Assembly: GCA_038323195.1 (NCBI GenBank)
Contig: JBBQGQ010000017.1
Span: 5-64,004, forward strand
From: Acidimicrobiia bacterium
Lineage (GTDB): Bacteria; Actinomycetota; Acidimicrobiia; IMCC26256; PALSA-610
Direction: 5' to 3'
Length of the DNA: 64,000 bases
Part shown: positions 1-64,000 of the stretch, piece after piece
How positions within the stretch are numbered: the first letter of the stretch is position 1
Layout of the letters: each line of letters opens with the position of its first letter
The notes under the pieces: model-generated
Told to the model about the DNA's origin: nothing
Database searches by the model: none
Seen by the model: only the letters and a program-made list of their open reading frames with translations
Made by a program: the position numbers and the translations under genes

Positions 1-598
1 CCGCGCCGGTGTCGTGCACGACGGCCGCGAGCTGATCGGGCGCGAGCTGCGCGCTGGTGCTCACGGTGCGGTCGGCGGCGAGGATCCGTTGCTCGAGGTT
101 GTTGCGATGGATGAGCACGTGGCCCTCGGGTACCACGGTGGCGCCCGCACGCGGGCCACCGTCGCACCACGCGGGTGTGTCGCCGTCGATCAGCACGTCG
201 GCGACCTCGGATGCGGCCGCGCCGAGCCTCGTCGCCTCCACGGTCGGGCCCCACACCATGCGGCCGACGCGATCGTCGTAGTTGTTGGCGCGGGCGAGGA
301 AGTAGAGACGTTCCTTGGAGAATTCGAAACGGGGGGAGAGTTGATAGGGGGCCGCACCCTGCTCGGCCTCGGGGGCGCGGAGCTCGTCGGCAGAACACTG
401 CAGTTCGACGACGGCCGGAATTCGCTGGGCCCAGTGCCGGTGCAAGACGTCGAGCGCGGCCGCGGGATCGCGCAGCGCGGCGTCGTCGATCACGACCCGA
501 TCGGCACCGGCCCATTGGTCGGGGGCAGGCGCGCCGGGGCCGATGATGACGCCCCGCCCGAGGCGGGTGGCGATTCCCGCATCGGGAAGGTCGGGCAC
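1..598 (-). CDS. UvrD/Rep-type helicase-like protein, N-terminal part (gene runs off left edge)
   Basis: Hand translation of the minus strand from GTG at 598 gives VPDLPDAGIATRLGRGVIIGPG...LYFLARANNYDDRVGRMVWGP...RTVSTSAQLAPDQLAAVVHDTGA with no stop to the window edge. It ends where a Walker A motif usually follows in UvrD-like helicases. The plus-strand ORF 14..622 is its antisense shadow. The start codon and family assignment are uncertain. Confidence 0.4.
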   Translation of the reverse strand, partial: MPDLPDAGIATRLGRGVIIGPGAPAPDQWAGADRVVIDDAALRDPAAALDVLHRHWAQRIPAVVELQCSADELRAPEAEQGAAPYQLSPRFEFSKERLYFLARANNYDDRVGRMVWGPTVEATRLGAAASEVADVLIDGDTPAWCDGGPRAGATVVPEGHVLIHRNNLEQRILAADRTVSTSAQLAPDQLAAVVHDTGA

Positions 599-648
599 GT
601 CCGCATCATGCCCGAGCGGTGAGACGGTGAGCCGGAAGCGGCGTTCCC

Positions 649-1845
649 TCAGCCCAGCGCGTTGCCGAGGATCGAGACGAACGACACCATCTCGCCCGGG
701 TAGCCGCCGAGGTTGTGCGTGAGCGCCAGGCCGCGATCGGCGTGCTTGATCGTGCGTTCCGGCGGCGCTTCACCGCGCAGCTGCAACCACGCCTCGAACA
801 CCATGCGGAGTCCGGAAGCGCCGACCGGATGACCGAAGCTCTTGAGGCCGCCGTCGGGGTTCACCGGTAGGGCACCTTCGAGGTCGAACGTGCCGTCGAG
901 CACTTCCTTCCATGCGGTGCCGCGCTCGGCGAACTGCAGGTCTTCGTAGATCAACAGTTCGGCCGTGGTGAAGCAGTCGTGCACTTCGGCCATCGCGAGT
1001 TGCTCGCGCGGGTTCGTGATGCCGGCCTGCGCGTACGCGTCGCGGCCCGTCGCAGCGATCTCGGGGAAGGTCGTGTAGTCGTACTCGGGATCGGCGTTGC
1101 CGGAGCAGTTCCCGGCGACGAGCGACAACGCCTTGATGTAGATCGGCTTGTCGGTGTACTTCAGCGCGTCTTCCGCCCGCACGATGATCGCGGCGGCCGA
1201 GCCGTCGGCGACACCCGAGCAGTCGTACACGCCGAGTCCGCCCGCCATGAGCGGCGCGTTGCAGATCGTCTCCATCGAGACTTCTTTTCGGAACTGCGCT
1301 CGCGGGTTGCGGGCGCCGTTTTGGTGGTTCTTCCAGGCGATGCGGGCGAGCACCTCGCGCATCTGCGCGTCGTCGAGGCCGTATTTCTTGCCGTAGCCGG
1401 GCGAGCACATCGCGAACATCGCGGCCGCGGTGAGCGTGCGACCGGTGCCGTCGGTCGGGGTCTTCGCCGCGCCGACGAGTCCCTGGTATCCGCTGTCCTT
1501 CACTTTCTCGACGCCGATCGCCATCGCAACGTCGTACGCGCCGCTCGCGACCGAGTACGCGGCGTTGCGCAGCGCCTCGGAGGCGGTCGCGCAGAAGTTC
1601 TCTACGTGGGTGACCGGCTTGTCGTGCAGCTGCAGCGGACGGGCGAGCGCCATGCCGCTCATGCCCGACATCGCGGTGCCGAGCCAGTACGCGTCGACGT
1701 CGTCCTTCGTGATCCCGGCCGACGCGAACGTCGCTTCGGACGCGTCGACGAGGAGGTCGTCGGTGCCCTTGTTCCACTGCTCGCCGAAGTTGGTGCAGCC
1801 CATCCCGACGATGGCAACCCGATCTTTGATGCCGTGCGAACCCAT
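649..1845 (-). CDS. SCP2/nonspecific-lipid-transfer-type thiolase
   Basis: Taken from ORF 649..1923. Motifs are VAIVGMGCTNFG, the nucleophile context NFCATASEAL, the HDCF fingerprint and a C-terminal NLGGYPG. I moved the start to ATG 1845 (MGSHGIKDR), which is preceded by GAGGAG. The 26 upstream codons only translate an intergenic tandem repeat. Confidence 0.85.
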   Translation of the reverse strand: MGSHGIKDRVAIVGMGCTNFGEQWNKGTDDLLVDASEATFASAGITKDDVDAYWLGTAMSGMSGMALARPLQLHDKPVTHVENFCATASEALRNAAYSVASGAYDVAMAIGVEKVKDSGYQGLVGAAKTPTDGTGRTLTAAAMFAMCSPGYGKKYGLDDAQMREVLARIAWKNHQNGARNPRAQFRKEVSMETICNAPLMAGGLGVYDCSGVADGSAAAIIVRAEDALKYTDKPIYIKALSLVAGNCSGNADPEYDYTTFPEIAATGRDAYAQAGITNPREQLAMAEVHDCFTTAELLIYEDLQFAERGTAWKEVLDGTFDLEGALPVNPDGGLKSFGHPVGASGLRMVFEAWLQLRGEAPPERTIKHADRGLALTHNLGGYPGEMVSFVSILGNALG

Positions 1846-1855
1846 TGTTCTCCTC

Positions 1856-1939
1856 GTTTCCGCTCTTGGTGCCTTCGGCACCGGGCCGCTGGGCCTTGTT
1901 TCCGCTCTTGGTGCCTTCGGCACCGGGCCGCTGGGCCCC
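1856..1939. repeat. 42-bp tandem duplication (x2), each copy carrying a GGTGCC-TTC-GGCACC hairpin
   Basis: Direct reading shows gtttccgctcttggtgccttcggcaccgggccgctgggcc at 1856 and again at 1898. It lies in the spacer between two co-directional minus-strand genes. Confidence 0.9.
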
Positions 1940-1942
1940 GTC

Positions 1943-1990
1943 TCGCTGCTCGGCGGGATACCCGCCTCGCTGCTCGGCGGGATACCCGCC
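1943..1990. repeat. 24-bp tandem duplication (x2), each copy carrying a GGCGGG-ATA-CCCGCC hairpin
   Basis: Direct reading shows tcgctgctcggcgggatacccgcc at 1943 and again at 1967. Confidence 0.9.
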
Positions 1991-2005
1991 TCGCGGGCGC
2001 TCGAC

Positions 2006-3415
2006 TCAGTCCCTCACCGGGCGGGCTTTCCAGAAGTAGTTGTGGATCTCGTCGGACGTGAACAGCTTGCGGAACGTCATCTCGACCCGGTCGCCCATCT
2101 GCAGCGAGTCGGCGTCGACGTCGGTGAGCTCCACCGGGAGGCGTCCGCCTCCGTCCCAGTCGACCACCGCGAACGCGACCGGCGGGCTCGGTGAGTAGGC
2201 GATGCGGTCGATGGTAAGCAGCGCGATCGTGCCTCGTACATCGGCCATCGGCGCGGGCTGCATGTCGTCGACCGCGTCGCCGACGCGAGAGATGCGCGCA
2301 GGCGGCATGTGCAGCTCGCCGCTGCCGCGGTCTCGCGAGCCGACGAACGCGTACTTCCATTCCTCGGTGCGACCGGACACCGACGCCGAGATGCGGTCGG
2401 GCTCGGGGCGGCGCGGCGGTTCGAGCCTCACCTCGCTCCGCCAGCCGAGGAACTTCCCGTACGGGAGGTCGGCGGCGCCGTCGACTTGCGCCGCGACCGT
2501 ACGCGCCGGCGCGTACGCCGTGATCGCGTCGGTGGCCCGGAACAGCAAGACGTCGGCGCCGTCGGCGAGCACCACCAGCGCGATCACCTCGCCGGGTTGC
2601 GCCGACTCGAGTGTGTCGGCGAGCAGCAGCGCGGCGTGTGCGCTGCCGGTGTTGCCGACCGTCGCGGAACGGTCGTCGACCAGCGCTTCCTTCGCGGTGC
2701 CGAGGCGAGCGCTCACGGCACGAGTCGCGCGGGTGTGCATCCCGCTGACGACGACCCGCGCGACCTGATCAGCGGAGAGCTCGGCCGCCTTCAGTGCCGC
2801 GTTCCACGCCTGCTCGACGAGTGGCGCGTACTTGACCTCGCCGAAGCGCTCCTCCCACGCGCGTGATCGCGTCGAGCCCGGTGTGCGCCAGCGCTCGAGA
2901 AACTCTTCGGTCGTGCTCGCGCCACCGAGGAACTCGGCGATGACGGGGCCGTCGGCGTCGTCGCCGACGAGGAGTGCGCCCGCGCCGTCGCCGGAAGCCG
3001 TCTCGTCGGCGCTCGTCGGCAGGCCGCCCCGCTGGTCGGCGGTGACGACCAGGGTGGTGTTGGAACCTTCGAGCGCGCTCCGCAGCGCACCGATTCCCGA
3101 CCGTAGCGCACCGCCGAAGTCGAAGGCGGACACGTCGGTGTCGAGCCGCAACGCCGCGTGAATCGTGGAGGCGTTGTTCTTGTCGAGGTAGGCGGGCGAG
3201 GCCGTGGAGAACCAGAGCGCGTCGGGTGTCGTACCGGCCGGGGCGCTCCGGAGTGCGAGGCGCGCGGCTTCGACGCCCATGGTCGTGGTGTCCTCGTCGA
3301 AGGACGCGACCGAGCGCGTTCCCTTGCCGCCTCCGCTCCCGAACGTCTTCGCGATCTCGGCTCGTTGCAGGCGCCGGAACGGTACGTAGCCGCCCGCACT
3401 GATGATCCCTCGCAT
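2006..3415 (-). CDS. HMG-CoA synthase/KAS-III-like domain fused to a DUF35 OB-fold domain; contains no cysteine
   Basis: 469-aa ORF. The N-terminus GIISAGGYVPFRRL...SFDEDTTTMGVEAARLAL and the later GMHTRATR and VGNTGSAHA motifs fit the HMGCS/KAS-III fold. The C-terminus (WKYAFVGSRD...RLPVELTDVD...GDRVEMTF) resembles DUF35. It sits upstream of a thiolase, as in thiolase/HMGCS/DUF35 modules. Confidence 0.75.
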   Translation of the reverse strand: MRGIISAGGYVPFRRLQRAEIAKTFGSGGGKGTRSVASFDEDTTTMGVEAARLALRSAPAGTTPDALWFSTASPAYLDKNNASTIHAALRLDTDVSAFDFGGALRSGIGALRSALEGSNTTLVVTADQRGGLPTSADETASGDGAGALLVGDDADGPVIAEFLGGASTTEEFLERWRTPGSTRSRAWEERFGEVKYAPLVEQAWNAALKAAELSADQVARVVVSGMHTRATRAVSARLGTAKEALVDDRSATVGNTGSAHAALLLADTLESAQPGEVIALVVLADGADVLLFRATDAITAYAPARTVAAQVDGAADLPYGKFLGWRSEVRLEPPRRPEPDRISASVSGRTEEWKYAFVGSRDRGSGELHMPPARISRVGDAVDDMQPAPMADVRGTIALLTIDRIAYSPSPPVAFAVVDWDGGGRLPVELTDVDADSLQMGDRVEMTFRKLFTSDEIHNYFWKARPVRD

Positions 3416-3422
3416 GGTCGGG

Positions 3423-3428
3423 AGTCTA
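3423..3428 (-). promoter_or_regulatory. -10-like TAGACT box 7 nt upstream of ATG 3415 (candidate leaderless promoter)
   Basis: The minus strand reads TAGACT-cccgacc-ATG with no SD in between. It matches the actinobacterial TANNNT -10 pattern. Confidence 0.3.
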
Positions 3429-3471
3429 TGACGGCCGTGTCAGCTCCAGTCCTTCGGACGAGTTCACCGCC

Positions 3472-6030
3472 TCACGTCGGTGTGACGGGGTTGGACGCAG
3501 GCGATTGGGGTCCGGTGCCGACCGCGTTCTTGGCGGCGACTTTGAACCAGTACGTCTTGGCGGTGGTGAGGCCGGTGACGGTTTGGGTGGTGCCGGTGGA
3601 GTTGAAGGTGCGGGGGGCTTGCGTGACGCCGGCGAGGTAGGGCGTGATGATGTAGCCGGTCACGGGCGACCCGTTGCCGTTCGGTGCGGTCCAGTGCACC
3701 GTCGCCGAGGTGACACCGGCGGTCGCGGTGACGGCGGTCGGCGCGGTGGGCGCGCCGACGATGAGCTCGGCGGTCGATGCCGATTGAGCGCCGGCGCCGA
3801 GGGTGTTGGTCGCGGCCACGAGGAACGTGTACGGCTGGCCGGTCATCAGGCCGGTGAGGGTCACCGTGTTGGTGGACGCGGCAACTGTCGTGGTGGCGAG
3901 TGGGACGAATTTGTAGCGAGGTGTGACGACGTAGCCGGTGATCGTCGACCCGTTGTTGTTCGTGGGCGCGGTCCAGTGGATCGTGACCGAGGTGCTAGCG
4001 GGGCCCGGTGCGGCGGAGGCGATGGTGGGGGCGGTGGGTGCGCCGATCGTGGCGGTCGGTCGCCCCGCGGGTGTGCCGGTCCCGCGTGCGTTCAAGGCTG
4101 CGACCGTGAAGCTGTAGGTGTGGCCGTTGGTCAGGGAGCCGACGACGCCCGACGTCGCGTTCGCCGCGAAGGTGACCGGCGACAGCGGGAAGAGACCGAG
4201 GAACGGCGTGACCTGATAGCTGGTGATCGGTGAGCCGTTCGCGGCCACGGGCGCGGCCCATCCGACGATCGCGTTCCCGTTCCCGGGTGTTGCCGAGGTC
4301 GCGGTCGGCGCGGTGGGGGCGCCGACCGTGACCGGGCGGGTCGCGACGGAGAGCATTCCTGTGCCGATGGCGTTTGTGGCGAAGACCGTGAACGTGTAGG
4401 TCTGGCCGTTGGTGAGGCCCGCGACCGTGCCCGACGTCGCGGTCGCGGGAAAGCTTCGGGCCGGCAGGACGGTCGAGCCGAGATACGGGACGACGTGGTA
4501 GCTGGTGATCGGGGAGCCGCCGGTGGTGATCGGTCCCGTCCACTGCAGGGTCGCCTGTCCGCTGCCGGCGGTGACCGTGATGCTGCGCGGCGGATACGGC
4601 GCCACGTTCGTGAGGCTCGTCGTCGGGTGGACGGGCAGGAGCAGCGGTGGTTGCGGGGTCTGGGTGAAGTCGAAGTCGGAGGTCAGGTCGCCGAGGATCC
4701 CGCCGTTCTCGCGCACCGTTGGTCGCGGGTCGGGCCGGCCGTCGGTACTCGGGTCGAGGCGCTGGCCGCCGAGGAAGTCGTCCTCGATGAACTTGAGGTA
4801 GGCGTCGAAACTCAGGGTCTGGTGATCGACGTAGCCGTGCTTCGCGTACGGGCTGATCACGATGCCCGGCACCCGCAGGCCGTACCCGTTGACATCGACG
4901 CTCGGCGGGACGACGTGGTCGTAGAAGCCGCCCCAGTCGTCCCACGCCACGAAGATCGCCGTCGACGACCAGTCCGGTCCGTTCATGACCGCGTTCACCA
5001 AGCTGGTCACGTACGACTGGCCCGCGCTCACCGACCCGAGCGGCGCGTGCTCGCTCACGTCGCCCGACGGCACGACCCACGACACCGCGGGCAACGTCCC
5101 GGCGTGCGCAGCTGTAAAGAAGTTCGACACGCCCTGGATATTGCCGACCTGGTTGTCGGCGCGGACCGTGTCGAAGTACGGGAGCGGGTTCCAGATTCCC
5201 GGCGTGTACGGCTGCTGTGCGACCGGCGCGCACGACAACGTCGCGGCGTTCTGGCAGTCCGGTTCCGTCCCCGGCACCACGTAATACCCCCACGGGACGT
5301 TCGCCTGGTGCATCAGAAAGGTGAGGTCGGTCCACGCGTAGATCGGTGAGATCGGATTCAGACCCACCTTGGTCGGGTCTGCGAAGTTGTCGGGCCGGAA
5401 CCCGGTCTGGTTCAGGTCGCTCGTGCAGCTCGCGGCGACGTGGCTCGTGCAGCTCGCCGACCATCCCGACACCTGGAACAGGTGCTCGGGCAGGCTCCAC
5501 GACGCGTCCGGCTCCAACATGCGGTCCTGGAGCACGAAGTTGCGCGCGTACGCCCAATAGTTCGGGATGTCGCTCTCGGGGTGGTACCCGAGCACGTTCG
5601 TCGGATCGACCGGACAGCCCGCACTCGACGCGACGCAACTCTGCGCCGCTTTCTCCGACACGGTCAGGAACCCGTCCATCTTCCCGCCGTCGACGTCGTC
5701 CGTCGAGTTCGCCGCGCTGTGCGGTCCCCCGACAGTTACGTCGCGGTGATCGACGAACGGACGCTTGCAGCCCCCCGAGACCGACGGCAGGCACGCAGTC
5801 GGCACCCCGTTCACCATCGCGATCCCATTCGCGCCCGGGAACGTCCCGAAGTACTCGTCGAACGACCGGTTCTCCTGCATGATCACGACGACGTGTTGGA
5901 TCTTGTGGATCCCCGTCAACGCCGCGGAGGCACTCCGCGCGCCCGAAGCGCTCGCCAGCACCCAGGTGCTCAGCATCACGGCGAGCAGCAGGGCGATCGA
6001 TGCGCGACGCCGCCGCGTGACCCGGCTCAT
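3472..6030 (-). CDS. Secreted phosphoesterase (phospholipase C/AcpA family) with four C-terminal fibronectin type III domains
   Basis: Taken from ORF 3472..6084. The signal [30 protein letters not shown] is Tat-like. [21 protein letters not shown] is the phosphoesterase family signature. Four repeats of about 95 aa are each introduced by GAPTAPT or PPRS and contain W.AP...GSPITSY.V.P. An alternative start at ATG 6084 would add SPNDV x3. Confidence 0.85.
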
Positions 6031-6037
6031 GCAGAAC

Positions 6038-6084
6038 GTGTCGTTCGGAGACACGTCGTTCGGAGACACGTCGTTCGGAGACAA
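6038..6084. repeat. 15-bp tandem repeat, about 3 copies (tcgttcggagacacg)
   Basis: Direct reading of 6041-6055, 6056-6070 and 6071-6084. It lies 8-55 nt upstream of ATG 6030 on the minus strand. Confidence 0.9.
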
Positions 6085-6138
6085 GGAACGAATGACCGGG
6101 CCGGATCTCTCCGGTAGCTTTCAGCGACGGGCCGGCCG

Positions 6139-8133
6139 ATGCGCGTGGCCGGTCTCGACGGCAGAGGGACTCGCCTCATGTATTCGTACTCGGTACATCG
6201 ATCGAGCTCGGCGAAGTCCGGTCCACCGAACGATCCTCCGAAACCGCCGACCGGACGAAAGCCCACGCCGCGCTGGTTGCACACGGTGTGGGTCGTCGGG
6301 TTGATCGTGACGCTCCTGTTGTTGTTCGTGCCGAGCTCCACTCCTGCGACGAAATCGTTGACGTTGACGGATTGGAAGGCGAAGGTCGACGCCGATCAGG
6401 TGCAGACGGCGAGCATCGATCCCTCGGGCAAGGTGACCGGCGAGCTCACCGACAAGTCCAAGACACACTACGCATCGCGCATACCCGCCGCCCTGAACGA
6501 CAACACCCTCGCGGCCGAGTTGACGCAGCATCACGTTACGATCAGCGGGGTCACCAACGGGACGAGCTTTTGGAGCGTTATCGGCGGGTTAGCGCCCCTT
6601 GTGCTCCTCCTCGGGGTGTTCTTCTGGTTCAGCCGGCGCGCGACCCGCCAGCTCTCGGGCGGCCTGATGGGCATCGGTGCTTCGAAGGCGAAGGTGTACG
6701 ACCAGGACCGACCGAAGACCCGCTTCGCGGACGTGGCGGGATACGAAGGCGCGAAGCGAGAGATCAGCGAGGTCGTCGACTTTTTGAAGAACCCAGGGCG
6801 ATACGCGGCCGCGGGAGCCATCGCGCCGCGCGGCGTGCTCATGGTCGGTCCGCCCGGAACCGGAAAGACGCTCTTGGCGCGCGCGGTTGCCGGCGAAGCC
6901 GACGTTCCGTTCTTCGCGCTGACCGGTTCGAGCTTCGTCGAGATGTTCGTCGGGGTCGGTGCCGCGCGCGTGCGCGACCTGTTCACCGCGGCGCGCAAGG
7001 CCGCGCCCGCAATCATCTTCATCGACGAGGTGGACGCGATCGGACAGCGCCGCGGCGGTGCGTTGGTGTCGAACGACGAGCGCGAGCAGACGCTGAACCA
7101 GATGCTCGCCGAGATGGACGGCTTCGACCCGTCCTCGGGCGTGGTCGTGCTCGCCGCGACCAACCGGCCCGAGACGCTCGATCCGGCGTTGTTGCGTCCC
7201 GGCCGATTCGATCGCCAGGTCGAGATTCCGCTCCCCAACCTGCGCGAGCGAACCGCGATCCTTGCCGTGCACGCACGCGGCAAGCACTTGAGCCCCGACG
7301 TCGACCTCGAGGTCGTCGGACGATCGACGCCCGGCTTCTCCGGAGCCGACCTCGCGAATCTTCTCAACGAAGCCGCCATCGTGGCGGTACGCGCCGGACG
7401 CGACACCGTCACGGCCGCGGACTTCTCCGAAGCGCGCGACCGCATCCTGCTCGGCCGGCGGGAGGCGACGAACGCGCTCATGCCCGGCGAGAAGCACGCC
7501 GTCGCGGTCCACGAGTCCGGCCACGCACTCGTGGCTGCGCTGTCACCCAACGCCGATCCGGTTTCCAAGGTGACGATCCTGCCGGCGGGCCTCTCGTTGG
7601 GAGCGACCGAGCAGCTGCCGGCCGACGAGCGGCACCTCTACAGCGAGAGCTACCTGAAGGACTCGCTCGCAGTTCGACTCGGCGGTCGGGCGGCGGAGTT
7701 GCTGGTTCTCGGCGAGGCATCGTCGGGTGCGTCGAGCGACCTTGCGGGCGCGACCGACCTCGCGACGCGCATGGTGCGCGAATACGGCATGAGCGAGAAG
7801 CTGGGCCCGGTCGGTTTCGCGAGCGGCGCACCGATGTATCTCGGCGGCGAGCAGGTACACAGCCGTGATTACGCCGAAGCGACGCAGCGGGTAATCGACG
7901 AAGAGGTCTCCGAGCTGCTGAAGGAAGCCGAGAAACGCGCGTCCGCGCTGCTCGGCGATCATCGCGCCGCCCTCGATCGGCTGGTCGACGACCTGCTCGC
8001 GCACGAGACCGTCGACGGCGACGCCGTCGCGGCCGCGCTGAAGGGCGGAGCGGGGCCGTCCGAACCCGCCGAGAGCGGCGGCCCGCTCCGAACCCCGCAG
8101 TTCCAAGCGCGCGCGACGCCACCGACGTCGTGA
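6139..8133 (+). CDS. ftsH: ATP-dependent zinc metalloprotease FtsH
   Basis: Walker A GPPGTGKT, Walker [13 protein letters not shown] region [18 protein letters not shown] and the zinc motif HESGHA, with N-terminal TM helices. The start could instead be ATG 6178. Confidence 0.93.
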
Positions 8134-8136
8134 CGA

Positions 8137-9597
8137 TCAGGGCGCGGGTTCGACGGGCGGGAGCTGGTAGCTCCCGTCGAGGACGCGGGGCTCGGGCAGG
8201 TAGATGCGCATGGTGAGCCGGAATCCGCCCGCGGGGGTGGGAAGCCAGTTCGACTGATGTCCCGCGGGTGGGTCGTGTTGTAGATAGAAGTCGACGGGGC
8301 CGTCGCGGTTGGTCTGCAATCCGGGGGTGCGATCGCCGACGGAGTACCGGTTGGCCGGGTTGGCGACCAGGAATCCGTCGAGTCCGTACACGGTGAGGGA
8401 CCAGAACGCCTTGGCCGGCGGGAGCGAACCGGCGCCAAAGTGCATCACGTACGCCCCCGAGCCGGAATAGAGATCGCCGTGCGCGTCACGCAGCGATGTC
8501 ACGTAGACCGCTTCTTCGGGAACGTTCGCACCCCAGCCCGATTGGGCCACCACGGCCCGCAGGAGGAAGTTGTCGCCGTAGCGCCCGATCTGTCCGGTGC
8601 GCGTCTGCCAGCCGTTGACCACGTGGCCCGACGCAGAGGCGCCACCCGCGACGCGCTGCGCGCCGGCGCCGACGCCTTGGGCCAGGACAGCCCGCTGGGC
8701 TTGCGTGCCCTCCGCGTCGGGACGGCGGCCGGGTCCGATGCCGAGCGGTGCGAAGCGGGCGAGGGCCGCGCGGTCGGCGGCGGTCGGCGGCGGGTCGACG
8801 GCCAAGGCCGCGCCCAACTCGTCGAAGAACGCTGCTCCCGCACTGGGGACACTCTGGGGTGTGCCCGGCGGCGCGCCGAGCGACGGGGCGACCGGAGATG
8901 AGGGTGCCGCGCTCGACGCCAGAGGCGCGAGCCGCACCTGCGCCATGACCCCCCGGACTGTCGGCAGATCGCTCGCGTCGCCGACGAGGAACCGGCCGAG
9001 CAGAAACACCAGCGGTGTCGTCGCGCGGACCAAATGATCGCCGACCGGTACGGCGCCCGCCCAACCGGGCGGCGCGACGATCCACGAGCCGGCGGCCCCC
9101 GCCGTGGCGCGGGTACCGACGTACGCAAACGACTCCGTGTACGTGTCGAGGAATTGGTAGGTGTAGTACCGGTCGTGGATCGCCGGGACCGTCAGCACGA
9201 CCGGACCGGACCGAAGGTCGATGACCGAGATGCTGTAGAGGGTGTCGACATTCGGCGCCACGACGATGCCGCGCCCCGGGGACGACAGCTTCTGCTGATT
9301 GAAGAGGTGGTTGACGCCGATCAAACGCGCGAAGGTCTGCGCGGTCCGCATCGACACCACGAGTGGCAATCCCCACACGTAGGCGTCCGTGGCCAGCGCG
9401 GCCAGCGCGGCCGGTGTCGGTGCCGGAGCCGCCGCGCCGCTCGACGGAGTCGCCGGGCGCGAAGTAGTGCTCGCGCTCCGGGGAGTACCCGCGCTCGAGC
9501 ACGCACCCACCGCCATCGCCATGACGATCGACAACGACATCATTACGGTCGACAACGACGCTGGCGCACGCCCGCGGATCTTGATCGGCGCCATCAC
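8137..9597 (-). CDS. DUF1254/DUF1214 domain lipoprotein
   Basis: Lipobox AVGAC. DRYYTYQFLDTYTESFAYVG is DUF1254-like and NWLPTPAGGFRLTMRIYLP is DUF1214-like. Confidence 0.75.
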   Translation of the reverse strand: MMAPIKIRGRAPASLSTVMMSLSIVMAMAVGACSSAGTPRSASTTSRPATPSSGAAAPAPTPAALAALATDAYVWGLPLVVSMRTAQTFARLIGVNHLFNQQKLSSPGRGIVVAPNVDTLYSISVIDLRSGPVVLTVPAIHDRYYTYQFLDTYTESFAYVGTRATAGAAGSWIVAPPGWAGAVPVGDHLVRATTPLVFLLGRFLVGDASDLPTVRGVMAQVRLAPLASSAAPSSPVAPSLGAPPGTPQSVPSAGAAFFDELGAALAVDPPPTAADRAALARFAPLGIGPGRRPDAEGTQAQRAVLAQGVGAGAQRVAGGASASGHVVNGWQTRTGQIGRYGDNFLLRAVVAQSGWGANVPEEAVYVTSLRDAHGDLYSGSGAYVMHFGAGSLPPAKAFWSLTVYGLDGFLVANPANRYSVGDRTPGLQTNRDGPVDFYLQHDPPAGHQSNWLPTPAGGFRLTMRIYLPEPRVLDGSYQLPPVEPAP

Positions 9598-9685
9598 GGC
9601 GGCACGCTAACCGCAGGGCAGGCCCGACCCGCGTCGCACCGCCGATCGTGACACGCCCTAGCGTGGATCACTTGGAGCATCGCCC

Positions 9686-10207
9686 ATGACGCAGAGGTTG
9701 GTGCGCGAGCGACTTTTGGGAGTCGCGGTGCTCGCCGTCGCCATGGCCGCGGCCTGCAGCGACTCGGCACCAAACACGACACCGCCGTCCTCGGCGCGTG
9801 CCCCGGCGAGCGCGGCCACCACCACGACGGAACCTTCGAAGTTCGCGAGCCTGTACCTTCAGATCCTCGGCCCGGCCGACGCCGCGACCGGCAAGTTCTT
9901 CACGGCGATCACAACGCTGCCGAACACCGCCACCGGTGCCGACGCGCAGAAGATCGCAACTCCGGCCGCCGACGCGATCGAAGCGGCCGACCGACGACTG
10001 TTGGGTGTGGCGTGGCCCGGTCGGGTGGCCGCTGACGTTCGAGCGTTGGTAGTTGCCGATGCGCGGCTCGTCGCCGACCTTCGCAACCTCGCCCCCCAGC
10101 CGAGACTCACCTCCGGAGCGTGGAAGGACAGGTTCGAGGCCGACGTTGCCAAGGTGACGAGCTGCGTGAACGTCGTCCACGCCGATCTCCAGAACCCGTC
10201 GAAATAA
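9686..10207 (+). CDS. Hypothetical lipoprotein
   Basis: Signal plus lipobox (LAVAMAAAC) and a TGGAG SD upstream. I recognised no family. Confidence 0.6.
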   Translation: MTQRLVRERLLGVAVLAVAMAAACSDSAPNTTPPSSARAPASAATTTTEPSKFASLYLQILGPADAATGKFFTAITTLPNTATGADAQKIATPAADAIEAADRRLLGVAWPGRVAADVRALVVADARLVADLRNLAPQPRLTSGAWKDRFEADVAKVTSCVNVVHADLQNPSK

Positions 10208-10236
10208 CCCAAGGCCGCGTTCCCTAGTGTGGCGAG

Positions 10237-11484
10237 ATGGAGCTCGGCGACGTCGCGAACGAAGGCGCGCGTCAATACGGCAAGCCCCTCGACGGCGTGC
10301 GCGTGCTCGCGGCGGAACAGATGCAGGCGCTGCCCTACGCGACCCAGCTGCTCGCCCGCCTGGGCGCCGACGTGGTGAAGGTCGAGCACCCCGTGCACGG
10401 CGAGTCGGCCCGCGCGTCGACCCCCGCCATGGCCGACCCCCAGGGACGCAAGGTCGGCGCCACCTACTTGCGCAACAACTTCAACAAGCGCAGCGTCGGC
10501 ATCGACCTGAAGTCGGCCGAAGGGCGAGACCTGTTCCTCGCGCTCGTCCCGAACTTCGACGTGGTCGCCGAGAACTTCAAGCCCGGCACGATGGACCGCA
10601 TGGGCCTCGGTTACGACGTGATCTCGAAGACCAACCCCCGAGCCGTGTACGTCTCGATCTCCGGGTTCGGCAACACGGTCGACACGCCGTATCGCGACTG
10701 GCCCGCGTACGCGTCGATCGTCGAGGCGATGTCGGGCATCTACGACTACCGCCATCCCGACCAGCCGCCCGTCACGATCCCGGTCGGCGCGCTGGGCGAC
10801 ATCAGCTCGGCGCTGTTCGGCGTGATCGGCATCATGGCCGCGCTCCGGCATCGGGATGCCACGAACCTGGGCCAGTACGTCGACATCGCGATGTTCGACG
10901 CGATGATCGCGATGACCGACATCGTGACGAATTTCTGGTCGCTGGGCGTTCGGCCGGAACCCGACAAGGGCCTGCAGGTGATCTGCGAGGGCTTCCGCGC
11001 GTCGGACGGCTACGTGGTCGCGCAGGTCGTGCGCGAGCACCAGTTCTGGAACCTCGGTGACCTCGTCGGTCGCCCGGAGTGGAGAGACGATCCGCGTTTC
11101 GCGACACGCGCGGGTTGGGCGGCGCACCTCGAGTCGGAGATCCGGCCCGCGGTCGACGCGTGGGCGTCGAAGCGCACCAAGCTCGAGGCGGCGCGCGCGC
11201 TCACCGAGGCCGGGGTCGTCGCGGGCCCGAGCAATCACGCCGCGGACGTGATCGCCGACCCGCACGTCGCGGTCCGGCACATGCTCGTCGAGATGCCGCG
11301 CACCGACGGCGAACCCGAGCCGGTGCTGGTGCCCGGAAATCCGGTGAAGCTGTCGAAGATGAGCGAAGGCCCGGAGACGCGCGTCCCTTGGGTGGGGGAG
11401 CACACGGCGGAGGTGTTGAGCGCCGAGCTCGGCCTCGACGACGCCGAGCTCGCACGGCTTCGGGAACGCGGGGTCATCTCCTGA
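10237..11484 (+). CDS. Family III CoA-transferase (CaiB/BaiF type)
   Basis: PLDGVRVLAAEQMQALPYATQLLARLGADVVKVEHP matches the N-terminal signature of the family, and the protein is of full length. Confidence 0.85.
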   Translation: MELGDVANEGARQYGKPLDGVRVLAAEQMQALPYATQLLARLGADVVKVEHPVHGESARASTPAMADPQGRKVGATYLRNNFNKRSVGIDLKSAEGRDLFLALVPNFDVVAENFKPGTMDRMGLGYDVISKTNPRAVYVSISGFGNTVDTPYRDWPAYASIVEAMSGIYDYRHPDQPPVTIPVGALGDISSALFGVIGIMAALRHRDATNLGQYVDIAMFDAMIAMTDIVTNFWSLGVRPEPDKGLQVICEGFRASDGYVVAQVVREHQFWNLGDLVGRPEWRDDPRFATRAGWAAHLESEIRPAVDAWASKRTKLEAARALTEAGVVAGPSNHAADVIADPHVAVRHMLVEMPRTDGEPEPVLVPGNPVKLSKMSEGPETRVPWVGEHTAEVLSAELGLDDAELARLRERGVIS

Positions 11485-11538
11485 CCGCGACGTTCCGGAC
11501 GTCGTCTGGTCGGCGGGCGGCGGTCGCGGCGCGCCTCG

Positions 11539-11544
11539 TACAAT
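11539..11544 (+). promoter_or_regulatory. -10-like TACAAT box 7 nt upstream of ATG 11552 (candidate leaderless promoter)
   Basis: Reads TACAAT-ccggcgc-ATG with no SD. Confidence 0.35.
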
Positions 11545-11551
11545 CCGGCGC

Positions 11552-12757
11552 ATGGACTTCGATTTCTCGCCCGAGCAGCGCGCGTTCGAGCGCGAGGTCG
11601 TGCGCTTCCTCGACGAGCACGACGATCCCGACGTCTTCGACCTGACCCGCGAGAACATGGCCCAGATCGTCGACACGCCGAAGCGACGCGCCTTCATGCG
11701 TGAGGTCGGCGAGCGGGGCTGGCTCGGGCTGACGTGGCCCAAGGAGTACGGCGGCTCCGAGGGTGAAGGCGTGTACGAGTACCTCCTCAACGAGCAGCTG
11801 GCGGCGCGCGGTGGCCCGCAGATCGGCAAGGGCGTCGGCATCATCGGCAAGACGCTCATCAAAGAGGCGAGCGAATTCCTGAAGCAGGAATTCCTCCCGA
11901 AGATCCTGCGCAACGACGTGGAGTTCGCCGTCGGCTACAGCGAGCCCAACGCGGGCTCCGACGCGGCGTCGATGCGACTGAAGGCCGAACGCGGTGAGCG
12001 CGACGGCAGGACGGGCTGGATCTTGAACGGCCAGAAGACGTGGACCACCTCCGCCCACTTCGCCGAGTGGTACTGGCTCGGTACCCGCACCGATCCCGCC
12101 AACAAGCACATGGGCATCACGCTCATGCTCGTTCCGCTCGACCAGCCCGGCATCACCATCAAGGGCATCTGGACGATGGGCGACGAACGCACGAACGAGG
12201 TCTTCATCGAAGACGTGTTCGTGCCCGATGACTACGTCGTCGGCGAGGTGAATCGTGGCTTCCAATACATCTCGCAGGCGCTCGACCTCGAGCGCTTCAC
12301 GCTGTTCACGTTCTCGCCGATCAAGCAGCGACTCGACCTGCTGATCGACTATGTGCGCACCGTCTCGCGCGACGGTGTTCCCCTGCGCGACGACCCGGTC
12401 GTGCGGCAGCGGATCGCCCAACTCGTGACTGACGCGGAGGTCGCACGTGTGCTCGGGTTGCGCGTGGTCGCGGCATCGATGAAGGGCGAGAAGGTTCCGG
12501 GCACTCCGCCGCCGACGATCGAGTCGTCCGAGTACAAGCTCTTCGCGACGGAGTACTCGCGGCGGCTCGCGAACGCGTCGATGGACATCGGTGGTCCGGG
12601 CGCGCAGCTCCGGATCCGCACGAAGACCGCGCCGATGGAGGGGCGGGCCGAGTCGACGTATCGCTACACCGTGATCGACACGATCGGCGGTGGTTCGTCC
12701 GAGATCCAAAAGAACATCATCGCCCGGCGCGGGCTCGGGCTCCCGAAGAACTTCTGA
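11552..12757 (+). CDS. Acyl-CoA dehydrogenase (catalytic-type subunit)
   Basis: GYSEPNAGSDAAS and the C-terminal IGGGSSEIQKNIIARRGLGLP retain the usual catalytic Glu context. Confidence 0.88.
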   Translation: MDFDFSPEQRAFEREVVRFLDEHDDPDVFDLTRENMAQIVDTPKRRAFMREVGERGWLGLTWPKEYGGSEGEGVYEYLLNEQLAARGGPQIGKGVGIIGKTLIKEASEFLKQEFLPKILRNDVEFAVGYSEPNAGSDAASMRLKAERGERDGRTGWILNGQKTWTTSAHFAEWYWLGTRTDPANKHMGITLMLVPLDQPGITIKGIWTMGDERTNEVFIEDVFVPDDYVVGEVNRGFQYISQALDLERFTLFTFSPIKQRLDLLIDYVRTVSRDGVPLRDDPVVRQRIAQLVTDAEVARVLGLRVVAASMKGEKVPGTPPPTIESSEYKLFATEYSRRLANASMDIGGPGAQLRIRTKTAPMEGRAESTYRYTVIDTIGGGSSEIQKNIIARRGLGLPKNF

Positions 12758-12777
12758 CCCGTGTTTGGAACGACGCT

Positions 12778-13932
12778 GTGCTGCAAGGTGTGACCGTCCT
12801 CGATCTCGCGTCGGTGGGTCCGGCCGCGCGCACGTCGCGCTGGCTGGCCGACTACGGCGCGCGCGTCGTCAAGATCGGCCCGCCGCCCGAGCAATCGGGC
12901 GTGCAGATCGTTCCGCCGTTCTACGCGTACAGCGGGCACCGCGGTATGGAGCGCGCGCTCCTCGATCTGAAGTCCGACGCGGGGCGCGACGCGTTTCTTC
13001 GGCTTGCTACCCGCGCGGACGTGGTGATCGAGAGCTTCCGTCCCGGCGTCATGGACCGCCTCGGTCTGGGTGACGGCGCGGTGCGCGCGGTGAATCCCGC
13101 CATCGTGTACTGCTCGACGAGCGGCTACGGGCAGACCGGACCGCGTTCGCAGTGGGCCGGCCACGACCTCAACTACCTCGCGGTCGGCGGCTACCTCGAC
13201 TGCACGGGCCGTGATCTTGACGGCCGGCCCGCGCTGCCGGGCGCGACGATCGGCGACGCCGCGGGGGGCGGCATGCAGGCCGTGATGGCGATTCTCGCCG
13301 CGCTCGTGCAGCGGTCGGCGACCGGCGAGGGGGCGTACCTCGACGTCTCGGTGGCCGACGGCGTGGTCGCGCTCATGTCCTTGTACATCGACGAATTCTT
13401 CGCGACCGGCGCGATTCCCGGCCCGGGCCACAACATCCTCACGGGTCGTTACGCGTGCTACGACGTCTACCGGTGTGCCGACGACCGGTGGATCGCGGTC
13501 GGTGCCATCGAGCCCCGCTTCTACGCGAACCTGTGTCGCGCGATCGGATGCGACCAATGGCTCGCGCACCAGACCGACGACGCGGCGCAGGATGCGGTTC
13601 GATCCGACTTCCGCGCCGCGTTCGCCACGAAAACGCGCGCCGAGTGGGTCGCGCAGCTCGGTCCGGCCGATACCTGTGTGTCGGAGATCGCGTCGGTCCC
13701 GGAGCTCGTGCACGACGCGCACTTCCGGGCGCGCCACGTGTTCGTTGACGCGCGCGCGGCCGGGCGCGGCAGCTTCGAGCAGGTCGGTTGGGTGCTCGCG
13801 GGCATGGATCGCGCGCAACCCGGCCCAGTCGTGCGCGACGGGACCGCTACGGATACCGACGCGCTCTTGCAAGAGGTCGGCTATTCGGCGGCGGAGATCG
13901 CGGCGCTGCGCGAGGAAGGAGTCGCCGCGTGA
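12778..13932 (+). CDS. Family III CoA-transferase / alpha-methylacyl-CoA racemase-like
   Basis: GTG start. LQGVTVLDLASVGPAARTSRWLADYGARVVKIG matches the family signature. Confidence 0.85.
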   Translation: MLQGVTVLDLASVGPAARTSRWLADYGARVVKIGPPPEQSGVQIVPPFYAYSGHRGMERALLDLKSDAGRDAFLRLATRADVVIESFRPGVMDRLGLGDGAVRAVNPAIVYCSTSGYGQTGPRSQWAGHDLNYLAVGGYLDCTGRDLDGRPALPGATIGDAAGGGMQAVMAILAALVQRSATGEGAYLDVSVADGVVALMSLYIDEFFATGAIPGPGHNILTGRYACYDVYRCADDRWIAVGAIEPRFYANLCRAIGCDQWLAHQTDDAAQDAVRSDFRAAFATKTRAEWVAQLGPADTCVSEIASVPELVHDAHFRARHVFVDARAAGRGSFEQVGWVLAGMDRAQPGPVVRDGTATDTDALLQEVGYSAAEIAALREEGVAA

Positions 13933-14441
13933 GCAATCTGCCGCCGCGCGTCGAGAAGCTGATCGACCAGGTGCAATACGAAGAAGCGGGGGAGTTCCCC
14001 GTCGAGCGCGGCTACATCTACACGTCGTGTTCCTCGGTCGAGAACGGCAATCCGCTCTTCTGGGACGACGACGTCGCGCAGTCACTCACCGGCGGGCCGA
14101 TCGCACCACCGACGATGATCTCGGTGTGGTTCCGTCCGCACCAGTGGTCGCCGGGACGCACCGAGCCGGCGGTGCCGTTGCAGTCGCATTTCGACCTGAA
14201 GGAGATCTTCGAGCTCCCCGAGGCGGTGATGACCGACAACACCATCGTCTTCCACCAGCCGGTCCGGCCGGGCGACCGCCTGCGGACGCGCCAGGTTGTG
14301 CGCTCGGTCAGCGAACCCAAGACGACAAAGCTCGGTACCGGTCGCTTCTGGGTGATCGAGGTCGAATATCTCAACCAGAACGACGAGCTCGTCGGCGTGG
14401 AGTCGTATACCGGCTTCGGCTACCGCCGAGGCGACGCATGA
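13929..14441 (+). CDS. MaoC-like dehydratase, N-terminal-type hot-dog subunit
   Basis: The GTG at 13929 overlaps the upstream TGA (GTGA). FPVERGYIYTSCSSVENGNPLFWDDDVA fits MaoC_dehydrat_N-type proteins. Confidence 0.75.
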   Translation: MSNLPPRVEKLIDQVQYEEAGEFPVERGYIYTSCSSVENGNPLFWDDDVAQSLTGGPIAPPTMISVWFRPHQWSPGRTEPAVPLQSHFDLKEIFELPEAVMTDNTIVFHQPVRPGDRLRTRQVVRSVSEPKTTKLGTGRFWVIEVEYLNQNDELVGVESYTGFGYRRGDA

Positions 14442-14935
14442 CCGCCCCGTCGGCCACGCCCGCGGCGCGACTCAACTTCGCCGACGTACATGCGGGTGAC
14501 GTCCTGCCCGAGCTCGCGTACCCGGTCACCGCGACGACCATCGTGCTCGGCGCGCTCGCGGCCCGCGACTGGCGACCGATGCACCACGACTACGACTTCG
14601 CCGTCAATCGCAACGGAACCAAGGACATCTTCATGAACACGCCCAACCAGGCCGCCTGGTTCGAGCGCTTCCTCACCGACTGGTCGGGCCCGACGGGCCG
14701 GCTGGGGCGTATGAAGTTCCGGATGAAGGGCTCCGTGTTCCCGGGCGACACGATGGTGCTCGGCGGAACCGTCGAAAAGGTCGAGACCGACGAGACGGGT
14801 TGCGGCTGGGCGATGGTGCTCGTCCGGCTCACCGTCGACGGCGACCTCAAGACCGACTGCACGGCGCGCATCGCGCTGCCCGTCACCGACGACGACAACC
14901 CCTGGACCCGCCGCGGCGACCAGTGGCGACCGTAG
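14438..14935 (+). CDS. MaoC-like dehydratase, C-terminal-type hot-dog subunit
   Basis: ATGA overlap with the upstream gene. Motifs are RDWRPMHHDYDFA and GDTMVLGGTVEKVE. Confidence 0.75.
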   Translation: MTAPSATPAARLNFADVHAGDVLPELAYPVTATTIVLGALAARDWRPMHHDYDFAVNRNGTKDIFMNTPNQAAWFERFLTDWSGPTGRLGRMKFRMKGSVFPGDTMVLGGTVEKVETDETGCGWAMVLVRLTVDGDLKTDCTARIALPVTDDDNPWTRRGDQWRP

Positions 14936-14947
14936 GGAGCTGAAGGC

Positions 14948-16075
14948 ATGGATCTCGACCTCAACGAGGAGCAGGAGATGCTGCGCGAGATGGTGCGCGG
15001 CGTCTGCAGCTCGTACGCGAACCTCGAGACGGTGCGCGCACTCGAGGACGACCCGATCGGTTTCCCGGCCGAGCTGTGGAAGCAGATGGCCGCGCTCGAC
15101 CTGATCGGTCTCATGGTGCCCGCCGCGTACGGCGGTTCGGAGATGAGCGTGCTCGAAGGCGCGGTGGTGTACAGCGAGCTCGGGCGCGCGCTCGCGCCGT
15201 CACCTCATTTCGTGAGCGCAGTGATGGGTGCCGGCGTACTCCTCCGTGCAGGCAGCGACGAGCAGAAGCAGTCGTGGATGGCGCGCATCGCGTCGGGCGA
15301 TGCGATCGTCACGTGCGCGTGGCTGGAGCCGGGGAACGGCTTCGGGGCGCGCGGCGTGCAGGCAACCGCCCGGGCCGACGGCGGCGATTTCGTGCTCGAC
15401 GGTACCAAGTGCCACGTGCCGTTCGCCGCGGCCGCGACCGCGATGCTCGTATTGGCCCGCACCGGCGACGCCGACGACGACATCGACCTGTTCCTCGTCG
15501 ACCCGACCGCCACCGGCGTGGCGTTGCAGCAGCAACTCACGCTCGCGTCCGACAGTCAATACGCGGTGACGCTGTCGGGAGTGCGCGTGACGGCTTCGGC
15601 GCGCGTCGGCGCGGCCGGGTCAGGGTGGTCGACCTGGCACGAGGCGATGCTCGACGGGATCATCATGCTCGCCGCGCAGGCGATCGGTGGCGCGCGCTAC
15701 GCGCTCGAGATCACCGTGCAATACGCGAAGGATCGTGAGCAGTTCGACAAGCCGCTCGGCGCGTTCCAGGCCATCTCGCACTACCTGGCCGACGCCGCGA
15801 CTGCGGTCGACGGAGCCGAGATGCTCGTGTACGAGGCGGCGTGGGCCCGGGCGAACGGCCGGCCGATCGACCGGCTCGCGCCGATGGCCAAGCTGTTCGC
15901 GTGCAAGACGTTCCGCGACGTCACGGCCATGGCGCAGCAGGTGTTCGGCGGCGTCGGTTTCACCGTGGAATACGACGTCCAACTCTACTTCCGCCGCGCC
16001 AAGGTGCAGCAGATCTCGTGGTGGGACGATCGCGCCCTCGAGGAAATGATCGCGGCCGGCGTGCTCGACGCGTAG
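14948..16075 (+). CDS. Acyl-CoA dehydrogenase family protein (divergent; possibly a non-catalytic partner subunit)
   Basis: ACAD fold throughout (MDLDLNEEQEMLREMVR..., QVFGGVGFTVEYDVQLYFRRAK). The usual EP.AGSD and C-terminal EGT.EI motifs are replaced by LEPGNGFGA and QQISWWDD. Confidence 0.8.
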   Translation: MDLDLNEEQEMLREMVRGVCSSYANLETVRALEDDPIGFPAELWKQMAALDLIGLMVPAAYGGSEMSVLEGAVVYSELGRALAPSPHFVSAVMGAGVLLRAGSDEQKQSWMARIASGDAIVTCAWLEPGNGFGARGVQATARADGGDFVLDGTKCHVPFAAAATAMLVLARTGDADDDIDLFLVDPTATGVALQQQLTLASDSQYAVTLSGVRVTASARVGAAGSGWSTWHEAMLDGIIMLAAQAIGGARYALEITVQYAKDREQFDKPLGAFQAISHYLADAATAVDGAEMLVYEAAWARANGRPIDRLAPMAKLFACKTFRDVTAMAQQVFGGVGFTVEYDVQLYFRRAKVQQISWWDDRALEEMIAAGVLDA

Positions 16076-16087
16076 GACGGAGAACCC

Positions 16088-16681
16088 GTGCCGGCCCGCA
16101 TTGCCCAGACGTCCGACGCCGACGCGATGACGGAGACGATCGCGACCGCGTTCTTCGACGATCCATTGTGGAGTTGGGCGTTCGCCGACGAGACCCGGCG
16201 CGCGGCCGATTTCCGGATCTGGTGGCGGGTCTTCGTCGACTCGTGTTTTCGCAACGAGTGGACGTGGGTGACCGACGACTGCGAGTCGGTGGCGATGTGG
16301 GCACCACCCGGCGCCGAGGAGCTGACCACCGCCGAGGAATCGAAGCTGGCGCACCTCGTCGGCGACCTCATCGGTGGCGATCACGCCAACGCCGTGCTGG
16401 GGGTGCTCGCTCGATTCGAGGCCGCGCATCCACACGACGTCCCGCACTACTACCTGAGCATCGTGGCCACCCATGACGACCATCGCGGTCACGGCATCGG
16501 TGAGGCGCTCCTCGCCGAGAACCTGAAGCACGTCGATGCCCAGCACATGCCCGCGTACCTCGAGTCGAGCAACCCGCTGAATCTGAAGCGCTACATGCGG
16601 CTCGGCTTCGAGCCGACCGGCGAGATCGAAATTCCCGACGGTCGCCCGACTGTGATCACGATGTGGCGCGCCGAGCGCTGA
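16088..16681 (+). CDS. GNAT family N-acetyltransferase
   Basis: HRGHGIGEALL (acetyl-CoA loop), the size and the overall pattern fit the family. GTG start after GGAG. Confidence 0.7.
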   Translation: MPARIAQTSDADAMTETIATAFFDDPLWSWAFADETRRAADFRIWWRVFVDSCFRNEWTWVTDDCESVAMWAPPGAEELTTAEESKLAHLVGDLIGGDHANAVLGVLARFEAAHPHDVPHYYLSIVATHDDHRGHGIGEALLAENLKHVDAQHMPAYLESSNPLNLKRYMRLGFEPTGEIEIPDGRPTVITMWRAER

Positions 16682-16690
16682 CTCGAGACC

Positions 16691-18022
16691 TCAGCTCGAT
16701 TCACGGGACTGAACCCAGCGCGTGCCGTTCCACGTCGCGCGCCAGTCGGTGAACACGTTGCCGTTCCAGTAGCGCAGGGTCGTCGCGTCGCGGCGGAACC
16801 AACCGGGCGGGCTCTGCCCGGGTCGGGGGATCGTTACGGGCGTGCCGTCGGCGGACGCGTCCGACGCGAGTGCCGTGGGGGTGTTCGCCGCCAGTCCTCC
16901 GGTGAGCACCGGAGCCGCGCCGGCGCGGCGCTCCGCCGCGTGCGCGAGCTCGTCGAGGTCGACGGGTACACCGGTCGTGGTCGCGTCGACGGGGCCGCGC
17001 TCGTTCGGGTCGAGGCCCTCGAGCTTGCGCAGGATCGCGATGCGCTCGTCGAGCGGCGGGTGCGAGTCGAACATCTTGTTGAGCTTGGCGTGACGATCGT
17101 CGCCCTGATTGCGAAGCGGTGTCACGAGCCAGAGGTGCGCAGTTGCACGCGATACGTGGTGCACGACGGTGTGGTCGGCTTCCAGCTTCTCGAGCGCCTT
17201 GCGGATGCCGTCGGGCGAGACGAGCTCGGCCGCGCTGACGTCGGCGAGCTCCTCGCGGTGACGCGAGATCGCGAGCGAGAGAAGACGGGCGCCGAACGCG
17301 AGCACTCCGGCGAGCGCGGCGATGCCGATGAGCACGATCGCGCCGTTGTTGTTGTCGTCATCGCCCCAGTCGGCGAACCAGCTCATACGGGCCGCGATCT
17401 CGGCGACCGCGACGAGGATCCCGACCGTCGTCACCGCGAGCGTGGTCACCTGGACGTCGCGGTTGCGGACGTGCGACATCTCGTGCGCGAGCACGCCTTC
17501 GAGCTCGCGGCGCGACATGAGGTTGAGCAGACCCGTGGTGACCGCGACCCCGGAGCTCTGCGGCGACCGTCCGAACGCGAACGCGTTGGGGGCCGGATCG
17601 TCGACGATGTACACCCGCGGCTTCGGGAGCCCCGTGCGAATGCAGAGACCCTCGATGACATCGTGTAGCACCTTGGCCTGCTCCGGCGTGACCTCGACCG
17701 CGTGCGTCAGCGCGATGGTCGCGCGCACCGCGAGCATCCAACCGACCACGTCGACCACGATTGCAACCGCGGCGCCGACGAGGATCCCGGTCGGGACCGA
17801 GCGGGTGAGGAGGATGCCGATCGCGGCCCCGAGGATCCCGACCAGCACGAACTCGATCGCGAGCATGAGCAACGAGGTACGCCGGTTCTTGGCTATCAGC
17901 TCGACGTGGGTAACGGGTCCGGTTGTGTTCACGAGGCAACCATCGTCGCGCGGATGGGAACCCCGCTCGGTCCATGGGGCGGTCGCAGTGGTCGTCGTCG
18001 ACGTGGACCATCCCGACCGCAC
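16691..18022 (-). CDS. htpX: M48 zinc metalloprotease HtpX with a C-terminal extension
   Basis: HEMSHVRNRD (HExxH), four TM segments and a distal ELADVSAAEL motif. About 130 extra C-terminal residues end in GWFRRDATTLRYWNGNVFTDW, which is DUF2510-like. The true start is possibly GTG at about 17932. Confidence 0.85.
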   Translation of the reverse strand: MRSGWSTSTTTTATAPWTERGSHPRDDGCLVNTTGPVTHVELIAKNRRTSLLMLAIEFVLVGILGAAIGILLTRSVPTGILVGAAVAIVVDVVGWMLAVRATIALTHAVEVTPEQAKVLHDVIEGLCIRTGLPKPRVYIVDDPAPNAFAFGRSPQSSGVAVTTGLLNLMSRRELEGVLAHEMSHVRNRDVQVTTLAVTTVGILVAVAEIAARMSWFADWGDDDNNNGAIVLIGIAALAGVLAFGARLLSLAISRHREELADVSAAELVSPDGIRKALEKLEADHTVVHHVSRATAHLWLVTPLRNQGDDRHAKLNKMFDSHPPLDERIAILRKLEGLDPNERGPVDATTTGVPVDLDELAHAAERRAGAAPVLTGGLAANTPTALASDASADGTPVTIPRPGQSPPGWFRRDATTLRYWNGNVFTDWRATWNGTRWVQSRESS

Positions 18023-18106
18023 GCGCCGCGGTTTCGTAGGGTTTGTCGGGGTTCAGGGGGGTGCTGGAAACCGACGCGCATCGGCGCCAACTCGTCGGGA
18101 GGTGAC

Positions 18107-18643
18107 GTGAGCCTCGGTTCGGACATTGGTCGATCACTTGCCGGGCCCTATCTCGCCGCGTGCGCGTTGCTCTTGGTCGCGGGCGTGGGAAAAGTCCTCC
18201 GCCCCGCGCCGGCGCGGGCCGCGGTCAGTGCCGCGGGGCTGCGCCTTCCGCGTTCCGGAGTCGTCGCGTTCGGGCTCGTCGAGCTCGCGGCGGGGGGCGC
18301 GGGAGCCCTGCTCGGCGGCCGCGTCGCGTTCGCGGTTGCGGCGTGTTACCTCCTCTTGGGCGCATTCGCCGTCCGCCTTCTCGTTCGTGCGCCGACGGCA
18401 CCGTGCGCGTGTCTGGGCTCTACGAACGCGGTCGTGACCCGCACCCACGTCGTGATCGACGTCGCCGCGGCGTGCGTCGCGATCGGCGCGGCGTCGGGCG
18501 GTTCGCCGTTCGCGCCGATCGCCGGGCGTTGGCTCGCCGGCGCAGTGTTCATGGTGCTCGTGGCGTGTTGCGTGAAGCTCACGGCGCTCGCGCTCGAAGA
18601 GCTACCCCAACTCGCGACGGCCGCCGAGGAGGCAGCGCCATGA
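18107..18643 (+). CDS. MauE/DoxX-type redox-associated membrane protein
   Basis: GTG at 18107, 5 nt after GGAGG. Four predicted TM helices and a PCACLGS (C-x-C-x-G) motif. It lies in the frame of ORF 17702..18643. Confidence 0.65.
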   Translation: MSLGSDIGRSLAGPYLAACALLLVAGVGKVLRPAPARAAVSAAGLRLPRSGVVAFGLVELAAGGAGALLGGRVAFAVAACYLLLGAFAVRLLVRAPTAPCACLGSTNAVVTRTHVVIDVAAACVAIGAASGGSPFAPIAGRWLAGAVFMVLVACCVKLTALALEELPQLATAAEEAAP

Positions 18644-19383
18644 CCAATGTGATCCTGGCGGTCGAGACGGTTGCGCTCGTCCTGCTCACGCTGCTCGTCG
18701 CCGGTCTGCTGCGCAGCCACGCCGAGATCCTCCGCCGACTGCACGCGCTCGGCGCCGGGCTCGACCCCGACGCCCGGGATGCGGGGCCGGCGCCCGCGAC
18801 CGCGCGCCCCGAAGGTCTGCGATCCGGCGGAACCGAAGCCTTCGCCGAAGCTTCCGATCTCGACGGCGCGGGATTGCACGACGACGCGATGCACGTGTCG
18901 GTCGTCGGAGCCCGTCGGCGCACGCTGCTCGCCTTCTTGTCGAGCGGATGTTCCACCTGCCAGCGCTTCTGGGAGGCGTTCGCCGACCCGCTCGGGCTCG
19001 GTCTCTCGGACGCCACCCGGCTCGTCGTCGTGACCAAGGACGGTCGGGAGGAGAGCATCTCGGCGCTGCGAAGGCTGGCGCCTCCCGACGTGCCGGTCGT
19101 GATGTCGAGCGCGGCGTGGACCGACTACCGCGTTCCGGGTTCGCCGTATTTCGTGCTCGTCGACGGGCCCGACGGTCGCGTGCAGGGCGAGGGAACCGGC
19201 GCGAACTGGGCTCAGGTGAAGAATCTCCTGCGCCAGGCGGCCGACGACGCGATGGACGTGGGCGGCGGCGGCGCCGGGCGCGAGGTGCGCATCGACCGTG
19301 AGCTCCTCGCGCACGGTGTCGCACCGGGAGATCCGAGCCTGTACCGCACGGCCGCGCAGATCGCCGGGGAATCGCGCGCGTGA
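18640..19383 (+). CDS. Membrane-anchored thioredoxin-fold protein (MauD/TlpA-like), CSTC active site
   Basis: ATGA overlap at 18640. N-terminal TM helix VILAVETVALVLLTLLVAGLL, then LLAFLSSGCSTCQRFW and VPGSPYFVLVD. Confidence 0.7.
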   Translation: MTNVILAVETVALVLLTLLVAGLLRSHAEILRRLHALGAGLDPDARDAGPAPATARPEGLRSGGTEAFAEASDLDGAGLHDDAMHVSVVGARRRTLLAFLSSGCSTCQRFWEAFADPLGLGLSDATRLVVVTKDGREESISALRRLAPPDVPVVMSSAAWTDYRVPGSPYFVLVDGPDGRVQGEGTGANWAQVKNLLRQAADDAMDVGGGGAGREVRIDRELLAHGVAPGDPSLYRTAAQIAGESRA

Positions 19384-19463
19384 ACCCCGCAGTTGTCGTC
19401 GTCGGGTGCGTGCTCGCCGCGCTGGCCGCGGTTCGCAGCGCCTGGTCACCCTGAGGAGAGTCG

Positions 19464-20057
19464 ATGCTCGCGAGCATCAATCCGCTCGGGGAGCGGGCCC
19501 GCAACCAGCGCTATACGACGACCGTCGCGGCCTACATCGTCGGCTCGACGGTCGCGGGCGCGATCCTTGGTGGCGTCCTCGGGTTCGTCGGCGCGCCCGT
19601 CGCGGGTCCGGAGGTCGCGCTCACCGCCGTCGCGCTGCTGGCCGCGGCGGGGATCCTGTTCGACGGTCGCCGGTTGGGAACGCGCGTGCCCGGGCCCCGG
19701 CGCCAGGTCGATGAGAACTGGCTCGTCACGTATCGCGGGTGGGTGTACGGCGCAGGGTTCGGTGTGCAGGTCGGGCTCGCGCTCGTGACCATCGTGACCG
19801 CGTCGGCAACGTGGGTCGCGTTCGGGTGCGCGCTGTTCTGCGCGAGCGCGCCTGCCGGTGCAGTGATCGGCGCGACTTTCGGACTTTCCCGCGCGCTCCC
19901 GATCCTTGCCGCCGCGCGCGTACGAGATCCGTCGAACCTGCGGCGGCTCGTACGCCGGCTGGAAGGGATGCGGCCGCGCGTCGCCGTCACGACGACGGCG
20001 GTCCAGGGAGCGGCCGCCGTCGGTCTGGTCGCGCTCGCGGTCGCGAAGGCGGCATGA
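19464..20057 (+). CDS. Integral membrane protein (about 5 TM), family not recognised
   Basis: 197-aa ORF with a GAGGAG SD upstream. Its hydrophobic segments alternate with basic loops. Confidence 0.65.
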   Translation: MLASINPLGERARNQRYTTTVAAYIVGSTVAGAILGGVLGFVGAPVAGPEVALTAVALLAAAGILFDGRRLGTRVPGPRRQVDENWLVTYRGWVYGAGFGVQVGLALVTIVTASATWVAFGCALFCASAPAGAVIGATFGLSRALPILAAARVRDPSNLRRLVRRLEGMRPRVAVTTTAVQGAAAVGLVALAVAKAA

Positions 20058-20506
20058 GAACACTCGCCGCGCACGGTCTTGCGCTCGCGTTGCCGTCCGG
20101 CTGGGAGGGGCGAATCCACCGCCGGACCGCCGCGGTGGCGGCCGAGCGGACCCATGCGGTGGTGCACCTCGCGAACTTCGCGTTGCCGGAACAGCGCGAC
20201 GACTTCGGTGGGAGTGTCACGCCCGCGATGCGGTCGCCCGACGTCTTCGTCACGTTGTTCGAGTACGGGGCCGGTTCACTCGGAACGCCGCTGTTCGCGC
20301 GCCAGGGTGTGCCGAGGGTCAGCGCCGACCTGTTCGGCTCGAAGCGCCTGCAACGGCCGCTTCCGGGCCAGCTCGGCTGCCAGCAGTTCTTCACGGCCAA
20401 CGGCCGGCCGTTCTGTCTCTACGTGGTCGCGGGGAGTCGCGCCCACCTGCCCGGCATCATCGCCGAGGTCAACGCGGTGCTCGCCGACCTTCGGGTACAG
20501 CCGTGA
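20054..20506 (+). CDS. Hypothetical soluble protein (150 aa), family not recognised
   Basis: ATGA overlap at 20054. It lies in the frame of ORF 19739..20506 (MRTLAAHGLALALPSGWEGR...). Coding-like composition and coupling on both sides. Confidence 0.55.
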   Translation: MRTLAAHGLALALPSGWEGRIHRRTAAVAAERTHAVVHLANFALPEQRDDFGGSVTPAMRSPDVFVTLFEYGAGSLGTPLFARQGVPRVSADLFGSKRLQRPLPGQLGCQQFFTANGRPFCLYVVAGSRAHLPGIIAEVNAVLADLRVQP

Positions 20507-20508
20507 CA

Positions 20509-21882
20509 ATGACCGAGCCGCGAGCGCGTCTCGGCGACCGCGTCGTCGCAGGTCTGACGAAGCGCATCGGTCGTGGCGTCACGCGGCGCGGCTTCCTGGT
20601 CCGCACCGCCGTCTTCGGCTCTGCACTTGCCGTCAATCCCCTGCGATATCTGTTGCGACCGGGCTCGGCGTACGCGTCGCTGTGCGGACCCGACACGTCG
20701 TGCACGTCGGGATGGACCGCGTTCTGTTGCACCGTCAATGGCGGCGAGAACACGTGCCCACCGGGATCGGTGCCGGCGGGGTGGTGGAAGGCCGACAACT
20801 CGGCGTTCTGTCATTCGGGGCCTCGCTACTACATCGATTGCAACGCGTCCTGCGGCAGCTGTGGATGTGGCAGCAGCGGCGTGTGTGGCCCCGAGTGCGC
20901 GGGGTGCAACTGCCACTGCGCGTCGGGCACCTGCGACGAGCGGTTCACGTGCTGCAACGAGTTCCGGTACGGGCAGTGCCATCAGGATCTCGCGTGTGTC
21001 GGGCCGATCGTGTGCCGCGTGGTCACGTGCGTCGCGCCCTGGGACTTCGACGCCACGTGCACGACGACGAGTGCGACTTCGAATGCGACCGCGCTTCACG
21101 ACGCCCCGTGCCTGCACGAATTCAGCTCGTCGGTGCTCGCGTTCGGTGCGGCGGCCGACCATGGCGAGCCGGTCGGGCCCCTGCAGCAGCCGGTCGTCGG
21201 GATCGAGGCCACACGTACCGGAGGCGGCTACTGGTTGGTCGCGTCGGATGGTGGTGTGTTCTGTTTCGGTGACGCACGTTTCCTCGGCTCGATGGGCGGT
21301 CAGCGGCTGAACCGCCCGATCGTCGACATCGCGCGTACTCCGACGGGCCTCGGCTACTGGTTGGTCGCGTCGGATGGTGGTGTGTTCTGTTTCGGTGACG
21401 CGCGCTTCCTGGGCTCGATGGGTGGTGAGCGCCTGAACCGCCCGATCGTGGGGATGGCGGCCTCCGCGACGGGCCCGGGTTATTGGCTGGTCGCGTCGGA
21501 TGGTGGTGTGTTCTGTTTCGGTGACGCGCGTTTCCTGGGTTCGATGGGTGGTGAGCGCCTGAACCGCCCGATCGTGGGGATGGCCGCGTCGGCGACCGGC
21601 CGCGGTTATTGGTTGGTCGCGTCGGATGGTGGTGTGTTCTGTTTCGGCGACGCGCGCTTCGCGGGCTCGACGGTCGACATCGCGCTCAACCGGCCGATCG
21701 TCGGAATCGCCGCCACCCCGAGCGGCGCAGGATATTGGTTCCTCGCCGCCGACGGCGGGATCTCGGCCTTCGGCGACGCGCGCTACATGGGCAGCGCGAA
21801 CAACCGAGTCCACGCCGGCGATGCCACCGATATCGCCGGGCGGACGGATGGTCGCGGCTACTGGATCGCGACCGATACCTAG
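20509..21882 (+). CDS. Tat-signal protein: 24-Cys MauA-like domain fused to a six-blade 42-residue-repeat propeller
   Basis: Lies in the frame of ORF 19906..21882. The start is ATG 20509, or GTG 20503 which overlaps the upstream TGA. Twin-arginine motif TRRGFLVRTAVFGSALA. The Cys-rich domain spans residues 59-201 and includes CC..NGG...CPPG. It is followed by repeats P.VG.A....G.GYWLVASDGGVF.FGDA.F.GS. Confidence 0.8.
   Translation: MTEPRARLGDRVVAGLTKRIGRGVTRRGFLVRTAVFGSALAVNPLRYLLRPGSAYASLCGPDTSCTSGWTAFCCTVNGGENTCPPGSVPAGWWKADNSAFCHSGPRYYIDCNASCGSCGCGSSGVCGPECAGCNCHCASGTCDERFTCCNEFRYGQCHQDLACVGPIVCRVVTCVAPWDFDATCTTTSATSNATALHDAPCLHEFSSSVLAFGAAADHGEPVGPLQQPVVGIEATRTGGGYWLVASDGGVFCFGDARFLGSMGGQRLNRPIVDIARTPTGLGYWLVASDGGVFCFGDARFLGSMGGERLNRPIVGMAASATGPGYWLVASDGGVFCFGDARFLGSMGGERLNRPIVGMAASATGRGYWLVASDGGVFCFGDARFAGSTVDIALNRPIVGIAATPSGAGYWFLAADGGISAFGDARYMGSANNRVHAGDATDIAGRTDGRGYWIATDT
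21190..21879 (+). repeat. In-frame 126-bp tandem repeats: four near-identical, then one degenerate and one partial
   Basis: The core tactggttggtcgcgtcggatggtggtgtgttctgtttcggtgacgc recurs at 21226, 21352, 21478 and 21604 with only a few substitutions. Confidence 0.9.
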
Positions 21883-21913
21883 TGCCGTGTCAGCGGCCTT
21901 GTCGATGTCGGCC

Positions 21914-21935
21914 GGTGTCGGTGTCGGTGTCGGTG
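21914..21935. repeat. (GGTGTC) hexamer microsatellite, about 3.7 copies
   Basis: Direct reading. It is intergenic, just downstream of the stop at 21882. Confidence 0.85.
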
Positions 21936-21971
21936 AAGTAGCGTCCGCGTGACCCAGCGGAGGGAACGTCG

Positions 21972-22559
21972 ATGGAACAGAACGCAACCGACCAGGTCGC
22001 AACCCTGGATTTTGCCCTCCAGGCGCTGCAAGGGCAGATCGTCGTCTTGGCGGACGAGCAGATGGAGATCGTCTCGAACTGCGAACCCTGGACGGTCCGC
22101 CGGCTGGCCAGCCATGCGTTGAACAACCAATTGTTCTGGGCCGGCACCGTCACCGGAGAGGAAACGGTCTCGTTCGAGGCGACGATGGGCGCGGAGCCCT
22201 ACACCGGCGACCTCGCGCAATTCGCGGGCGAAGTCGCGCGCCGAGCCCTCGACATGTGGAGCACCGACGGCGTCTTCGACTCAAACCACGTCACGCCCCT
22301 CGGCGAGCTCCCGGGAACGGTGGTAATCAACTTCGCCATCATCGACGCTCTGTGTCACGCGTGGGATCTCGGTGCCAGCGTCGGTGCCCCGATCGAGTTT
22401 CCGCCGGACATGATTCCGACGATCGAGCTGGTGGTCGCGGCAACCTGCACCGACGCAGCACGCGACCATGACCTCATCAAGCCGGTACCGCCGACCCCAG
22501 CGGACGCCACCGCCACCGAACACCTCATGGCCTTGGCGGGTCGCGCCATTCCTCGCTGA
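21972..22559 (+). CDS. DinB-like / mycothiol-dependent maleylpyruvate isomerase N-terminal family (TIGR03086-like)
   Basis: CEPWTVRRLASHALNNQLFWAG and IIDALCHAWDLG. GGAGGG SD upstream. Confidence 0.7.
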   Translation: MEQNATDQVATLDFALQALQGQIVVLADEQMEIVSNCEPWTVRRLASHALNNQLFWAGTVTGEETVSFEATMGAEPYTGDLAQFAGEVARRALDMWSTDGVFDSNHVTPLGELPGTVVINFAIIDALCHAWDLGASVGAPIEFPPDMIPTIELVVAATCTDAARDHDLIKPVPPTPADATATEHLMALAGRAIPR

Positions 22560-22585
22560 CCGAACGACCTCGACGATCTGTACGG

Positions 22586-23358
22586 GTGGCGAAGATGGTT
22601 CGGCGGCGCCACGAACCTGACGATGATGCACTGTTCGCGCTCTTCGGTGCGATCGCTTCACATGATGACCTCGACATTGCGCGACGGCTGGACTCATCGC
22701 GCGATCTTGCAATCTGTTCGATTCGCATCGGGGCGAGCCGCCAAGATGCCGACACGTACTTCCTTGGTCCGATTCGTCATTACGTCTACGTGGGCGACAC
22801 CGCGCTGCACATCGCTGCTGCCGCGCATCGACGAGAACTCGCCGAGTCGCTCGTCACGAGAGGTGCTGACGTTCGCGCTCGTAACCGAAGGGGAGCTGAA
22901 CCGCTCCACTACGCCGCAGACGGGAGTCCCGGCGCGCAGCTCCGGGACCGGATTGCACAGCGTGACGTGATCACATATCTCATCGAAGCAGGCGCCGACC
23001 CGAACGCGTTGGACAAGAGTGGCGTGGCTCCGCTCCATCGAGCCGTTCGGACCCGTTGCTCGGATGCGGTCAGCGCCCTGATCGACGGCGGTGCGAATCC
23101 GCAACTGATGAACAAGCACGGTTCGACCCCGCTGCATCTCGCTGTTCAGAACACGGGCAAGAGCAACTCCGGCTCGCAAGCGGCGAGAGACGAACAGGGC
23201 CGGATCATCGTCTTGCTACTCGGACACGGCGCGAGTGCCACCGATACCGATGCGACGGCAAGACCGTCGCGGCCGCGGCAACCAGCGTCTGGATCCGTGA
23301 TCTGCTCGGCACCCCGGACGGCACTACGTCGCACCGGAAACTCGACAAGGGCCGCTGA
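22586..23358 (+). pseudogene. Ankyrin-repeat protein with an apparent 1-nt frameshift near 23255
   Basis: ANK repeats (GDTALHIAAAAHRRELAESLVTRGADVRARN, GVAPLHRAV, GSTPLHLAVQ). After ...GHGASATDTDA the frame of ORF 22586 turns into an R/P/S-rich tail. The natural continuation DGKTVAAAATSVWIRDLLG...* is in the frame of ORF 23056..23358. Confidence 0.6.
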
Positions 23359-23775
23359 CGCGCCAAGCAGACTCTCCGCCGCCATAACTGCCGTTGGGCC
23401 CTCGCATAACCGATCCAGAGCGAAGCCTGTTTGTGTCAAGAGCCTTGTTGGGGGCGGTGTTTGCGCGCGTTGGGTGGTGCCCGTGACATGACGCGTTGTC
23501 GGTTCTAGCCTTGTGGGTGGGTCCGGGAATGGCTGTTCCAGCAGCCAACCCCCTATGCCTAGTGAGCATTCTCGGGCGAGGCGGTCATGAGATGTCGGGT
23601 CGTATCGCCCCTCGCATCAGCGTCCCAGAGTGGGCATCTGTGCGCGCGGGGTTCCTGATGGGTGAACGGGTTCGAGCGCGTCGTTACCTGCGACGGACAA
23701 GATGTGCCCGCGGCCGTTTCTCCAAATGGGTCGTTGTCGAACCGACCCTCCGGGTCAGCTCGGGGCCGTCGTCGG

Positions 23776-24165
23776 TCAGTCACGCGTGACGAGGGCGTCT
23801 CGGATCTCTCGGAGCAGCATGACCTGCTCGTCGGGTTCGTCGCCCGCGTCTTCCTCACCAGCGGCCCGTTTGCGGTTCTGGTACGAGTCGTAGACCTTCA
23901 CGATCAAGAAGAGCACCAGGCCCGTGATCACGAGGTTGACGACCGTGTTGATGAACGAGCCGTACTGGATCACACCCTTGCCAATCTTGAGGGTGTTCGA
24001 GAACTCGGGCTTCCCGACAATCGCGCCGATGATCGGGTTGATGATGAACGAGACGAAGTCATCGATGACCTTCTTCGTCAAGCCGCCCATGACGAACGCA
24101 ACCGCGAGCATCAACACGTTGCCGGTCATGATGAACGCGACGAACTCTTTCCAAAGCTTCTTCAC
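23776..24165 (-). CDS. mscL: Large-conductance mechanosensitive channel MscL
   Basis: VKKLWKEFVAFIMTGNVLMLAVAFVMGGLTKKVIDDFVSFIINPIIG is a classic MscL N-terminus. The GTG start at 24165 is preceded by AGGAG. The longer ORF reaching 24312 is an upstream extension. Confidence 0.9.
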   Translation of the reverse strand: MKKLWKEFVAFIMTGNVLMLAVAFVMGGLTKKVIDDFVSFIINPIIGAIVGKPEFSNTLKIGKGVIQYGSFINTVVNLVITGLVLFLIVKVYDSYQNRKRAAGEEDAGDEPDEQVMLLREIRDALVTRD

Positions 24166-24529
24166 CGTGCCACTCCTCGCTGTAGGCGGACGGAGTAGAC
24201 CTATACGCCGAACGGGACCTGCACAAGCACGAGCCGCCGCAAAGGGATCGCTGGATGGTGCTGGCCGATCCCGAAGCCGACGAGTCTTGCGTCTTCCCAC
24301 AGGGACAGCCATAGCGCCCTAGCTGTACTGCCGATCGGTGTTCGCCACAGCCGATCCAGATCGGGGAATTCGGCTAGGCGGGAGCGTTGAAGTTGTTGTC
24401 GAGGACTGGCACGAGACGGTTGAAGACGTCGTTGTTGGGAAAGGGGCCCGGGCGGGTCTGGAATGACGTATGCGGTCTACGGTCCCGTCGTAGGGCGGCC
24501 GTGGTCCATCGTCGGCAATCAGCCCCCCG

Positions 24530-24907
24530 TCATGTCGACGATGTCGTGGAGATACCGCACTTGTCCTTCAGGTATGTCGCGATGTGGGTGCTCGCCGACT
24601 GGATCTTTGCCGAATCGGCCTGCAGCGACGCGTAATCCTTGTTCACAATCTTGGTGAACGCGTCGGACAACGTCTGCATGTCGGCCTTGATCTCGCTCGG
24701 CGAATTGCCAGCGAGCTTCTTGAAGTCGGTCGCCGCCTGGTTCACGTTCGGGGCTTTCGTGACGTCAAAATTTGCGCCGTACTTAGCCTGAAGGCCCTTG
24801 GCCGAGTTGCAAAACGACGACGCGCTGCCCCCACCGCCTCCGCAGCCCGCGAGCACCAGCGCAACCGCGCACGTCAATCCCGTCAACGTCGAGCTTCGCT
24901 TCCCCAT
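24530..24907 (-). CDS. Hypothetical lipoprotein
   Basis: MGKRSSTLTGLTCAVALVLAGCGGGGGS contains a lipobox. The start was moved to ATG 24907. Confidence 0.6.
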   Translation of the reverse strand: MGKRSSTLTGLTCAVALVLAGCGGGGGSASSFCNSAKGLQAKYGANFDVTKAPNVNQAATDFKKLAGNSPSEIKADMQTLSDAFTKIVNKDYASLQADSAKIQSASTHIATYLKDKCGISTTSST

Positions 24908-25290
24908 GGGAGACCCCCGTTTGCGCGACCGGACGGCCGCGGTGAGGTCATTCTGACCCGTGGCGACGGCGGAAACGTCGACCTCGCGACAGATGCCGCC
25001 GCTCAGGCGACAAAGCGCCACCCCACAACGCGGGCCTAAGGGTGAGACGGCAGCGTCCTCCGTAAGGCTCGCGTCTCGTCGCGACCTCAAGAGGCTGTTC
25101 AGCAGGCCTCAGCTCGGGGCTTGATGGTGAGCCCAAATCTGCCGATCGGTACTCGCCGCTGATGCGCAAAACCGAGCAGAACGGGCGCACATAACGCGAC
25201 CGTTGTGGCTGGGCACCGAACCGTGTCCGGGAAGTACGCAAACGTTGCCTGACCGGGCACTTGCTCTGATTCCGTGGGCTCTCGTTCCCT

Positions 25291-25342
<52 letters not shown>

Positions 25343-25397
25343 ACGGCCCACGCGCCCGACCCGCGGATCGGCTGATCGTCCTCACCCGCGTCCTCGC

Positions 25398-25403
25398 TAG
25401 GGT
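25398..25403 (+). promoter_or_regulatory. -10-like TAGGGT box 6 nt upstream of ATG 25410 (candidate leaderless promoter)
   Basis: Reads TAGGGT-cggagc-ATG. The GGAG is too close to the ATG to work as an SD. Confidence 0.3.
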
Positions 25404-25409
25404 CGGAGC

Positions 25410-27764
25410 ATGCCCGGATCGATTCTCGGAACCGCCGTTCGGCGCGTCGAGGACCCCGACCTGCTGCTCGGTCGCGCGCAGTTCGTCGACGACTTGCCGA
25501 TCGACGGTTTGCTGCACCTCCACTTCGTACGTTCGTCGTACGCGCACGCGCGGCTGGTGTCGATCGACGCCGACGCCGCCCGCGCGATGCCCGGCGTCGT
25601 CGCCGTCTTTGCGGCCGGTGATCTCGGATTGCCGCCGTACGAAGGCTTGATGCAGCTGAACGCGGCGTGCGTCCGCCCTCCACTCGCCGAGGCGAAGGTG
25701 CGGTTCGTGGGCGACGCGGTCGCCGTTGTCGTGGCCGAGACGCGCGCCGCGGCGGCAGACGCGGCCGAAGCGGTGATCGTCGAGTACGACGCGCTGCCCG
25801 CCGTCGCCGATCCCGAGGCGGCCCTCGCGCCGGACGCCCCCTTGCAATTCGAGGAGCTCGGTTCGAATCTCGCGGCCGCGATCGGGCCGCGCAATCGCGG
25901 CGACGTGCTCGAAGGTGCCGACGTGGTCGTGAGGGCGCGCATCGAGAACCAGCGCATCGCGGTCATGCCGATGGAAGGCAGCGCGATCGCGGTCGTCCCG
26001 GGACCGGACGGCGCCGGACACGAGCTCACCGTGTACGTCTCGACCCAGATGCCGCACGGGTTCGCCACGCGCGTCGCGCCGATGTTCGACCTCGATGCCG
26101 CGAAGGTACGCGTGGTGGCGCCGCACGTCGGCGGCGCGTTCGGCGGCAAGCCCGGGCTCGCCGCCGAACACTGCGTCGCGGTCGCCGCCGCGCTGCGATT
26201 GCAGCGGCCGGTGAAGTGGGTCGAGACCCGCTCCGAAAATTTGATCTCGATGCCGCACGGTCGTGGGCAGGTGCAGTACGTGCAGCTCGGCTGCAAGCGC
26301 GACGGCACGATCGTGGGTATGCGATGCCAGATCGTCGCCGACTCGGGGGCGTACGCCGGCTTCGGCGGTGCGCTCGCGATGGGGCCGACCCGGATGATGG
26401 CCCAGGGCGTGTATCGCATCCCCAAGATCTCGTACGAGTGCGCCGTCGCGCTGACCAACACCACACCGATGGGTGCCTTCCGCGGCGCGGGCCGGCCCGA
26501 GGCCGCCGCCATGCTCGAACGGATCATCGACATCGCCGCGGCCGAGCTCGGCATCGATCCGGCGGAGATTCGTCGCCGCAACTTCCTTCGGCCCGACGAG
26601 TTCCCCTACACCACGGTCATGCGCACCGAGTACGACAGCGGCGACTACGACGGCGCGCTCACCGAGGCGCTGCGCGTCGCGGGCTACGACGAGTTGCGGC
26701 GCGAGCAGGCCGAGAGACGAGCCCGCGGCGACCGGGTCGTGCTCGGGATCGGAGTGAGCGCGTACGTCGAGATCACGGCGGGCGGAGGAGGATCGGAGTA
26801 CGGATCGGTGACGGTCGACGCGGAGGGAATTGCGACGATCCGCGTCGGCACGTCCGCGCACGGCCAGGGTCACGCGACCTCGTTCGCGATGATCGTCGCC
26901 GATCGGTTGCAGATCCCGCTCGAGAGCGTGCGCTTCGTGCAGTCGGACACCGCCGAGGTTCCGACCGGCGGCGGCACCGGCGGATCGCGTTCGCTGCAGC
27001 TCGGCGGTTCGGCGGTGCTGAACGCGGCCGACGCGGTGGTCGCGCAAGCCCGAGAGGTCGCGGCGACGATGCTCGAGGCCAATCCCGACGACATCGTCGT
27101 GATGGACGGCGGCGTCGGCGTGGCCGGAGTGCCCGCGAGCGCGCTCACATGGTCGCAGCTCGCCCAGCGCGAACCGATCCACGCCGTCTCCGACTTCGAG
27201 CAGGCGGGCGCGACGTTCCCGTTCGGTGCCCACGTCGCGGTCGTCGAGGTCGATCTCGACACTGGTTTGGTCACGCCGGTCCGCCATGTCGCGGTCGACG
27301 ACTGCGGGCGCATCCTCAACCCGCTGATCGTCACCGGTCAGCAGCACGGCGGCATCGCGCAAGGGATCGCGCAGGCGTTGTGGGAGCAGTACGTGTACGA
27401 CGACGACGGCAACCCCCTCACCTCGACGCTCACCGACTACGCGATGCCGAGCGCCGCCGAGCTGCCCTCGTTCGAGGCCTCGAACACCGAGACGCCCTCG
27501 CCCCGTAACGCGCTCGGCGCCAAGGGGATCGGCGAGTCGGGGACGATCGGATCGACACCGGCGGTGCAGAGCGCGGTGGTCGACGCGCTGGGCCATCTCG
27601 GGGTCCGCCATATCGACATCCCGTGCACGGCGGAGCGCGTCTGGGCTGCAGTGCGCGATGCGGAAGCGGGGCGACTCGCATCGCCCTGGCGCGATCCGCC
27701 GGCCGTCTTCGACTCGCTCACGGCTCCCAAGACCCGTGCCGATGCCGAAGCCGTCGACATCTGA
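25410..27764 (+). CDS. Xanthine dehydrogenase/CoxL-family molybdopterin-binding large subunit (not form-I CO dehydrogenase)
   Basis: 784 aa. N-terminus ILGTAVRRVEDPDLLLGRAQFVDD, active-site loop PMGAFRGAGRPEA, and C-terminal GAKGIGESGTIGSTPAV. Confidence 0.88.
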   Translation: MPGSILGTAVRRVEDPDLLLGRAQFVDDLPIDGLLHLHFVRSSYAHARLVSIDADAARAMPGVVAVFAAGDLGLPPYEGLMQLNAACVRPPLAEAKVRFVGDAVAVVVAETRAAAADAAEAVIVEYDALPAVADPEAALAPDAPLQFEELGSNLAAAIGPRNRGDVLEGADVVVRARIENQRIAVMPMEGSAIAVVPGPDGAGHELTVYVSTQMPHGFATRVAPMFDLDAAKVRVVAPHVGGAFGGKPGLAAEHCVAVAAALRLQRPVKWVETRSENLISMPHGRGQVQYVQLGCKRDGTIVGMRCQIVADSGAYAGFGGALAMGPTRMMAQGVYRIPKISYECAVALTNTTPMGAFRGAGRPEAAAMLERIIDIAAAELGIDPAEIRRRNFLRPDEFPYTTVMRTEYDSGDYDGALTEALRVAGYDELRREQAERRARGDRVVLGIGVSAYVEITAGGGGSEYGSVTVDAEGIATIRVGTSAHGQGHATSFAMIVADRLQIPLESVRFVQSDTAEVPTGGGTGGSRSLQLGGSAVLNAADAVVAQAREVAATMLEANPDDIVVMDGGVGVAGVPASALTWSQLAQREPIHAVSDFEQAGATFPFGAHVAVVEVDLDTGLVTPVRHVAVDDCGRILNPLIVTGQQHGGIAQGIAQALWEQYVYDDDGNPLTSTLTDYAMPSAAELPSFEASNTETPSPRNALGAKGIGESGTIGSTPAVQSAVVDALGHLGVRHIDIPCTAERVWAAVRDAEAGRLASPWRDPPAVFDSLTAPKTRADAEAVDI

Positions 27765-27779
27765 CTACGAAATTCGTAG
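27765..27779. promoter_or_regulatory. Perfect AT-rich palindrome CTACGAA-a-TTCGTAG (candidate operator)
   Basis: Direct reading. It is followed by duplicated GTAGGCG and CGAAATT words and lies about 100 nt upstream of the ABC importer operon start at 27882. Confidence 0.35.
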
Positions 27780-27881
27780 GCGTCACCCGTAGGCGAAATT
27801 TGCGAGCGCCCCGGCGGACATCGCGAGTTCGACCGGTCGTTCTCGCTAGGGTTTGGCGGCCACGCGACAACGGGAGGCAGG

Positions 27882-28985
27882 TTGCCCGAGCCAGCGCTCG
27901 TCGACTCGGCGTCCCCCGACGCGAACTCGAGGCCCTCCGGTCCGGCGGTGTCGTTACGGGGAGTGATCAAGCGCTTCGGAGATGTCACCGCGGTCGCGGG
28001 CGTCGACCTCGACATCGCCGAAGGCGAGTTCTTCTCGATGCTCGGCCCTTCGGGCTCGGGCAAGACGACGATGTTGCGGATGATCGCGGGCTTCGAGCTA
28101 CCGAGCGACGGCACAGTCCTGCTGAAGGGCCGCGACGTCACCCGGCTCCCACCGTTCGACCGCGACGTCAACACGGTGTTTCAGGATTACGCGCTCTTCC
28201 CGCACATGAGCGTTGCGCAGAACATCGCCTACGGTCTGCGCGTTCGGCGGGTTGCGAAGGCCGAGCGCACCCGGCGGGTCGACGCCGCGCTCGCGACGGT
28301 ACGGCTCGACGAGTTCGGATCGCGCCGCCCGCACCAGCTCTCCGGTGGCCAGCGTCAGCGAGTCGCGCTGGCCCGTGCGCTCGTGAACCGCCCGGCCGTG
28401 CTGTTGCTCGACGAACCCCTCGGTGCACTCGATCTCAAGTTGCGCGAGGAGATGCAGGTCGAGCTGAAGGCCATTCAGCAGCAGGTCGGCATCACCTTCA
28501 TCTTCGTCACCCACGATCAGCAGGAAGCGCTCACCATGAGCGATCGGATCGCGGTGTTCTCGGAGGGTCGCATCGAGCAGGTCGGAACACCGATCGAGAT
28601 CTACGAGCGTCCGGTCACGCAGTTCGTCGCGGGATTCGTCGGGACCTCGAACGTGCTGCAGCCCGACGCGGCCCGCGCCCTCGTCGGCCGCGACGAAACC
28701 TGCACGATTCGGCCGGAGCACATCCGCATCCTCGCGCCGGGCACCGATCCCGGCGCCGACCACATGCAAACATCCGCAACCGTGCGCGACGTCCAGTACC
28801 TCGGCGCGTTCGTACGTGTCCGCGCCGACACCGACACCGGTGCGCGGCTCGTGGTCGACGCGCCGACCGCGACCGGCATCGACGCCGACGTCGCGCCCGG
28901 CAGACGGTGCACGCTTGCGTGGCGCGCGGAGCACGTGCGCGCCGTGGGAGACGTCAGTTCGACGAACACAAGGGGAGAAGCATGA
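27882..28985 (+). CDS. ABC transporter ATP-binding protein, PotA/spermidine-putrescine type
   Basis: Walker A GPSGSGKTT, signature LSGGQRQRVALARAL, Walker B LLLDEPL, and a C-terminal TOBE-like region. TTG start after GGGAGG. Confidence 0.88.
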   Translation: MPEPALVDSASPDANSRPSGPAVSLRGVIKRFGDVTAVAGVDLDIAEGEFFSMLGPSGSGKTTMLRMIAGFELPSDGTVLLKGRDVTRLPPFDRDVNTVFQDYALFPHMSVAQNIAYGLRVRRVAKAERTRRVDAALATVRLDEFGSRRPHQLSGGQRQRVALARALVNRPAVLLLDEPLGALDLKLREEMQVELKAIQQQVGITFIFVTHDQQEALTMSDRIAVFSEGRIEQVGTPIEIYERPVTQFVAGFVGTSNVLQPDAARALVGRDETCTIRPEHIRILAPGTDPGADHMQTSATVRDVQYLGAFVRVRADTDTGARLVVDAPTATGIDADVAPGRRCTLAWRAEHVRAVGDVSSTNTRGEA

Positions 28986-30178
28986 GACACGCGAACCGGC
29001 TCGCCGTCATGGCAGTCGCGCTCGTGCTCGTCGCGGCCGCGTGCGGCAGCAGCAGCAAGAGCTCCACGACCTCCGGTGGCTCCACCAGCCTGCCGGCGGG
29101 TCAACAGGCCATCGGCGCCGCCGAGGGCGCCGTTTCGATCCTCGCGTGGCCCGGCTACGCCGAGAACGGCTCCAACGATCCGAAGGTCAACTGGGTGAAG
29201 CCGTTCGAGGCGGCGACCGGTTGCAAGGCGACGGTGAAGTACTTCGGTACGTCCGACGAGGCGTTCAACCTCTTCAAGACGGGCCAGTACGACGTGGTGT
29301 CGAGCTCGGGCGACGCGACGTTGCGCATGGTCGCAGACCAGGACGCCGCGGTGATCAACACGTCGTTGTTGACGAACTGGAACGATCTCGACCCGCTCCT
29401 CAAGATCAAGCCGTGGAACTCGGTGAACGGAGTCGTGTACGGCGTGCCGCACGGCTGGGGCGCCAACCTGTTGATGTACAACAAGAACGTTGTGACGCCG
29501 GCTCCCGATTCGTGGGGCGCGGTGTTCGATTCCAGCTCGCCTTACAAGGGCAAGATCACCGGGTACGACTCGCCCATCTACATCGCCGACGGCGCGCTCT
29601 ACCTCATGAAGACCAAGCCCGAGCTCGGGATCAAAGATCCGTACGCGCTCGACGACACGCAGTTCCAAGCCGTCGTCGATCTGATGAAGGTGCAGCGACC
29701 GCTCATCGGTGAGTACTGGAGCGATTACCTGAAGGAACAGGACGCCTTCATCAAGGCCAGCCTCGTGCTGGGAACGACGTGGCAGATCACGACGAACGGG
29801 GTTCAGGCCGACAAGACCGCTCCGCCGGTCGCTGCGATCATTCCCAAGGAAGGATCGACCGCGTGGTCCGACAGCTGGATGATCGATGCGAAGGCCAAGC
29901 ACCCGAACTGTGCCTACATGTGGATCAACTGGATCACGAAGCCCGACATACAGGCGCAGGTGGCCGAGTACTTCGGTGAGGCGCCCGCCAACCTGAAGGC
30001 GTGCGCGCTGACCGTGGACAAGAGCCACTGCAGCACGTACCACGCGGGCGATGCCTCGTTCTACGGCCAGCTCTATTACTGGAAGACGCCGACGGCGAAG
30101 TGTCTCGACGGGCGCACCGGCGTGACGTGCAAGGACTACGCGGCCTGGACGGCAGCCTGGGACGTGATCAAGGGCTGA
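28982..30178 (+). CDS. PotD/PotF-type extracellular solute-binding lipoprotein
   Basis: ATGA overlap at 28982. Lipobox LVAAAC. WPGYAENG...VKYFGTSDEAF fits polyamine-type SBPs. Confidence 0.8.
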   Translation: MRHANRLAVMAVALVLVAAACGSSSKSSTTSGGSTSLPAGQQAIGAAEGAVSILAWPGYAENGSNDPKVNWVKPFEAATGCKATVKYFGTSDEAFNLFKTGQYDVVSSSGDATLRMVADQDAAVINTSLLTNWNDLDPLLKIKPWNSVNGVVYGVPHGWGANLLMYNKNVVTPAPDSWGAVFDSSSPYKGKITGYDSPIYIADGALYLMKTKPELGIKDPYALDDTQFQAVVDLMKVQRPLIGEYWSDYLKEQDAFIKASLVLGTTWQITTNGVQADKTAPPVAAIIPKEGSTAWSDSWMIDAKAKHPNCAYMWINWITKPDIQAQVAEYFGEAPANLKACALTVDKSHCSTYHAGDASFYGQLYYWKTPTAKCLDGRTGVTCKDYAAWTAAWDVIKG

Positions 30179-30248
30179 GCCGCACAACGGTGAAACAGGT
30201 CGGGGCGGGCTCTTGTGTTCTTCGAGAGCCCGCTCCGAAGATCCGGCG

Positions 30249-31151
30249 ATGGCAACCACGACGATCGACCCGGTGAACGAGCGCGGCGGGCTTCGTCGCC
30301 GGATCTCCCGCGTGCTCTACCAACGGCCGCGGCTGCGGCTCGCGCTCTTGCTCGGCGGTCCGCTGACGTGGCTCGTCGTCGCCTACCTCGGTTCGCTCGT
30401 CGCGCTGCTCGTCACCTCGCTGTACCACTACCAAGACGATCCGACCGGCCTTGTGCAGCGGCTCGTCACGTCGCCGAGCACGACCAACTACCAACGGGTG
30501 CTGGACACGGACGTATACCGAACGGTGGCGTTCCGCACGATCGGTGCCGCGCTCAGCGTCACCGTGATCGACCTGTTGATCGCCGTTCCGGTTGCTTTCT
30601 ACATGGCGAAGCTCGCCGGGCCGTGGGTACGACGGGCTCTCGTCGTCGCGGTGACCATGCCCCTGTGGGCGGGCTATCTCGTCAAGGGCTACGCCTGGCG
30701 GGCGATGCTCGACCCCGCGGGAGGGGTGCTGCACGAGGTGTTCGGACACTCACCCGGCTTCGGGGTATCGGGAACCGTGGTCACGCTTTCGTACCTGTGG
30801 CTTCCGTACATGATCATCCCGATCTACGCCGGCCTCGAGCGACTCCCGAACTCGTTGCTCGAGGCGTCGACCGATCTCGGCGCGAAGGCGGGACGGACCT
30901 TCGTCCGGGTCGTTCTGCCCCAGATCCGGCCGTCGATCGTCGCGGGGTCGATCTTCACCTTTGCCTTGACGCTCGGCGATTTCTACATGGCTCAGATCGT
31001 CGGAGGCACGACCCAGTTCATCGGCAACGTCGTGTACCGGGAATTCAGTGCCAACCTGCCCTTCGCGGCGGCGTACGCGACATTGCCGATCGTGATCATG
31101 ATCGTCTACCTCTCGGCCGCCCGTTCCTCCGGCGCGCTCGAGGAGCTCTAG
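30249..31151 (+). CDS. ABC transporter permease (PotB-like)
   Basis: Six TM segments and the EAA-type loop LLEASTDLGAKAGRTFVRVVLP. The start is ATG 30249 or GTG 30213. Confidence 0.85.
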   Translation: MATTTIDPVNERGGLRRRISRVLYQRPRLRLALLLGGPLTWLVVAYLGSLVALLVTSLYHYQDDPTGLVQRLVTSPSTTNYQRVLDTDVYRTVAFRTIGAALSVTVIDLLIAVPVAFYMAKLAGPWVRRALVVAVTMPLWAGYLVKGYAWRAMLDPAGGVLHEVFGHSPGFGVSGTVVTLSYLWLPYMIIPIYAGLERLPNSLLEASTDLGAKAGRTFVRVVLPQIRPSIVAGSIFTFALTLGDFYMAQIVGGTTQFIGNVVYREFSANLPFAAAYATLPIVIMIVYLSAARSSGALEEL

Positions 31152-31154
31152 CTC

Positions 31155-31958
31155 GTGTACGTATCGCGCGCCGCCCGTTACCTGCTCGCCACGTTCACGG
31201 CGCTCGTGCTGTTGGTGCTCTACTTCCCGATCCTCTATATCGCGCGTTTGTCGATCAACAAGGCGCGGTCGTACGCGTGGCCACCACAAGGCTTCACACT
31301 CGAGTGGTGGCGGGCCGCTTCTCATGCGTCGGGTCCGCGCGACGCGCTGTTCCGGTCGCTCGAGACCGCGCTGCTCGCGTCGGCGATCGCGTTGCTGCTC
31401 GGCACGCTCGCATCGTTCGCGTTGACGCGCCACCGCTTCTTCGGACGTAACGCGGTGAGCTTCATTGCGGTGCTGCCGATCGCCTTGCCCGGAATCGTGA
31501 CCGGCATTGCCCTCAACTCGGGCTACCACCGCGTCGGGATCAACCTCTCCTTGTTCACGCTCGTCGTCGCGCATGCCACCTTCTGCATCGTGATCGTCTA
31601 CAACAACGTGGCGGCCCGGTTGCGGCGGCTCTCGCCGAGCCTCGAGGAGGCGTCCGCCGATCTCGGTGCCGACGTATTCCAGACCTTCGGCTACATCACG
31701 TTCCCCTTGATGCGGTCGGCGCTGCTCGCGGGCGCGCTCCTGGCATTCGCCCTTTCCTTCGACGAGATCGTGGTGACCACGTTCACGGCAGGGGCCGGTT
31801 TCGAGACGCTGCCGCTGTGGATCTTCAACAACATGTTCCGGCCGAACAACCTCCCGCTCGTGAACGTCGTCGCGACCGTGGTCGTGGTGTTGTCGATCAT
31901 CCCCGTTTACCTCGCGCAACGCCTCAGCGACGGCGCAGTGGGTGTGAGCGGGCGATGA
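31155..31958 (+). CDS. ABC transporter permease (PotC-like)
   Basis: EAA loop LEEASADLGADVFQTFGYITFP. GTG start 3 nt after the upstream stop. Confidence 0.85.
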   Translation: MYVSRAARYLLATFTALVLLVLYFPILYIARLSINKARSYAWPPQGFTLEWWRAASHASGPRDALFRSLETALLASAIALLLGTLASFALTRHRFFGRNAVSFIAVLPIALPGIVTGIALNSGYHRVGINLSLFTLVVAHATFCIVIVYNNVAARLRRLSPSLEEASADLGADVFQTFGYITFPLMRSALLAGALLAFALSFDEIVVTTFTAGAGFETLPLWIFNNMFRPNNLPLVNVVATVVVVLSIIPVYLAQRLSDGAVGVSGR

Positions 31959-33355
31959 TCGTCCCCTCGCTGCTTCGGGCCCGCTCGAGCGACGAGTACG
32001 CGCCGTTGCCCTGGTCGGCGGCCGATCGAGAGGCGATCGCGCGCTACGACGCCGTCGCGTCCGCGGCGGCCCGCGTCCTCGCGCAGCCGACTCGGGAGTA
32101 CGCGGTCGATCGGCGGGGAACGGCCGCGGCCCTGCGCGCCATCGACGCCGCGCACGGAGGCGGGTTCTACGACGTGCCCGAGCGCGCGGCGTACGACCTC
32201 GATGACGCCGAATCCGCGTTCGCCGGCGGCGGCGCGGTCGTCGACGTCCAAACCCATCTCGTCGACCCGGCGCGCTGGAGCGGCTCGGGGGCCGAAGCCT
32301 TGGCGGGATTCCTGCGCATGGCCGATCCCGATCGCTGGTCCGGCGAGATCGACCCGCGCGCGATCGACGGAGCCGCGTGGGCCGCGCTCGTGTTCGGCGC
32401 ATCCGAGACGGCCGTCGCGTTGCTGACGTCGACGCCGGGCCGGTCCGACGTCAACGTGCTCACCAACCGGCAGATCGCGGCCGCGCGCGACGTTGTCGAC
32501 CGTTACGCCGGGACCGGGCGGGTGCTCACCCACACGATCGTGCACCCCAACCTGGGTTCGGGTGAGCTCGACGCAATGGTCGACTGGCATGCGACACTTC
32601 GGCCGTCGGGATGGAAGTGCTACACGCTGTGGGGCCCGGCGACGAAGGCCTCGCCGACCGGCGGTTGGTTCCTCGACGACGACGAGGTGGGCTTCCCTTT
32701 CCTCGAGCGGGTGCGCGCGCTCGGCCCCCGCATCGTCGCGACGCACAAGGGTCTCGGAGGTCCGGTTCCCGATGCTTCGGTCGCGGCGGCGTCGCCGCGC
32801 GACATCGGCCCCGCGGCGGCCGCCTTCCCCGACGTGACGTTCGTCGTGTACCACTCCGGATACGAGCGGAACCCGGACGGGCAGGAGGGTCCGTACGATC
32901 CCGGGACCGCGCAACCGGCGACCGGCGTCGACCGCCTCGTGCGCAGCGTGGCCGACGCGGGGATCGGCGCGGACGGCAACGTATACGCGGAGCTCGGCAC
33001 CACGTGGTTCCTGATGCTGCGCCGGCCGCGCGAGGCCGCGCACGTCCTCGGGAAGCTGCTGGTCGCACTCGGCCCGGAGCGGATCGTGTGGGGGACCGAT
33101 TCCGCCTGGTACGGCTCGCCGCAGGCGCTGATCGACGCGTTCCGGTCGTTCGTCATCCCCGACGACATGCAGGAGCGGTTCGGGTATCCGGCGCTCACGG
33201 CGGAGGTGAAGCAGCGCATTCTGGGTACCAACGCGCAGGAGTTGTACGGGTTCACAGCCCCGACGCGACTCGACAATGCCTGGGCGGCGAACGCGGGCGC
33301 GGAGCTGCAGCGCGCGATCGCCGGGGCCGAGCTTGCACCGGAACGCCCGGGCTGA
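31955..33355 (+). CDS. Amidohydrolase-2 (PF04909-like) family metal-dependent hydrolase
   Basis: ATGA overlap at 31955. VVDVQTHLVD, IVATHKGL, VVYHSGYE and IVWGTDSAWYG are consistent with the TIM-barrel amidohydrolase pattern. Confidence 0.7.
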   Translation: MIVPSLLRARSSDEYAPLPWSAADREAIARYDAVASAAARVLAQPTREYAVDRRGTAAALRAIDAAHGGGFYDVPERAAYDLDDAESAFAGGGAVVDVQTHLVDPARWSGSGAEALAGFLRMADPDRWSGEIDPRAIDGAAWAALVFGASETAVALLTSTPGRSDVNVLTNRQIAAARDVVDRYAGTGRVLTHTIVHPNLGSGELDAMVDWHATLRPSGWKCYTLWGPATKASPTGGWFLDDDEVGFPFLERVRALGPRIVATHKGLGGPVPDASVAAASPRDIGPAAAAFPDVTFVVYHSGYERNPDGQEGPYDPGTAQPATGVDRLVRSVADAGIGADGNVYAELGTTWFLMLRRPREAAHVLGKLLVALGPERIVWGTDSAWYGSPQALIDAFRSFVIPDDMQERFGYPALTAEVKQRILGTNAQELYGFTAPTRLDNAWAANAGAELQRAIAGAELAPERPG

Positions 33356-33368
33356 CAACGATTCCCGC

Positions 33369-33641
33369 ATCCCGACGATCACCGCGAACGGCATACAGCT
33401 CTACTCCGAACGCGACGGAAGCGGACCTCGTCTGTTGTTCCTGAACGGGTCCGGCTCGACGCTCGCGACGTCGGCGTTACTGATCGCACCGGTCGCCAAC
33501 AGCGAGGCGATCGCGACGCTCGTCCCGGACGCCGAGCTTCGTCTGTACGAGGGTGGGCACGCGTTCTTCGCGCAGGACTCACGCGCCCTTCCGGACATCT
33601 TCGCGTTTCTCGCCGACGACCTCGAGCGCGCGCCGTCATGA
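33369..33641 (+). pseudogene. Alpha/beta-hydrolase relic lacking the catalytic core
   Basis: An N-terminal piece (IPTITANGIQLYSERDGSGPRLLFLNGSGS) is joined directly to a C-terminal piece (LVPDAELRLYEGGHAFFAQDSRALPDIFAFL). There is no GxSxG segment and no canonical start after the upstream stop at 33355. Confidence 0.55.
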
Positions 33642-34411
33642 GCGGCACGGCTCGGCTGGAGCACTTCGCGTCGTTCGACGGGCAGTCGATCGCCTACACG
33701 GTCTTCGGACGAGGTCCCGACGTGCTCCTGTTGCACGGGTTCGCCTCGGATCACGTCGGCAACTGGGTACGTCCCGGCATCGTCGACGCGCTGGTCGCGA
33801 CCGGACGTCGCGTCATCGCGTACGACGCGCGCGGGCACGGCGCATCCGACAAGCCTCACGATGTCGACGCGTACGAGCACGACGCGATGGTGCGGGACGC
33901 GCAGGCGTTGCTCGACCTGCTCGCGGTGAGCGCGGTCGACGTGGTCGGGTACTCGATGGGTTCGATCGTGTCGTCGCGGCTCGTCGTACACGAGCCGCGC
34001 GCGCGATCGCTTGTCCTGGGCGGGGTCGGCGGGCGCCTGGCGCGCGGCCGCAGCCCCGAAGCCCGAGCCCGAACCGCAGCCGTGCTCGAGGCCCGCGGCG
34101 CGGCACGCGGGCAACGACCGGTCGATCGCGCGTTCCGGCGCTTCGCGCAGCAGAACGCGAACGACCTCGCGGCGCTCGGCGCGGTACAGCGTGCCGCCTC
34201 CGCCGGTATACCCGGCGACGTCCGGTCGATCCGCGTGCCGACGCTGGTCGTCGCGGGCGCCGACGACCGCCTGGCGGGGTCGCCGCACGAGCTCGCGGCC
34301 ATGATCCCGGGCGCGCAAGCCGTTGTCGTCCCCGGCAATCACCTCTCGGCCGTCGGCAAGCCGCTGGCCGCGGCGATCACCGAGTTCCTCGCGCGCGTCT
34401 CGCCGACGTAG
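33638..34411 (+). CDS. Alpha/beta hydrolase
   Basis: VLLLHGFASD, nucleophile elbow VGYSMGS, and C-terminal VVVPGNHLS. Confidence 0.85.
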   Translation: MSGTARLEHFASFDGQSIAYTVFGRGPDVLLLHGFASDHVGNWVRPGIVDALVATGRRVIAYDARGHGASDKPHDVDAYEHDAMVRDAQALLDLLAVSAVDVVGYSMGSIVSSRLVVHEPRARSLVLGGVGGRLARGRSPEARARTAAVLEARGAARGQRPVDRAFRRFAQQNANDLAALGAVQRAASAGIPGDVRSIRVPTLVVAGADDRLAGSPHELAAMIPGAQAVVVPGNHLSAVGKPLAAAITEFLARVSPT

Positions 34412-34416
34412 CGGGT

Positions 34417-34794
34417 TCAGCCGGGGAGCGGGGTCACCTGGGCGACGAGCTTCGCCGGGGCGACGCACGTGTACGCATCGATCAGGATCTGCTCGATCTC
34501 CTTCCAATCCACCTTGCGGTCGATCCGAACGCCGATCCAACCGCGGTGACCGACGTAGGCCGGAACGTAGAACCGGTCGGGCTCCTCGTCGACCAACTGC
34601 TGCTGCACGCCGGGGGGAGCGGCGCAGATCAGGCCGAGCCGATGGTCGTTGTGATGGTTGTCCCACGCCGTGGCGAACGTCTTCTTGTCCCGGATGAACC
34701 ACGTCGGCGCACCATGGCTCAGACGCTCGTTGACCTCCGGCAATCCGAGGCACAGCTCGCGCACGCCCTCGATCGGATCGCGTCTTCGTGCCAT
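34417..34794 (-). CDS. MmcQ/YjbR family protein
   Basis: MARRRDPIEGVRELCLGLPEVNERLSHGAPTWFIRDKKTFA. The start was moved to ATG 34794. Confidence 0.7.
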   Translation of the reverse strand: MARRRDPIEGVRELCLGLPEVNERLSHGAPTWFIRDKKTFATAWDNHHNDHRLGLICAAPPGVQQQLVDEEPDRFYVPAYVGHRGWIGVRIDRKVDWKEIEQILIDAYTCVAPAKLVAQVTPLPG

Positions 34795-34841
34795 CCGGCC
34801 ATTCTGGCGCCCGAGCATGCGGGAATGCGAAGGCGAGGGCC

Positions 34842-34847
34842 TAGGTT
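34842..34847 (+). promoter_or_regulatory. -10-like TAGGTT box 9 nt upstream of ATG 34857
   Basis: Reads TAGGTT-ggccgtcgc-ATG with no SD. Confidence 0.25.
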
Positions 34848-34856
34848 GGCCGTCGC

Positions 34857-35639
34857 ATGGCATCAGAGACATTGTCATCAGACATATCGTCGGGCCCGCG
34901 CGGACGGGTGCGAGTCGAGCCGGGCGCCAAGCGCGTACGTGTGTACGTGGGCGGCGTCACGATCGCCGACACTGTCCGGCCGCTGTTCGTGTGGGAGTCG
35001 CCCTTCTATCCCCAGTACTACCTCCCCGCCGCCGACGTGCGCAGCGATCTGCTCCACCAGACGTCGACGCTGACACACTCACCGAGCCGCGGTGACGCCG
35101 TGCACTTCACAGTGCGCGTCGACGGTGACGAGCGTCGCGATGTCGCGTGGCAATACCGCGATTCGCCGATCGAGGAGCTACGCGACCACATTCGCTTCGA
35201 TTGGGACGCGATGGACGCATGGTTCGAAGAGGATGAAGAGGTGTACACGCACCCGAGGAGTCCGTACACGCGCGTCGACATCCTCCCGACGTCCCGGCAG
35301 GTGCGCGTCGAGGTGAACAGTGTCGTGCTCGCCGACTCGTCGCACGCGCGCGTCCTGTTCGAGACCGGTCTGCCGGCGCGTTGGTACGTCCCGAAGGTCG
35401 ACGTTCGCATGGACCTCCTCGTCGCGACCGACAAGGTGACGCACTGCCCCTACAAGGGCCGAGCCGAGTACTGGTCGGCGCGCGTCGGCGACGCGCTCGA
35501 GGAGAACATCGTGTGGTCGTACCGTACGCCCCTGCCGGAGAGCGAGCGCGTCGCCGGGTACGTCGCGTTCTTCAACGAGCGGGTCGATCTCTTCGTGGAC
35601 GGCGAGCGCGAGGAACGACCGAAGACCCCATTCAGCTGA
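34857..35639 (+). CDS. Tandem DUF427 domain protein
   Basis: Two DUF427-like halves. The second carries HCPYKGRAEYW. The first has HSPSRGDAVHF at the equivalent place. Confidence 0.75.
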   Translation: MASETLSSDISSGPRGRVRVEPGAKRVRVYVGGVTIADTVRPLFVWESPFYPQYYLPAADVRSDLLHQTSTLTHSPSRGDAVHFTVRVDGDERRDVAWQYRDSPIEELRDHIRFDWDAMDAWFEEDEEVYTHPRSPYTRVDILPTSRQVRVEVNSVVLADSSHARVLFETGLPARWYVPKVDVRMDLLVATDKVTHCPYKGRAEYWSARVGDALEENIVWSYRTPLPESERVAGYVAFFNERVDLFVDGEREERPKTPFS

Positions 35640-35649
35640 GGGAGCCACG

Positions 35650-36471
35650 ATGAGGTTTGGATTGGACATCGCCCAGCAACGGATGCCCTGGAGCGAGGTC
35701 GCGGCGCGTGCACGATTTGCCGACGAGCTGGGTTTCGACGGCATCTGGGGCTTCGATCACTTCCAGCCGATGTACGGCGAGGGGCCGGGTGAGTGCTTCG
35801 AAGGAAGCACGACGCTCGCGGCATGGAGCGGGATCACCGAACGCGTCCGTCTCGGGTTGCTCATCACGGGCATGACCTACCGGCATCCCGCGGTGTATGC
35901 GGCCGAGGCGATCACGATCGACCACGCTTCCGGCGGGCGGCTCGAGCTCGCCTACGGCGCGGCGTGGTTCGACAAGGAGCACAGCGAGCTCGGCATCCCG
36001 TTTCCCGCGCTCAAGGAACGTATCAACGCGTTCGAGGAGGCGGTGCAGATCGTCCGGGGTCTGCTCACGACCGACGGGTTCACGTTCGAGGGCGAGCACT
36101 TCCAGGTGCGCGACGCCACGTTGCGACCGCGCCCGGTGCAACAGCCCCACCCGCCGATCTGGATCGGCGCCTCGGGCGAGAAGCGCATGATGCCGATCGC
36201 GGCGCGCTACGCCGACGTGTGGCACACGTGGGGCACGCCCGAGTCGATGACCCCGAAGTCGCAGCGGCTGAGCGCGCACGCCGAGGCCGCGGGCCGAGAC
36301 CCGGCGGAGATCACGCGGGCGTCGTCGTTGTCGCTCGAAGACGATCTCGACACGATCGCGACCAACATCGACGCGTGGGAGAAGGCCGGCATCAAGTACC
36401 TCGTGTGCGGCTGGCCGCCGGGCGGCCGCGAGCCGGTCGAGGCGTTCTCGAAACGATTCCTGTCGACCTGA
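35650..36471 (+). CDS. LLM-class (luciferase-like) F420/flavin-dependent oxidoreductase
   Basis: MRFGLDI..., GFDGIWGFDHF, RLELAYGAAWF and PPIWIGASGEKRM. Confidence 0.85.
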   Translation: MRFGLDIAQQRMPWSEVAARARFADELGFDGIWGFDHFQPMYGEGPGECFEGSTTLAAWSGITERVRLGLLITGMTYRHPAVYAAEAITIDHASGGRLELAYGAAWFDKEHSELGIPFPALKERINAFEEAVQIVRGLLTTDGFTFEGEHFQVRDATLRPRPVQQPHPPIWIGASGEKRMMPIAARYADVWHTWGTPESMTPKSQRLSAHAEAAGRDPAEITRASSLSLEDDLDTIATNIDAWEKAGIKYLVCGWPPGGREPVEAFSKRFLST

Positions 36472-36480
36472 AACGAAACC

Positions 36481-37704
36481 TCAGGTGCGGTCGAGCTCGA
36501 GCATCTTGATCGCGTTGCCGCGCAGGACTTTGTAGGCGACCTTGTCGTCGAAGTCGGCGAGCATCTTCTCCGCATACTCCTTCGACGTCGGCCACGTCGT
36601 GTCGGTGTGCGGGTAGTCGGTCTCGAAGCAGATGTTGTCCTCGCCGACCTCGGCGAGCGAGTGCAGACCGTGGTAGTCGGCGGTGAAGCAGCCGAAGATG
36701 CGGCCGTAGTAGTACGTCGACGGCGGCTCGGGGATGCGCTCCTTCGAATGCTGCCAACTGTCGTGCTGCTCCCAGACCGTGTCGGCCCGCTCGAGGGCGT
36801 AGGGGATCCAGCCGATCTGCCCCTCGGAGTACGCGAGCTTCAGCTTCGGGTACTCGATGAGCTTCGCCGAGAAGAGCCAGTCGGCGAGTGAGGCCATGGA
36901 GTTGTTGAACGCGAGCGTGCCGCCGACCCCGCCGGGCGCGTCGGGCGAAGCGGCCGGATTCGTCGACGACGACCCGATGTGCATGCACAACGTCACGCCG
37001 GTGTCGTTGCACGCCTCGAAGACCGGGTCCCACGATCCACTGTGGATCGTCGGCAGTTTCAGGTGGTGGGGAAGCTCGCTGAAGCAGAACGCGCGCACGC
37101 CGCGCGCCGCGTTGCGGTGGATCTCGGCGGCCGCGAGGTGCACGTCCCAGAGCGGCATGATGCAAAGGGGGATGTTCATCCCGTTCGACGGGCCGCACCA
37201 CTCCTCGACCATCCAGTCGTTGTACGCCTTCACGCACGCGAGCCCGAGATCGTGGTCGTCGGCCTCGAGAAAGGTCTGTCCGCAAAAGCGCGGGAATGTC
37301 GGGAAGGGGAGGGAACCGTCGACCCAGTTCCGCTCGAAGTCCTTGATCCGCTCGTCACGCTCGTAACAACCGGGGCGCATCTCGTCGTAGGTGAGGGCTT
37401 CCATCACCATCTTCGTGCGGTCGAACTTCGAGAGGTCGCCGCCGGGGGTCGCCTCGAGCGGGATCGCGACGAACCGCTTGTGCACGTAGATGAGCCGGTC
37501 CTCGAAGTACCACGCGTCGCCCCACAAGCCGTCGGGGTCTTCGGTGTTGACGTACTTCGCGCCCGGCTTGTGCGAGAACGCGCCCCAACGCTTGCGTTCG
37601 ATGCGGGGACCCTTCTCGCGGTACTTCTGCGGCAACCAGGTCTGCCACACGTGCGCGGGCTCGACGACGTGGTCGTCGACGCTGATGATCTTCGGCAGCT
37701 CCAT
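36481..37704 (-). CDS. Amidohydrolase-2 family protein (ACMSD-like decarboxylase/hydrolase)
   Basis: MELPKIISVDDHVVEP, CMHIGSSS and CFETDYPHTDTTWP. The start was moved to ATG 37704 with a GGGAG SD. Confidence 0.8.
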   Translation of the reverse strand: MELPKIISVDDHVVEPAHVWQTWLPQKYREKGPRIERKRWGAFSHKPGAKYVNTEDPDGLWGDAWYFEDRLIYVHKRFVAIPLEATPGGDLSKFDRTKMVMEALTYDEMRPGCYERDERIKDFERNWVDGSLPFPTFPRFCGQTFLEADDHDLGLACVKAYNDWMVEEWCGPSNGMNIPLCIMPLWDVHLAAAEIHRNAARGVRAFCFSELPHHLKLPTIHSGSWDPVFEACNDTGVTLCMHIGSSSTNPAASPDAPGGVGGTLAFNNSMASLADWLFSAKLIEYPKLKLAYSEGQIGWIPYALERADTVWEQHDSWQHSKERIPEPPSTYYYGRIFGCFTADYHGLHSLAEVGEDNICFETDYPHTDTTWPTSKEYAEKMLADFDDKVAYKVLRGNAIKMLELDRT

Positions 37705-37740
37705 CGAAGCGCTCCCTCGGTCGGCCTCGGCGGTGTGTTC

Positions 37741-37758
37741 CCTGACGTTAGCGTCAGG
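37741..37758. promoter_or_regulatory. Inverted repeat CCTGACG-ttag-CGTCAGG in a divergent intergenic region
   Basis: Direct reading. It lies 37-54 nt upstream of ATG 37704 (minus) and 87-104 nt upstream of GTG 37845 (plus). Confidence 0.3.
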
Positions 37759-37830
37759 TCGCCGAAACACCCAGGCCAGGTCGTCGGGTCCGGTGTCCGC
37801 GAGCCGGCGTCCGGGGCTACGGAGCGCGCG

Positions 37831-37836
37831 TAGGCT
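37831..37836 (+). promoter_or_regulatory. -10-like TAGGCT box 8 nt upstream of GTG 37845 (candidate leaderless promoter)
   Basis: Reads TAGGCT-ggccggtc-GTG with no SD. Confidence 0.3.
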
Positions 37837-37844
37837 GGCCGGTC

Positions 37845-38993
37845 GTGGATCTCGACCTCCCCACCGATCGCATCGGCGTGCTGCCCTGTCAGTACCTCGA
37901 GCGCGCGATCGCGGCGCGTGTGGTCGATGCCGGCCGCTTCACGATTCCGGAGGAGAACGTGCAGCCGGCGAGCCTCGATCTGCGCCTCGGCGAGGTCGCA
38001 TACCGGATCCGCTGCAGCTTCTTGCCCGGTCGCCAGTCCGTCGAACGGCGGGTGAAGGACTACGTCATCGACGAGCTCGACCTGCGCAAGGACGGCGTCG
38101 TGCTCGAGACCAAGCGGCCGTACCTCATTCCGCTGAAGGAGCGGCTCTCGTTGCCGCCGACGGTTCGCGGGAAGGCCAACCCGAAAAGCTCGACCGGCCG
38201 GATCGACGTGTTCACCCGGGTCATCACCGACGAGAGCTACCGCTTCGACGAGATCGCGGCCGGTTATGACGGGCCGCTCTACCTCGAGGTGGTCCCGCTC
38301 TCGTTCCCGGTACGCGTCCGCGAGGACCTCTCGCTGAACCAGTTGCGCCTGTCGGTCGGTTCGGCAGTGCTCGGTGACGACGAAGTCCGCGCGTTCCACG
38401 AGGGGCAGCCGGTCCTGTTCGACCACGGTACGCCGGTGGCGAATGCCAAGCTCGCGTTCGGAGGCGGGCTGTTCCTCGGACTCGACCTCCACGGCGATGC
38501 CCGGGGGTACGTGGGGCACCGCGCGCGCGACAACGCCCCCCTGCTCGACATCGCGAAGAGCGCGATCGCACCTGTCGACCCCGAAGCCTTCTGGGAGTCC
38601 GTGAGACGCGAGGAAGGCGACCGCGTCGTGCTTACTCCGCAACGGTTCTATCTACTGATGAGCAACGAAGCGGTATGCATCCCGCCGACGTTGGCATCGG
38701 AGATGACGGCCTACGACCCGACGAGCGGTGAGCTGCGCACGCACTACGCGGGATTCTTCGATCCCGGATTCGGTTTCGATCCGGGCGGGCACTCGGTCGG
38801 ATCGCGCGCGGCACTCGAGGTGCGCGCGCACGACGTTCCGTTCATGATCGAGCACGGTCAGCGGGTGTGCAAACTCACGTTCGAGCACATGCTCGAGGCT
38901 CCCGCCCGGCTCTACGGACAAGGCATCGGATCGAGCTATCAGGGTCAGAACGAGACGCTGAGCAAGCACTTCGCGCGCCCGACCGGCGAGTAG
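37845..38993 (+). CDS. Long-form 2'-deoxycytidine 5'-triphosphate deaminase family protein (PF06559-like)
   Basis: NVQPASLDLRLGEVAYRIRCSFLPG and KANPKSSTGRIDVFTRVITD, in a protein of about 380 aa. Confidence 0.75.
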   Translation: MDLDLPTDRIGVLPCQYLERAIAARVVDAGRFTIPEENVQPASLDLRLGEVAYRIRCSFLPGRQSVERRVKDYVIDELDLRKDGVVLETKRPYLIPLKERLSLPPTVRGKANPKSSTGRIDVFTRVITDESYRFDEIAAGYDGPLYLEVVPLSFPVRVREDLSLNQLRLSVGSAVLGDDEVRAFHEGQPVLFDHGTPVANAKLAFGGGLFLGLDLHGDARGYVGHRARDNAPLLDIAKSAIAPVDPEAFWESVRREEGDRVVLTPQRFYLLMSNEAVCIPPTLASEMTAYDPTSGELRTHYAGFFDPGFGFDPGGHSVGSRAALEVRAHDVPFMIEHGQRVCKLTFEHMLEAPARLYGQGIGSSYQGQNETLSKHFARPTGE

Positions 38994-39016
38994 AGAAGCG
39001 CTGCACCTCGGCCGCG

Positions 39017-39919
39017 CTAGGACGGCGCGGTCTCCGCGAGTGCGTCGAGCACCTCGCCGACGTGTTCGACGATCGCGAGATGTCCTTCGCCAACCCATCG
39101 CGAAAGTCGCGCCCCCGGAATGCGCCGGACGAGCTCGTCGCTGTGACGCAGCGGGACGATCGGATCGGTCGTCGCGTGCCAGCAGTGAATCGGGATCGAG
39201 ATCTCCTCGACGGGGAAACCCCAGGGCCGACCGAGCGCGGCGTAGTCGTCGACCACGCCGGCGGCGCTGCGGCGGACCGACTGCGTGAAAACCGCGAGCG
39301 CGGCGCGCGCCGACGGGAACTCGGCCATGACCGTGCGGTCGGCCGCCGACATCTCGATCTGTGCGAATCGCAGCGAAGTGTGCGGTGCGAAACGGGCGGC
39401 GTGTGCCCCCACCCACAGCACGACGCGCGTCAGTGCGGGCGCGCGATTCGCGAGCTGGGTCAGCCGCCGGTCGGCCGCCTCGAAATCGTCGACCGATGCC
39501 CACACACCCACTTGCCCGGCACCCGAGACGACGGCCGCGGTCCGGACGCGGCCGGGAAGTGCATGCGCGGTTGCGAGCGCGTACGGGCCGCCGCCCGAGT
39601 AGCCCAGGACCGAGAAGGTCGAGATGCCGAGCGCGTCGGCGAAGGCGCCGAGCCGCGCGGGGTAGTCGGAAACGGTGACGCCCCGGCCGGGTGACCAGGC
39701 GTCGGAGTCGCCGACGCCGGGTCGGTCGGGCGCGAGCAGCCGGATCCCGCGCGTGCGGGCGCGTTCGTCGGCCCATGCGAAGCCGGCGCCGCACGCGGGG
39801 GTTCCGTGCAGCGCGACCACGGGCATCCCGCTCGGATCGCCGTATTCGTAGTAGCCCGTGACGCGACCGTCGGCGCTCTCGACCCGGCGGGGCTCCGGCG
39901 TCTCGATGAGCTCCAGCAT
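39017..39919 (-). CDS. Alpha/beta hydrolase
   Basis: VVALHGTPACG and nucleophile elbow LGYSGGG. The start was moved to ATG 39919. Confidence 0.8.
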   Translation of the reverse strand: MLELIETPEPRRVESADGRVTGYYEYGDPSGMPVVALHGTPACGAGFAWADERARTRGIRLLAPDRPGVGDSDAWSPGRGVTVSDYPARLGAFADALGISTFSVLGYSGGGPYALATAHALPGRVRTAAVVSGAGQVGVWASVDDFEAADRRLTQLANRAPALTRVVLWVGAHAARFAPHTSLRFAQIEMSAADRTVMAEFPSARAALAVFTQSVRRSAAGVVDDYAALGRPWGFPVEEISIPIHCWHATTDPIVPLRHSDELVRRIPGARLSRWVGEGHLAIVEHVGEVLDALAETAPS

Positions 39920-40004
39920 CCGCGTCGCATCATGCCCGGACCCGCACACGGAGTGCGAATACGGCCGACGCGGTCACGGGAATCGTGAGAGCGCGGTATC
40001 CGAC

Positions 40005-40646
40005 TCAGGGAGCGGGGCGGAGCTGGGTCGCGAAGAACTCGAGGAGTCGGCGCCACGCGTCGGCGGCTGCCGCCTCGTCGTAGCTCTCGGACCCGTCTCG
40101 CATGAAGCCGTGACCCGCATCCTCGTACACGACCACCTGACCGGGGTGATGATCCTCCACGCGCGCGATGTCGTCGCGCGGGACCCATTCGTCGTGGCCG
40201 CCGAAGAAGCAGAGCAGCGGGCAGTAGGGCTCGCCGAGATGTTGCGCGATCCCTCCGCCGTAGAAGGGCGCGGCCGCGTCGACGTCGACTCCGGTCACAG
40301 CCGACATGTACGCGTACCCGCCGCCCATGCAGAAGCCGGTGATGCCGACGGTCGCGGCGCCGAGTCCGCGCAGCCGATTGACGACCTCGACGATGTCGGC
40401 GCGTCCGTCGGAGTGCCGCAGATCGCCGTAGGGGTTGCCACCGGCTTCGGGGTTGCTGCCGCCGAAGCGCCAGAACAGGTCGGGTGCGGCTACCGCATAC
40501 CCCTCGGCCGCGAGACGTTCGCAGACGCGCAGCAGCTGCGGCGTCACACCCATGCCTTCCATCACGACGACGACACCGGGCCACGGTGGCGGCGCGGCGG
40601 GCAGCGAGCAGAAGTACGGAACGGCGATCGCGGTCACCCCGGACAC
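40005..40646 (-). CDS. Dienelactone hydrolase family protein
   Basis: PGVVVVMEGMG, Cys nucleophile elbow ITGFCMGGGYA, and YEDAGHGF. Confidence 0.85.
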   Translation of the reverse strand: MSGVTAIAVPYFCSLPAAPPPWPGVVVVMEGMGVTPQLLRVCERLAAEGYAVAAPDLFWRFGGSNPEAGGNPYGDLRHSDGRADIVEVVNRLRGLGAATVGITGFCMGGGYAYMSAVTGVDVDAAAPFYGGGIAQHLGEPYCPLLCFFGGHDEWVPRDDIARVEDHHPGQVVVYEDAGHGFMRDGSESYDEAAAADAWRRLLEFFATQLRPAP

Positions 40647-40647
40647 G

Positions 40648-41640
40648 CTAACGCGGGGCGTCCCCCCGCCGGTACGCGGCGGTGACCTCGTTCAACCGGT
40701 CGACGAGGTCTTCGTCGAGCTTCGTATCCACGGCCGCGATCGTCGCGTCGAGCTGTTCCGGACGACTCGCGCCCACGATCGGCGCGGTGATCGCCGGGTG
40801 CCGGAGTGTCCACGCGACTGCGAGTGTGGGCAGCGGGATCCCCGCGTCGCCGGCGATCTTCACGAGCTCGTCGACCGTGTCGAACACGTTTTCGTGCCAG
40901 TACCGGTCTTGGTACGTCTGGGCCGCGTTGCCGAGTGCGAAGCGGGTCCCTTCGTCGGGCGGTTTGGTTCGATCGTGCTTGCCCGAGAGCATGCCGCCCG
41001 CGATCGGGTTGTACGGGATCACCCCGATGCCCTCGTCGAGGCAGAGCGGGAACAGCTCGCGCTCGAACTCGCGGAACAACAGGTTGTAGCGCGGTTGCAC
41101 CGAGGCAAAGCGCGTCCAACCGTGCACCTCGCTCCGGCCGAGGGCGCGGGCCAGACGGTAGGCGAGGAAGTTCGAGCAGCCGATGTAGCGGACCTTGCCG
41201 ACGCGCACAAGGTCGTCGAGCGCACCGATGGTCTCGTCGAGCGGCACACCCGGGTCGTCGAAATGCAGCTGGTAGAGGTCGACGAAGTCGGTCTGCAGTC
41301 GGCGCAGCGACGCGTCGATCGCGTCCATGATGTGCCGGCGGCTGTTCCCCATGTCCCAGCGATTGCGTCCGGTCGGCCCGAAGCACTTCGTCGCGACGAC
41401 ATAGTCGGCACGCTTGCCCTGCAACCACCGGCCCACGATCTCCTCGGTGCGCCCGACGGTCGAGAGATCGCCGCCGAGCGGGTACACGTCGGCGGTGTCG
41501 AGGAACGTGACACCGAGGTCGGCGGCCTTGTCGAGCACGGCGCGGGCCGGAGCTTCGTCGATCTGCAGCCCGAAGGTCATCGTGCCGAGGCAGATTCTGG
41601 ACACTTGGAGGCCGGTTCGGCCGAGGCGAACGTGTTGCAT
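40648..41640 (-). CDS. Aldo/keto reductase
   Basis: MQHVRLGRTGLQVSRICLGTMTFG, DTADVY and IGCSNF. Confidence 0.9.
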   Translation of the reverse strand: MQHVRLGRTGLQVSRICLGTMTFGLQIDEAPARAVLDKAADLGVTFLDTADVYPLGGDLSTVGRTEEIVGRWLQGKRADYVVATKCFGPTGRNRWDMGNSRRHIMDAIDASLRRLQTDFVDLYQLHFDDPGVPLDETIGALDDLVRVGKVRYIGCSNFLAYRLARALGRSEVHGWTRFASVQPRYNLLFREFERELFPLCLDEGIGVIPYNPIAGGMLSGKHDRTKPPDEGTRFALGNAAQTYQDRYWHENVFDTVDELVKIAGDAGIPLPTLAVAWTLRHPAITAPIVGASRPEQLDATIAAVDTKLDEDLVDRLNEVTAAYRRGDAPR

Positions 41641-41641
41641 G

Positions 41642-42523
41642 TCAGAGATGTAGCACCGCGAGGCTCACGACGCACACCGCCGTGGTGGCGAGGAGCACCA
41701 GCCCGTCCGCGATGCGGAAGGGCCCGCCCGGCAGGTCGCCGGCGGCACCGAGTCCACCCCGGGCCTCGATGGCATCGGCGAGATCGCGCGCGCGCCGAAT
41801 CGACACGACGATCGCGGTCGCCATCAGATCGTGGATCTCGACGAAGGCGCTGCGCACGATCGCCCGCGGGCTCTCTCCGGTCGTGTCGTCGTCGCGTGTC
41901 CGCAGGCGCCGGACCGCGTTGAGGACACGGATCTCGTCGATGAGCAGAGGAAGGCAGCGGATCGCCAGCGCGACCGCGATGACCCACTCGTCGACCGGAA
42001 GCCGCAACCAGCGCAGCGGGCGGCCGAGGCGGGCGAGCGCGGGTGCGACGTCGCCGAGCGGCGTCGTCCAGCCGATGAGCGCGCCCGAGGTGAGGAGCAC
42101 GACGGCGAGCGCGGAGAAGCGCGCCCATTCCTCGAGCCCGCCGAGGCTGACGCTGATGCCGCCGACGTCGGCGAGGGGCTTCGTCGTCGACCACAGGCTG
42201 AGGAGCCCGCTGATCGCGAAGACGACGAAGAACCAGGTCGGCAAGCGAGGGAACGCACCGAGGGGAAGGCGGGCGACGAGCAGCTCGAGCGCGACGACGC
42301 CCGCGGCGACGCCGATCATCGCCCACGTCGGCGAGATCGACACCATCAGCGCGACCTCTGCCGCGATCAGCAGCTTCGTTCCCGCCCAGAGCCGGTGCAT
42401 CGCGGAATCGCCGGGTACGAGCCGCAGGAAGGTCAACTCCGTCTCGCGTCGTGCCGGGCGCGAGCCGCGCGACCCGCGCGACCGGCCCGACCGCTCCCGT
42501 GTCAGCGCAACGCCCCGGTTCAC
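41642..42523 (-). CDS. Energy-coupling-factor transporter transmembrane component (EcfT/CbiQ-like)
   Basis: PGDSAMHRLWAGTKLL and a multi-TM topology. GTGA overlap with the upstream ATPase gene. Confidence 0.75.
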   Translation of the reverse strand: MNRGVALTRERSGRSRGSRGSRPARRETELTFLRLVPGDSAMHRLWAGTKLLIAAEVALMVSISPTWAMIGVAAGVVALELLVARLPLGAFPRLPTWFFVVFAISGLLSLWSTTKPLADVGGISVSLGGLEEWARFSALAVVLLTSGALIGWTTPLGDVAPALARLGRPLRWLRLPVDEWVIAVALAIRCLPLLIDEIRVLNAVRRLRTRDDDTTGESPRAIVRSAFVEIHDLMATAIVVSIRRARDLADAIEARGGLGAAGDLPGGPFRIADGLVLLATTAVCVVSLAVLHL

Positions 42524-44589
42524 GGTTGCGCCTCGGGGACGGGGTCTTCGAGCGGTCCGTCGCCGATGACGTGGCCGGCTTCGAGCTCGACGAGCCGGTC
42601 GACGAGTCCGGCCGGCAGGTCGCGGTCGTGGGTGACGATGACGAGCGCGAGGTCACGCCGGTGCCGCAGGTCGGTGAGCAAGGTGTCGAGCTCGGCGCGA
42701 CCACTCGCGTCGAGTCCGGCGAAGGGCTCGTCGAGGACGATCGCTCGCGGCTGCGCAGCGAGGACGCCGGCCAACACGACCCGGCGCATCTGGCCGCCGC
42801 TCAGCTCGTCGACGCGTCGACTTGCGAACCCGTACGGGTCGAGACCGACCGCACGCAACGCGTCGCGCGCCGCGCCCTCATCGACGCCGCCGGCGGCGCG
42901 GACATCGTCCAGAACCGTCGGTCGGAGCAGTTGCACGCGCGCGTGCTGGAACGACAGGCCGACCCGCCCGACCTGGTCGACGATCCGTCGGCCGTCGAGC
43001 TGAGCGATCCCTTCGCTCGGCGCGAGAAGCCCGGCGAGGATCCACGCCAGCGTCGACTTACCGGAGCCGTTGTGCCCGACGACGACGACGGCCTCACCCA
43101 CGCAGATCGTCAGGTCGACCCCCGACAGGGCGCGGTTCGCCCAGGGCGTCTGGCGCGAATAGACGTGCCCGACGCGTTCGAGGGTGATGAGCGGCGCGCC
43201 GACCCGAACCCGCGGCCGGCGTGCCGTCTCCCGGGTGGCGTCATCGGTGCGTAGACGCGCCGGCGCGTCGACGATTCGCCCGCTCGCGAGCGTGATCGTC
43301 CGGTCGGCGGCCGCGGCCTCCGCCGCCCGGTGGGTGACGTGGACGACGCCGAGGCCGTCTTGGTGCGCGAGCTCGTTCATGAGCGCGACGAGTTGTGCCC
43401 GACCAGTTGTGTCGACCATGGCCGTCGACTCGTCCGAGATCAACAGCTCCGGTCGGCGGGCGAGCGCAGCGGCGATCGCGAGCCGTTGGAGCTCGCCGCC
43501 CGACAACGTCGACGTCTCCCGGTCGGCGAGCGCCCGCAGCCCGACGCGATCGAGCAAGCCGTCGACGTCGACCCGCGCCGGGTCGGACAGGCCCCAAACG
43601 ACGTCGTCTCGCACGCGGACGCCGAGCACCTGTGCCTCCGGACGCTGGAACACGATGGCCGTTCCGTCGAAGCGCCCGAGTGCCGCGGGCCCGGGTCGCT
43701 CGATCTCGCCGCCCGTCGGCGCGAGCCGGCCGGCAAGCAATCGGGCGAGGGTCGACTTCCCGGAGCCGTTCGCACCGACGATCGTGACGAGCTCCGACGC
43801 CCGGAGCTCGAGACTGACGTCGACGAGCGCGTCGCTGTACGCGTTCGGGTATCGATAGCGCACACCCCGCAGCGCAACCGGTAAGGGTTCGGGCGCGCGT
43901 GCGTGCTCGCGATCGGAATCGGGGAGCTCCTCTTCAACGATCGCGTTCCCGAACGCGCCTCGAACGCGGCGCAACGCGGGCGTCGAGAGACCGTGTGCCA
44001 GCCAGATGGCGAACCAGAGCAGAAGGAAGAGCGTGAGCGGAACGCTCAACCACCAGTCGCGCACCACCCAGGCCAAGAGGTCCTCACCCGGGCGAGTGAG
44101 CCGCACCAGCCCGAGATTGCGCAGCAGGTGGAGCAGGCCGCTCCACCCGTTGCGGACCTGGTCGAGTGCGAGCTTGCGCAGGTTCGCAAATACGAGCAAC
44201 GCGGCATCGGTGAGCACGGCGGCGATCGGCCACAGCACCGCGAGCCCGACGACGATGGTGCGGCGGCGGCTCCAGTCGCGCCGGTCGGCCGCGCCGACGA
44301 GCGCGCCGAGCGCGGCGCTCGCGCCCATCGCGGTGAACGCCGCGGTCCCGATCACCAAGAACCCGACCGCCGATGCTGCGATCGCGCCGGTGATCACCGC
44401 GCGGAGCCGGTGCCGCGCCGCGACGACGGCCAGAGGGACCACGGCGGCGGCGATGAGCGCACCCCCGAACGGCACCACCTGACCGACGACCGTGAGCGCG
44501 AGCGACACGTCGGCCAGAACCACGGCCTCGGCGAGCTCGCCCGGGGTCAGTCGCCCATGGCGGACGCGCGTCGATCGCGGCTGTCGCAT
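42520..44589 (-). CDS. Triple fusion: N-terminal membrane domain (about 230 aa) plus two ECF/ABC ATPase domains
   Basis: TM-rich N-terminus. Walker A GANGSGKST and GHNGSGKST. Two LSGG signatures (LSGGELQRLAIA, LSGGQMRRVVLA). Two Walker B motifs. Confidence 0.85.
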   Translation of the reverse strand: MRQPRSTRVRHGRLTPGELAEAVVLADVSLALTVVGQVVPFGGALIAAAVVPLAVVAARHRLRAVITGAIAASAVGFLVIGTAAFTAMGASAALGALVGAADRRDWSRRRTIVVGLAVLWPIAAVLTDAALLVFANLRKLALDQVRNGWSGLLHLLRNLGLVRLTRPGEDLLAWVVRDWWLSVPLTLFLLLWFAIWLAHGLSTPALRRVRGAFGNAIVEEELPDSDREHARAPEPLPVALRGVRYRYPNAYSDALVDVSLELRASELVTIVGANGSGKSTLARLLAGRLAPTGGEIERPGPAALGRFDGTAIVFQRPEAQVLGVRVRDDVVWGLSDPARVDVDGLLDRVGLRALADRETSTLSGGELQRLAIAAALARRPELLISDESTAMVDTTGRAQLVALMNELAHQDGLGVVHVTHRAAEAAAADRTITLASGRIVDAPARLRTDDATRETARRPRVRVGAPLITLERVGHVYSRQTPWANRALSGVDLTICVGEAVVVVGHNGSGKSTLAWILAGLLAPSEGIAQLDGRRIVDQVGRVGLSFQHARVQLLRPTVLDDVRAAGGVDEGAARDALRAVGLDPYGFASRRVDELSGGQMRRVVLAGVLAAQPRAIVLDEPFAGLDASGRAELDTLLTDLRHRRDLALVIVTHDRDLPAGLVDRLVELEAGHVIGDGPLEDPVPEAQP

Positions 44590-44699
44590 CCCGACAGGTT
44601 CGCGTACGCGCGCTGCTCGTCTCGTCGCGCCGCTCCCGGCCTGCGCAATTGGCCCGATACGCGCACCATCCGATCGGAGTCCCGGCGGACGGCGAAAGA

Positions 44700-46307
44700 T
44701 CAGAGGGGTGGACCGACGATCAGCTTGACGTCCTGGTTGTGCCGGTTGCCCGTGGAATCCACCCAGCCGACGCTGACCGAGTCGCCCGGATGGAACTTGA
44801 CGAGGGCGAGGCGGAGCGACGCGGGGTCGGTGACCGGCTTGCCGTTGAGGGAGACGACGACGTCGCCGGCGACGATGCCCGCGTCGCTCGCACCCGTGTT
44901 CTGTTGCACACCTTCGACGAGTGCGCCGGTGGTGACCGGGGCGACCTGCCCGTTGAGCGCCGCCACCTGCACGCCGAGGAGTGCCCGGTCGCCGATGTAG
45001 ACCTTGTCGGTGTTCCTACCGGTGCGGATCTGACTCACGATGTTCACCGCGTTGTCGATCGGGATCGCGAATCCGATGTTCGACCCGATCTGGGAGTTGA
45101 AGCGCCCGCCTCCCGCCGCCGCGGTGTTCATGCCGATGATCTTGGCGTTGCGGTCGACGAGCGCGCCGCCGGAGTCGCCGGGTTGGATGGGCGCGTTGAT
45201 CTGGATCAGGCCATGGAGCGTCTCCTGCGTGCCGGCCGAGTCGCCGGCGGTCACCTGCTGATCGAGAGCAGTCACCTGACCCTGCGATGCCTTCGGCGTG
45301 CCGCCTTGTCCGAGGGCATTGCCGATCGCGACGACCGGGTCGCCGACGCTGACCTTCGACGGATCGCCGAACGTCACCGTCGGGAGATTCGAGACCTGGT
45401 CGGAGATCTGCAGCACCGCGACGTCCTCGGTGACGTCGTAGCCGACCACCTTCGCCGTGTGCGACGGGCCGGTGCCTCCGATGACCACCTTGATGCTGGT
45501 CGCGTCGGCGATGACGTGGTTGTTCGTGAGGATCTCGCCGTTCGACGAGATCAACATGCCGGTGCCGGCGGCGCGACCCTGCGCGAGCGTCGTGTTGATG
45601 TTGACGAGCGCGGGGTCGATCTTCGCCGCGATCGCGCTCGTGTCGAGCGTCCCTGTACCCGAGGGTACGGATCCAGTCCCACCGCCGAAGTTGCCGCCGT
45701 TGTTGCCGCCAGTGTTGCCGTTGCCGGACGGTGTGTTGTTCGACGTACCGCCGCTCGCATCGAACGTGCGGGGAGCAGAGTTGTTGTGCACCGCGATCGC
45801 GACACCGGCGCCCACTCCGGCGGAGGTGAGCACCAACGCGAGCGCGGCGAGCGCGGCCAGGCCGCGCCGCGCCTTGGCCGGCGGAGGCGACGCCGGCGCG
45901 GAGGCCGGCCAGCCACCCGGACCGGGGGCTCCCCAACCCGCGGGGGACGGAGTCCAGCCTCCCGATCCGCTCGCGCCGGGCGCGTAGGCATACGGATCGC
46001 CTGGGGGACCGCCGGACGAGATCGGTTGGGTCGGGTTCGGTTGGGTCGGGTTCGGTTGGGCCGGGTTCGGTTGGGTGGGCGGCCACGACGCCCACGTGGG
46101 CCCGGACGCGCCTTCGCCGCCGCCCGGGCTGCCGATGGGGTTGGCGCGGGGATCGGTGGCCTCCGCCCAGCCCGGGTTGGTTTCAACGGGTCCGCCCGGG
46201 GCCGTCGGCGGCCAGGTGTACTGCGGCCACGGCGCGACCGGCTCGACCGGTGTCGGTTCGGTCGGGTCGCGGTCTTCGGGGTTCTCGGTCTGGTCCGATT
46301 CACTCAT
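44700..46307 (-). CDS. HtrA/DegP-family (S1C) serine protease with a PDZ domain and a Pro-rich N-terminal region
   Basis: TNNHVI, GDSGGAL, a C-terminal PDZ (GALVEGV...AGIVAGDVVVSLNG), one TM segment, and an N-terminal QPNP repeat region. Confidence 0.88.
   Translation of the reverse strand: MSESDQTENPEDRDPTEPTPVEPVAPWPQYTWPPTAPGGPVETNPGWAEATDPRANPIGSPGGGEGASGPTWASWPPTQPNPAQPNPTQPNPTQPISSGGPPGDPYAYAPGASGSGGWTPSPAGWGAPGPGGWPASAPASPPPAKARRGLAALAALALVLTSAGVGAGVAIAVHNNSAPRTFDASGGTSNNTPSGNGNTGGNNGGNFGGGTGSVPSGTGTLDTSAIAAKIDPALVNINTTLAQGRAAGTGMLISSNGEILTNNHVIADATSIKVVIGGTGPSHTAKVVGYDVTEDVAVLQISDQVSNLPTVTFGDPSKVSVGDPVVAIGNALGQGGTPKASQGQVTALDQQVTAGDSAGTQETLHGLIQINAPIQPGDSGGALVDRNAKIIGMNTAAAGGGRFNSQIGSNIGFAIPIDNAVNIVSQIRTGRNTDKVYIGDRALLGVQVAALNGQVAPVTTGALVEGVQQNTGASDAGIVAGDVVVSLNGKPVTDPASLRLALVKFHPGDSVSVGWVDSTGNRHNQDVKLIVGPPL
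46024..46078. repeat. 15-bp in-frame tandem repeat, about 3.6 copies, encoding QPNP(A/T)
   Basis: Direct reading: ggttgggtcgggttc x3 plus a partial copy. Confidence 0.85.
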
Positions 46308-46413
46308 CGGTCATGCCTCGAGTTCGTGCTCTCGCGCCCGGGGGTGGCGCATCTGGCGCTGATTCTGTTCGGCGCAAATGGGAGTGGGCTGTGAGGTTGC
46401 TGGAGGAAGACTC

Positions 46414-48882
46414 TCAATTACTCGGTGCCGGCGAGGTGGTCGGTGCTCGCGAGGCTAGGAGAACTTCCGGTGGCACCAGTCCCCGCGATACCCAATCGCG
46501 CCGGTCGGCCCACACCAGCATCGGCGGCAACACAACGAGCGCGCTCAGCAAGGCCACCGCGAGGTTCAACGCCACGATCTCCCCGAAGCCGCGCAGCAGT
46601 GGCAGTGAAGAGGTCGCGATCACCGCGACGCCGGATACCGCGGTCAGCGCCGAGACGATGAACGCGCGTCCGGTGCGCGCCGCAGCGATGTCGACGGCGG
46701 CTCGCGGTTCGAGTCCACGCCTGCGCTCCTCGACGAACCGCAACAAGATGAGCGAAGTGAACTCGGTACACGCCGCGACAACGAGCGGACCGCCGACGGC
46801 CGTCATCGGGCTCAGCTTCAGGCTCAGCGCGTAGGCGAAGAGCGACGCGGCGCCGACCGCGATGAGCACTGGTACGAGCGAGAGCAGGGCGCGCACGATG
46901 CTGCGCAGCCGGACCGCCAAGAACAAGAAGACGAACAGGATCGCGAGATAGGTGAGCAGGATCCGGTTCGCCAGCAGGTTGTCGAGGAGGCCGACACCGA
47001 CGACCGCCAGACCCGACGGCGTCGCTCGGATGCCCGGGACGGACACGACGGTCTTGCGGACCTCGCGCACGACCTTCGCGCGGGCGTCGAGCGAGCTCGG
47101 CCCGGTGCGGAAGATGATGTTCGCGGCGTCGCCCTGAGGCGAGACGATCGACCGCTGAATATCCGGCGGGGCGACGGCGTACGCGGCGCGCACGTCGCTC
47201 CCGGTCGGCGTGACGTGGGGCGCGCCGGGTACGTTGCCGAGGTCGCTGACGGTGCTGACGAGCCCCGACGCGGTGAGCAGCGTTCCCTTGTTCTGTCGCA
47301 GTTGGTCGCGCGTGAATCCGTCGACCCACCGGGTCGTCGAGTCCGCGAAGACGTCCTTCGCCTGCACGTACAGCCCGAGCTCGCTCGACGATCCGGTCTC
47401 GCGGTCGAGGACGTGGAGGTCCTTGATCACCTGCGACTTCTGGTTGACCCATTGCACCGGGTCGGTTTGGAGGACGAGCTTGCCCTCGACGAGCAGGCCC
47501 CCGGTGAAGACCACCAAACTCGCGACCGCGAGCGGCGGTGCGAGCTTGTGCGAGAGCGAGCCGAGCCGGACCGTGAGCCGTGCGAGCGGGCCTTCGCTGA
47601 AGTCGCGGCCCTTCGTCGGTGAGCGGAACTCGCGGATGCCGAGGATGGCGAGCGGCGCCATGATGCTGTTGACGCAGATCGCGATGACGCCGACGGCGAG
47701 CAAGAGTCCGAAATCCCGAAGCATGGGAACCTTCGCGAAGTGCAGGGCCGCGAACGCGAACACCGCGTCGAAGGTCACGACGAGCAACGCCGGACCGAGA
47801 TTGCGCGAGGTCGTCTGGATCGGGTGGGCAGCGCGGTTGATGACCACCTCTTCCTCGACGCGCGCGTGCATCTGGATCGCGTAGTCGATGCCGATGCCGA
47901 GCATGACCGGGAGGCCGGCGATCGTGACGATCGTGAGCGGAATGCCGATGTACCCGGCCACGCCGAAGGCCCAGATCACGCCGATGATCACGACGCCCAA
48001 CGGCAGCAGCCGCCAGCGCACGTTGAACGTCAACAACAGGATCAACGCCATCACGGCGATCGCGATGCCGCCGAGCGTCGCCATGCCACCCGTGAGGTAG
48101 TCGTTCAGGTTCTTGAGCAGCTCGGACGCGCCCGTCGTGGTGATCTGCGCGTTCGCGAAGTGCAGATTCTTGGCCACTGCGCCTTGCACGAAGTCGGCCG
48201 CCGAACCCTCGTCCTTGATCGACTGGTTACCGAGCAGCCGCACGACCATCTGGGCGTGACGGTCGTCGGGGAAAATGGCGAGGAGCGGCTTGCGGATCGC
48301 GCCGGTGTTGTCGTGCAACAGGACGTCGAGGTACGCGCGGTCATCGATCGAACGCTTCGACCGCGGGATCGCGCCGAGGCGTTGCAAGGTCTTGGTTGCG
48401 TCGGCGAGCCGGGCCTGCTTGCCCGCGGCCGACGCGTCGCGCTGGAGCTCGCCGGTGATGATCTTGCCCGCGACACTGGTAGTGGGATCACCGGACGGGC
48501 TTCTCACGAGCGCATCGTTCCACTGGAGCGCCGTGAGCGGGCTCACGACGTCGACCGCCCGATGCGAATCGCGGATCTCGCGTTCGACGGCCTGCCATTG
48601 CGCGATGTTCGCCGGAGTGAACAACTCGGCAACTTTGTGGCCGGGAGCCATCGTCACCAACGCGACCATGGCCTCGCCGCCGAAGAGCTTCTGGTACGCG
48701 ACGTTGTCCTTGTAGACCTGGTCGGACTTGTTGAGGTAGTTCTCCTGCCCGGTCGAGAACGCGAGCCGGGTCGCGCCGAATCCGAGAACCAACGTCGTGA
48801 GCGCGCCGACGAGCATCACCAGGATCCAGTGCCGACCGAGATTGAGCCCGAGCCAATCCCAGAACCTGTGCACGATCAGCAC
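46414..48882 (-). CDS. MMPL family (RND superfamily) transporter
   Basis: 822 aa with two 6-TM bundles separated by large extracytoplasmic domains. GTG start. Confidence 0.85.
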   Translation of the reverse strand: MLIVHRFWDWLGLNLGRHWILVMLVGALTTLVLGFGATRLAFSTGQENYLNKSDQVYKDNVAYQKLFGGEAMVALVTMAPGHKVAELFTPANIAQWQAVEREIRDSHRAVDVVSPLTALQWNDALVRSPSGDPTTSVAGKIITGELQRDASAAGKQARLADATKTLQRLGAIPRSKRSIDDRAYLDVLLHDNTGAIRKPLLAIFPDDRHAQMVVRLLGNQSIKDEGSAADFVQGAVAKNLHFANAQITTTGASELLKNLNDYLTGGMATLGGIAIAVMALILLLTFNVRWRLLPLGVVIIGVIWAFGVAGYIGIPLTIVTIAGLPVMLGIGIDYAIQMHARVEEEVVINRAAHPIQTTSRNLGPALLVVTFDAVFAFAALHFAKVPMLRDFGLLLAVGVIAICVNSIMAPLAILGIREFRSPTKGRDFSEGPLARLTVRLGSLSHKLAPPLAVASLVVFTGGLLVEGKLVLQTDPVQWVNQKSQVIKDLHVLDRETGSSSELGLYVQAKDVFADSTTRWVDGFTRDQLRQNKGTLLTASGLVSTVSDLGNVPGAPHVTPTGSDVRAAYAVAPPDIQRSIVSPQGDAANIIFRTGPSSLDARAKVVREVRKTVVSVPGIRATPSGLAVVGVGLLDNLLANRILLTYLAILFVFLFLAVRLRSIVRALLSLVPVLIAVGAASLFAYALSLKLSPMTAVGGPLVVAACTEFTSLILLRFVEERRRGLEPRAAVDIAAARTGRAFIVSALTAVSGVAVIATSSLPLLRGFGEIVALNLAVALLSALVVLPPMLVWADRRDWVSRGLVPPEVLLASRAPTTSPAPSN

Positions 48883-48919
48883 CTACCCGTGGGTTCGCGT
48901 TCGGACAACGTTGCTCGAC

Positions 48920-49573
48920 TCAGGGCCAGAGCGGTTTTTGCACGTCGAAGCCGAGCGGCTCGCCCCAGCGATTGCGATACGAGACCTCGTCGACTGGGCG
49001 CCGGGGCGCGACGCCCCACCTGCCGGTCGGATAGCCGAAGGTCACGCATGACGAGAAGAGCCAGCCGTCCTGCTTGGGTACGGAGAGGATCTCGAGCACC
49101 TTGTCGATCTCGAACATGAAGACGCTCGTGAGTGACGAGCCGACCCCTTCGGCCCGAGCCGCGAGCATCGCCGACCAGGTTGCGGGAAAGATCGATCCGC
49201 CGGTCGGGTCGAACTGCACGAAGCTGAACAGGAGCAACGGGTACTGCTCGAAATGATCCGCGAGATGCTGCGCCGACCGTTGGATGCGCAAGAGCTGCGC
49301 CATCTCGGGATTGCCGGGATCGGCGTTCGCCGCCACCAGGCGGTCCTTGTAGATCGTCTCCCAGAGCTGCGCGAGGCACCTGCGGTAGATCGGTCCGAGC
49401 TGTGCCTTCACGTCGCCGTCGTCGACGAGCATGAACCGCCAGTTCTGGGTGTTGCCGCCGCTCGGCGCGCGGATGGCTGCGTCGAGAATGCGGCTCTGCA
49501 CTTCGATCGGGATGGGATCGGGCTTGCAGCGGCGCATCGCGCGCGTGGTGTAGAGCGCTTCGTAGACGTCCAT
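48920..49573 (-). CDS. Nitroreductase family protein
   Basis: MDVYEALYTTRAMRR...APSGGNTQNWRFMLV. The start was moved to ATG 49573. Confidence 0.8.
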   Translation of the reverse strand: MDVYEALYTTRAMRRCKPDPIPIEVQSRILDAAIRAPSGGNTQNWRFMLVDDGDVKAQLGPIYRRCLAQLWETIYKDRLVAANADPGNPEMAQLLRIQRSAQHLADHFEQYPLLLFSFVQFDPTGGSIFPATWSAMLAARAEGVGSSLTSVFMFEIDKVLEILSVPKQDGWLFSSCVTFGYPTGRWGVAPRRPVDEVSYRNRWGEPLGFDVQKPLWP

Positions 49574-49604
49574 CGTTCGGCTCCGTTGTTCCGTTGTTCC
49601 GTTG

Positions 49605-50573
49605 CTACCAGGCGTAGGCCTCGGGCGCGCGGCCGCCCGGGCCGGGGAAGATCTCGTCGAGGGTTGCCAGCGTCGCCTCGTCGAGCGCGAGATCAATGGC
49701 GCGCAGCGACGCGCCTTCGAGCTGCTGGAGTGTGCGCGGGCCGATGATCGGTCCGGTCACTCCTTTTTGGTGGAGCAACCACGCGAGGGCGACAGCAGAA
49801 GGTTCCTCGCCGAGCTCGGCACAGAACTTCTCCCACCGCTCGAGCTGAGGGCGGATACGTTCGTACCGGGGTTGCACACTCTTGCGCCGGGCCGTGTCAC
49901 CGGTGCTCGTCCGGCCACCCAACAGGCCACCGGCGAGCGGGCTCCAGGGGATCACGCCGAGCCCGTACGCGCGGCACGCCGGAAGGACTTCGAGCTCGAC
50001 GGTGCGCGACGCGAGGTTGTAGAGGCTCTGTTCGCTCACGAGCCCGAGGAAGTGGCGCGACTTCGCGGCTTCGTTGGCCTGCGCGATGTGCCACCCGGCG
50101 AAGTTGCTGCTGCCGACGTAGAGCACCTTGCCCTGCTGCACGAGGCCTTCCATCGCCTGCCAGACCTCCTCCCAAGAAGCGGCGCGGTCGATGTGGTGCA
50201 TCTGGTACAGGTCGATGTGATCGGTTTGCAACCGCCGAAGGCTCTCGTCGCACGCGGCGCGGATGTGACGCGCCGAGAGGCCTCCATCATTCGGCCAATC
50301 CGTCATCGGACCGAACACCTTGGTCGCGAGCACGACCTTCTCGCGCCGACCGCCGCCTTGGGCGAACCAACGGCCGATGATCGCCTCCGTCGTTCCCGGC
50401 CCCTTCGGTCCTCCGTAGCGGTTCGCAGTGTCGAAGAAGTTGATCCCGTGCTCGAGCGCGCGATCCATGATCTCGAACGCATCGGGTTCGCTCGTGAGCG
50501 GTCCGAAGTTCATCGTGCCGAGGCAGATCGGGCTCACTCGCAGCGCGGTTCGGCCGAGACGTCGATACTCCAT
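49605..50573 (-). CDS. Aldo/keto reductase
   Basis: MEYRRLGRTALRVSPICLGTMNFG, DTANRYGG and VGSSNF. The start was moved to ATG 50573 with a GGAGGA SD. Confidence 0.9.
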   Translation of the reverse strand: MEYRRLGRTALRVSPICLGTMNFGPLTSEPDAFEIMDRALEHGINFFDTANRYGGPKGPGTTEAIIGRWFAQGGGRREKVVLATKVFGPMTDWPNDGGLSARHIRAACDESLRRLQTDHIDLYQMHHIDRAASWEEVWQAMEGLVQQGKVLYVGSSNFAGWHIAQANEAAKSRHFLGLVSEQSLYNLASRTVELEVLPACRAYGLGVIPWSPLAGGLLGGRTSTGDTARRKSVQPRYERIRPQLERWEKFCAELGEEPSAVALAWLLHQKGVTGPIIGPRTLQQLEGASLRAIDLALDEATLATLDEIFPGPGGRAPEAYAW

Positions 50574-50696
50574 GTGGTCCTCCGGGCTTGGTCCTCGTGT
50601 GCATCCGCGAGCGATCGGGATCGACGCTACCCACCAACCGCCACGGGCACCACCGCGCGGTTGCGAAGGTCGGGCCTGCGGCGTCAAGCTTCCGAG

Positions 50697-51833
50697 GTGA
50701 AGAGACTCGCGGCGATCGTCAGCTGCATCGTCGTCTTCGGCGCGTGCTCGTCATCGTCGAAGCCTTCTGCGAAGCCGGCGGCGGAGCAATCGAGTCCCAC
50801 GAGCACCGAAGTGACCACGACCACCGTCGCGACGGGGCCGCGCTCGATCGGCCACGTGTTCGTCATCAACCTCGAAAACGAGAACTACGACACCACGTGG
50901 GGCGAGGGCTCGCCCGCGCGGTATCTCAACGGCACGCTCGTGAAGCAGGGAAAGCTGCTCACGCAGTACTACGGCATCGGGCACGCGAGTCTCGGCAACT
51001 ACATCGCCGAGATCAGCGGTCAGGCGCCCAACCCCAGGACGCAAGGGGACTGCCTCAACTACACCGAATTCGTCTCGACCGGCACCGGCAAGTTCGGCCA
51101 GGCGCTCGGCGTGGGTTGCTTGTACCGGAAATCGGTGCAAACGATCGCGGATCAGCTCACGGCCGCGGGCAAGACGTGGCGCGGCTACATGCAGGACATG
51201 GGCACGCCGTGCCGGCACCCGGCCCTCGGTGCGAGCGACACGACCATCTCGCCGAAGCCCGGCGACATGTACGCGACGCGGCACAACCCGTTCGTGTATT
51301 TCCATTCGATTCTCGATTCGCCCGCCTGTGTGCAGAACGTCGTCGATTTCACTCACCTCGCAACCGATCTGAAGTCGGCGGCGACCACCCCGAACCTCGT
51401 CTTCATCACGCCGAACGTCTGCAATGACGGCCATGACGGACCGTGCGTCGACGGTGAACCCGGTGGCCTCACCACGGCCGATCGCTGGCTCAGCTCCGAG
51501 GTTCCGAAGATCCTGGCGTCGCCGGCCTACAAGGCAGACGGCATGCTGGTGATCACTCTCGACGAAGCGGCGATTTCGAGCGCGACGGCGTGCTGTCACA
51601 CGCCGCCGGCGCCGAACGTCGCTCAGCCCGGACTCAGCGGACCGGGCGGCGGCAGGATCGGGACACTCGTGTTGTCGTCACGCACCAAGGCGGGGAATAC
51701 CGACGCCACCCCGTACAACCACTACTCGCTGCTGTGCAGCATGGAGGACATGTTCGGGCTCGCGCACCTCGGCTTCGCCGGCGCACCGGGTCTCGCCTGC
51801 TTCGGCAAGGACGTCTACGACGCATCTCCTTGA
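50697..51833 (+). CDS. Phosphoesterase-family (PLC/AcpA-like) lipoprotein, second paralogue
   Basis: GTG at 50697 in the frame of ORF 49602..51833. Lipobox VVFGAC. HVFVINLENENYD and NLVFITPNVCNDGHD. Confidence 0.75.
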   Translation: MKRLAAIVSCIVVFGACSSSSKPSAKPAAEQSSPTSTEVTTTTVATGPRSIGHVFVINLENENYDTTWGEGSPARYLNGTLVKQGKLLTQYYGIGHASLGNYIAEISGQAPNPRTQGDCLNYTEFVSTGTGKFGQALGVGCLYRKSVQTIADQLTAAGKTWRGYMQDMGTPCRHPALGASDTTISPKPGDMYATRHNPFVYFHSILDSPACVQNVVDFTHLATDLKSAATTPNLVFITPNVCNDGHDGPCVDGEPGGLTTADRWLSSEVPKILASPAYKADGMLVITLDEAAISSATACCHTPPAPNVAQPGLSGPGGGRIGTLVLSSRTKAGNTDATPYNHYSLLCSMEDMFGLAHLGFAGAPGLACFGKDVYDASP

Positions 51834-51852
51834 ACGCGCCTCGCCTCGACGC

Positions 51853-51873
51853 CGCCTCTCCTTGAGGGAGGCG
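51853..51873. terminator. Hairpin CGCCTCTC-cttga-GGGAGGCG between convergent genes
   Basis: 8-bp stem (one G-U pair) read directly, with no T-tract. It lies between stops 51833 (+) and 51884 (-). Confidence 0.35.
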
Positions 51874-51883
51874 CGGGCTCCGT

Positions 51884-52990
51884 CTACTTGTCGAGCTCGG
51901 GGATGACGTGCTTGCCGATGAGCTCGATGGAATGCATGACCTGCTCGTGGGGGATGTTGTACGGGTTCAACAGACAGAACAACAGCTCGCATCCGACCGC
52001 CTCGTAGCGCTTGCAGATCTCGATGCAGCGATCGGGGTCGCCGACCACACCGGCTCCGCTGTCGTAGAGGTAGTCCATGTTCAAGTGGTCGAAGAACCCG
52101 GCTTGCTCACCTTTGCGCGCCTCCCCCGCGTAGCCGTAGTTGCCGAGCTCCTGGCCGCGGTCTTCCATCCACTCCGCGAGCGTCGCAATGTGATGTCCGG
52201 CCGCCCGCGGATACCACACGAACGACTCTTCGGCCTCCGCCCGCGCCTTCGCGTTGGTGTCGCTGCAGTGCACCATCGTGAACGTCGCGGCCGTGTCGTT
52301 CACGAACTTGCCGACGGGCTGTGCACAGTCGGCGAGCCCGCGGCGATAGTTCACGATGCGCTCTTCGAGGTTCTCGGGAGGGTTGCCGACCGTGAACGAC
52401 AGGAGTCCGATCCCGCGCTTGCCCATCTCGTAGTGCCCGTCGACGCTCGACGTTGCACCCCAGATCGGAGGATGCGGTTTCTGCAACGGGCTGGGATGCA
52501 CGCGCCGCGGCGGCATCTGCCAGTACTTGCCGTCGAAGGAGTATTCGTCGTTGGTCCAGATGCCGACGATGTGTTGCAGGGCCTCGTCCCACATCTCGCG
52601 GGTCTCGTGCGGGTCGAGGCCGAAGCCCTCGATCTCGGCGCGGGTCGACGAGCGGCCGGTCCCGAACTCGACCCGGCCGTCGCTCACGAGGTCGAGCACC
52701 GCGACGCTCTCCGCCGTCCGGATCGGATGGTTGTAGGGCTTAGGGAGGAGGCGGACGCCGTAGCCGATGCGCAGGTTCTGGGTGACCGCGGCGATGTGGC
52801 CGTACAACACCTCGGGATTCGAGCAGTGGGAGTACTCGTCGAGGAAGTGGTGCTCGACCGTCCAGAACGAATGGAACCCCATGCGGTCGCCGAGCTTCAC
52901 CTGCTCGATGGTGTTCTTGTACGCCTCGTATTCCTTCTGCGGCGTCCAGGGCTTCGCCACCGGGATCTCGTAGAACATCGCAAACTTCAT
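51884..52990 (-). CDS. LLM-class flavin/F420-dependent oxidoreductase
   Basis: MKFAMFYEIPVAKPW...GFHSFWTVEHHF. The start was moved to ATG 52990. Confidence 0.85.
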   Translation of the reverse strand: MKFAMFYEIPVAKPWTPQKEYEAYKNTIEQVKLGDRMGFHSFWTVEHHFLDEYSHCSNPEVLYGHIAAVTQNLRIGYGVRLLPKPYNHPIRTAESVAVLDLVSDGRVEFGTGRSSTRAEIEGFGLDPHETREMWDEALQHIVGIWTNDEYSFDGKYWQMPPRRVHPSPLQKPHPPIWGATSSVDGHYEMGKRGIGLLSFTVGNPPENLEERIVNYRRGLADCAQPVGKFVNDTAATFTMVHCSDTNAKARAEAEESFVWYPRAAGHHIATLAEWMEDRGQELGNYGYAGEARKGEQAGFFDHLNMDYLYDSGAGVVGDPDRCIEICKRYEAVGCELLFCLLNPYNIPHEQVMHSIELIGKHVIPELDK

Positions 52991-53036
52991 GGGGCGGGAA
53001 CCTACGGCCGCGGGCTCGCACCTGTGAAATTCCCGC

Positions 53037-53909
53037 TCATGACTGTGAGACCACACTGTCGGCGAAGCGGCGGAGGAGGTCGACCTTCTCTTGCAGCGGT
53101 TGCGAGTCGGGCTCGGAGGTGTACGGATAGCGGAAGCCGACGATCGCGTCGGTGACGCCGAGATCCTCGAGCCGGCGCACACCGTCGATCGAGAACGCGT
53201 CGAGCGAGATCGCGTGCACCTCGAACGGCTCGGCGGCTCGCCCGTATTCGGCTCGCAGCGCGTGCACGCGCTTCACCATGCTCCCGAGCTCCGCGGGGTC
53301 GCCACCCGCGTGGATCCAACCGTCGCCGGCGCGCGCGGCGCGCCGAAGCGCGACGTCGGCGTGACCGCCGATCAGAATTGGGATCGGGCGCTCGGGAGTG
53401 GGACAGATCTTGCACCGCTCGAGCTGCAACACGTCGCCGTGGTGCTCGAACCAATCGCCGGTCATGAGCCCGCGCAGCACGTCGACCATCTCGTCCATGC
53501 GCTGACCGCGCCGCTCCCAAGGCACGGCCATGGCCGCGAAATCCTCGGGCCACGGGCTGATGCCGACGCCCAGGCGCAAACGGTCGTCGCTCAGTACCGC
53601 GATGCTCGCCGCCTGCTTGGCGACGAGCACGACGGGCCGCACGGCGAGCTTCAACACGAACGTCGTGAAGCGGATGCGATTCGTGAGCGCGGCGAGATAC
53701 GGGATGAGCGTGAAGGGCTCGATGATCGGCTTGTCCTCGAGGAATGCCCGATCGCCGTCGGCGGTGTACGGGTAGAGGGTGTCGGAGGCGGCGGGGAAGA
53801 TCAGGCTGTCGGGTACGACGAACGAGTCGTAGCCCGCGTCTTCGGCCGCCCGGGCGAGCGGCGCGAGGAACGTGGGATCGCAGAACGTCTCGGCGTAGCT
53901 GAATCTCAT
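53037..53909 (-). CDS. LLM-class F420-dependent oxidoreductase (TIGR03619-like)
   Basis: MRFSYAETFCDP...GYDSFVVPDS...RLRLGVGISPW...PILIGGHADVALRRAARAGDGW. The start was moved to ATG 53909. Confidence 0.8.
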   Translation of the reverse strand: MRFSYAETFCDPTFLAPLARAAEDAGYDSFVVPDSLIFPAASDTLYPYTADGDRAFLEDKPIIEPFTLIPYLAALTNRIRFTTFVLKLAVRPVVLVAKQAASIAVLSDDRLRLGVGISPWPEDFAAMAVPWERRGQRMDEMVDVLRGLMTGDWFEHHGDVLQLERCKICPTPERPIPILIGGHADVALRRAARAGDGWIHAGGDPAELGSMVKRVHALRAEYGRAAEPFEVHAISLDAFSIDGVRRLEDLGVTDAIVGFRYPYTSEPDSQPLQEKVDLLRRFADSVVSQS

Positions 53910-53932
53910 GTCCCGATCTTGTCCGACGCGGG

Positions 53933-55051
53933 TCAACGAGGTGGCACCGACCAGTGCACGAGGTCGGTGCTGCGTGCGATCCCGAGCTGCGCGGGGCCCG
54001 CGCCGCCGAAGGTGGTCACCGAGGGCGAGTCCCCGTACACGAGGTAGTAGAAGCCGTCCAGCTTCGCCCCGCCGCCGACGAGGAACGCGCAATTCGCGTG
54101 CTCGAATGTGGCTCCGGTGAGCCCGGTCCCCGGATTCCACGCCTCTTGCGGGACGACGAGCTCCCGCCCGGGCGACCAGTGCAGCCAGCCGGTCGGATCG
54201 TTGGCGGCGCCGGCCAGCTCGAAGAGCTCGGGCCGGTCGAGTTGGTTGCTCGTCGCGAGCAGGGCACGGTGACCGGCGATGTCGAGGAATTCGTAGTTCT
54301 CGATGGTGTCGCCGTACACGGTGATGCCGGGGCGGCCGAGGATCTGCCACGGGCCGGTGAGCGCGCCGCTCGACGATCGTGCCAGCTCGAAGCGTTGCGT
54401 CGCGCCGGCATCGGTGGTGCCGATCTTGAATCCGAGCAGGAGGCCGGCGGGCGAGTACACGAGGGCCGGATCGATGAGTCGATCTGTGGGCGCGTTGAGG
54501 ACGTTCGCGAGCAAGCGAGTCGGGGCAGAGAAGCTTTGGAAGTCGGTCGTGATCGTCGCGTAGAGCTTCGACTGGCCGCCGGCGCGGTCGTGGACGAACG
54601 ACTGGTAGGTGACGACGAAGGTGCCGTCGGGTGCGCGCACGACGTCGGGCGAGGCTTCGCCCTCGGTCGCGGGATCGTGAGGGAGCAGGGCCGGCGGTGA
54701 CCAGGCAGTGAGATCGCGGCTACGCGCGATGCCGACGCGCCACTTCCCTTGCGCGTCGACCTGCGAGAAGAGTGCGACCCACCCGCCGCCGGTTGCGACG
54801 AGGGCCGGGTTCTTCACTGCGTGATCGCGGTCGCGGTAGAGGGGGTTGTGCAAGCGCGACCAGGCGATCGTGGAACCTACGGGTGAACGAATCGTCGTCG
54901 ACGAACTACTACCGCCGGAAGTGGTCGTGGACGAACTCGCGTGGTTACGGCTCGAGCTGCTGCACGCGCCGAGCAGCAACAATCCGGCGAGCGCGACGAT
55001 CGCTGTACACCGCGCCGCGCCGGCGCCGTGCAGATTTCCCCCCGCTTGCAC
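53933..55051 (-). CDS. Lipoprotein with a beta-propeller glycoside-hydrolase-like fold (GH43/32 clan-like)
   Basis: Lipobox LLLGAC and an S/T linker, with recurring W/DP-containing blades (VKNPALV, SPDVVRAPDG, IDPALVY). The family call is tentative. Confidence 0.45.
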   Translation of the reverse strand: MQAGGNLHGAGAARCTAIVALAGLLLLGACSSSSRNHASSSTTTSGGSSSSTTIRSPVGSTIAWSRLHNPLYRDRDHAVKNPALVATGGGWVALFSQVDAQGKWRVGIARSRDLTAWSPPALLPHDPATEGEASPDVVRAPDGTFVVTYQSFVHDRAGGQSKLYATITTDFQSFSAPTRLLANVLNAPTDRLIDPALVYSPAGLLLGFKIGTTDAGATQRFELARSSSGALTGPWQILGRPGITVYGDTIENYEFLDIAGHRALLATSNQLDRPELFELAGAANDPTGWLHWSPGRELVVPQEAWNPGTGLTGATFEHANCAFLVGGGAKLDGFYYLVYGDSPSVTTFGGAGPAQLGIARSTDLVHWSVPPR

Positions 55052-55084
55052 GCGCGGAGTCTGCCACCCTCGGGGAAGTGATGC

Positions 55085-55303
55085 TCAGTGACGACGTTCG
55101 CGCTCGAGGAGCAATGCGAGCGTCGGGCAGGCGTCGGTCGCGCGGCGCGCGTGTTCCTGGAGCTCGGGCGGGATCGGGGTCGGATCGACGATCGGGTAAC
55201 CCCAGTCGTCGAGCGTGATGCGCTCGGGAAACAGCTCGGCGCAGAGGCCGTGCGCGACGCACGTGATCGGGTTGAGACGAAGCGATCTCGCGTTCGGCCT
55301 CAT
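55085..55303 (-). CDS. Small ferredoxin, CxxHxxC...CP (3Fe-4S-type) motif
   Basis: 72 aa with ITCVAHGLCAE and DACP. ATGA overlap with the upstream gene. Confidence 0.75.
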   Translation of the reverse strand: MRPNARSLRLNPITCVAHGLCAELFPERITLDDWGYPIVDPTPIPPELQEHARRATDACPTLALLLERERRH

Positions 55304-56598
55304 CGCCACGACCCTTGCGGCTCCGGTACCGGCAGGGCGGCCGGCGCATCGAATGCCGCGCACGGGCCGCGTGTGCCGTGCTCGGCCATGTGCTCGGCGA
55401 ACACCGTGAAGCCGCTCGCGACGAAGCGCACGGCGCCGTCGGGGAGCTTGCACGCGCCGCGCCCGGCAACCATCCCGAACCAACGGCGGGCGGCGGCCTC
55501 GGCACTCCCGTCCGGGTCGGAACCTCCCGCCATGTGCTCGACCGCACCGGCGATCGCGGGCAGGCCGTTCGCGCATGCTCCGCACTGGCCGGCCGACTGG
55601 CTCGCGAGCCACCGCGTCACGCGGGCGAGCTCTCCGAGCGGGCACGAGGCGCGTGTCAGGGTCGCGACCGCTCCGCAGCCCAGACCCGCGCCCATCGCCT
55701 TCAGGTCGTCGGCCGACAGCGTCACCATTGCTGCCTGTCGCGGCGTCAGCCACGTGCCGAAGTATCCGCCAACCAGCACGCCCATCACGTCGTGCGCGCC
55801 CGCGTTGCGTAGCACGCGACGCAAGGGTGTACCGAGTGGAACTTCGTAGACCCCGGGACGCGTGACGCCGCTGAGCGTCACCAGCATCGTGCCCGGATCG
55901 GCTTCGGTGCCCGAGCTGCGCCACCACGGCGCACCGAAACGCGCGATGAGCGCGATATGGGCGAGCGTCTCGACGTTGTCGACGAGGGTGGGTCGACGAT
56001 CGACGCCGCGCTCGAACGGTCGCGGAGGAGTGAAGGTGGGTTTTGCCTCGCCGCCGTTGAGCCAGTTGACGAGCGCCGTCTCCTCGCCGGCGACGTAGCG
56101 GGCCGGCGCGGGCGCGACCCGCAGAGTGATGCCGTCGGGCTCGCGTCGACGCTCGTCGATCGCCCGGTCGAGTGCGTGCAGCACGGGGCCGGCGCTGCGC
56201 TCGACGCACACGACGGCCTCGTCGGCGCCGACCGCATGCGCCGCCGCGACCATGCCGTCGAGCACGAGGTGCGGGGCGTGCACGAGCAGCGTCTTGTCCT
56301 TCGCGCTGAGCGGCTCGCCTTCGGTGCCGTTCGCGACGACGATCGGCGTCCGGCCGTGGATGATGCGGGCGCCGCGGGCGCGCACCGCTTCCATCTTCGT
56401 CGCGGTCGGGAAGCCCGCGCCGCCGCGTCCGCGCAGACCGGCGCGCTCGACCTCGCCGATCAGCAGCCGGGCCCCCGCGAGCCGGGGGGCAGGGCCCAGA
56501 CGTGCAAGGTGATCGACGAGGCGAGCGGCCGAAGGCTGCGGTAGGAGCCGGGGTTCGTCGGATGCGCGGGCTGCGGACGGCTCGGCAACGGCGATCAT
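55300..56598 (-). CDS. NuoF-like (51-kDa subunit-like) NAD(P)H/FMN-binding iron-sulfur protein
   Basis: GRGGAGFPTATK, ANGTEGEPLSAKDK and the Cys cluster QCGAC...GRGAC. ATGA overlaps at both ends. Confidence 0.8.
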   Translation of the reverse strand: MIAVAEPSAARASDEPRLLPQPSAARLVDHLARLGPAPRLAGARLLIGEVERAGLRGRGGAGFPTATKMEAVRARGARIIHGRTPIVVANGTEGEPLSAKDKTLLVHAPHLVLDGMVAAAHAVGADEAVVCVERSAGPVLHALDRAIDERRREPDGITLRVAPAPARYVAGEETALVNWLNGGEAKPTFTPPRPFERGVDRRPTLVDNVETLAHIALIARFGAPWWRSSGTEADPGTMLVTLSGVTRPGVYEVPLGTPLRRVLRNAGAHDVMGVLVGGYFGTWLTPRQAAMVTLSADDLKAMGAGLGCGAVATLTRASCPLGELARVTRWLASQSAGQCGACANGLPAIAGAVEHMAGGSDPDGSAEAAARRWFGMVAGRGACKLPDGAVRFVASGFTVFAEHMAEHGTRGPCAAFDAPAALPVPEPQGSWR

Positions 56599-57185
56599 CG
56601 CGTGGCTCCTCGAATCGTGACCCGGCGCGTCGATGCAGATGAGGGAGAGAGGATCGATGCGCTGACCCGCCACCCGACGCCCGCGAGCACGAGCGCCGCG
56701 CACGCGATGTAGACGGCACGCGCCCAGGTTGTGGCCGCGTCGGTTCCCGAGCTCAGTCCGTGCAACATCGCGACCGGCCAGCAGGCGTACGCGCTCCAGT
56801 GCACCGCGCGCCAGACGCGGTAGCCGATGCGCGCCCGCAGGAGGCTGGTGATCACGAGCGCGGCGAGCAGATCGATCGCAACCACGCCGAGCCCGATTCC
56901 GAGCGGGCGGTATCCACCGGTGAACGGTACGATCGCGTTCAGCAGGTGCACCGGTGATACGGGATCGAGCAGCGTCGTCGCAACGTGGATCGCGAGGAAG
57001 ACGACCGCGAGCAGCGAGATGTTCTTGTGCAGTCCGGCCGTCACGAATCGCGGCCAACGAGGTGCGCTCCAGCGCATCGTCGTGAGGATCCCGAGGACGA
57101 CGCTGACGGTGAGCATGACGACCGCGACGAACCCCGTCCCGCGGGCTGTGTACCAGAGGGTCGAGCTCGGGACGAGTGCGCCCAT
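56595..57185 (-). CDS. Ferric-reductase-like transmembrane (di-haem b, MsrQ/YedZ-like) protein
   Basis: Six TM segments with conserved His in GLHKNIS, AIHVATT, AVHWSAY and AMLHGL. The start was moved to ATG 57185. Confidence 0.7.
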   Translation of the reverse strand: MGALVPSSTLWYTARGTGFVAVVMLTVSVVLGILTTMRWSAPRWPRFVTAGLHKNISLLAVVFLAIHVATTLLDPVSPVHLLNAIVPFTGGYRPLGIGLGVVAIDLLAALVITSLLRARIGYRVWRAVHWSAYACWPVAMLHGLSSGTDAATTWARAVYIACAALVLAGVGWRVSASILSPSSASTRRVTIRGATR

Positions 57186-57550
57186 CACGACGCGCCGGAG
57201 GTCACCGTCGGGGCCGCGCTCGACGCTGCGACCGTGGTCGGGGTCGTACCAGACGTTCCCGACGTGCTCGCCGAGCTCGCGGGCGTCGTCGTGGACGAGT
57301 TGGACGACTTGGACGACCCCGAGGAAGCCGTCGACGAATTCGACGAGGCGGCCGTCGCTTGCTTCGCGGTCGTGGCCGCGGTGCCCGTCGTGGCGCCGGC
57401 GTGGGCGGCGAGCCCGGCGAACAGGCCCGTCCCGGTCAGGGCGCCGGCGAGCGACCACCTGGTCAGGTGCTTGATCCGCCGCAGACCGGCGTCTCGATCC
57501 TTGCGGCTTCTCGCGTTCTCGTGTGCGGGGAGGGCGGCTTGGCTGTTCAT
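57185..57550 (-). CDS. Small single-TM protein with a Ser/Thr-rich tail
   Basis: 121-aa ORF whose stop overlaps the downstream ATG by 1 nt. TM segment WSLAGALTGTGLFAGLAAHAG, then a low-complexity S/T/A tail. Confidence 0.5.
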   Translation of the reverse strand: MNSQAALPAHENARSRKDRDAGLRRIKHLTRWSLAGALTGTGLFAGLAAHAGATTGTAATTAKQATAASSNSSTASSGSSKSSNSSTTTPASSASTSGTSGTTPTTVAASSAAPTVTSGAS

Positions 57551-57610
57551 GGCGACGATCGTCGATCATGGGCCTCAGTGCCGCCTAGGGAGACGGTAAG
57601 GATTGCGACA

Positions 57611-58198
57611 ATGCTGATCCAGGCTCGGTTCGCCGATTCGATTGCCACTGGCGCGGTCACACTGACGTTCCGGCGGTGGAAACGCGCTCAGGTCGTGGCC
57701 GGCAACACGTATCGCACTGCGGCCGGGCGCATCGTGGTCGACGCGGTAGACGCGGTGGACCCCGACCGCATCTCCGACGTCGACGCGACGCGAGCAGGTT
57801 TCTCGTCGCGGGTCGAGCTGCTGGCCGGGCTGCCGGGAGCGAGCGAGCTTCCGACCTATCGCATCCGGTTCCGTCCCGCGGACGGCCCCGATCCGCGTGC
57901 GCTGCTCGCGGCGAACGTCGCCCTCTCCGACGCCGACCTCACCGAGCTCCGGCTCCGGCTCGGACGCCTCGACCGCGTGAGCTCGCACGGAAGCTGGACG
58001 GCCGCCGTCCTCGAGGCCATCGCCGAGCGGCCGGGAGTGCGCGCGGCCGATCTCGCCGCGAGCTTCGGTCGCGAGACGCAAGCCTTCAAGGTCGACGTGC
58101 GCAAGCTGAAGAACCTCGGGCTCACCTCGAGTCTCGAGATCGGCTACCGCTTGTCACCGCGCGGTGAGGCGTATCTCGCCGCGACTCACGCGTCGTAG
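57611..58198 (+). CDS. Hypothetical protein, ASCH-like N-terminus plus winged-helix-like C-terminus
   Basis: ATG 57611 in the frame of ORF 57176..58198 (MLIQARFADSIATGAVTLTFRRWKR...). The family call is tentative. Confidence 0.5.
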   Translation: MLIQARFADSIATGAVTLTFRRWKRAQVVAGNTYRTAAGRIVVDAVDAVDPDRISDVDATRAGFSSRVELLAGLPGASELPTYRIRFRPADGPDPRALLAANVALSDADLTELRLRLGRLDRVSSHGSWTAAVLEAIAERPGVRAADLAASFGRETQAFKVDVRKLKNLGLTSSLEIGYRLSPRGEAYLAATHAS

Positions 58199-59403
58199 AC
58201 GAGGATCGCGCCGCTGTAGCAGGCAACCCAGACTCGATGCTGCGTCGGTTCGTACGCGACGCCGATCGGATGATCGGGAACCGGGAAGGTGTGCACCACA
58301 CTGAGGTCGGCCGCGTTCAGCACCGACACGGTGTTCGAGGCATAGTTGACGACGTAGAGCGCGCGGCCGTCGGACGAGATCGCCATGCTGCGCGGTTGGT
58401 TGCCGGTCGCGGTGCGCCCGACCACTTGTCCGGTCGCGGTGTCGACCGCGACCACTCGGTTGTCGCCATTGAGGGTGACGAACAGGCGCCGACCGTCGTT
58501 CGAGAGCACGAGGTGGCGAGGCGAGTTGCCCACCCCGCGAAAGTACGAGAGCGCGAACGTCCGCAGGTCGATGCGGGCGACGTCGAACGATCCCATCACC
58601 GCGACGTACGCGACCTGGGCCGTGCCGTCGATTGCGATGCCGCGCGGATAGGTGCCCAAGTGGATGCGTCTCACCTCGTGCAGCGTGTTGTAGTCGAGGA
58701 TGCTGAGGTCGTAGCTGCACCAGTTGCTGACGAGCACGTATCTGTCGTCGGGAGTGACGGCGACGTACTTGGGAACCATCCCGACCTGGCCCACCGCGTC
58801 GATGGCGAGCGTCTTCAGACTCACCCGGTAGACGTAGCTCGGGCTCAGGCCGCCGGGTCCGCGGCAGTTATCTGATCCCTCGGGGCCGAAGTTCGCGCCG
58901 TACATCGAGTAGTTGGTCGCGAACATGTACCGGTGCACGTGATCGACCGCAGCCTCGACGGGCGCGCCGCGCGAAGTGCCCGGGTGGCCCGTGAATCCGA
59001 ATTGCGCGAGATCAACGGTGTCCGGGATCGTCTTCACGAGCGCGCCGGCCGCGTCGTAGACCGTCATCGTGTGCCGGTACATCATGTTCTGTGCGAACAC
59101 GAGACCGGTTCCCGTCGCGGTCACCGACTTGGGCGAGATCGCGCCGTTGACCGTGGCGACGCGGGTGAGCACGAAGTCGTCGGCCGGATTGTGGGGCACC
59201 GTCGTCGTCGTGCTCGCAGTAGTCGACGTCGAGGTCGCAACCGTCGATCGCGACGCGGATGTCGGCGAAGTGGGCTCGATGCGCACCACCGCGTGCGTCG
59301 TGTGCGCAGTGCCGGAGGAGTCGCGTCTCGCGACGACGACCGCCGCACCTACACCCAGCGCGACGACGAGCGCGATGCCCGCGCGGAGCCGGGTCGGATG
59401 CAC
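58186..59403 (-). CDS. YVTN-family beta-propeller repeat protein (membrane-anchored or secreted)
   Basis: N-terminal TM/signal segment and an S/T linker. Repeats include YVAVTPDDRYVLVSN, RHLVLSNDGRRLFVT and ALYVVNYASNTVSVL. Confidence 0.8.
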   Translation of the reverse strand: MHPTRLRAGIALVVALGVGAAVVVARRDSSGTAHTTHAVVRIEPTSPTSASRSTVATSTSTTASTTTTVPHNPADDFVLTRVATVNGAISPKSVTATGTGLVFAQNMMYRHTMTVYDAAGALVKTIPDTVDLAQFGFTGHPGTSRGAPVEAAVDHVHRYMFATNYSMYGANFGPEGSDNCRGPGGLSPSYVYRVSLKTLAIDAVGQVGMVPKYVAVTPDDRYVLVSNWCSYDLSILDYNTLHEVRRIHLGTYPRGIAIDGTAQVAYVAVMGSFDVARIDLRTFALSYFRGVGNSPRHLVLSNDGRRLFVTLNGDNRVVAVDTATGQVVGRTATGNQPRSMAISSDGRALYVVNYASNTVSVLNAADLSVVHTFPVPDHPIGVAYEPTQHRVWVACYSGAILVYDA

Positions 59404-59523
59404 GGCAAAGAGTATTACGGCCGGGCGCCGGATTGACGCGCCGCCGTCGCGCCGCGAGGCTGCAACTGCAACCGGTGTACCGGTCGGCCTGAGTCACGGT
59501 CGGCACGAACGAGGAGCCCGGAA

Positions 59524-59904
59524 ATGGATGTGCGATCGATCGTCGATGTCGAGCCGGAGGTCGAGCACAACGGGACGGTCCCGGTCTGGTATCTCGTGCA
59601 CCCGCGGGAGATGAAGGACCTGACCGAGGGTGGCCACCTCGAGCTGGTCAACGAGTTCGAGGTCGCGAGCGGTGGTTTCGTGTTCCCGCACTCGCATCCG
59701 ACGCACGAGTTCTATTTCGTGATGTCGGGCCGAGGCGTGATGACGATCGACGGCGAGGACCGCGACGTTTCGCCCGGCGATCTCGTGTACATCCCTCCGG
59801 ACACGATCCACAGCCTGCGCCCCACTGGTGGTGGTGCGATCCATTGCTTCTGCTTCGCGGTCGCGGTGAAGGGCGCTCCGGAGATCGACTACACGTCACA
59901 CTGA
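59524..59904 (+). CDS. Cupin domain protein
   Basis: GGFVFPHSHPTHEFYFVMSG and GDLVYIPPDTIHSL. GAGGAG SD upstream. Confidence 0.85.
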   Translation: MDVRSIVDVEPEVEHNGTVPVWYLVHPREMKDLTEGGHLELVNEFEVASGGFVFPHSHPTHEFYFVMSGRGVMTIDGEDRDVSPGDLVYIPPDTIHSLRPTGGGAIHCFCFAVAVKGAPEIDYTSH

Positions 59905-59923
59905 GACGTTCGCTGAGGCGAGG

Positions 59924-61504
59924 TCAGCCGGGACAGGGGGTTCCCGCGAGCGACTGCGTGAGCGTGACCGAGCCCAACGGCAGGTCGTGCAATCGGGTCC
60001 ACCCGTCGTCGGTCGACGCCGCGCAGCCGCCGGGATGCACCGACCAATGGCTGGTGGCGCGTACGCGCACGACGAGGTCGTCCGGACCCGAGACCGTGAG
60101 CGTCACTCGGTCGGGCGACATCGACTGCAGCGTGGCCGGCCCGTCGACCAAGCCGGCGAAGTCGTCGACCCGCCAGACGCGCCAGTGCGCGTCGTGCCAC
60201 ATCGCGTGGAGGTACGGGAGTCCGCTCGAGATCAGTGCGCGCTCGGCGATCGAAGAATCGTCGAGCCGCGCGTCGGGCAGCGCGACGAACTTCACGCCGT
60301 TGGCGTGTAACCAAGTGTGGTAGCTCGTGGCGGTGAGCGGGTCCGAGTAGAAGATGGGGTTGTACGCGATGTCGAGCTGACGCTCCCATCCGCGCGCGAG
60401 CAGCACGTGTGGTGCCGCGTACGCGACCTCCCAGTGGCGATAGGTCGAGGGAATCTCGACGCGTCCGAGCGCGCCTCCCTGATCTCCCAGGTATGCGAGG
60501 AGCGGCGTGTAGTACGCGGCGCGGGTCGACGGGTCGGTGTTCGCGAAGGCGATGCCGTCGACGGCAGGGAACCACTGCCAGATGAGCAGTGGGATCGCGA
60601 TCACGGCGAGCGCCAGCCGCCGTCGGGGCAGGAGCGCGCACGCGAGCAGCGGGCCCGCGATGTACTGGCCGAGCCGGCTGACATTGCCGCCCAGCGCAGT
60701 CGGCAGGATGAACGACCCGATCGCGACCAGCGCGAAGCACGCTGCTCCCCATCGCGCCGCGGAGTGGCGTCGCAGCGCGATCGCCACGATGAGGCAGAGG
60801 ATCAGGTCCCAGACGAGCGCCCACGGCTCGTAGGGCTCGGAGCCCGCAGTGGGGAACAGGAGCGCAACGGTGGCAATCGGCGCGAGCGCACCGAGCAGGA
60901 GCGCAAGCGCGGGCCCGCGTTGCTCCCGCTGGGAAGCGGCCCACGCGACGGCCACGATCGCGAGGAAGCATCCGGCGAGCGGGCTCGCGAGCGAGCACAG
61001 CACCGCGCCGCCGACCGCGACGACCGGCTTGCGATGCTGCAGCGCGTAGATCGCGCCGAGGGCGAGCGCGACCCCGAACGCATACGTCGTGCGACCGACG
61101 ATGAGATTGGTGACGGTGGCCGACGCGAACCAGAGGCTGCCGAGCCACGCGACCGAGCCGAACGCGAACCGGAGAACGCGTTCGAAGACGAGGGCCGAGG
61201 CGATGCCGCTGACCGCGCCGAGCGCGATCGGCCCGATCGGCGCGCTGATCGCGGGTGCGATCACGCTGTAACCGAGCAGCGCGTGTCCGCCGAACCATTG
61301 ACTGTTCCAGAGCACGAATCCGTCTCGGCGAACGAGCTCGGCGCGAAAGATCTGCGCGGGGAGATCCGACCCCCGCCAGCCGAGCATGACCGCGAGGAGC
61401 GCGAGCACGGCCGCGACGGACACGACCGCGGCCACCGTGGGCCAGCCCTCGACGTGCGGTGCTCGGCGCGAGCGCGTCGCCACCGCGAAGGTGCCGCTCA
61501 CCAC
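59924..61504 (-). CDS. Polytopic membrane protein, possible GT-C-type glycosyltransferase
   Basis: 526 aa with about 11 TM segments followed by a soluble C-terminal domain of about 150 aa. The function is a guess from the architecture. Confidence 0.6.
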   Translation of the reverse strand: MVSGTFAVATRSRRAPHVEGWPTVAAVVSVAAVLALLAVMLGWRGSDLPAQIFRAELVRRDGFVLWNSQWFGGHALLGYSVIAPAISAPIGPIALGAVSGIASALVFERVLRFAFGSVAWLGSLWFASATVTNLIVGRTTYAFGVALALGAIYALQHRKPVVAVGGAVLCSLASPLAGCFLAIVAVAWAASQREQRGPALALLLGALAPIATVALLFPTAGSEPYEPWALVWDLILCLIVAIALRRHSAARWGAACFALVAIGSFILPTALGGNVSRLGQYIAGPLLACALLPRRRLALAVIAIPLLIWQWFPAVDGIAFANTDPSTRAAYYTPLLAYLGDQGGALGRVEIPSTYRHWEVAYAAPHVLLARGWERQLDIAYNPIFYSDPLTATSYHTWLHANGVKFVALPDARLDDSSIAERALISSGLPYLHAMWHDAHWRVWRVDDFAGLVDGPATLQSMSPDRVTLTVSGPDDLVVRVRATSHWSVHPGGCAASTDDGWTRLHDLPLGSVTLTQSLAGTPCPG

Positions 61505-61638
61505 GGACCTTCCGCGCGGCCGACGACTCGCGATGTGCCAACGACTGGGCTTCGCACTCCGGTTGGACGGTAATCGGCATGGTCCGCGGCGGACCGAATG
61601 CGCCGCCGTGACCGGGCGAGGGCATCCGCCCTGGTAGT

Positions 61639-61659
61639 CAGATTCTGCTCATGAATCTG
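61639..61659. promoter_or_regulatory. Palindrome CAGATTC-N7-GAATCTG upstream of amt (candidate operator)
   Basis: Direct reading. It is an AT-rich island about 130 nt upstream of GTG 61787. Confidence 0.35.
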
Positions 61660-61786
61660 CATCGGACCGTTCACGCTTTCGGCTGGATCGCGTCAGAACC
61701 CACTCATAGAGTCGCCAGAATTGCACACCGGGGGGCCGTTCCAACGGTCGCCCGGCCATCAGAGCAGCGTCGGCTTGGGAGGCACT

Positions 61787-63334
61787 GTGAGAGTTCTGCG
61801 ACCGCGTCGCTTGGTCGTCGTCGCCCTGTTGGCCCTCCTGGTCGTGCTCGTCACCGGGTCGGCCGCCGGCGCGTCCGACCCGCTCCCGCCGACGATCAAC
61901 GGCGGGGCCGGCGGCCTCGGCATCAGCACGAACCTGTTGTGGATCTGTGTGGGCGGTGCCCTCGTCATGTTCATGCAGGGCGGCTTCGCGCTGGTGGAGA
62001 CGGGCTTCACCCGCAAGAAGAACGCCGCGCACACGATGGGCATGAACGTGGCGATCTTCGGCACCGCGTTCGCCGCGTTCTTCGTGATCGGCTTCGCGTT
62101 GATGTTCGGCGGGTACTCGTTCCCCAATTTGTTCGGCTACGACACCGCTGTCGGCAGCGGGCTGATCGGCAGCGGCAACTGGGTGTTGCTGTGGAAGGCC
62201 CCGCTGTTCATGTCGGGGAAGGCGTCGACGGTCGCGGTGCTCGCGTACTTCTTCTACATGGCGGCGTTCATGGACGCGACGGCGACCATCCCGACGGGCG
62301 CCATGGCCGAGCGTTGGAAGTGGAACAACTTCGTCGTGTGGGGTTTCTTCTGCGGCGCGATCTACTACCCATTGTTCGGCGCGTGGACGTGGGGCGGAGG
62401 TTGGCTCGCCAAGCTCGGCGCGAGCGCGAACCTCGGCCACGGGTACGTCGACTTCGCCGGTTCCGGCGTCGTGCACGCCATGGGTGGTGTTGCCGCGCTC
62501 GCGGGTGCGATCGTGCTCGGTCCGCGCATCGGCAAGTACCGCAAGGACGGCCGGCCGCAGGCGATCCCGGGTCACAACATTCCGATGGCGCTCATGGGCG
62601 TGATCATCCTGCTCTTCGGCTGGTTCGGTTTCAACGGCGCGTCGACGTTGGCAGCCACCGATACGCGCTTCGGGCTCGTCATCGCCAACACGGCGATTGC
62701 CGCGGCGTTCGGAACGGTCGTGTCGATGCTCTACGTCATGAAGCGCTTCGGCAAGCCCGACCCGGCGATGTTCGGGAACGGTCTGCTCGCGGGTCTCGTC
62801 GCGATCACCGCGCCGTGCGCGTTCGTCGAGCCGTGGGCCGCGGCCGTCATCGGGAGCATCGCCGCGGTCCTCGTCGTCGAAGCCGTGCTGTTCATCGACC
62901 GTCGCGGTGTCGACGACCCGGTCGGCGCCGTCGCAGTGCACGGGGTGAACGGCATCTGGGGAATCATCGCGCTCGGCCTGTTCGCCAACGGCCACTACGG
63001 CGGCGACTGGAACGGCACCGCAGTATCGGGCGGGACCAAGACCGCGGGCGTATGGGGCCTGTTCTACGGGCACGGCGGCGGCGGACAGCTCGGCGCGCAA
63101 CTGATCGGCGCGTTCGTTCTCTGCACGGTGATGTTCGGGATCGCCTACGCGTTCTTCCGAATCAGCGACATGGTGATGAAGGGCGGCATCCGCTCCGACC
63201 GCGACGACGAGCTCGCCGGGCTCGACCTCCCGGAGATGGGCATGCACGGCTACAACGACGAGAACCTCACCGGCTTCGAGCACGAGTACGTTCCGCGCGG
63301 TTCGAAGGCGACGGTCGACAAATCACCTTCCTGA
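61787..63334 (+). CDS. amt: Ammonium transporter (Amt family)
   Basis: GTG after GGGAGG, then a signal peptide. LVMFMQGGFALVETG, VDFAGSGVVH, FGWFGFNG and the C-terminal ELAGLDLPEMGMHGY. Confidence 0.92.
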   Translation: MRVLRPRRLVVVALLALLVVLVTGSAAGASDPLPPTINGGAGGLGISTNLLWICVGGALVMFMQGGFALVETGFTRKKNAAHTMGMNVAIFGTAFAAFFVIGFALMFGGYSFPNLFGYDTAVGSGLIGSGNWVLLWKAPLFMSGKASTVAVLAYFFYMAAFMDATATIPTGAMAERWKWNNFVVWGFFCGAIYYPLFGAWTWGGGWLAKLGASANLGHGYVDFAGSGVVHAMGGVAALAGAIVLGPRIGKYRKDGRPQAIPGHNIPMALMGVIILLFGWFGFNGASTLAATDTRFGLVIANTAIAAAFGTVVSMLYVMKRFGKPDPAMFGNGLLAGLVAITAPCAFVEPWAAAVIGSIAAVLVVEAVLFIDRRGVDDPVGAVAVHGVNGIWGIIALGLFANGHYGGDWNGTAVSGGTKTAGVWGLFYGHGGGGQLGAQLIGAFVLCTVMFGIAYAFFRISDMVMKGGIRSDRDDELAGLDLPEMGMHGYNDENLTGFEHEYVPRGSKATVDKSPS

Positions 63335-63412
63335 CGGCGCGCGGCGACGCGTCCCCGGACGCACGACAAATTCGACCGGCCGGCGGACCGGGGACAGGTA
63401 GCGTCGACCGGC

Positions 63413-64000
63413 ATGTCGGTTCCCATGGTCGAGGCGCGCGCGCTCACGAAGCGGTTCGGTCCGTTCGTCGCGGTCGACGGCATCGACTTCACGATCGAAC
63501 AAGGCGAAGCGTTCGGTTTCCTCGGTCCGAACGGTGCGGGCAAGACGTCGACGATGCGGATGATCGGTTGTGTCTCACCGCGGTCCGGCGGTGTGTTGCG
63601 CGTGCTCGGAGACGATCCGGAGGACGACGGACCGTCGATCCGGGCCCGCCTCGGGGTCGTGCCCCAGGAGGACAACCTCGACACCGAGCTGACGGTGTGG
63701 GACAACCTGATGATCTACGGTCGCTACTTCGACCTTCCGCGTGCGGAGATCCGCGAACGGGCAGCAGAGCTGCTCGAGTTCGTCCAGCTGAGCGATCGCC
63801 GCGACTCGCGTGTCGACCCACTCTCGGGCGGGATGAAACGTCGCCTCACCATCGCGCGCTCGTTGATCAACCGGCCGGAGGTCTTGTTGCTCGACGAACC
63901 GACGACGGGGCTCGATCCCCAGGCTCGACATCTCGTCTGGGACCGTCTCTACCGGCTCAAGCGCACCGGCGTGACGCTCGTGCTGACGACGCACTACATG
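63413..64000 (+). CDS. ABC transporter ATP-binding protein (DrrA/NodI-like), partial at the right edge
   Basis: Hand translation from ATG 63413 gives MSVPMVEARALTKRFGPFVAVDGIDFTIEQGEAFGFLGPNGAGKTST...LSGGMKRRLTIARSLI...LLLDEPTTGLD. It continues to the window edge. Confidence 0.85.
   Translation, partial: MSVPMVEARALTKRFGPFVAVDGIDFTIEQGEAFGFLGPNGAGKTSTMRMIGCVSPRSGGVLRVLGDDPEDDGPSIRARLGVVPQEDNLDTELTVWDNLMIYGRYFDLPRAEIRERAAELLEFVQLSDRRDSRVDPLSGGMKRRLTIARSLINRPEVLLLDEPTTGLDPQARHLVWDRLYRLKRTGVTLVLTTHYM

Follow-up and report, generated by a model that had tools for sequence, protein, structure and literature searches.

In the mau clusters of Methylobacterium and Paracoccus (mauFBEDACJG), genes for the membrane-associated accessory proteins MauF, MauE, and MauD adjoin the gene of a small Cys-rich protein with a Tat signal, MauA, the light chain of methylamine dehydrogenase (MADH). 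For MauE, the case has been made that it is a generalist of the DsbB-like oxidase type and not tied to MauA, and a Lys, a Glu, and a CXC motif were reported as the signature of the active protein (Gonzalez et al., bioRxiv 2026, 10.64898/2026.03.05.709764). Candidate RiPP clusters of Streptomyces combine MauE/MauD with Cys-rich “precursors” (Kloosterman et al. 2020, PMC7794033). With respect to selenoproteins, a catalogue for prokaryotes comprises 119 families and subfamilies (Zhang et al. 2026, PMC13188914), and formate dehydrogenase is reported to be the sole predicted selenoprotein of Mycobacterium, the one actinobacterial genus surveyed (PMC13449736).

The window analyzed here, a stretch of 64 kb, contains five ORFs on the forward strand (18107–21882) in which every junction is a 4-nt overlap (ATGA at 18640, GTGA at 19380, ATGA at 20054, and GTGA at 20503). 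The original prediction had recognized the five same-strand ORFs and the overlaps at 18640, 20054, and 20503, but its only gap, 19384–19463 with a GAGGAG Shine-Dalgarno sequence, is coding: gene 3 begins at GTG 19380, and this stretch belongs to its 5' part. Therefore, all five genes are joined by such overlaps, and with this one correction the original observation is upheld. About 80 loci of different species have this set of genes on one strand, more than chance would produce. Among the approximately 84 loci with the Cys-rich domain of gene 5 (the cargo), 76 encode MauE, 81 the MauD-like protein, 79 gene 4, and 57 a MauF-like protein, always on the same strand and in several different gene orders. 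Cargo and accessory genes thus stay linked in related loci, a point that the original prediction had proposed to check. We consider it reasonably probable that, as the explanation of the region as a whole, the genes form a single translationally coupled five-gene operon of a dedicated mau-type maturation system and its substrate, although a MauF-like gene was not found beside the cargo in the two closest syntenic loci (L001 and L002), which counts against this explanation.

As in the mau clusters, where the predicted order F-B-E-D-A is indeed seen, homologues of MauF, MauE, and MauD are all encoded beside the gene of a Cys-rich protein with a Tat signal, gene 5 taking the place of MauA. In contrast to these clusters from Pseudomonadota, the actinomycetotal cassette lacks MauB, MauG, amicyanin, MauJ, MauL, MauM, and MauN and contains the additional conserved gene 4. 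In the Streptomyces clusters, too, an actinobacterial mauE (with or without mauD) neighbours genes whose products are Cys-rich, and the genomes have no further mau genes. Going by their description, the latter products are short RiPP-type precursors with at least eight Cys, whereas the folded domain of the cargo spans about 150 residues and comes with a Tat signal and often with large wall-binding domains behind it; neither MauF nor gene 4 is mentioned in that work (PMC7794033).

Gene 1 (18107–18643, +), whose GTG start is preceded by GGAGG 4 nt upstream, encodes a putative MauE-family membrane thiol oxidase of 178 aa. The original assignment, based on the motif PCACLGS, was borne out by a match to the Pfam family PF07291 (31.8 bits, gathering cutoff 27), and the conserved K29 and E59 together with the CXC motif (PCACLG) indicate a true MauE. 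K29, E59, and C100-x-C102 are conserved across the family, and 56 of its 79 members have CGCFG. The generalist MauE proteins (10.64898/2026.03.05.709764) likewise have the CXC motif with a hydrophobic residue and then Gly behind it, a Lys in TM1, and a Glu in TM2, but the protein in the window has CAC-LG in place of the common CGC-FG and belongs to a fixed cassette with a MauD-like protein, a MauF-like protein, gene 4, and one substrate, suggesting that its role is dedicated and not general. As MauE is argued to be a generalist, it is only the gene linkage that assigns it a dedicated role here.

Gene 2 (18640–19383, +) encodes a membrane-anchored MauD-like thioredoxin of 247 aa. In agreement with the original prediction, it has an N-terminal TM anchor, here with the motif GLLRSHAEILRRLH, which resembles the GLLRQVGLLHER of MauD, and a thioredoxin fold with a CSTC site, followed by a conserved C-terminal tail; CxTC is conserved across the family. 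Its sole NCBIfam match is MauD (TIGR02661, E-value 1e-4), far under the equivalog cutoff, and the family profile matches the genuine MauD proteins of the loci L006 and L007 with E-values of 1e-25 to 5e-27.

The accessory genes might instead be the general disulfide system of the cell, with MauE as a DsbB substitute, located beside one of many substrates. Actinomycetota secrete many disulfide-bonded proteins, and MauE can complement DsbB and is found in many species that have no MauA, all of which would fit this reading. Still, we regard it as unlikely, as no fetched cassette lacks the cargo gene, which is translationally coupled to it, MauF-like and gene 4 proteins accompany the cargo in differing gene orders, and the N-region of the cargo leader is specifically common to MauA, the other known client of MauF, MauE, and MauD.

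Gene 3, which the original prediction had left unassignable as a protein of 197 aa with 5 TM helices, is better described as a MauF homologue of about 225 aa and about 6 TM helices (19380–20057, +) with a read-through of an in-frame UGA in the motif WSP-U-GESML. Its start, GTG 19380, overlaps the gene 2 stop (GTGA), and the upstream frame encodes VNPAVVVVGCVLAALAAVRSAWSP, followed by TGA, in frame with the ORF from ATG 19464. The gene 3 profile matches MauF of true mau clusters with E-values of 5e-40 (Methylobacterium MauF) and 5e-36; in BLASTP searches against MauF, the window protein reaches 5e-4 and a Cys-form relative 8e-11. The full-length protein has no match among NCBIfam or Pfam models. 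Compared to MauF of the mau clusters, it is one TM helix shorter ahead of the motif and has a proposed selenocysteine (Sec) in place of Cys, so that the single invariant redox residue (WSP-C/U-G) would be encoded by UGA.

The TGA in question (19452–19454, +) aligns with the only invariant Cys (WSPCG) of the MauF family, including 13 Cys-form actinobacterial loci and real MauF, and is found at the same position in 41 other loci. It is followed, starting 11 nt after the U of UGA, by the hairpin GAUGCU-NNNN-AGCAUC (19463–19478, +), a candidate SECIS core that is small relative to the E. coli SECIS and has a possible lower stem UGAG:CUCG. The stem is kept in 41–42 of 42 sequences and is missing from all Cys-form genes, and is hence specific to the TGA forms. 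AGC encodes the Ser of the 3' arm in 41 of 41 genes but makes up 18.5% of the 368 Ser codons found elsewhere in them. No covariation is seen in the hairpin, and its fold energy is unexceptional (z 0.39). Genes of the Sec machinery abut the cassette in two loci: tRNA-Sec and selA adjoin MauE in L004, and selD, tRNA-Sec, and selA directly follow the cassette in L025. As no Sec machinery or tRNA gene was found within the 64-kb window, we infer Sec use by this organism from its relatives. Together, the MauF-aligned TGA, the TGA-specific hairpin, and the adjoining sel genes suggest that gene 3 encodes a MauF homologue that is probably an undescribed membrane selenoprotein. A single Sec at the position of a conserved redox Cys, orthologues in the Cys form, a hairpin just 3' of the UGA, and nearby Sec-machinery genes in relatives are also features of known prokaryotic selenoproteins, and no MauF-like or WSP-U-G family is listed in the table of PMC13188914. 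If UGA indeed encodes Sec, the MauF homologue would be a new membrane selenoprotein.

Every gene caller treats TGA 19452 as an ordinary stop, placing the start of gene 3 at ATG 19464 and taking GAGGAG for the ribosome-binding site. This site lies 5 nt 5' of the ATG, nearly all of the best 150 public gene calls begin at this Met, and the lack of covariation in the hairpin would also be expected. GAGGAG itself lies within the codons behind the TGA (WSP-TGA-GESML). However, we consider an ordinary stop very unlikely: the upstream frame is open, with a TM helix and RS.WSP encoded in 41 other loci; the TGA coincides exactly with the one Cys that never varies in the family, real MauF included; and a protein starting at the ATG would be left without its single redox residue. 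Neither the restriction of the hairpin and the AGC codon to TGA forms nor the Sec genes beside L004 and L025 would be accounted for.

Gene 4 (20054–20506, +) encodes a conserved protein of 150 aa without an evident signal peptide or TM segment. No relatives were found in Pfam, NCBIfam, or the PDB and no homologue in true mau clusters, and it is a soluble protein specific to the system of the Cys-rich cargo.

The leader of gene 5 (residues 1–58; 20503–20676, +) consists of a conserved N-region, the twin-arginine motif TRRGFL, an h-region, and the conserved LRPGSAYA, presumably the signal-peptidase site. R28 and R29 are invariant among 61 homologues, as expected for the originally predicted Tat signal. 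A profile search retrieved the Tat signal of NosZ, and the score with the NCBIfam TAT model was 14.3, under its cutoff of 16.7. The leader resembles that of MauA, with a similar N-region and the RR motif in the same register. hhalign on the leaders alone yields an E-value of 4.4e-10, and the 15 columns preceding RR score 15.7 vs. 5.5 ± 1.6 for column shuffles. Tat export of a cargo that needs 12 disulfides is without mechanistic explanation and speaks against the preferred explanation of the operon.

The leader is followed by the Cys-rich domain (residues ~59–210; 20677–21132, +), which, as counted previously, contains exactly 24 Cys between residues 61 and 203, as well as the invariant motifs GWWKxD, R, D, and FRYGQ. 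The AlphaFold model (pLDDT 91.1, pTM 0.87) has no match in the PDB by Foldseek, so the mature domain is confidently predicted to adopt a fold without a solved relative. In most homologues, it stands alone.

The main reading of the original prediction was a single-chain MADH-like quinoprotein, in which a TTQ-type light chain is fused to a propeller resembling the heavy chain. The MauF, MauE, and MauD homologues and the MauA-like leader agree with this, as does CPPG[TS], which occurs early in the mature protein of both MauA and the cargo. The modelled beta-hairpin after this motif starts at an invariant WW, which lies 1–2 residues before the Trp of the aromatic amine dehydrogenase (AADH) motif ISWIGTC in an ungapped alignment, and small subunits of AADH are the only non-noise PDB matches of the single sequence (residues 70–125, E-value ~5–6). 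This match is lost with family profiles, and the domain has no match to PF02975 or, by profile, to MADH/AADH chains in the PDB, nor does Foldseek retrieve a light chain for the confident model. On the mature parts, hhalign aligns only 13 columns around CPPG[TS] (E-value 0.018, probability 2.6%), and the cargo has 24 Cys vs. 12 in MauA. Only the adjacent W94 and W95 are invariant, a third Trp (W180) being present in 55 of 102 homologues, so that a second conserved Trp apart from this pair is lacking. The absence of MauB, MauG, and amicyanin (MauC) noted for the window holds and extends to the 80 loci, and a multi-haem ORF is likewise missing from both the window and these loci. A single-chain MADH is thus unsupported and highly improbable, and the gene 5 product is not recognizable as a methylamine dehydrogenase.

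The propeller gives no support to this reading either. The C-terminal domain (21133–21882, +) contains six 42-residue GYWLVASDGGVFxFGDA repeats, as originally described, with a Trp every 42 residues (244...454) and beta strands modelled as a propeller with pLDDT >90. It has no match to Me-amine-dh_H, and Foldseek retrieves only generic WD40/RCC1-type propellers. The repeat is present in only 15 of the related loci and is fused elsewhere to S8 peptidase, PD40, and CAP domains, whereas most family members lack the propeller or carry LGFP (4.5e-132), SLH (7e-30), CWB2 (5e-58), or FG-GAP domains instead. The propeller is therefore one of several interchangeable C-terminal modules, or none, and not a fused heavy chain analogous to MauB.

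The evidence favours the second option of the original prediction, a new class of disulfide-knotted secreted protein with dedicated oxidoreductases. Its view of a mau-type accessory cassette is supported more strongly than claimed, with MauE, MauD-like, and MauF proteins all found, and its interpretation as a whole is partly supported. Alternatively, the Cys-rich domain might bind a metal or Fe-S cluster in the cytoplasm, hence the Tat signal, with the thiol-redox genes protecting or loading it. Tat substrates typically contain cofactors, and the central stretch CGSCGCGSSGVCGPECAGCNCHC is metallothionein-like. Yet 93 of 102 homologues have an even number of Cys, with Cys columns gained or lost in similar numbers and the four central ones each present in a similar 66–71 of 102. 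Moreover, the model is confident without ligands, the partner proteins form or exchange disulfides, and Fe-S or metal chaperone genes were not found, making metal binding quite improbable.

Most likely, judging from the sequences, the mau-type helpers (MauE, MauD, and Sec-MauF relatives) fold a secreted 24-Cys cargo. MauE would generate disulfides and pass the electrons to the quinone pool, while the MauD-like protein and Sec-MauF, its UGA decoded as Sec, may relay or shuffle disulfides to yield about 12 correct ones in the cargo. Gene 4 may serve as a leader-binding escort, and the cargo would finish outside the cell. There, the Cys-knot head with its conserved WWKxD/R/FRYGQ patch might be the functional part, and the C-terminal module, the six-repeat propeller here and LGFP, SLH, or CWB2 wall-binding domains elsewhere, may act as a tether or binder. 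Against this, a simple positive-inside reading would place the MauD-like domain and the Sec loop on the cytoplasmic side, a poor fit with an extracytoplasmic oxidase. The Cys-rich domain is present in at least 542 species genomes, and this putatively secreted 24-Cys protein of a new fold is widespread in Actinomycetota.

Five ORFs on the + strand between positions 18107 and 21882, in surroundings of 68–72% G+C, form the tightly coupled set described in the original prediction, and the junctions named there at 18640 (ATGA), 20054 (ATGA) and 20503 (GTGA) are all present. The gap placed at 19384–19463, however, is coding, in frame with gene 3 (19380–20057) through a TGA codon at 19452, and reads GTG(19380)-NPAVVVVGCVLAALAAVRSAWSP-TGA(19452)-GESMLASINPLGER... 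The GTG at 19380 overlaps the stop codon of gene 2, and thus every junction between the five genes is a 4-nt overlap.

Gene 3 had been regarded as unassignable, but we found it to be homologous to MauF. The MauF references used here are the ORFs called MauF by position in two real mau clusters (L006, from Methylobacterium, and L007), which were fetched via their MauA genes. A jackhmmer profile seeded with gene 3 matches the Methylobacterium MauF at 5e-40 and the MauF equivalent of L007 at 5e-36, both in a small search space. In BLASTP searches, likewise in a small search space, the window protein aligns with the Methylobacterium MauF over 172 residues (5e-4), and a longer relative from locus L003 reaches 8e-11 and shares the motif STWSPCG with this MauF. 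The equivalent motif in the window, RSAWSP-[TGA]-GES, also follows a transmembrane helix, and the TGA takes the place of the Cys. No Pfam or NCBIfam model matches either the real MauF or the full-length gene 3 product with U replaced by C. One long MauF-like form has a weak match to TauE/SafE (E 0.089), a member of the LysE/DsbD-type transporter clan; this match hints at kinship of MauF with the clan but is not taken as evidence.

The in-frame TGA after the transmembrane helix and an RS.WSP motif recurs in 41 other distinct loci, spanning Acidimicrobiia, Frankiales, Mycobacteriales, Kineococcus, and Nitriliruptoraceae, and 13 actinobacterial loci as well as both real MauF proteins have a Cys at the same position. 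Among 57 sequences, this is the only invariant Cys/Sec column. A candidate SECIS hairpin of 6 bp (GAUGCU-NNNN-AGCAUC) starts at +11 nt from the U of the UGA and is kept in 41–42 of 42 sequences, albeit without covariation and with ordinary folding energy; in the Cys-form genes this pairing is impossible. For the Ser within the 3' arm of the hairpin, all 41 TGA-form genes compared use AGC, vs. 18.5% of the 368 other Ser codons of the same genes, and the Cys forms have TCG, TCC, or ACN at this position. A second apparent hairpin downstream of the first (CCGCUC-GGN-GAGCGG) was discarded, being broken in several loci, confounded with a conserved PLGER peptide, and dropped by RNAalifold. Genes of the selenocysteine machinery adjoin the cassette in some related loci: tRNA-Sec and selA, in this order, lie directly upstream of MauE in L004 (5653–7865), selD (minus strand), tRNA-Sec, and selA follow the cassette in L025 (4789–7311), starting 13 nt past gene 4, and a tRNA-Sec is found ~7 kb downstream in L037 (16243–16338). 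The 64-kb window itself encodes none of selA, selB, selC, or selD, and its RNA scans with Rfam and ARAGORN found nothing. Taken at the level of sequence, gene 3 very probably encodes a MauF-like selenoprotein with the motif WSP-U-G.

In a library of 1.84 billion proteins, the gene 3 family matched 1204 cluster representatives. Nearly all of the best 150 of these 1204 (P0361–P0510) are ~195–205 aa long, with the Met four codons past the UGA as their first residue. These annotations therefore lack the N-terminal transmembrane helix and the redox residue, gene callers having truncated nearly all of these 150 public calls. The family is not among the 119 prokaryotic selenoprotein families catalogued in 2026 (PMC13188914) and has no entry in Pfam or NCBIfam; full-text literature searches turned up nothing on a MauF selenoprotein. 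The Cys-form MauF-like genes follow either gene 4 or the cargo gene (L003, L005, L021, L026, L031, L045, L047, L048, L050, L081, and L084), and the Sec forms examined sit between the MauD-like gene and gene 4; from these differing positions, gene order and Sec/Cys state seem to be linked.

Gene 1 (18107–18643), whose C-x-C-x-G motif the original prediction associated with MauE/DoxX proteins, passes the gathering threshold of Pfam MauE PF07291 (31.8 bits, cutoff 27) and covers profile positions 10–124 of 128. Its CXC site is C100-A-C102 within PCACLG, and this site is conserved together with K29 (TM1) and E59 (TM2) in 76 of 79 MauE family members, a pattern that includes gene 1. Gene 1 thereby has the same CXC, TM1 Lys, and TM2 Glu as reported for MauE proteins replacing DsbB in E. 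coli (bioRxiv 10.64898/2026.03.05.709764). The adjoining gene 2 (18640–19383) combines an N-terminal membrane anchor with a thioredoxin fold bearing CSTC (a CxTC site), as predicted. Its score on NCBIfam MauD TIGR02661 (21.9 bits, E 1e-4) lies far below the equivalog cutoff of 188.6 bits and the 372.9 bits of a genuine MauD, but its family profile matches the true MauD proteins of L006/L007 at 5e-27 and 1e-25, and its unusual anchor motif, GLLRSHAEILRRLH, resembles the MauD anchor GLLRQVGLLHER. Judged by sequence, it is classed as MauD-like and not as a MauD equivalog. Past the thioredoxin fold, the MauD-like family has a conserved C-terminal tail (L222, G226, P229, G230, and L234, within ...ELLAHGVAPGDPSLY...), which was not seen in genuine MauD in a comparison by eye. 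The soluble gene 4 product (20054–20506) has no relative in Pfam, NCBIfam, or the PDB and no homologue in mau clusters.

Gene neighborhoods are conserved across the fetched cargo loci, where MauE is encoded in 76, the MauD-like protein in 81, gene 4 in 79, and a MauF-like protein in 57. The accessory genes share the strand of the cargo gene, and their order varies among several arrangements; the proposed linkage of MauE and the MauD-like protein with the Cys-rich gene thus stands.

The cargo, gene 5 (20503–21882), carries the twin-arginine signal and the 24 Cys ascribed to it: R28/R29 are invariant across 61 homologues, and the Cys lie between residues 61 and 203. Many Acidimicrobiia have full-length homologues, and the Cys-rich domain on its own, in stand-alone proteins of 200–270 aa, has a much wider distribution. 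At least 542 of the species-representative genomes scanned carry the domain, among them cultured Kineococcus; one cultured carrier is Kineococcus sp. DHX-1 (NZ_CP170445, locus L079). The AlphaFold model of full-length gene 5 was poor in the Cys-rich domain (pLDDT 35–73), with Foldseek seeing the propeller only, and was redone with an alignment of the domain, which gave a domain-only model with a pLDDT of 91.1 and a pTM of 0.87.

The original prediction described this domain as MauA-like and considered either a single-chain, methylamine dehydrogenase (MADH)-like quinoprotein or a new class of secreted disulfide-knotted proteins served by their own oxidoreductases. The leader is indeed MauA-like. 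After verifying the MauA sequence of Paracoccus with chain L of 2BBK and collecting 120 true light chains for profile comparison, we obtained an overall hhalign E value of 9.5e-10 between the cargo profile and the light chains, which is due to the leader (leader-only E 4.4e-10). The 15 leader columns before the RR score 15.7, vs. 5.5 ± 1.6 (maximum 10.1) for column shuffles, and as this N-region score exceeds all shuffles, the leader is specifically MauA-like. In contrast to this shared long Tat leader, the mature domain matches TTQ light chains neither in profile nor in fold. PF02975 (Me-amine-dh_L) does not match it at E ≤ 1, the family profiles A1 and A2 retrieve no MADH or AADH entry from the PDB at E ≤ 10, and PDB searches with the single sequence and with these two profiles yielded nothing significant. 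Foldseek of the domain-only model against the PDB gave 16 matches (best E 5.2) and no MADH/AADH chain, although the method performs poorly on small folds that are irregular and rich in disulfides.

Some traces of similarity to light chains are found in the first half of the domain. A single-sequence phmmer search against the PDB gave a weak match to AADH small subunits (E ~5–6) that was lost with the family profiles, and in its ungapped alignment the invariant W94/W95 precede the Trp of ISWIGTC, an AADH motif, by 1–2 residues. With hhalign, 13 columns of the mature domains of cargo and light chains align around GG..tCPPG[TS] (E 0.018, probability 2.6%), and in local, low-mact, and global variants the CPPG[TS] patch was the only alignable part. 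The phmmer match, the CPPG motif, and a hairpin that the model predicts to begin at the invariant WW are three weak signals sharing the same register; remote homology of the first half of the cargo domain may exist.

TTQ is formed by two conserved Trp residues. In the cargo family W94/W95 are invariant and there is no second distant conserved Trp, W180 occurring in 55 of 102 homologues. The Cys count is even in 93 of the 102, and several Cys columns resemble each other in how many sequences have them, a pattern that fits disulfides. Partner genes are missing from the loci and window searched, as noted in the original prediction for mauB, mauG, and amicyanin in the window: phmmer searches with MauG, MauB, MauC, MauJ, MauL, and MauM found nothing in 80 loci or in the ORFs of the 64-kb window, nor did these contain ORFs with two or more CXXCH motifs.

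The propeller does not support a fused heavy chain either. The Trp at 244, 286, 328, 370, 412, and 454 confirm six 42-residue repeats, whereas the MADH heavy chain is a seven-blade propeller; PF06433 (Me-amine-dh_H) does not match, and the top 50 Foldseek matches listed are generic WD40/RCC1-type propellers. In homologues the propeller is swapped or absent. This GYWLVASDGG propeller follows the Cys-rich domain in 15 loci, and other homologues end in nothing, six or seven LGFP repeats, three SLH, three CWB2, FG-GAP repeats, or other unassigned modules; elsewhere, this propeller repeat occurs in fusions with peptidases and further domains. LGFP, SLH, and CWB2 are wall-binding modules, and the interchangeability of the C-termini with them suggests a head at the cell envelope and a C-terminal part serving as tether or binder, which argues against the propeller being a catalytic partner. 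A single-chain MADH thus finds no support in profile, fold, partner genes (window and 80 loci), or propeller and is very unlikely. In the stand-alone-domain locus L004 (10703–11986), the cassette is followed by a distinct 427-aa protein that has faint matches to PD40/Tricorn (beta-propeller); this single case, from one locus only, is no evidence for a heavy-chain partner.

The best reading of the cassette is a dedicated mau-type system for the oxidative folding and maturation of a new family of Tat-signal, disulfide-knotted, envelope-associated proteins. It would comprise a MauE oxidase, a MauD-like thioredoxin, a Sec-MauF, and the soluble gene 4 factor; by analogy with the known families and from the Sec/Cys pair, MauE may make the disulfides and MauD and MauF may act as a relay. 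A more specific scheme, which we consider rather unlikely, is that MauF is a catalytic thiol/selenol redox enzyme and that MauE, MauD, and MauF form the knot of the client at the membrane before Tat export, with the leader as a recognition handle, perhaps held by gene 4. A knot formed before export would explain the use of Tat by both MauA and the new cargo family. Also conceivable is a protein-derived cofactor on the invariant WW of the knot, made independently of MauG. The positive-inside topology, assessed by eye, conflicts with a periplasmic activity of MauE.

To our knowledge, the function of MauF has not been explained since mau clusters were first described. Sec is almost always a catalytic redox residue, and the Sec/Cys pair thus points to the cysteine of the MauF SPCG motif as an active site, providing a testable handle on what MauF, MauD, and MauE contribute to the production of the methylamine dehydrogenase light chain. 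Gene 3 is a candidate for a new membrane selenoprotein family in Actinomycetota; in Mycobacterium, one actinobacterial genus surveyed, formate dehydrogenase is the only predicted selenoprotein (PMC13449736). MauE/MauD beside Cys-rich genes in Actinobacteria was noted in passing for Streptomyces RiPP candidates (PMC7794033), and our literature searches found no description of the five-gene cassette, the MauF homology of gene 3, its Sec, the cargo fold, or the modular cargo C-termini. The cassette is a widespread, uncharacterised five-gene system of Actinomycetota, with a cargo fold that is confidently predicted by the model and appears to have no solved relative, and it is relevant to the question of how the Tat pathway can accept a protein with ~12 disulfides.

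The closest syntenic loci, L001/L002 (6271–9407), encode a cargo ~80% identical to gene 5, have the same flanking genes as the window, and contain MauE, the MauD-like gene, gene 4, and the cargo gene, with no MauF-like gene between genes 2 and 4. In the window, gene 1 is immediately preceded by a divergent M48-type peptidase gene (16691–18022, − strand) whose product has a Trp-rich C-terminal tail; its assignment rests on synteny with L001, where Pfam gives Peptidase_M48, and according to the gene tables the arrangement with gene 1 is kept in L001/L002 and not in the more distant L003–L005. Farther downstream in the window, at ~25110–25400, six or seven dipeptide units in tandem (PR, AP, or AR depending on the frame) form a simple repeat upstream of a large gene at 25410–27764.

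Follow-up and report, generated by a model that had tools for sequence, protein, structure and literature searches.

The cysteine-rich head of a secreted protein encoded in an Acidimicrobiia genome is probably a cystine-knotted relative of the light chains (MauA/AauA) of tryptophan tryptophylquinone (TTQ) amine dehydrogenases, assembled by dedicated helper proteins whose genes lie upstream of its own. The 457-amino acid protein is encoded on the forward strand of the 64,000-nucleotide stretch of DNA analyzed here (the window), from an ATG at 20509 to a stop codon ending at 21882, and consists of a twin-arginine leader, the head, and a C-terminal six-bladed β-propeller. Its gene is the last of a translationally coupled operon that also encodes MauE, a MauD-like protein, a MauF homologue, and a conserved protein that we call P150. 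The features of the locus are as follows.

18107–18643, + strand: membrane protein of the MauE family, 178 aa, starting at a GTG that follows GGGAGG
18640–19383, + strand: MauD-like protein of the thioredoxin fold, 247 aa, membrane-anchored, with a TM helix at the N terminus and the active site C-S-T-C
19464–20057, + strand: MauF homologue, 197 aa, a polytopic membrane protein without conserved cysteines, preceded by GAGGAG
20054–20506, + strand: P150, a conserved 150-aa protein without signal peptide or TM segment
20509–20676, + strand: twin-arginine leader, residues 1–56, with a conserved n-region, R26-R27, a hydrophobic core, and A-Y-A before S57
20683–21111, + strand: Cys-rich head domain, residues 59–201, with 24 Cys, 12 putative disulfides, and the core motifs CC..N.G.N.CPPG....GWWK.D, RYY.DC, FRYGQC, and CR...C.PW
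21028–21072, + strand: optional, putatively disulfide-stapled insert in the head, residues 116–130, CGSCGCGSSGVCGPEC / GSCGCGSSGVCGPEC
21127–21882, + strand: six-bladed β-propeller forming the C-terminal tail, with repeats of about 42 aa, GYWLVASDGGVFxFGDAxFxGS

A conserved cysteine-rich head on interchangeable tails

Translation of 20683–21111 (+ strand) yields the same 143 residues that an earlier note on this DNA had singled out for their extreme cysteine density, among them 24 Cys (16.8%) and 4 Trp, and the numbering used there (59–201) agrees with a start at the ATG at 20509. A CC-x3-GG-x3-CPPG-x5-WW core occupies residues 73–93. The cysteine density is far beyond chance, and the region is coding. 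The cysteine pattern is kept in 108 full-length homologues of 49–98% identity, with 15 Cys invariant, and across 257 copies of the head W92, W93, F152-R153-Y154-G155, C142, C169, R170, and C174 never vary, while K94, D96, R106, and D110 are nearly invariant. The alignment of homologues, proposed in the earlier note as a means of telling a defined knot from low-complexity drift, thus came out in favor of a defined domain with an invariant core. No Pfam or NCBIfam model matches the head, and literature searches retrieved no description of its family. In an AlphaFold2 (AF2) model of the full-length protein, pLDDT is about 70–89 over the head, where residues 87–98 and 104–115 are predicted to form a β-hairpin; a model of the domain by itself reached pLDDT 62. 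The invariant non-cysteine residues (W92, W93, F152-R153-Y154-G155, R170), together with the nearly invariant ones, point to a specific surface for catalysis or ligand binding and not to a simple spacer.

The tail is modeled more confidently, with pLDDT above 90 and about three strands in each of its six repeats; a tandem DNA repeat (126 bp × 3.9) lies at 21225–21710. Foldseek searches with the full-length model returned propellers of the WD40/RCC1 type at E about 1e-9, a result uninformative for the head. Only 13 of 82 loci carry this tail. The head is N-terminal to interchangeable tails (LGFP, SLH, CWB2, FG-GAP, or propellers); among the wall-binding modules LGFP is the most frequent (35/97), followed by FG-GAP_3, CWB2, and SLH. 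The fused propeller was considered as an equivalent of the heavy chain MauB and rejected, because in most relatives other tails take its place. The family is widespread: searched against 1.84 billion representatives, a profile of the head matches 481 clusters (at 50% identity) with E ≤ 1e-3, of which 192 reach E ≤ 1e-30, and species-representative genomes contain the head at 558 loci or more. Taxonomically, 79 of 80 examined loci are labelled Actinomycetota or unclassified, and cultured Kineococcus strains possess the cassette.

The behavior of the cysteines in the alignment bears on their chemical state. Of 257 copies, 231 (90%) have an even number of them, and they are lost in correlated pairs (phi 0.90 for C133-C148, 0.86 for C135-C149, and 0.72 for C115-C163). 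Residues 116–130 are gapped in about 50–58 of the 257 copies, or about a fifth, and the four cysteines of this insert (C118, C120, C126, C130) come and go as a set (phi 0.75–0.89). Even counts and paired loss, from which the disulfide map is drawn, therefore indicate a domain with up to 12 disulfides and no metal cluster. The earlier note had compared the second half of the head to a metallothionein or granulin. Its locally dense CxC and CxxC spacings, above all in CGSCGCGSSGVCGPECAGCNCHC, could be read as a metallothionein-like or Fe-S/Zn-binding module, yet we regard this as very improbable: the protein is exported to the oxidizing side with dedicated disulfide machinery, the block is a dispensable insert whose four cysteines co-vary as pairs, so that the array is conserved neither as metal ligands nor as the fixed framework of 12 Cys in granulins, and the head matches no metallothionein or other metal-binding family, nor granulin, in Pfam. 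The same note's remark that this half has no counterpart in MauA holds, about 90 residues of the head being unmatched there.

Relationship to the MauA and AauA light chains

Resemblance of the first half of the head to methylamine dehydrogenase (MADH) light chains, also suggested in the earlier note, survives as a distant relationship, backed by HH comparison and operon context, and not as Pfam membership: PF02975 gives no match to the protein even at E ≤ 1 (Paracoccus denitrificans MauA scores 180 bits on the same model). HMMER comparison of the head profile with P. denitrificans MauA was not significant, and HMMER searches of the PDB with head or family profiles left the light chains unmatched, producing only an insignificant match of the repeats to the C-terminal region of GyrA. 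The best PDB sequence matches of the head found by phmmer were the small subunits of aromatic amine dehydrogenase (AADH), at E about 5. All five of the best Foldseek matches of the domain-only model were again AADH small subunits (E 1.5–3.0, TM 0.14–0.22), a result that is suggestive at most because that model reached just pLDDT 62.

Alignment of the full-length protein, leader included, to a MauA alignment with hhalign gave a probability of 96.9% and E 1.9e-10 over 125 collinear columns. Most of this score resides in the leader, which resembles the long twin-arginine leader of PF02975 proteins in its conserved n-region. Leader against leader, hhalign gave E 1.6e-10, and the n-region alone matched MauA at E 7.8e-6 (z 8.8), a score reached by none of 200 shuffles. 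R26 and R27 are conserved in 107 of 109 homologues; the Tat model TIGR01409 scored E 0.041, under its cutoff. The S/T-R-R-x-F-L portion of the leader match is generic to Tat substrates. The mature part alone aligned over 18–29 columns at E 0.0017–0.0023 and a probability of 12–15%, and one of 300 column shuffles reached its score (z 3.6). The signal for homology to MauA thus lies mostly in the leader, and is weak but above shuffled controls in the N-terminal half of the mature domain.

Within the HH alignment, the first six cysteines are spaced within 1–2 residues of those of MauA, and W93 falls, in a weak part of the alignment, on Trp57, the quinone-bearing tryptophan of TTQ. No region of the head aligns with the second TTQ tryptophan, Trp108 of MauA; of the 257 copies, 20 have Tyr in place of W178 and 101 have Tyr or Phe in place of W69. 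D110 is not placed on MauA Asp76. The two groups of proteins share a small, β-rich, exported domain crammed with disulfides, a long leader of the Tat type whose n-region, upstream of RR, is conserved, a framework of the form C-x5-C-x6/7-C(x)C-x7/8-CPPG-x8-10-W-...-C-...-Y-x-I-...-DC with an invariant tryptophan at the putative place of Trp57, and a gene downstream of mauE and mauD together with a mauF homologue. They also differ. The head has 24 Cys instead of 12 and an extra second half; it does not match PF02975, has no clear second TTQ tryptophan, and is fused to wall-binding or propeller tails; its cassette includes neither the heavy chain MauB nor MauG, and the scanned neighbors include no amicyanin or cytochrome; and it is essentially restricted to Actinomycetota, unlike the light chains of Pseudomonadota.

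The upstream genes and their putative roles

Accessory genes of the mauE, mauD, and mauF types adjoin the head gene, as in the mau/aau clusters of TTQ dehydrogenases, and this operon context independently supports the putative link to MauA. The first product belongs to the MauE family (PF07291, E 1.9e-7; its 31.8 bits exceed the cutoff of 27), and the MauE profile of the cassette matches P. denitrificans MauE at E 3.3e-14. Where the family has its CxC active site, this protein reads C-A-C (C-A-C-L-G), corresponding to an sCgCfG consensus in 76 orthologues. The second gene, whose start overlaps the mauE stop (ATGA), encodes a protein related to P. denitrificans MauD (BLASTP E 2e-8; profile E 5.2e-14), and a FLssgC.tC..FW motif is common to 78 orthologues. 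Its score on the MauD equivalog model TIGR02661 (E 2e-4, 20.7 bits) is far from the cutoff of 188.6. Because it shares homology and the design of a TM anchor and CxxC site with MauD yet falls below this cutoff, the sequence is classed as MauD-like and not as MauD. The profile of the third protein matches P. denitrificans MauF at E 1.2e-21 and 63 bits (positions 15–174 on residues 98–260), with a pairwise BLASTP E of 0.003; it is 51% identical to its orthologue at locus L001. P150, whose start overlaps the stop of the mauF-like gene (ATGA), matches nothing in Pfam or NCBIfam and shows no similarity to MauJ. Its best PDB match, a trehalose-phosphate synthase at E 0.12, was judged to be chance. 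Homologues of P150 form at least 4153 clusters, in all of which the proteins are about 150 aa long and annotated as hypothetical; identity is 66% to the L002 orthologue and 40% to that of L001.

The operon recurs in about 70–90% of 82 loci, with the thioredoxin-fold protein and P150 in 76 each, MauE in 73, and the MauF-like protein in 55. The cassette genes are all co-oriented and recur in two orders, E-D-F-P150-substrate or E-substrate-D-F-P150, and in four cases (P0172, P0160, P0233, and L043) MauE, leader, and head are fused in frame. In the mauFBEDACJGMN clusters of Paracoccus and Methylobacterium, MauE, MauD, and MauF are accessory proteins for maturation of the small subunit. The cassette has counterparts of all three, co-oriented and translationally coupled beside the gene of the Cys-rich substrate, and both the CxC-F-G motif of MauE and the CxxC motif of MauD are kept. 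The cassette departs from those clusters in its gene orders, in its MauD-like protein, which bears a C-terminal extension, and in P150, which has no counterpart in the mau cluster of P. denitrificans.

These features suggest the following pathway. The head would derive from the light chains of TTQ amine dehydrogenases or have a common origin with them, and the four co-transcribed helpers, judged from homology and synteny, would build it. MauE has been reported to replace DsbB by means of a CxC active site (bioRxiv 10.64898/2026.03.05.709764), and by analogy the cassette MauE would be a DsbB-like membrane oxidase that generates disulfides. The MauD-like protein, as a membrane-anchored CxxC thioredoxin, may pass these on to the substrate or shuffle them there, and P150, which has no export signals, may handle the unusually long and conserved leader; the roles suggested for MauD, MauF, and P150 are taken from the mau literature and from gene position. 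After export and oxidation, the interchangeable C-terminal tail would hold the head at the cell envelope. The earlier note had considered a Tat-exported cystine knot oxidized by the upstream CxxC protein, which is consistent with the conserved synteny, except that the set of helpers is larger than was seen there.

Alternative readings and significance

It is possible, although doubtful, that the head is an unrelated convergent fold, its CPPG..W and leader likeness to MauA being due to chance or functional convergence and its mau-like genes being a generic oxidative-folding kit. The leader could have been shaped by a shared route of MauE/MauF-dependent export and oxidation, the HH match of the mature domain is short and weak, and the HMMER profiles find no light chain. 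MauE, moreover, is now seen as a generalist, just about 10% of the species that bear it having MauA (bioRxiv 10.64898/2026.03.05.709764), and in Streptomyces MauE clusters adjoin unrelated small Cys-rich peptides, candidate RiPP precursors identified by decRiPPter (PMC7794033). There, too, a mauE of actinobacteria, accompanied by mauD or not, adjoins the gene of a Cys-rich product in the absence of the rest of the mau cluster; those products, however, are about 60 aa long with 8–10 Cys, as opposed to a multidomain protein of 457 aa, and have neither the GWWK and FRYGQC motifs nor a Tat RR motif. Convergence would have to account for three collinear segments (the n-region, the RR core, and GG..CPPG..W), each above shuffled controls, for the MauA-like spacing of the first six cysteines, and for the AADH light chain topping two independent whole-PDB searches, by phmmer and by Foldseek. 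It would also have to account for the match to MauF at 63 bits. MauF is not known to be a generic factor.

The head might be a true quinoprotein, in which W93 (or W92) is oxidized to a tryptophan-derived quinone as in TTQ or CTQ, the protein being a wall-tethered oxidase or dehydrogenase of amines or other substrates whose cofactor would form although the cassette encodes no MauG. W92 and W93 are invariant in all 257 copies, W93 aligns with Trp57 and lies in the predicted β-hairpin, followed by a nearly invariant Y-x-I-D-C that resembles Y-L-I-A-Y-R-D-C of MauA, all three Mau helpers are present, and the combination of a constant head and variable targeting tails is characteristic of enzymes. 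We nevertheless hold this to be unlikely. None of the cassette profiles matches MauB or MauG; no ORF with two or more CxxCH motifs exists in the window, such ORFs being found in 2 of 82 loci, so that a MauG-like di-haem protein is absent from the other 80; and the flanking genes scanned contain no cupredoxin or cytochrome. The sole candidate for a second tryptophan, W178, is not invariant, nor is W69, and D110 lies off Asp76. A CTQ-type Cys-Trp cofactor was judged unlikely because the cysteine count is even. We do not call the head an amine dehydrogenase, since its cassette has no MauB or MauG and its scanned neighbors no cupredoxin or cytochrome. That the family is a previously unrecognized, MauA-derived clade of cell-surface quinoproteins of Actinomycetota, in which W92-W93, with K94, D96, and D110, yield a tryptophan-derived redox cofactor without MauG, perhaps by way of P150 or MauF, seems rather improbable. 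Were this clade real, its interchangeable wall-binding tails would position a redox head on the envelope; a head carrying such a cofactor would represent a new type of redox enzyme at the cell surface.

On the favored reading, that of a cystine-knotted relative of the light chains built by its own helpers, the cassette bears on disulfide formation in Actinomycetota, where VKOR/DsbA-type pathways have been considered dominant. The head is an undescribed domain, among the most disulfide-dense of bacterial domains, and is relevant to protein engineering and to understanding how disulfide-rich proteins are exported by Tat. The MauE, MauD, and MauF trio has hitherto had one known client, the small subunit of MADH; the head would be a second and widespread one. 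Its cassette would add genomic support to the recently proposed role of MauE as a generator of disulfides and would provide a second, genetically tractable system in which to ask what MauD and MauF do.

The cysteine-rich head, its leader and its tails

The cysteine-rich domain, here called the head, lies in a 457-aa open reading frame whose residues are numbered from its ATG:

20509 (ATG) to 21882 (stop), plus strand: whole open reading frame, 457 aa
Residues 1-56: twin-arginine leader, with R26-R27, then a hydrophobic core and A-Y-A before S57
Residues 59-201 (20683-21111, plus strand): Cys-rich head
Residues about 207-457: tail of six ~42-residue repeats, GYWLVASDGGVFxFGDAxFxGS

Translation of 20683-21111 returned exactly the 143 residues quoted in an earlier note and bore out the extreme cysteine density claimed there, with 24 Cys and 4 Trp. 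The open reading frame is a real gene: its relatives number in the thousands in a database search, and the Cys pattern is kept in 108 full-length homologues (49-98% identity). Invariant in the 108-homologue set are 15 Cys, W92, W93, K94, D96, R106, D110, F152-R153-Y154-G155, R170 and W178. R26-R27 is conserved in 107 of 109 homologues, and the NCBIfam Tat model scored the leader just below its cutoff. AlphaFold2 modeled the tail at pLDDT >90, giving each of the six repeats about three strands, and in Foldseek it resembles WD40/RCC1-type propellers (E about 1e-9). Its DNA contains a tandem repeat (window 21225-21710; 126 bp x 3.9, 86% identity), each copy of which gave a spurious terminator-like hit in a consensus scan; the near-identical protein sequences of propeller blades 2-4 suggest a recent internal duplication.

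A search of 1.84 billion representative proteins with the head profile (A2) returned 481 clusters at E<=1e-3, of which 192 reach E<=1e-30; neither the head nor P150, a conserved 150-aa protein encoded beside it, has a model in Pfam-A (2025 copy) or NCBIfam 20.0, and a literature search found no description of the head family. In most representatives an RR motif near the N-terminus precedes the head, while the C-terminal partner varies: among 97 representatives it comprises LGFP repeats (35), FG-GAP_3 (5), CWB2 (3), DUF4214 (3), SLH (2), Tectonin and other tails, and the propeller seen in the window occurs at only 13 of 82 genomic loci. Since LGFP, SLH and CWB2 are named cell-wall-binding modules, the head would be the part that stays constant and carries the function, with the tails as its anchors. 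Twelve positions (P84, G91, W92, W93, C142, F152, R153, Y154, G155, C169, R170 and C174) are unchanging in 257 aligned head copies, and about 20 more are conserved in >95% of them. Together with the invariant W-W, F-R-Y-G and R170, the near-invariant K94, D96, R106-Y107, D110 and Q156 hint at a specific site in the head.

The head Cys count is even (16, 18, 20, 22, 24 or 26) in 231 of the 257 copies. Variable cysteines co-occur as C133-C148 (phi 0.90), C135-C149 (0.86) and C115-C163 (0.72); block 116-130, CGSCGCGSSGVCGPEC, gains or loses its four Cys jointly (phi 0.75-0.89). An exported protein with paired disulfides would be expected to show such a pattern, and the putative connectivity is drawn from Cys parity and joint loss. 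The even count and the joint gain and loss argue against a conserved metal site. The same evidence, and the finding that the block is an optional insert missing in about a fifth of copies, speak against the proposal in the earlier note that the second half of the head, including this block, is metallothionein-like. A Cys-Trp (CTQ) crosslink was also considered and judged unlikely; it would give an odd count.

The upstream operon and its distribution

Four genes on the same strand precede the head gene. Start and stop codons overlap as ATGA at 18640-18643 and at 20054-20057, and 2 nt separate the last of the four from 20509; a peptidase gene is divergent from them:

16691-18022, minus strand: HtpX-like M48 peptidase (PF01435, E 3e-32) with a long C-terminal extension
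18107-18643, plus strand: MauE-family membrane protein (PF07291, 31.8 bits against a cutoff of 27) with C-A-C at the family active site
18640-19383, plus strand: membrane-anchored thioredoxin-fold protein with C-S-T-C, MauD-like (BLASTP E 2e-8)
19464-20057, plus strand: polytopic membrane protein, 197 aa, MauF homologue by profile match
20054-20506, plus strand: P150, 150 aa, no database family

Profiles of the orthologues, compared with the Paracoccus denitrificans mau cluster, matched specifically MauE (3.3e-14), MauD (5.2e-14) and, for 19464-20057, MauF (1.2e-21, 63 bits); that of P150 matched nothing in the cluster. The MauE orthologue consensus, sCgCfG, agrees with the motif described for MauE, and the MauD-like protein falls far under the TIGR02661 equivalog cutoff. 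The P150 family has at least 4153 clusters when grouped at 90% identity, all of ~150 aa and none annotated, with invariant positions that include G16-W17, H38, R48, G52 (in R-G-D-F-G), E70, Q100, G105, G108, Q110 and R118; no signal peptide or TM segment was found in P150, and no relatives in Pfam, NCBIfam or PDB.

Scanning one genome per GTDB species revealed at least 558 head-encoding loci, of which 80 were kept: Acidimicrobiia (Microthrixaceae, Iamiaceae), Frankiales, Mycobacteriales, Nitriliruptoraceae and cultured Kineococcus, with one MAG labelled Gemmatimonadaceae and two unclassified. Across these and two further loci (82 in all), 76 have the thioredoxin gene, 76 have P150, 73 have MauE and 55 have the MauF homologue, which are minimum figures because several loci end at contig ends. 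The cassette is nearly always co-oriented, in two recurrent orders, E-D-F-P150-head and E-head-D-F-P150. The one fully flanked locus with a head gene and none of the four helpers within 7 kb (14.4 kb, uncultured Microthrixaceae) indicates that orphan head copies exist, this one presumably dependent on a cassette at another site in its genome. In clusters P0172, P0160 and P0233 and at locus L043 (3649-5532), a complete MauE (with SCGCFG), an RR leader and the head form a single in-frame polypeptide, reflecting either a true gene fusion tying MauE to its head client or a stop codon lost in the assemblies.

Flanking genes are unrelated and differ from locus to locus; in the window they encode the HtpX-like peptidase, DinB-like, ankyrin and MscL proteins, acyl-CoA dehydrogenases and a Mo-hydroxylase. 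The HtpX-like gene lies directly upstream of the cassette (its upper end, 18022, is ~85 bp away from 18107, where MauE starts) and is not retained beside it at two other loci, L001 and L002. Downstream, 21972-23491 and 23776-24312 (minus strand) encode a DinB/MDMPI_N-family protein, a multi-ankyrin-repeat protein and, on the opposite strand, MscL. Ankyrin repeats are uncommon in bacteria. These three neighbors appear unrelated to the cassette.

Relation to TTQ dehydrogenase light chains

The earlier note likened the first half of the head to MauA, the light chain of methylamine dehydrogenase (MADH). Direct searches came back negative or weak: PF02975, the light-chain family, did not match the window protein, and HMMER profiles of the head found no light chains. 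In phmmer against PDB, small subunits of the related aromatic amine dehydrogenase (AADH) were the only thematically coherent matches (E about 5, pairing CC..GG...CPPGS). When the full-length family was compared profile to profile with 37 aligned MauA/AauA precursors, the match had a probability of 96.9% (E 1.9e-10) over 125 collinear columns spanning the leader, C59, C65, C73, CPPG, W93 (on Trp57) and C101, up to C133/C135. Most of the score comes from the leader (1.6e-10 alone; 7.8e-6 over 17 columns for the n-region upstream of RR), and the mature part alone gave 0.0017-0.0023 over 18-29 columns around GG..CPPG..W. MauA profiles with shuffled columns served as controls for Cys/Gly-rich composition: none of 200 shuffles came up to the n-region score of 17.7 (mean 5.1, sd 1.4), and 1 of 300 reached the mature score of 24.8 (mean 14.1, sd 3.0). 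A domain-only model (pLDDT 62) retrieved AADH small subunits as its five best Foldseek matches (E 1.5-3). No mature-domain test is decisive taken singly; jointly, and with the adjoining MauE, MauD-like and especially MauF homologues, they make common ancestry with the light chains the most economical reading, and one that we consider probable.

Several features of an amine dehydrogenase are lacking here. The window and 80 of the 82 loci encode neither a MauB homologue nor a MauG-like di-haem protein, and a scan of flanking genes turned up no cupredoxin or cytochrome. There is no clear counterpart of the second TTQ tryptophan: Tyr replaces W178 in 20 of 257 copies, and Tyr or Phe replaces W69 in 101. 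Nothing in MauA corresponds to the second half of the head (~90 residues, 13 Cys), as had been noticed at the outset. For these reasons neither PF02975 membership nor the TTQ-enzyme class is claimed. That the head is a surface enzyme whose tryptophan-derived cofactor is made independently of MauG seems improbable to us. Compared with the mau system, a MauA-like client and a MauEDF maturation cassette are present here, but without the dehydrogenase partners.

A proposed maturation route and other mauE-linked peptides

MauE substitutes for DsbB in E. coli and works with a CxC site that is probably linked to quinone (bioRxiv 10.64898/2026.03.05.709764), and MADH small-subunit maturation is summarized as needing MauE and MauD (PMC7794033, citing van der Palen 1997). 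Observed here are the domain architecture, conservation, Cys statistics, synteny and helper-gene homology; the route itself is a proposal. The Tat-type leader would export the precursor, MauE would generate disulfides, and the MauD-like thioredoxin would deliver or isomerize them on the 24-Cys head. MauF and P150 may be helpers in maturation, and P150, which seems to be cytoplasmic, might bind the conserved n-region of the leader. In a last step the tail would anchor the folded head at the envelope.

On a Thermomicrobium roseum plasmid (NC_011961), 717-1169 and 6001-6219 comprise one annotated "methylamine dehydrogenase light chain" and one unannotated MauA-like match, with a 596-aa MauE/DoxX fusion (6344-8134) and hypothetical genes around. 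No MauB annotation is present nearby, which makes the plasmid a further case of MauA in a non-canonical setting outside Pseudomonadota.

What comes closest in the literature are certain Streptomyces mauE or mauE/mauD clusters that adjoin small Cys-rich candidate RiPP precursors (PMC7794033); these peptides lack the motifs of the head family. In three Streptomyces genomes, the leaders of such mauE-adjacent peptides begin, for example, ALESLSSRLLGLFVP, SLSALAGRAFARVLP and KLEAVGSALLERLVP (PMC7794033, table S2). By eye, they resemble the n-region common to MauA precursors and the window family (..DRVVAGLTKRIGR..; window 20509-20580), which may reflect a shared leader element recognized by MauE-type systems.
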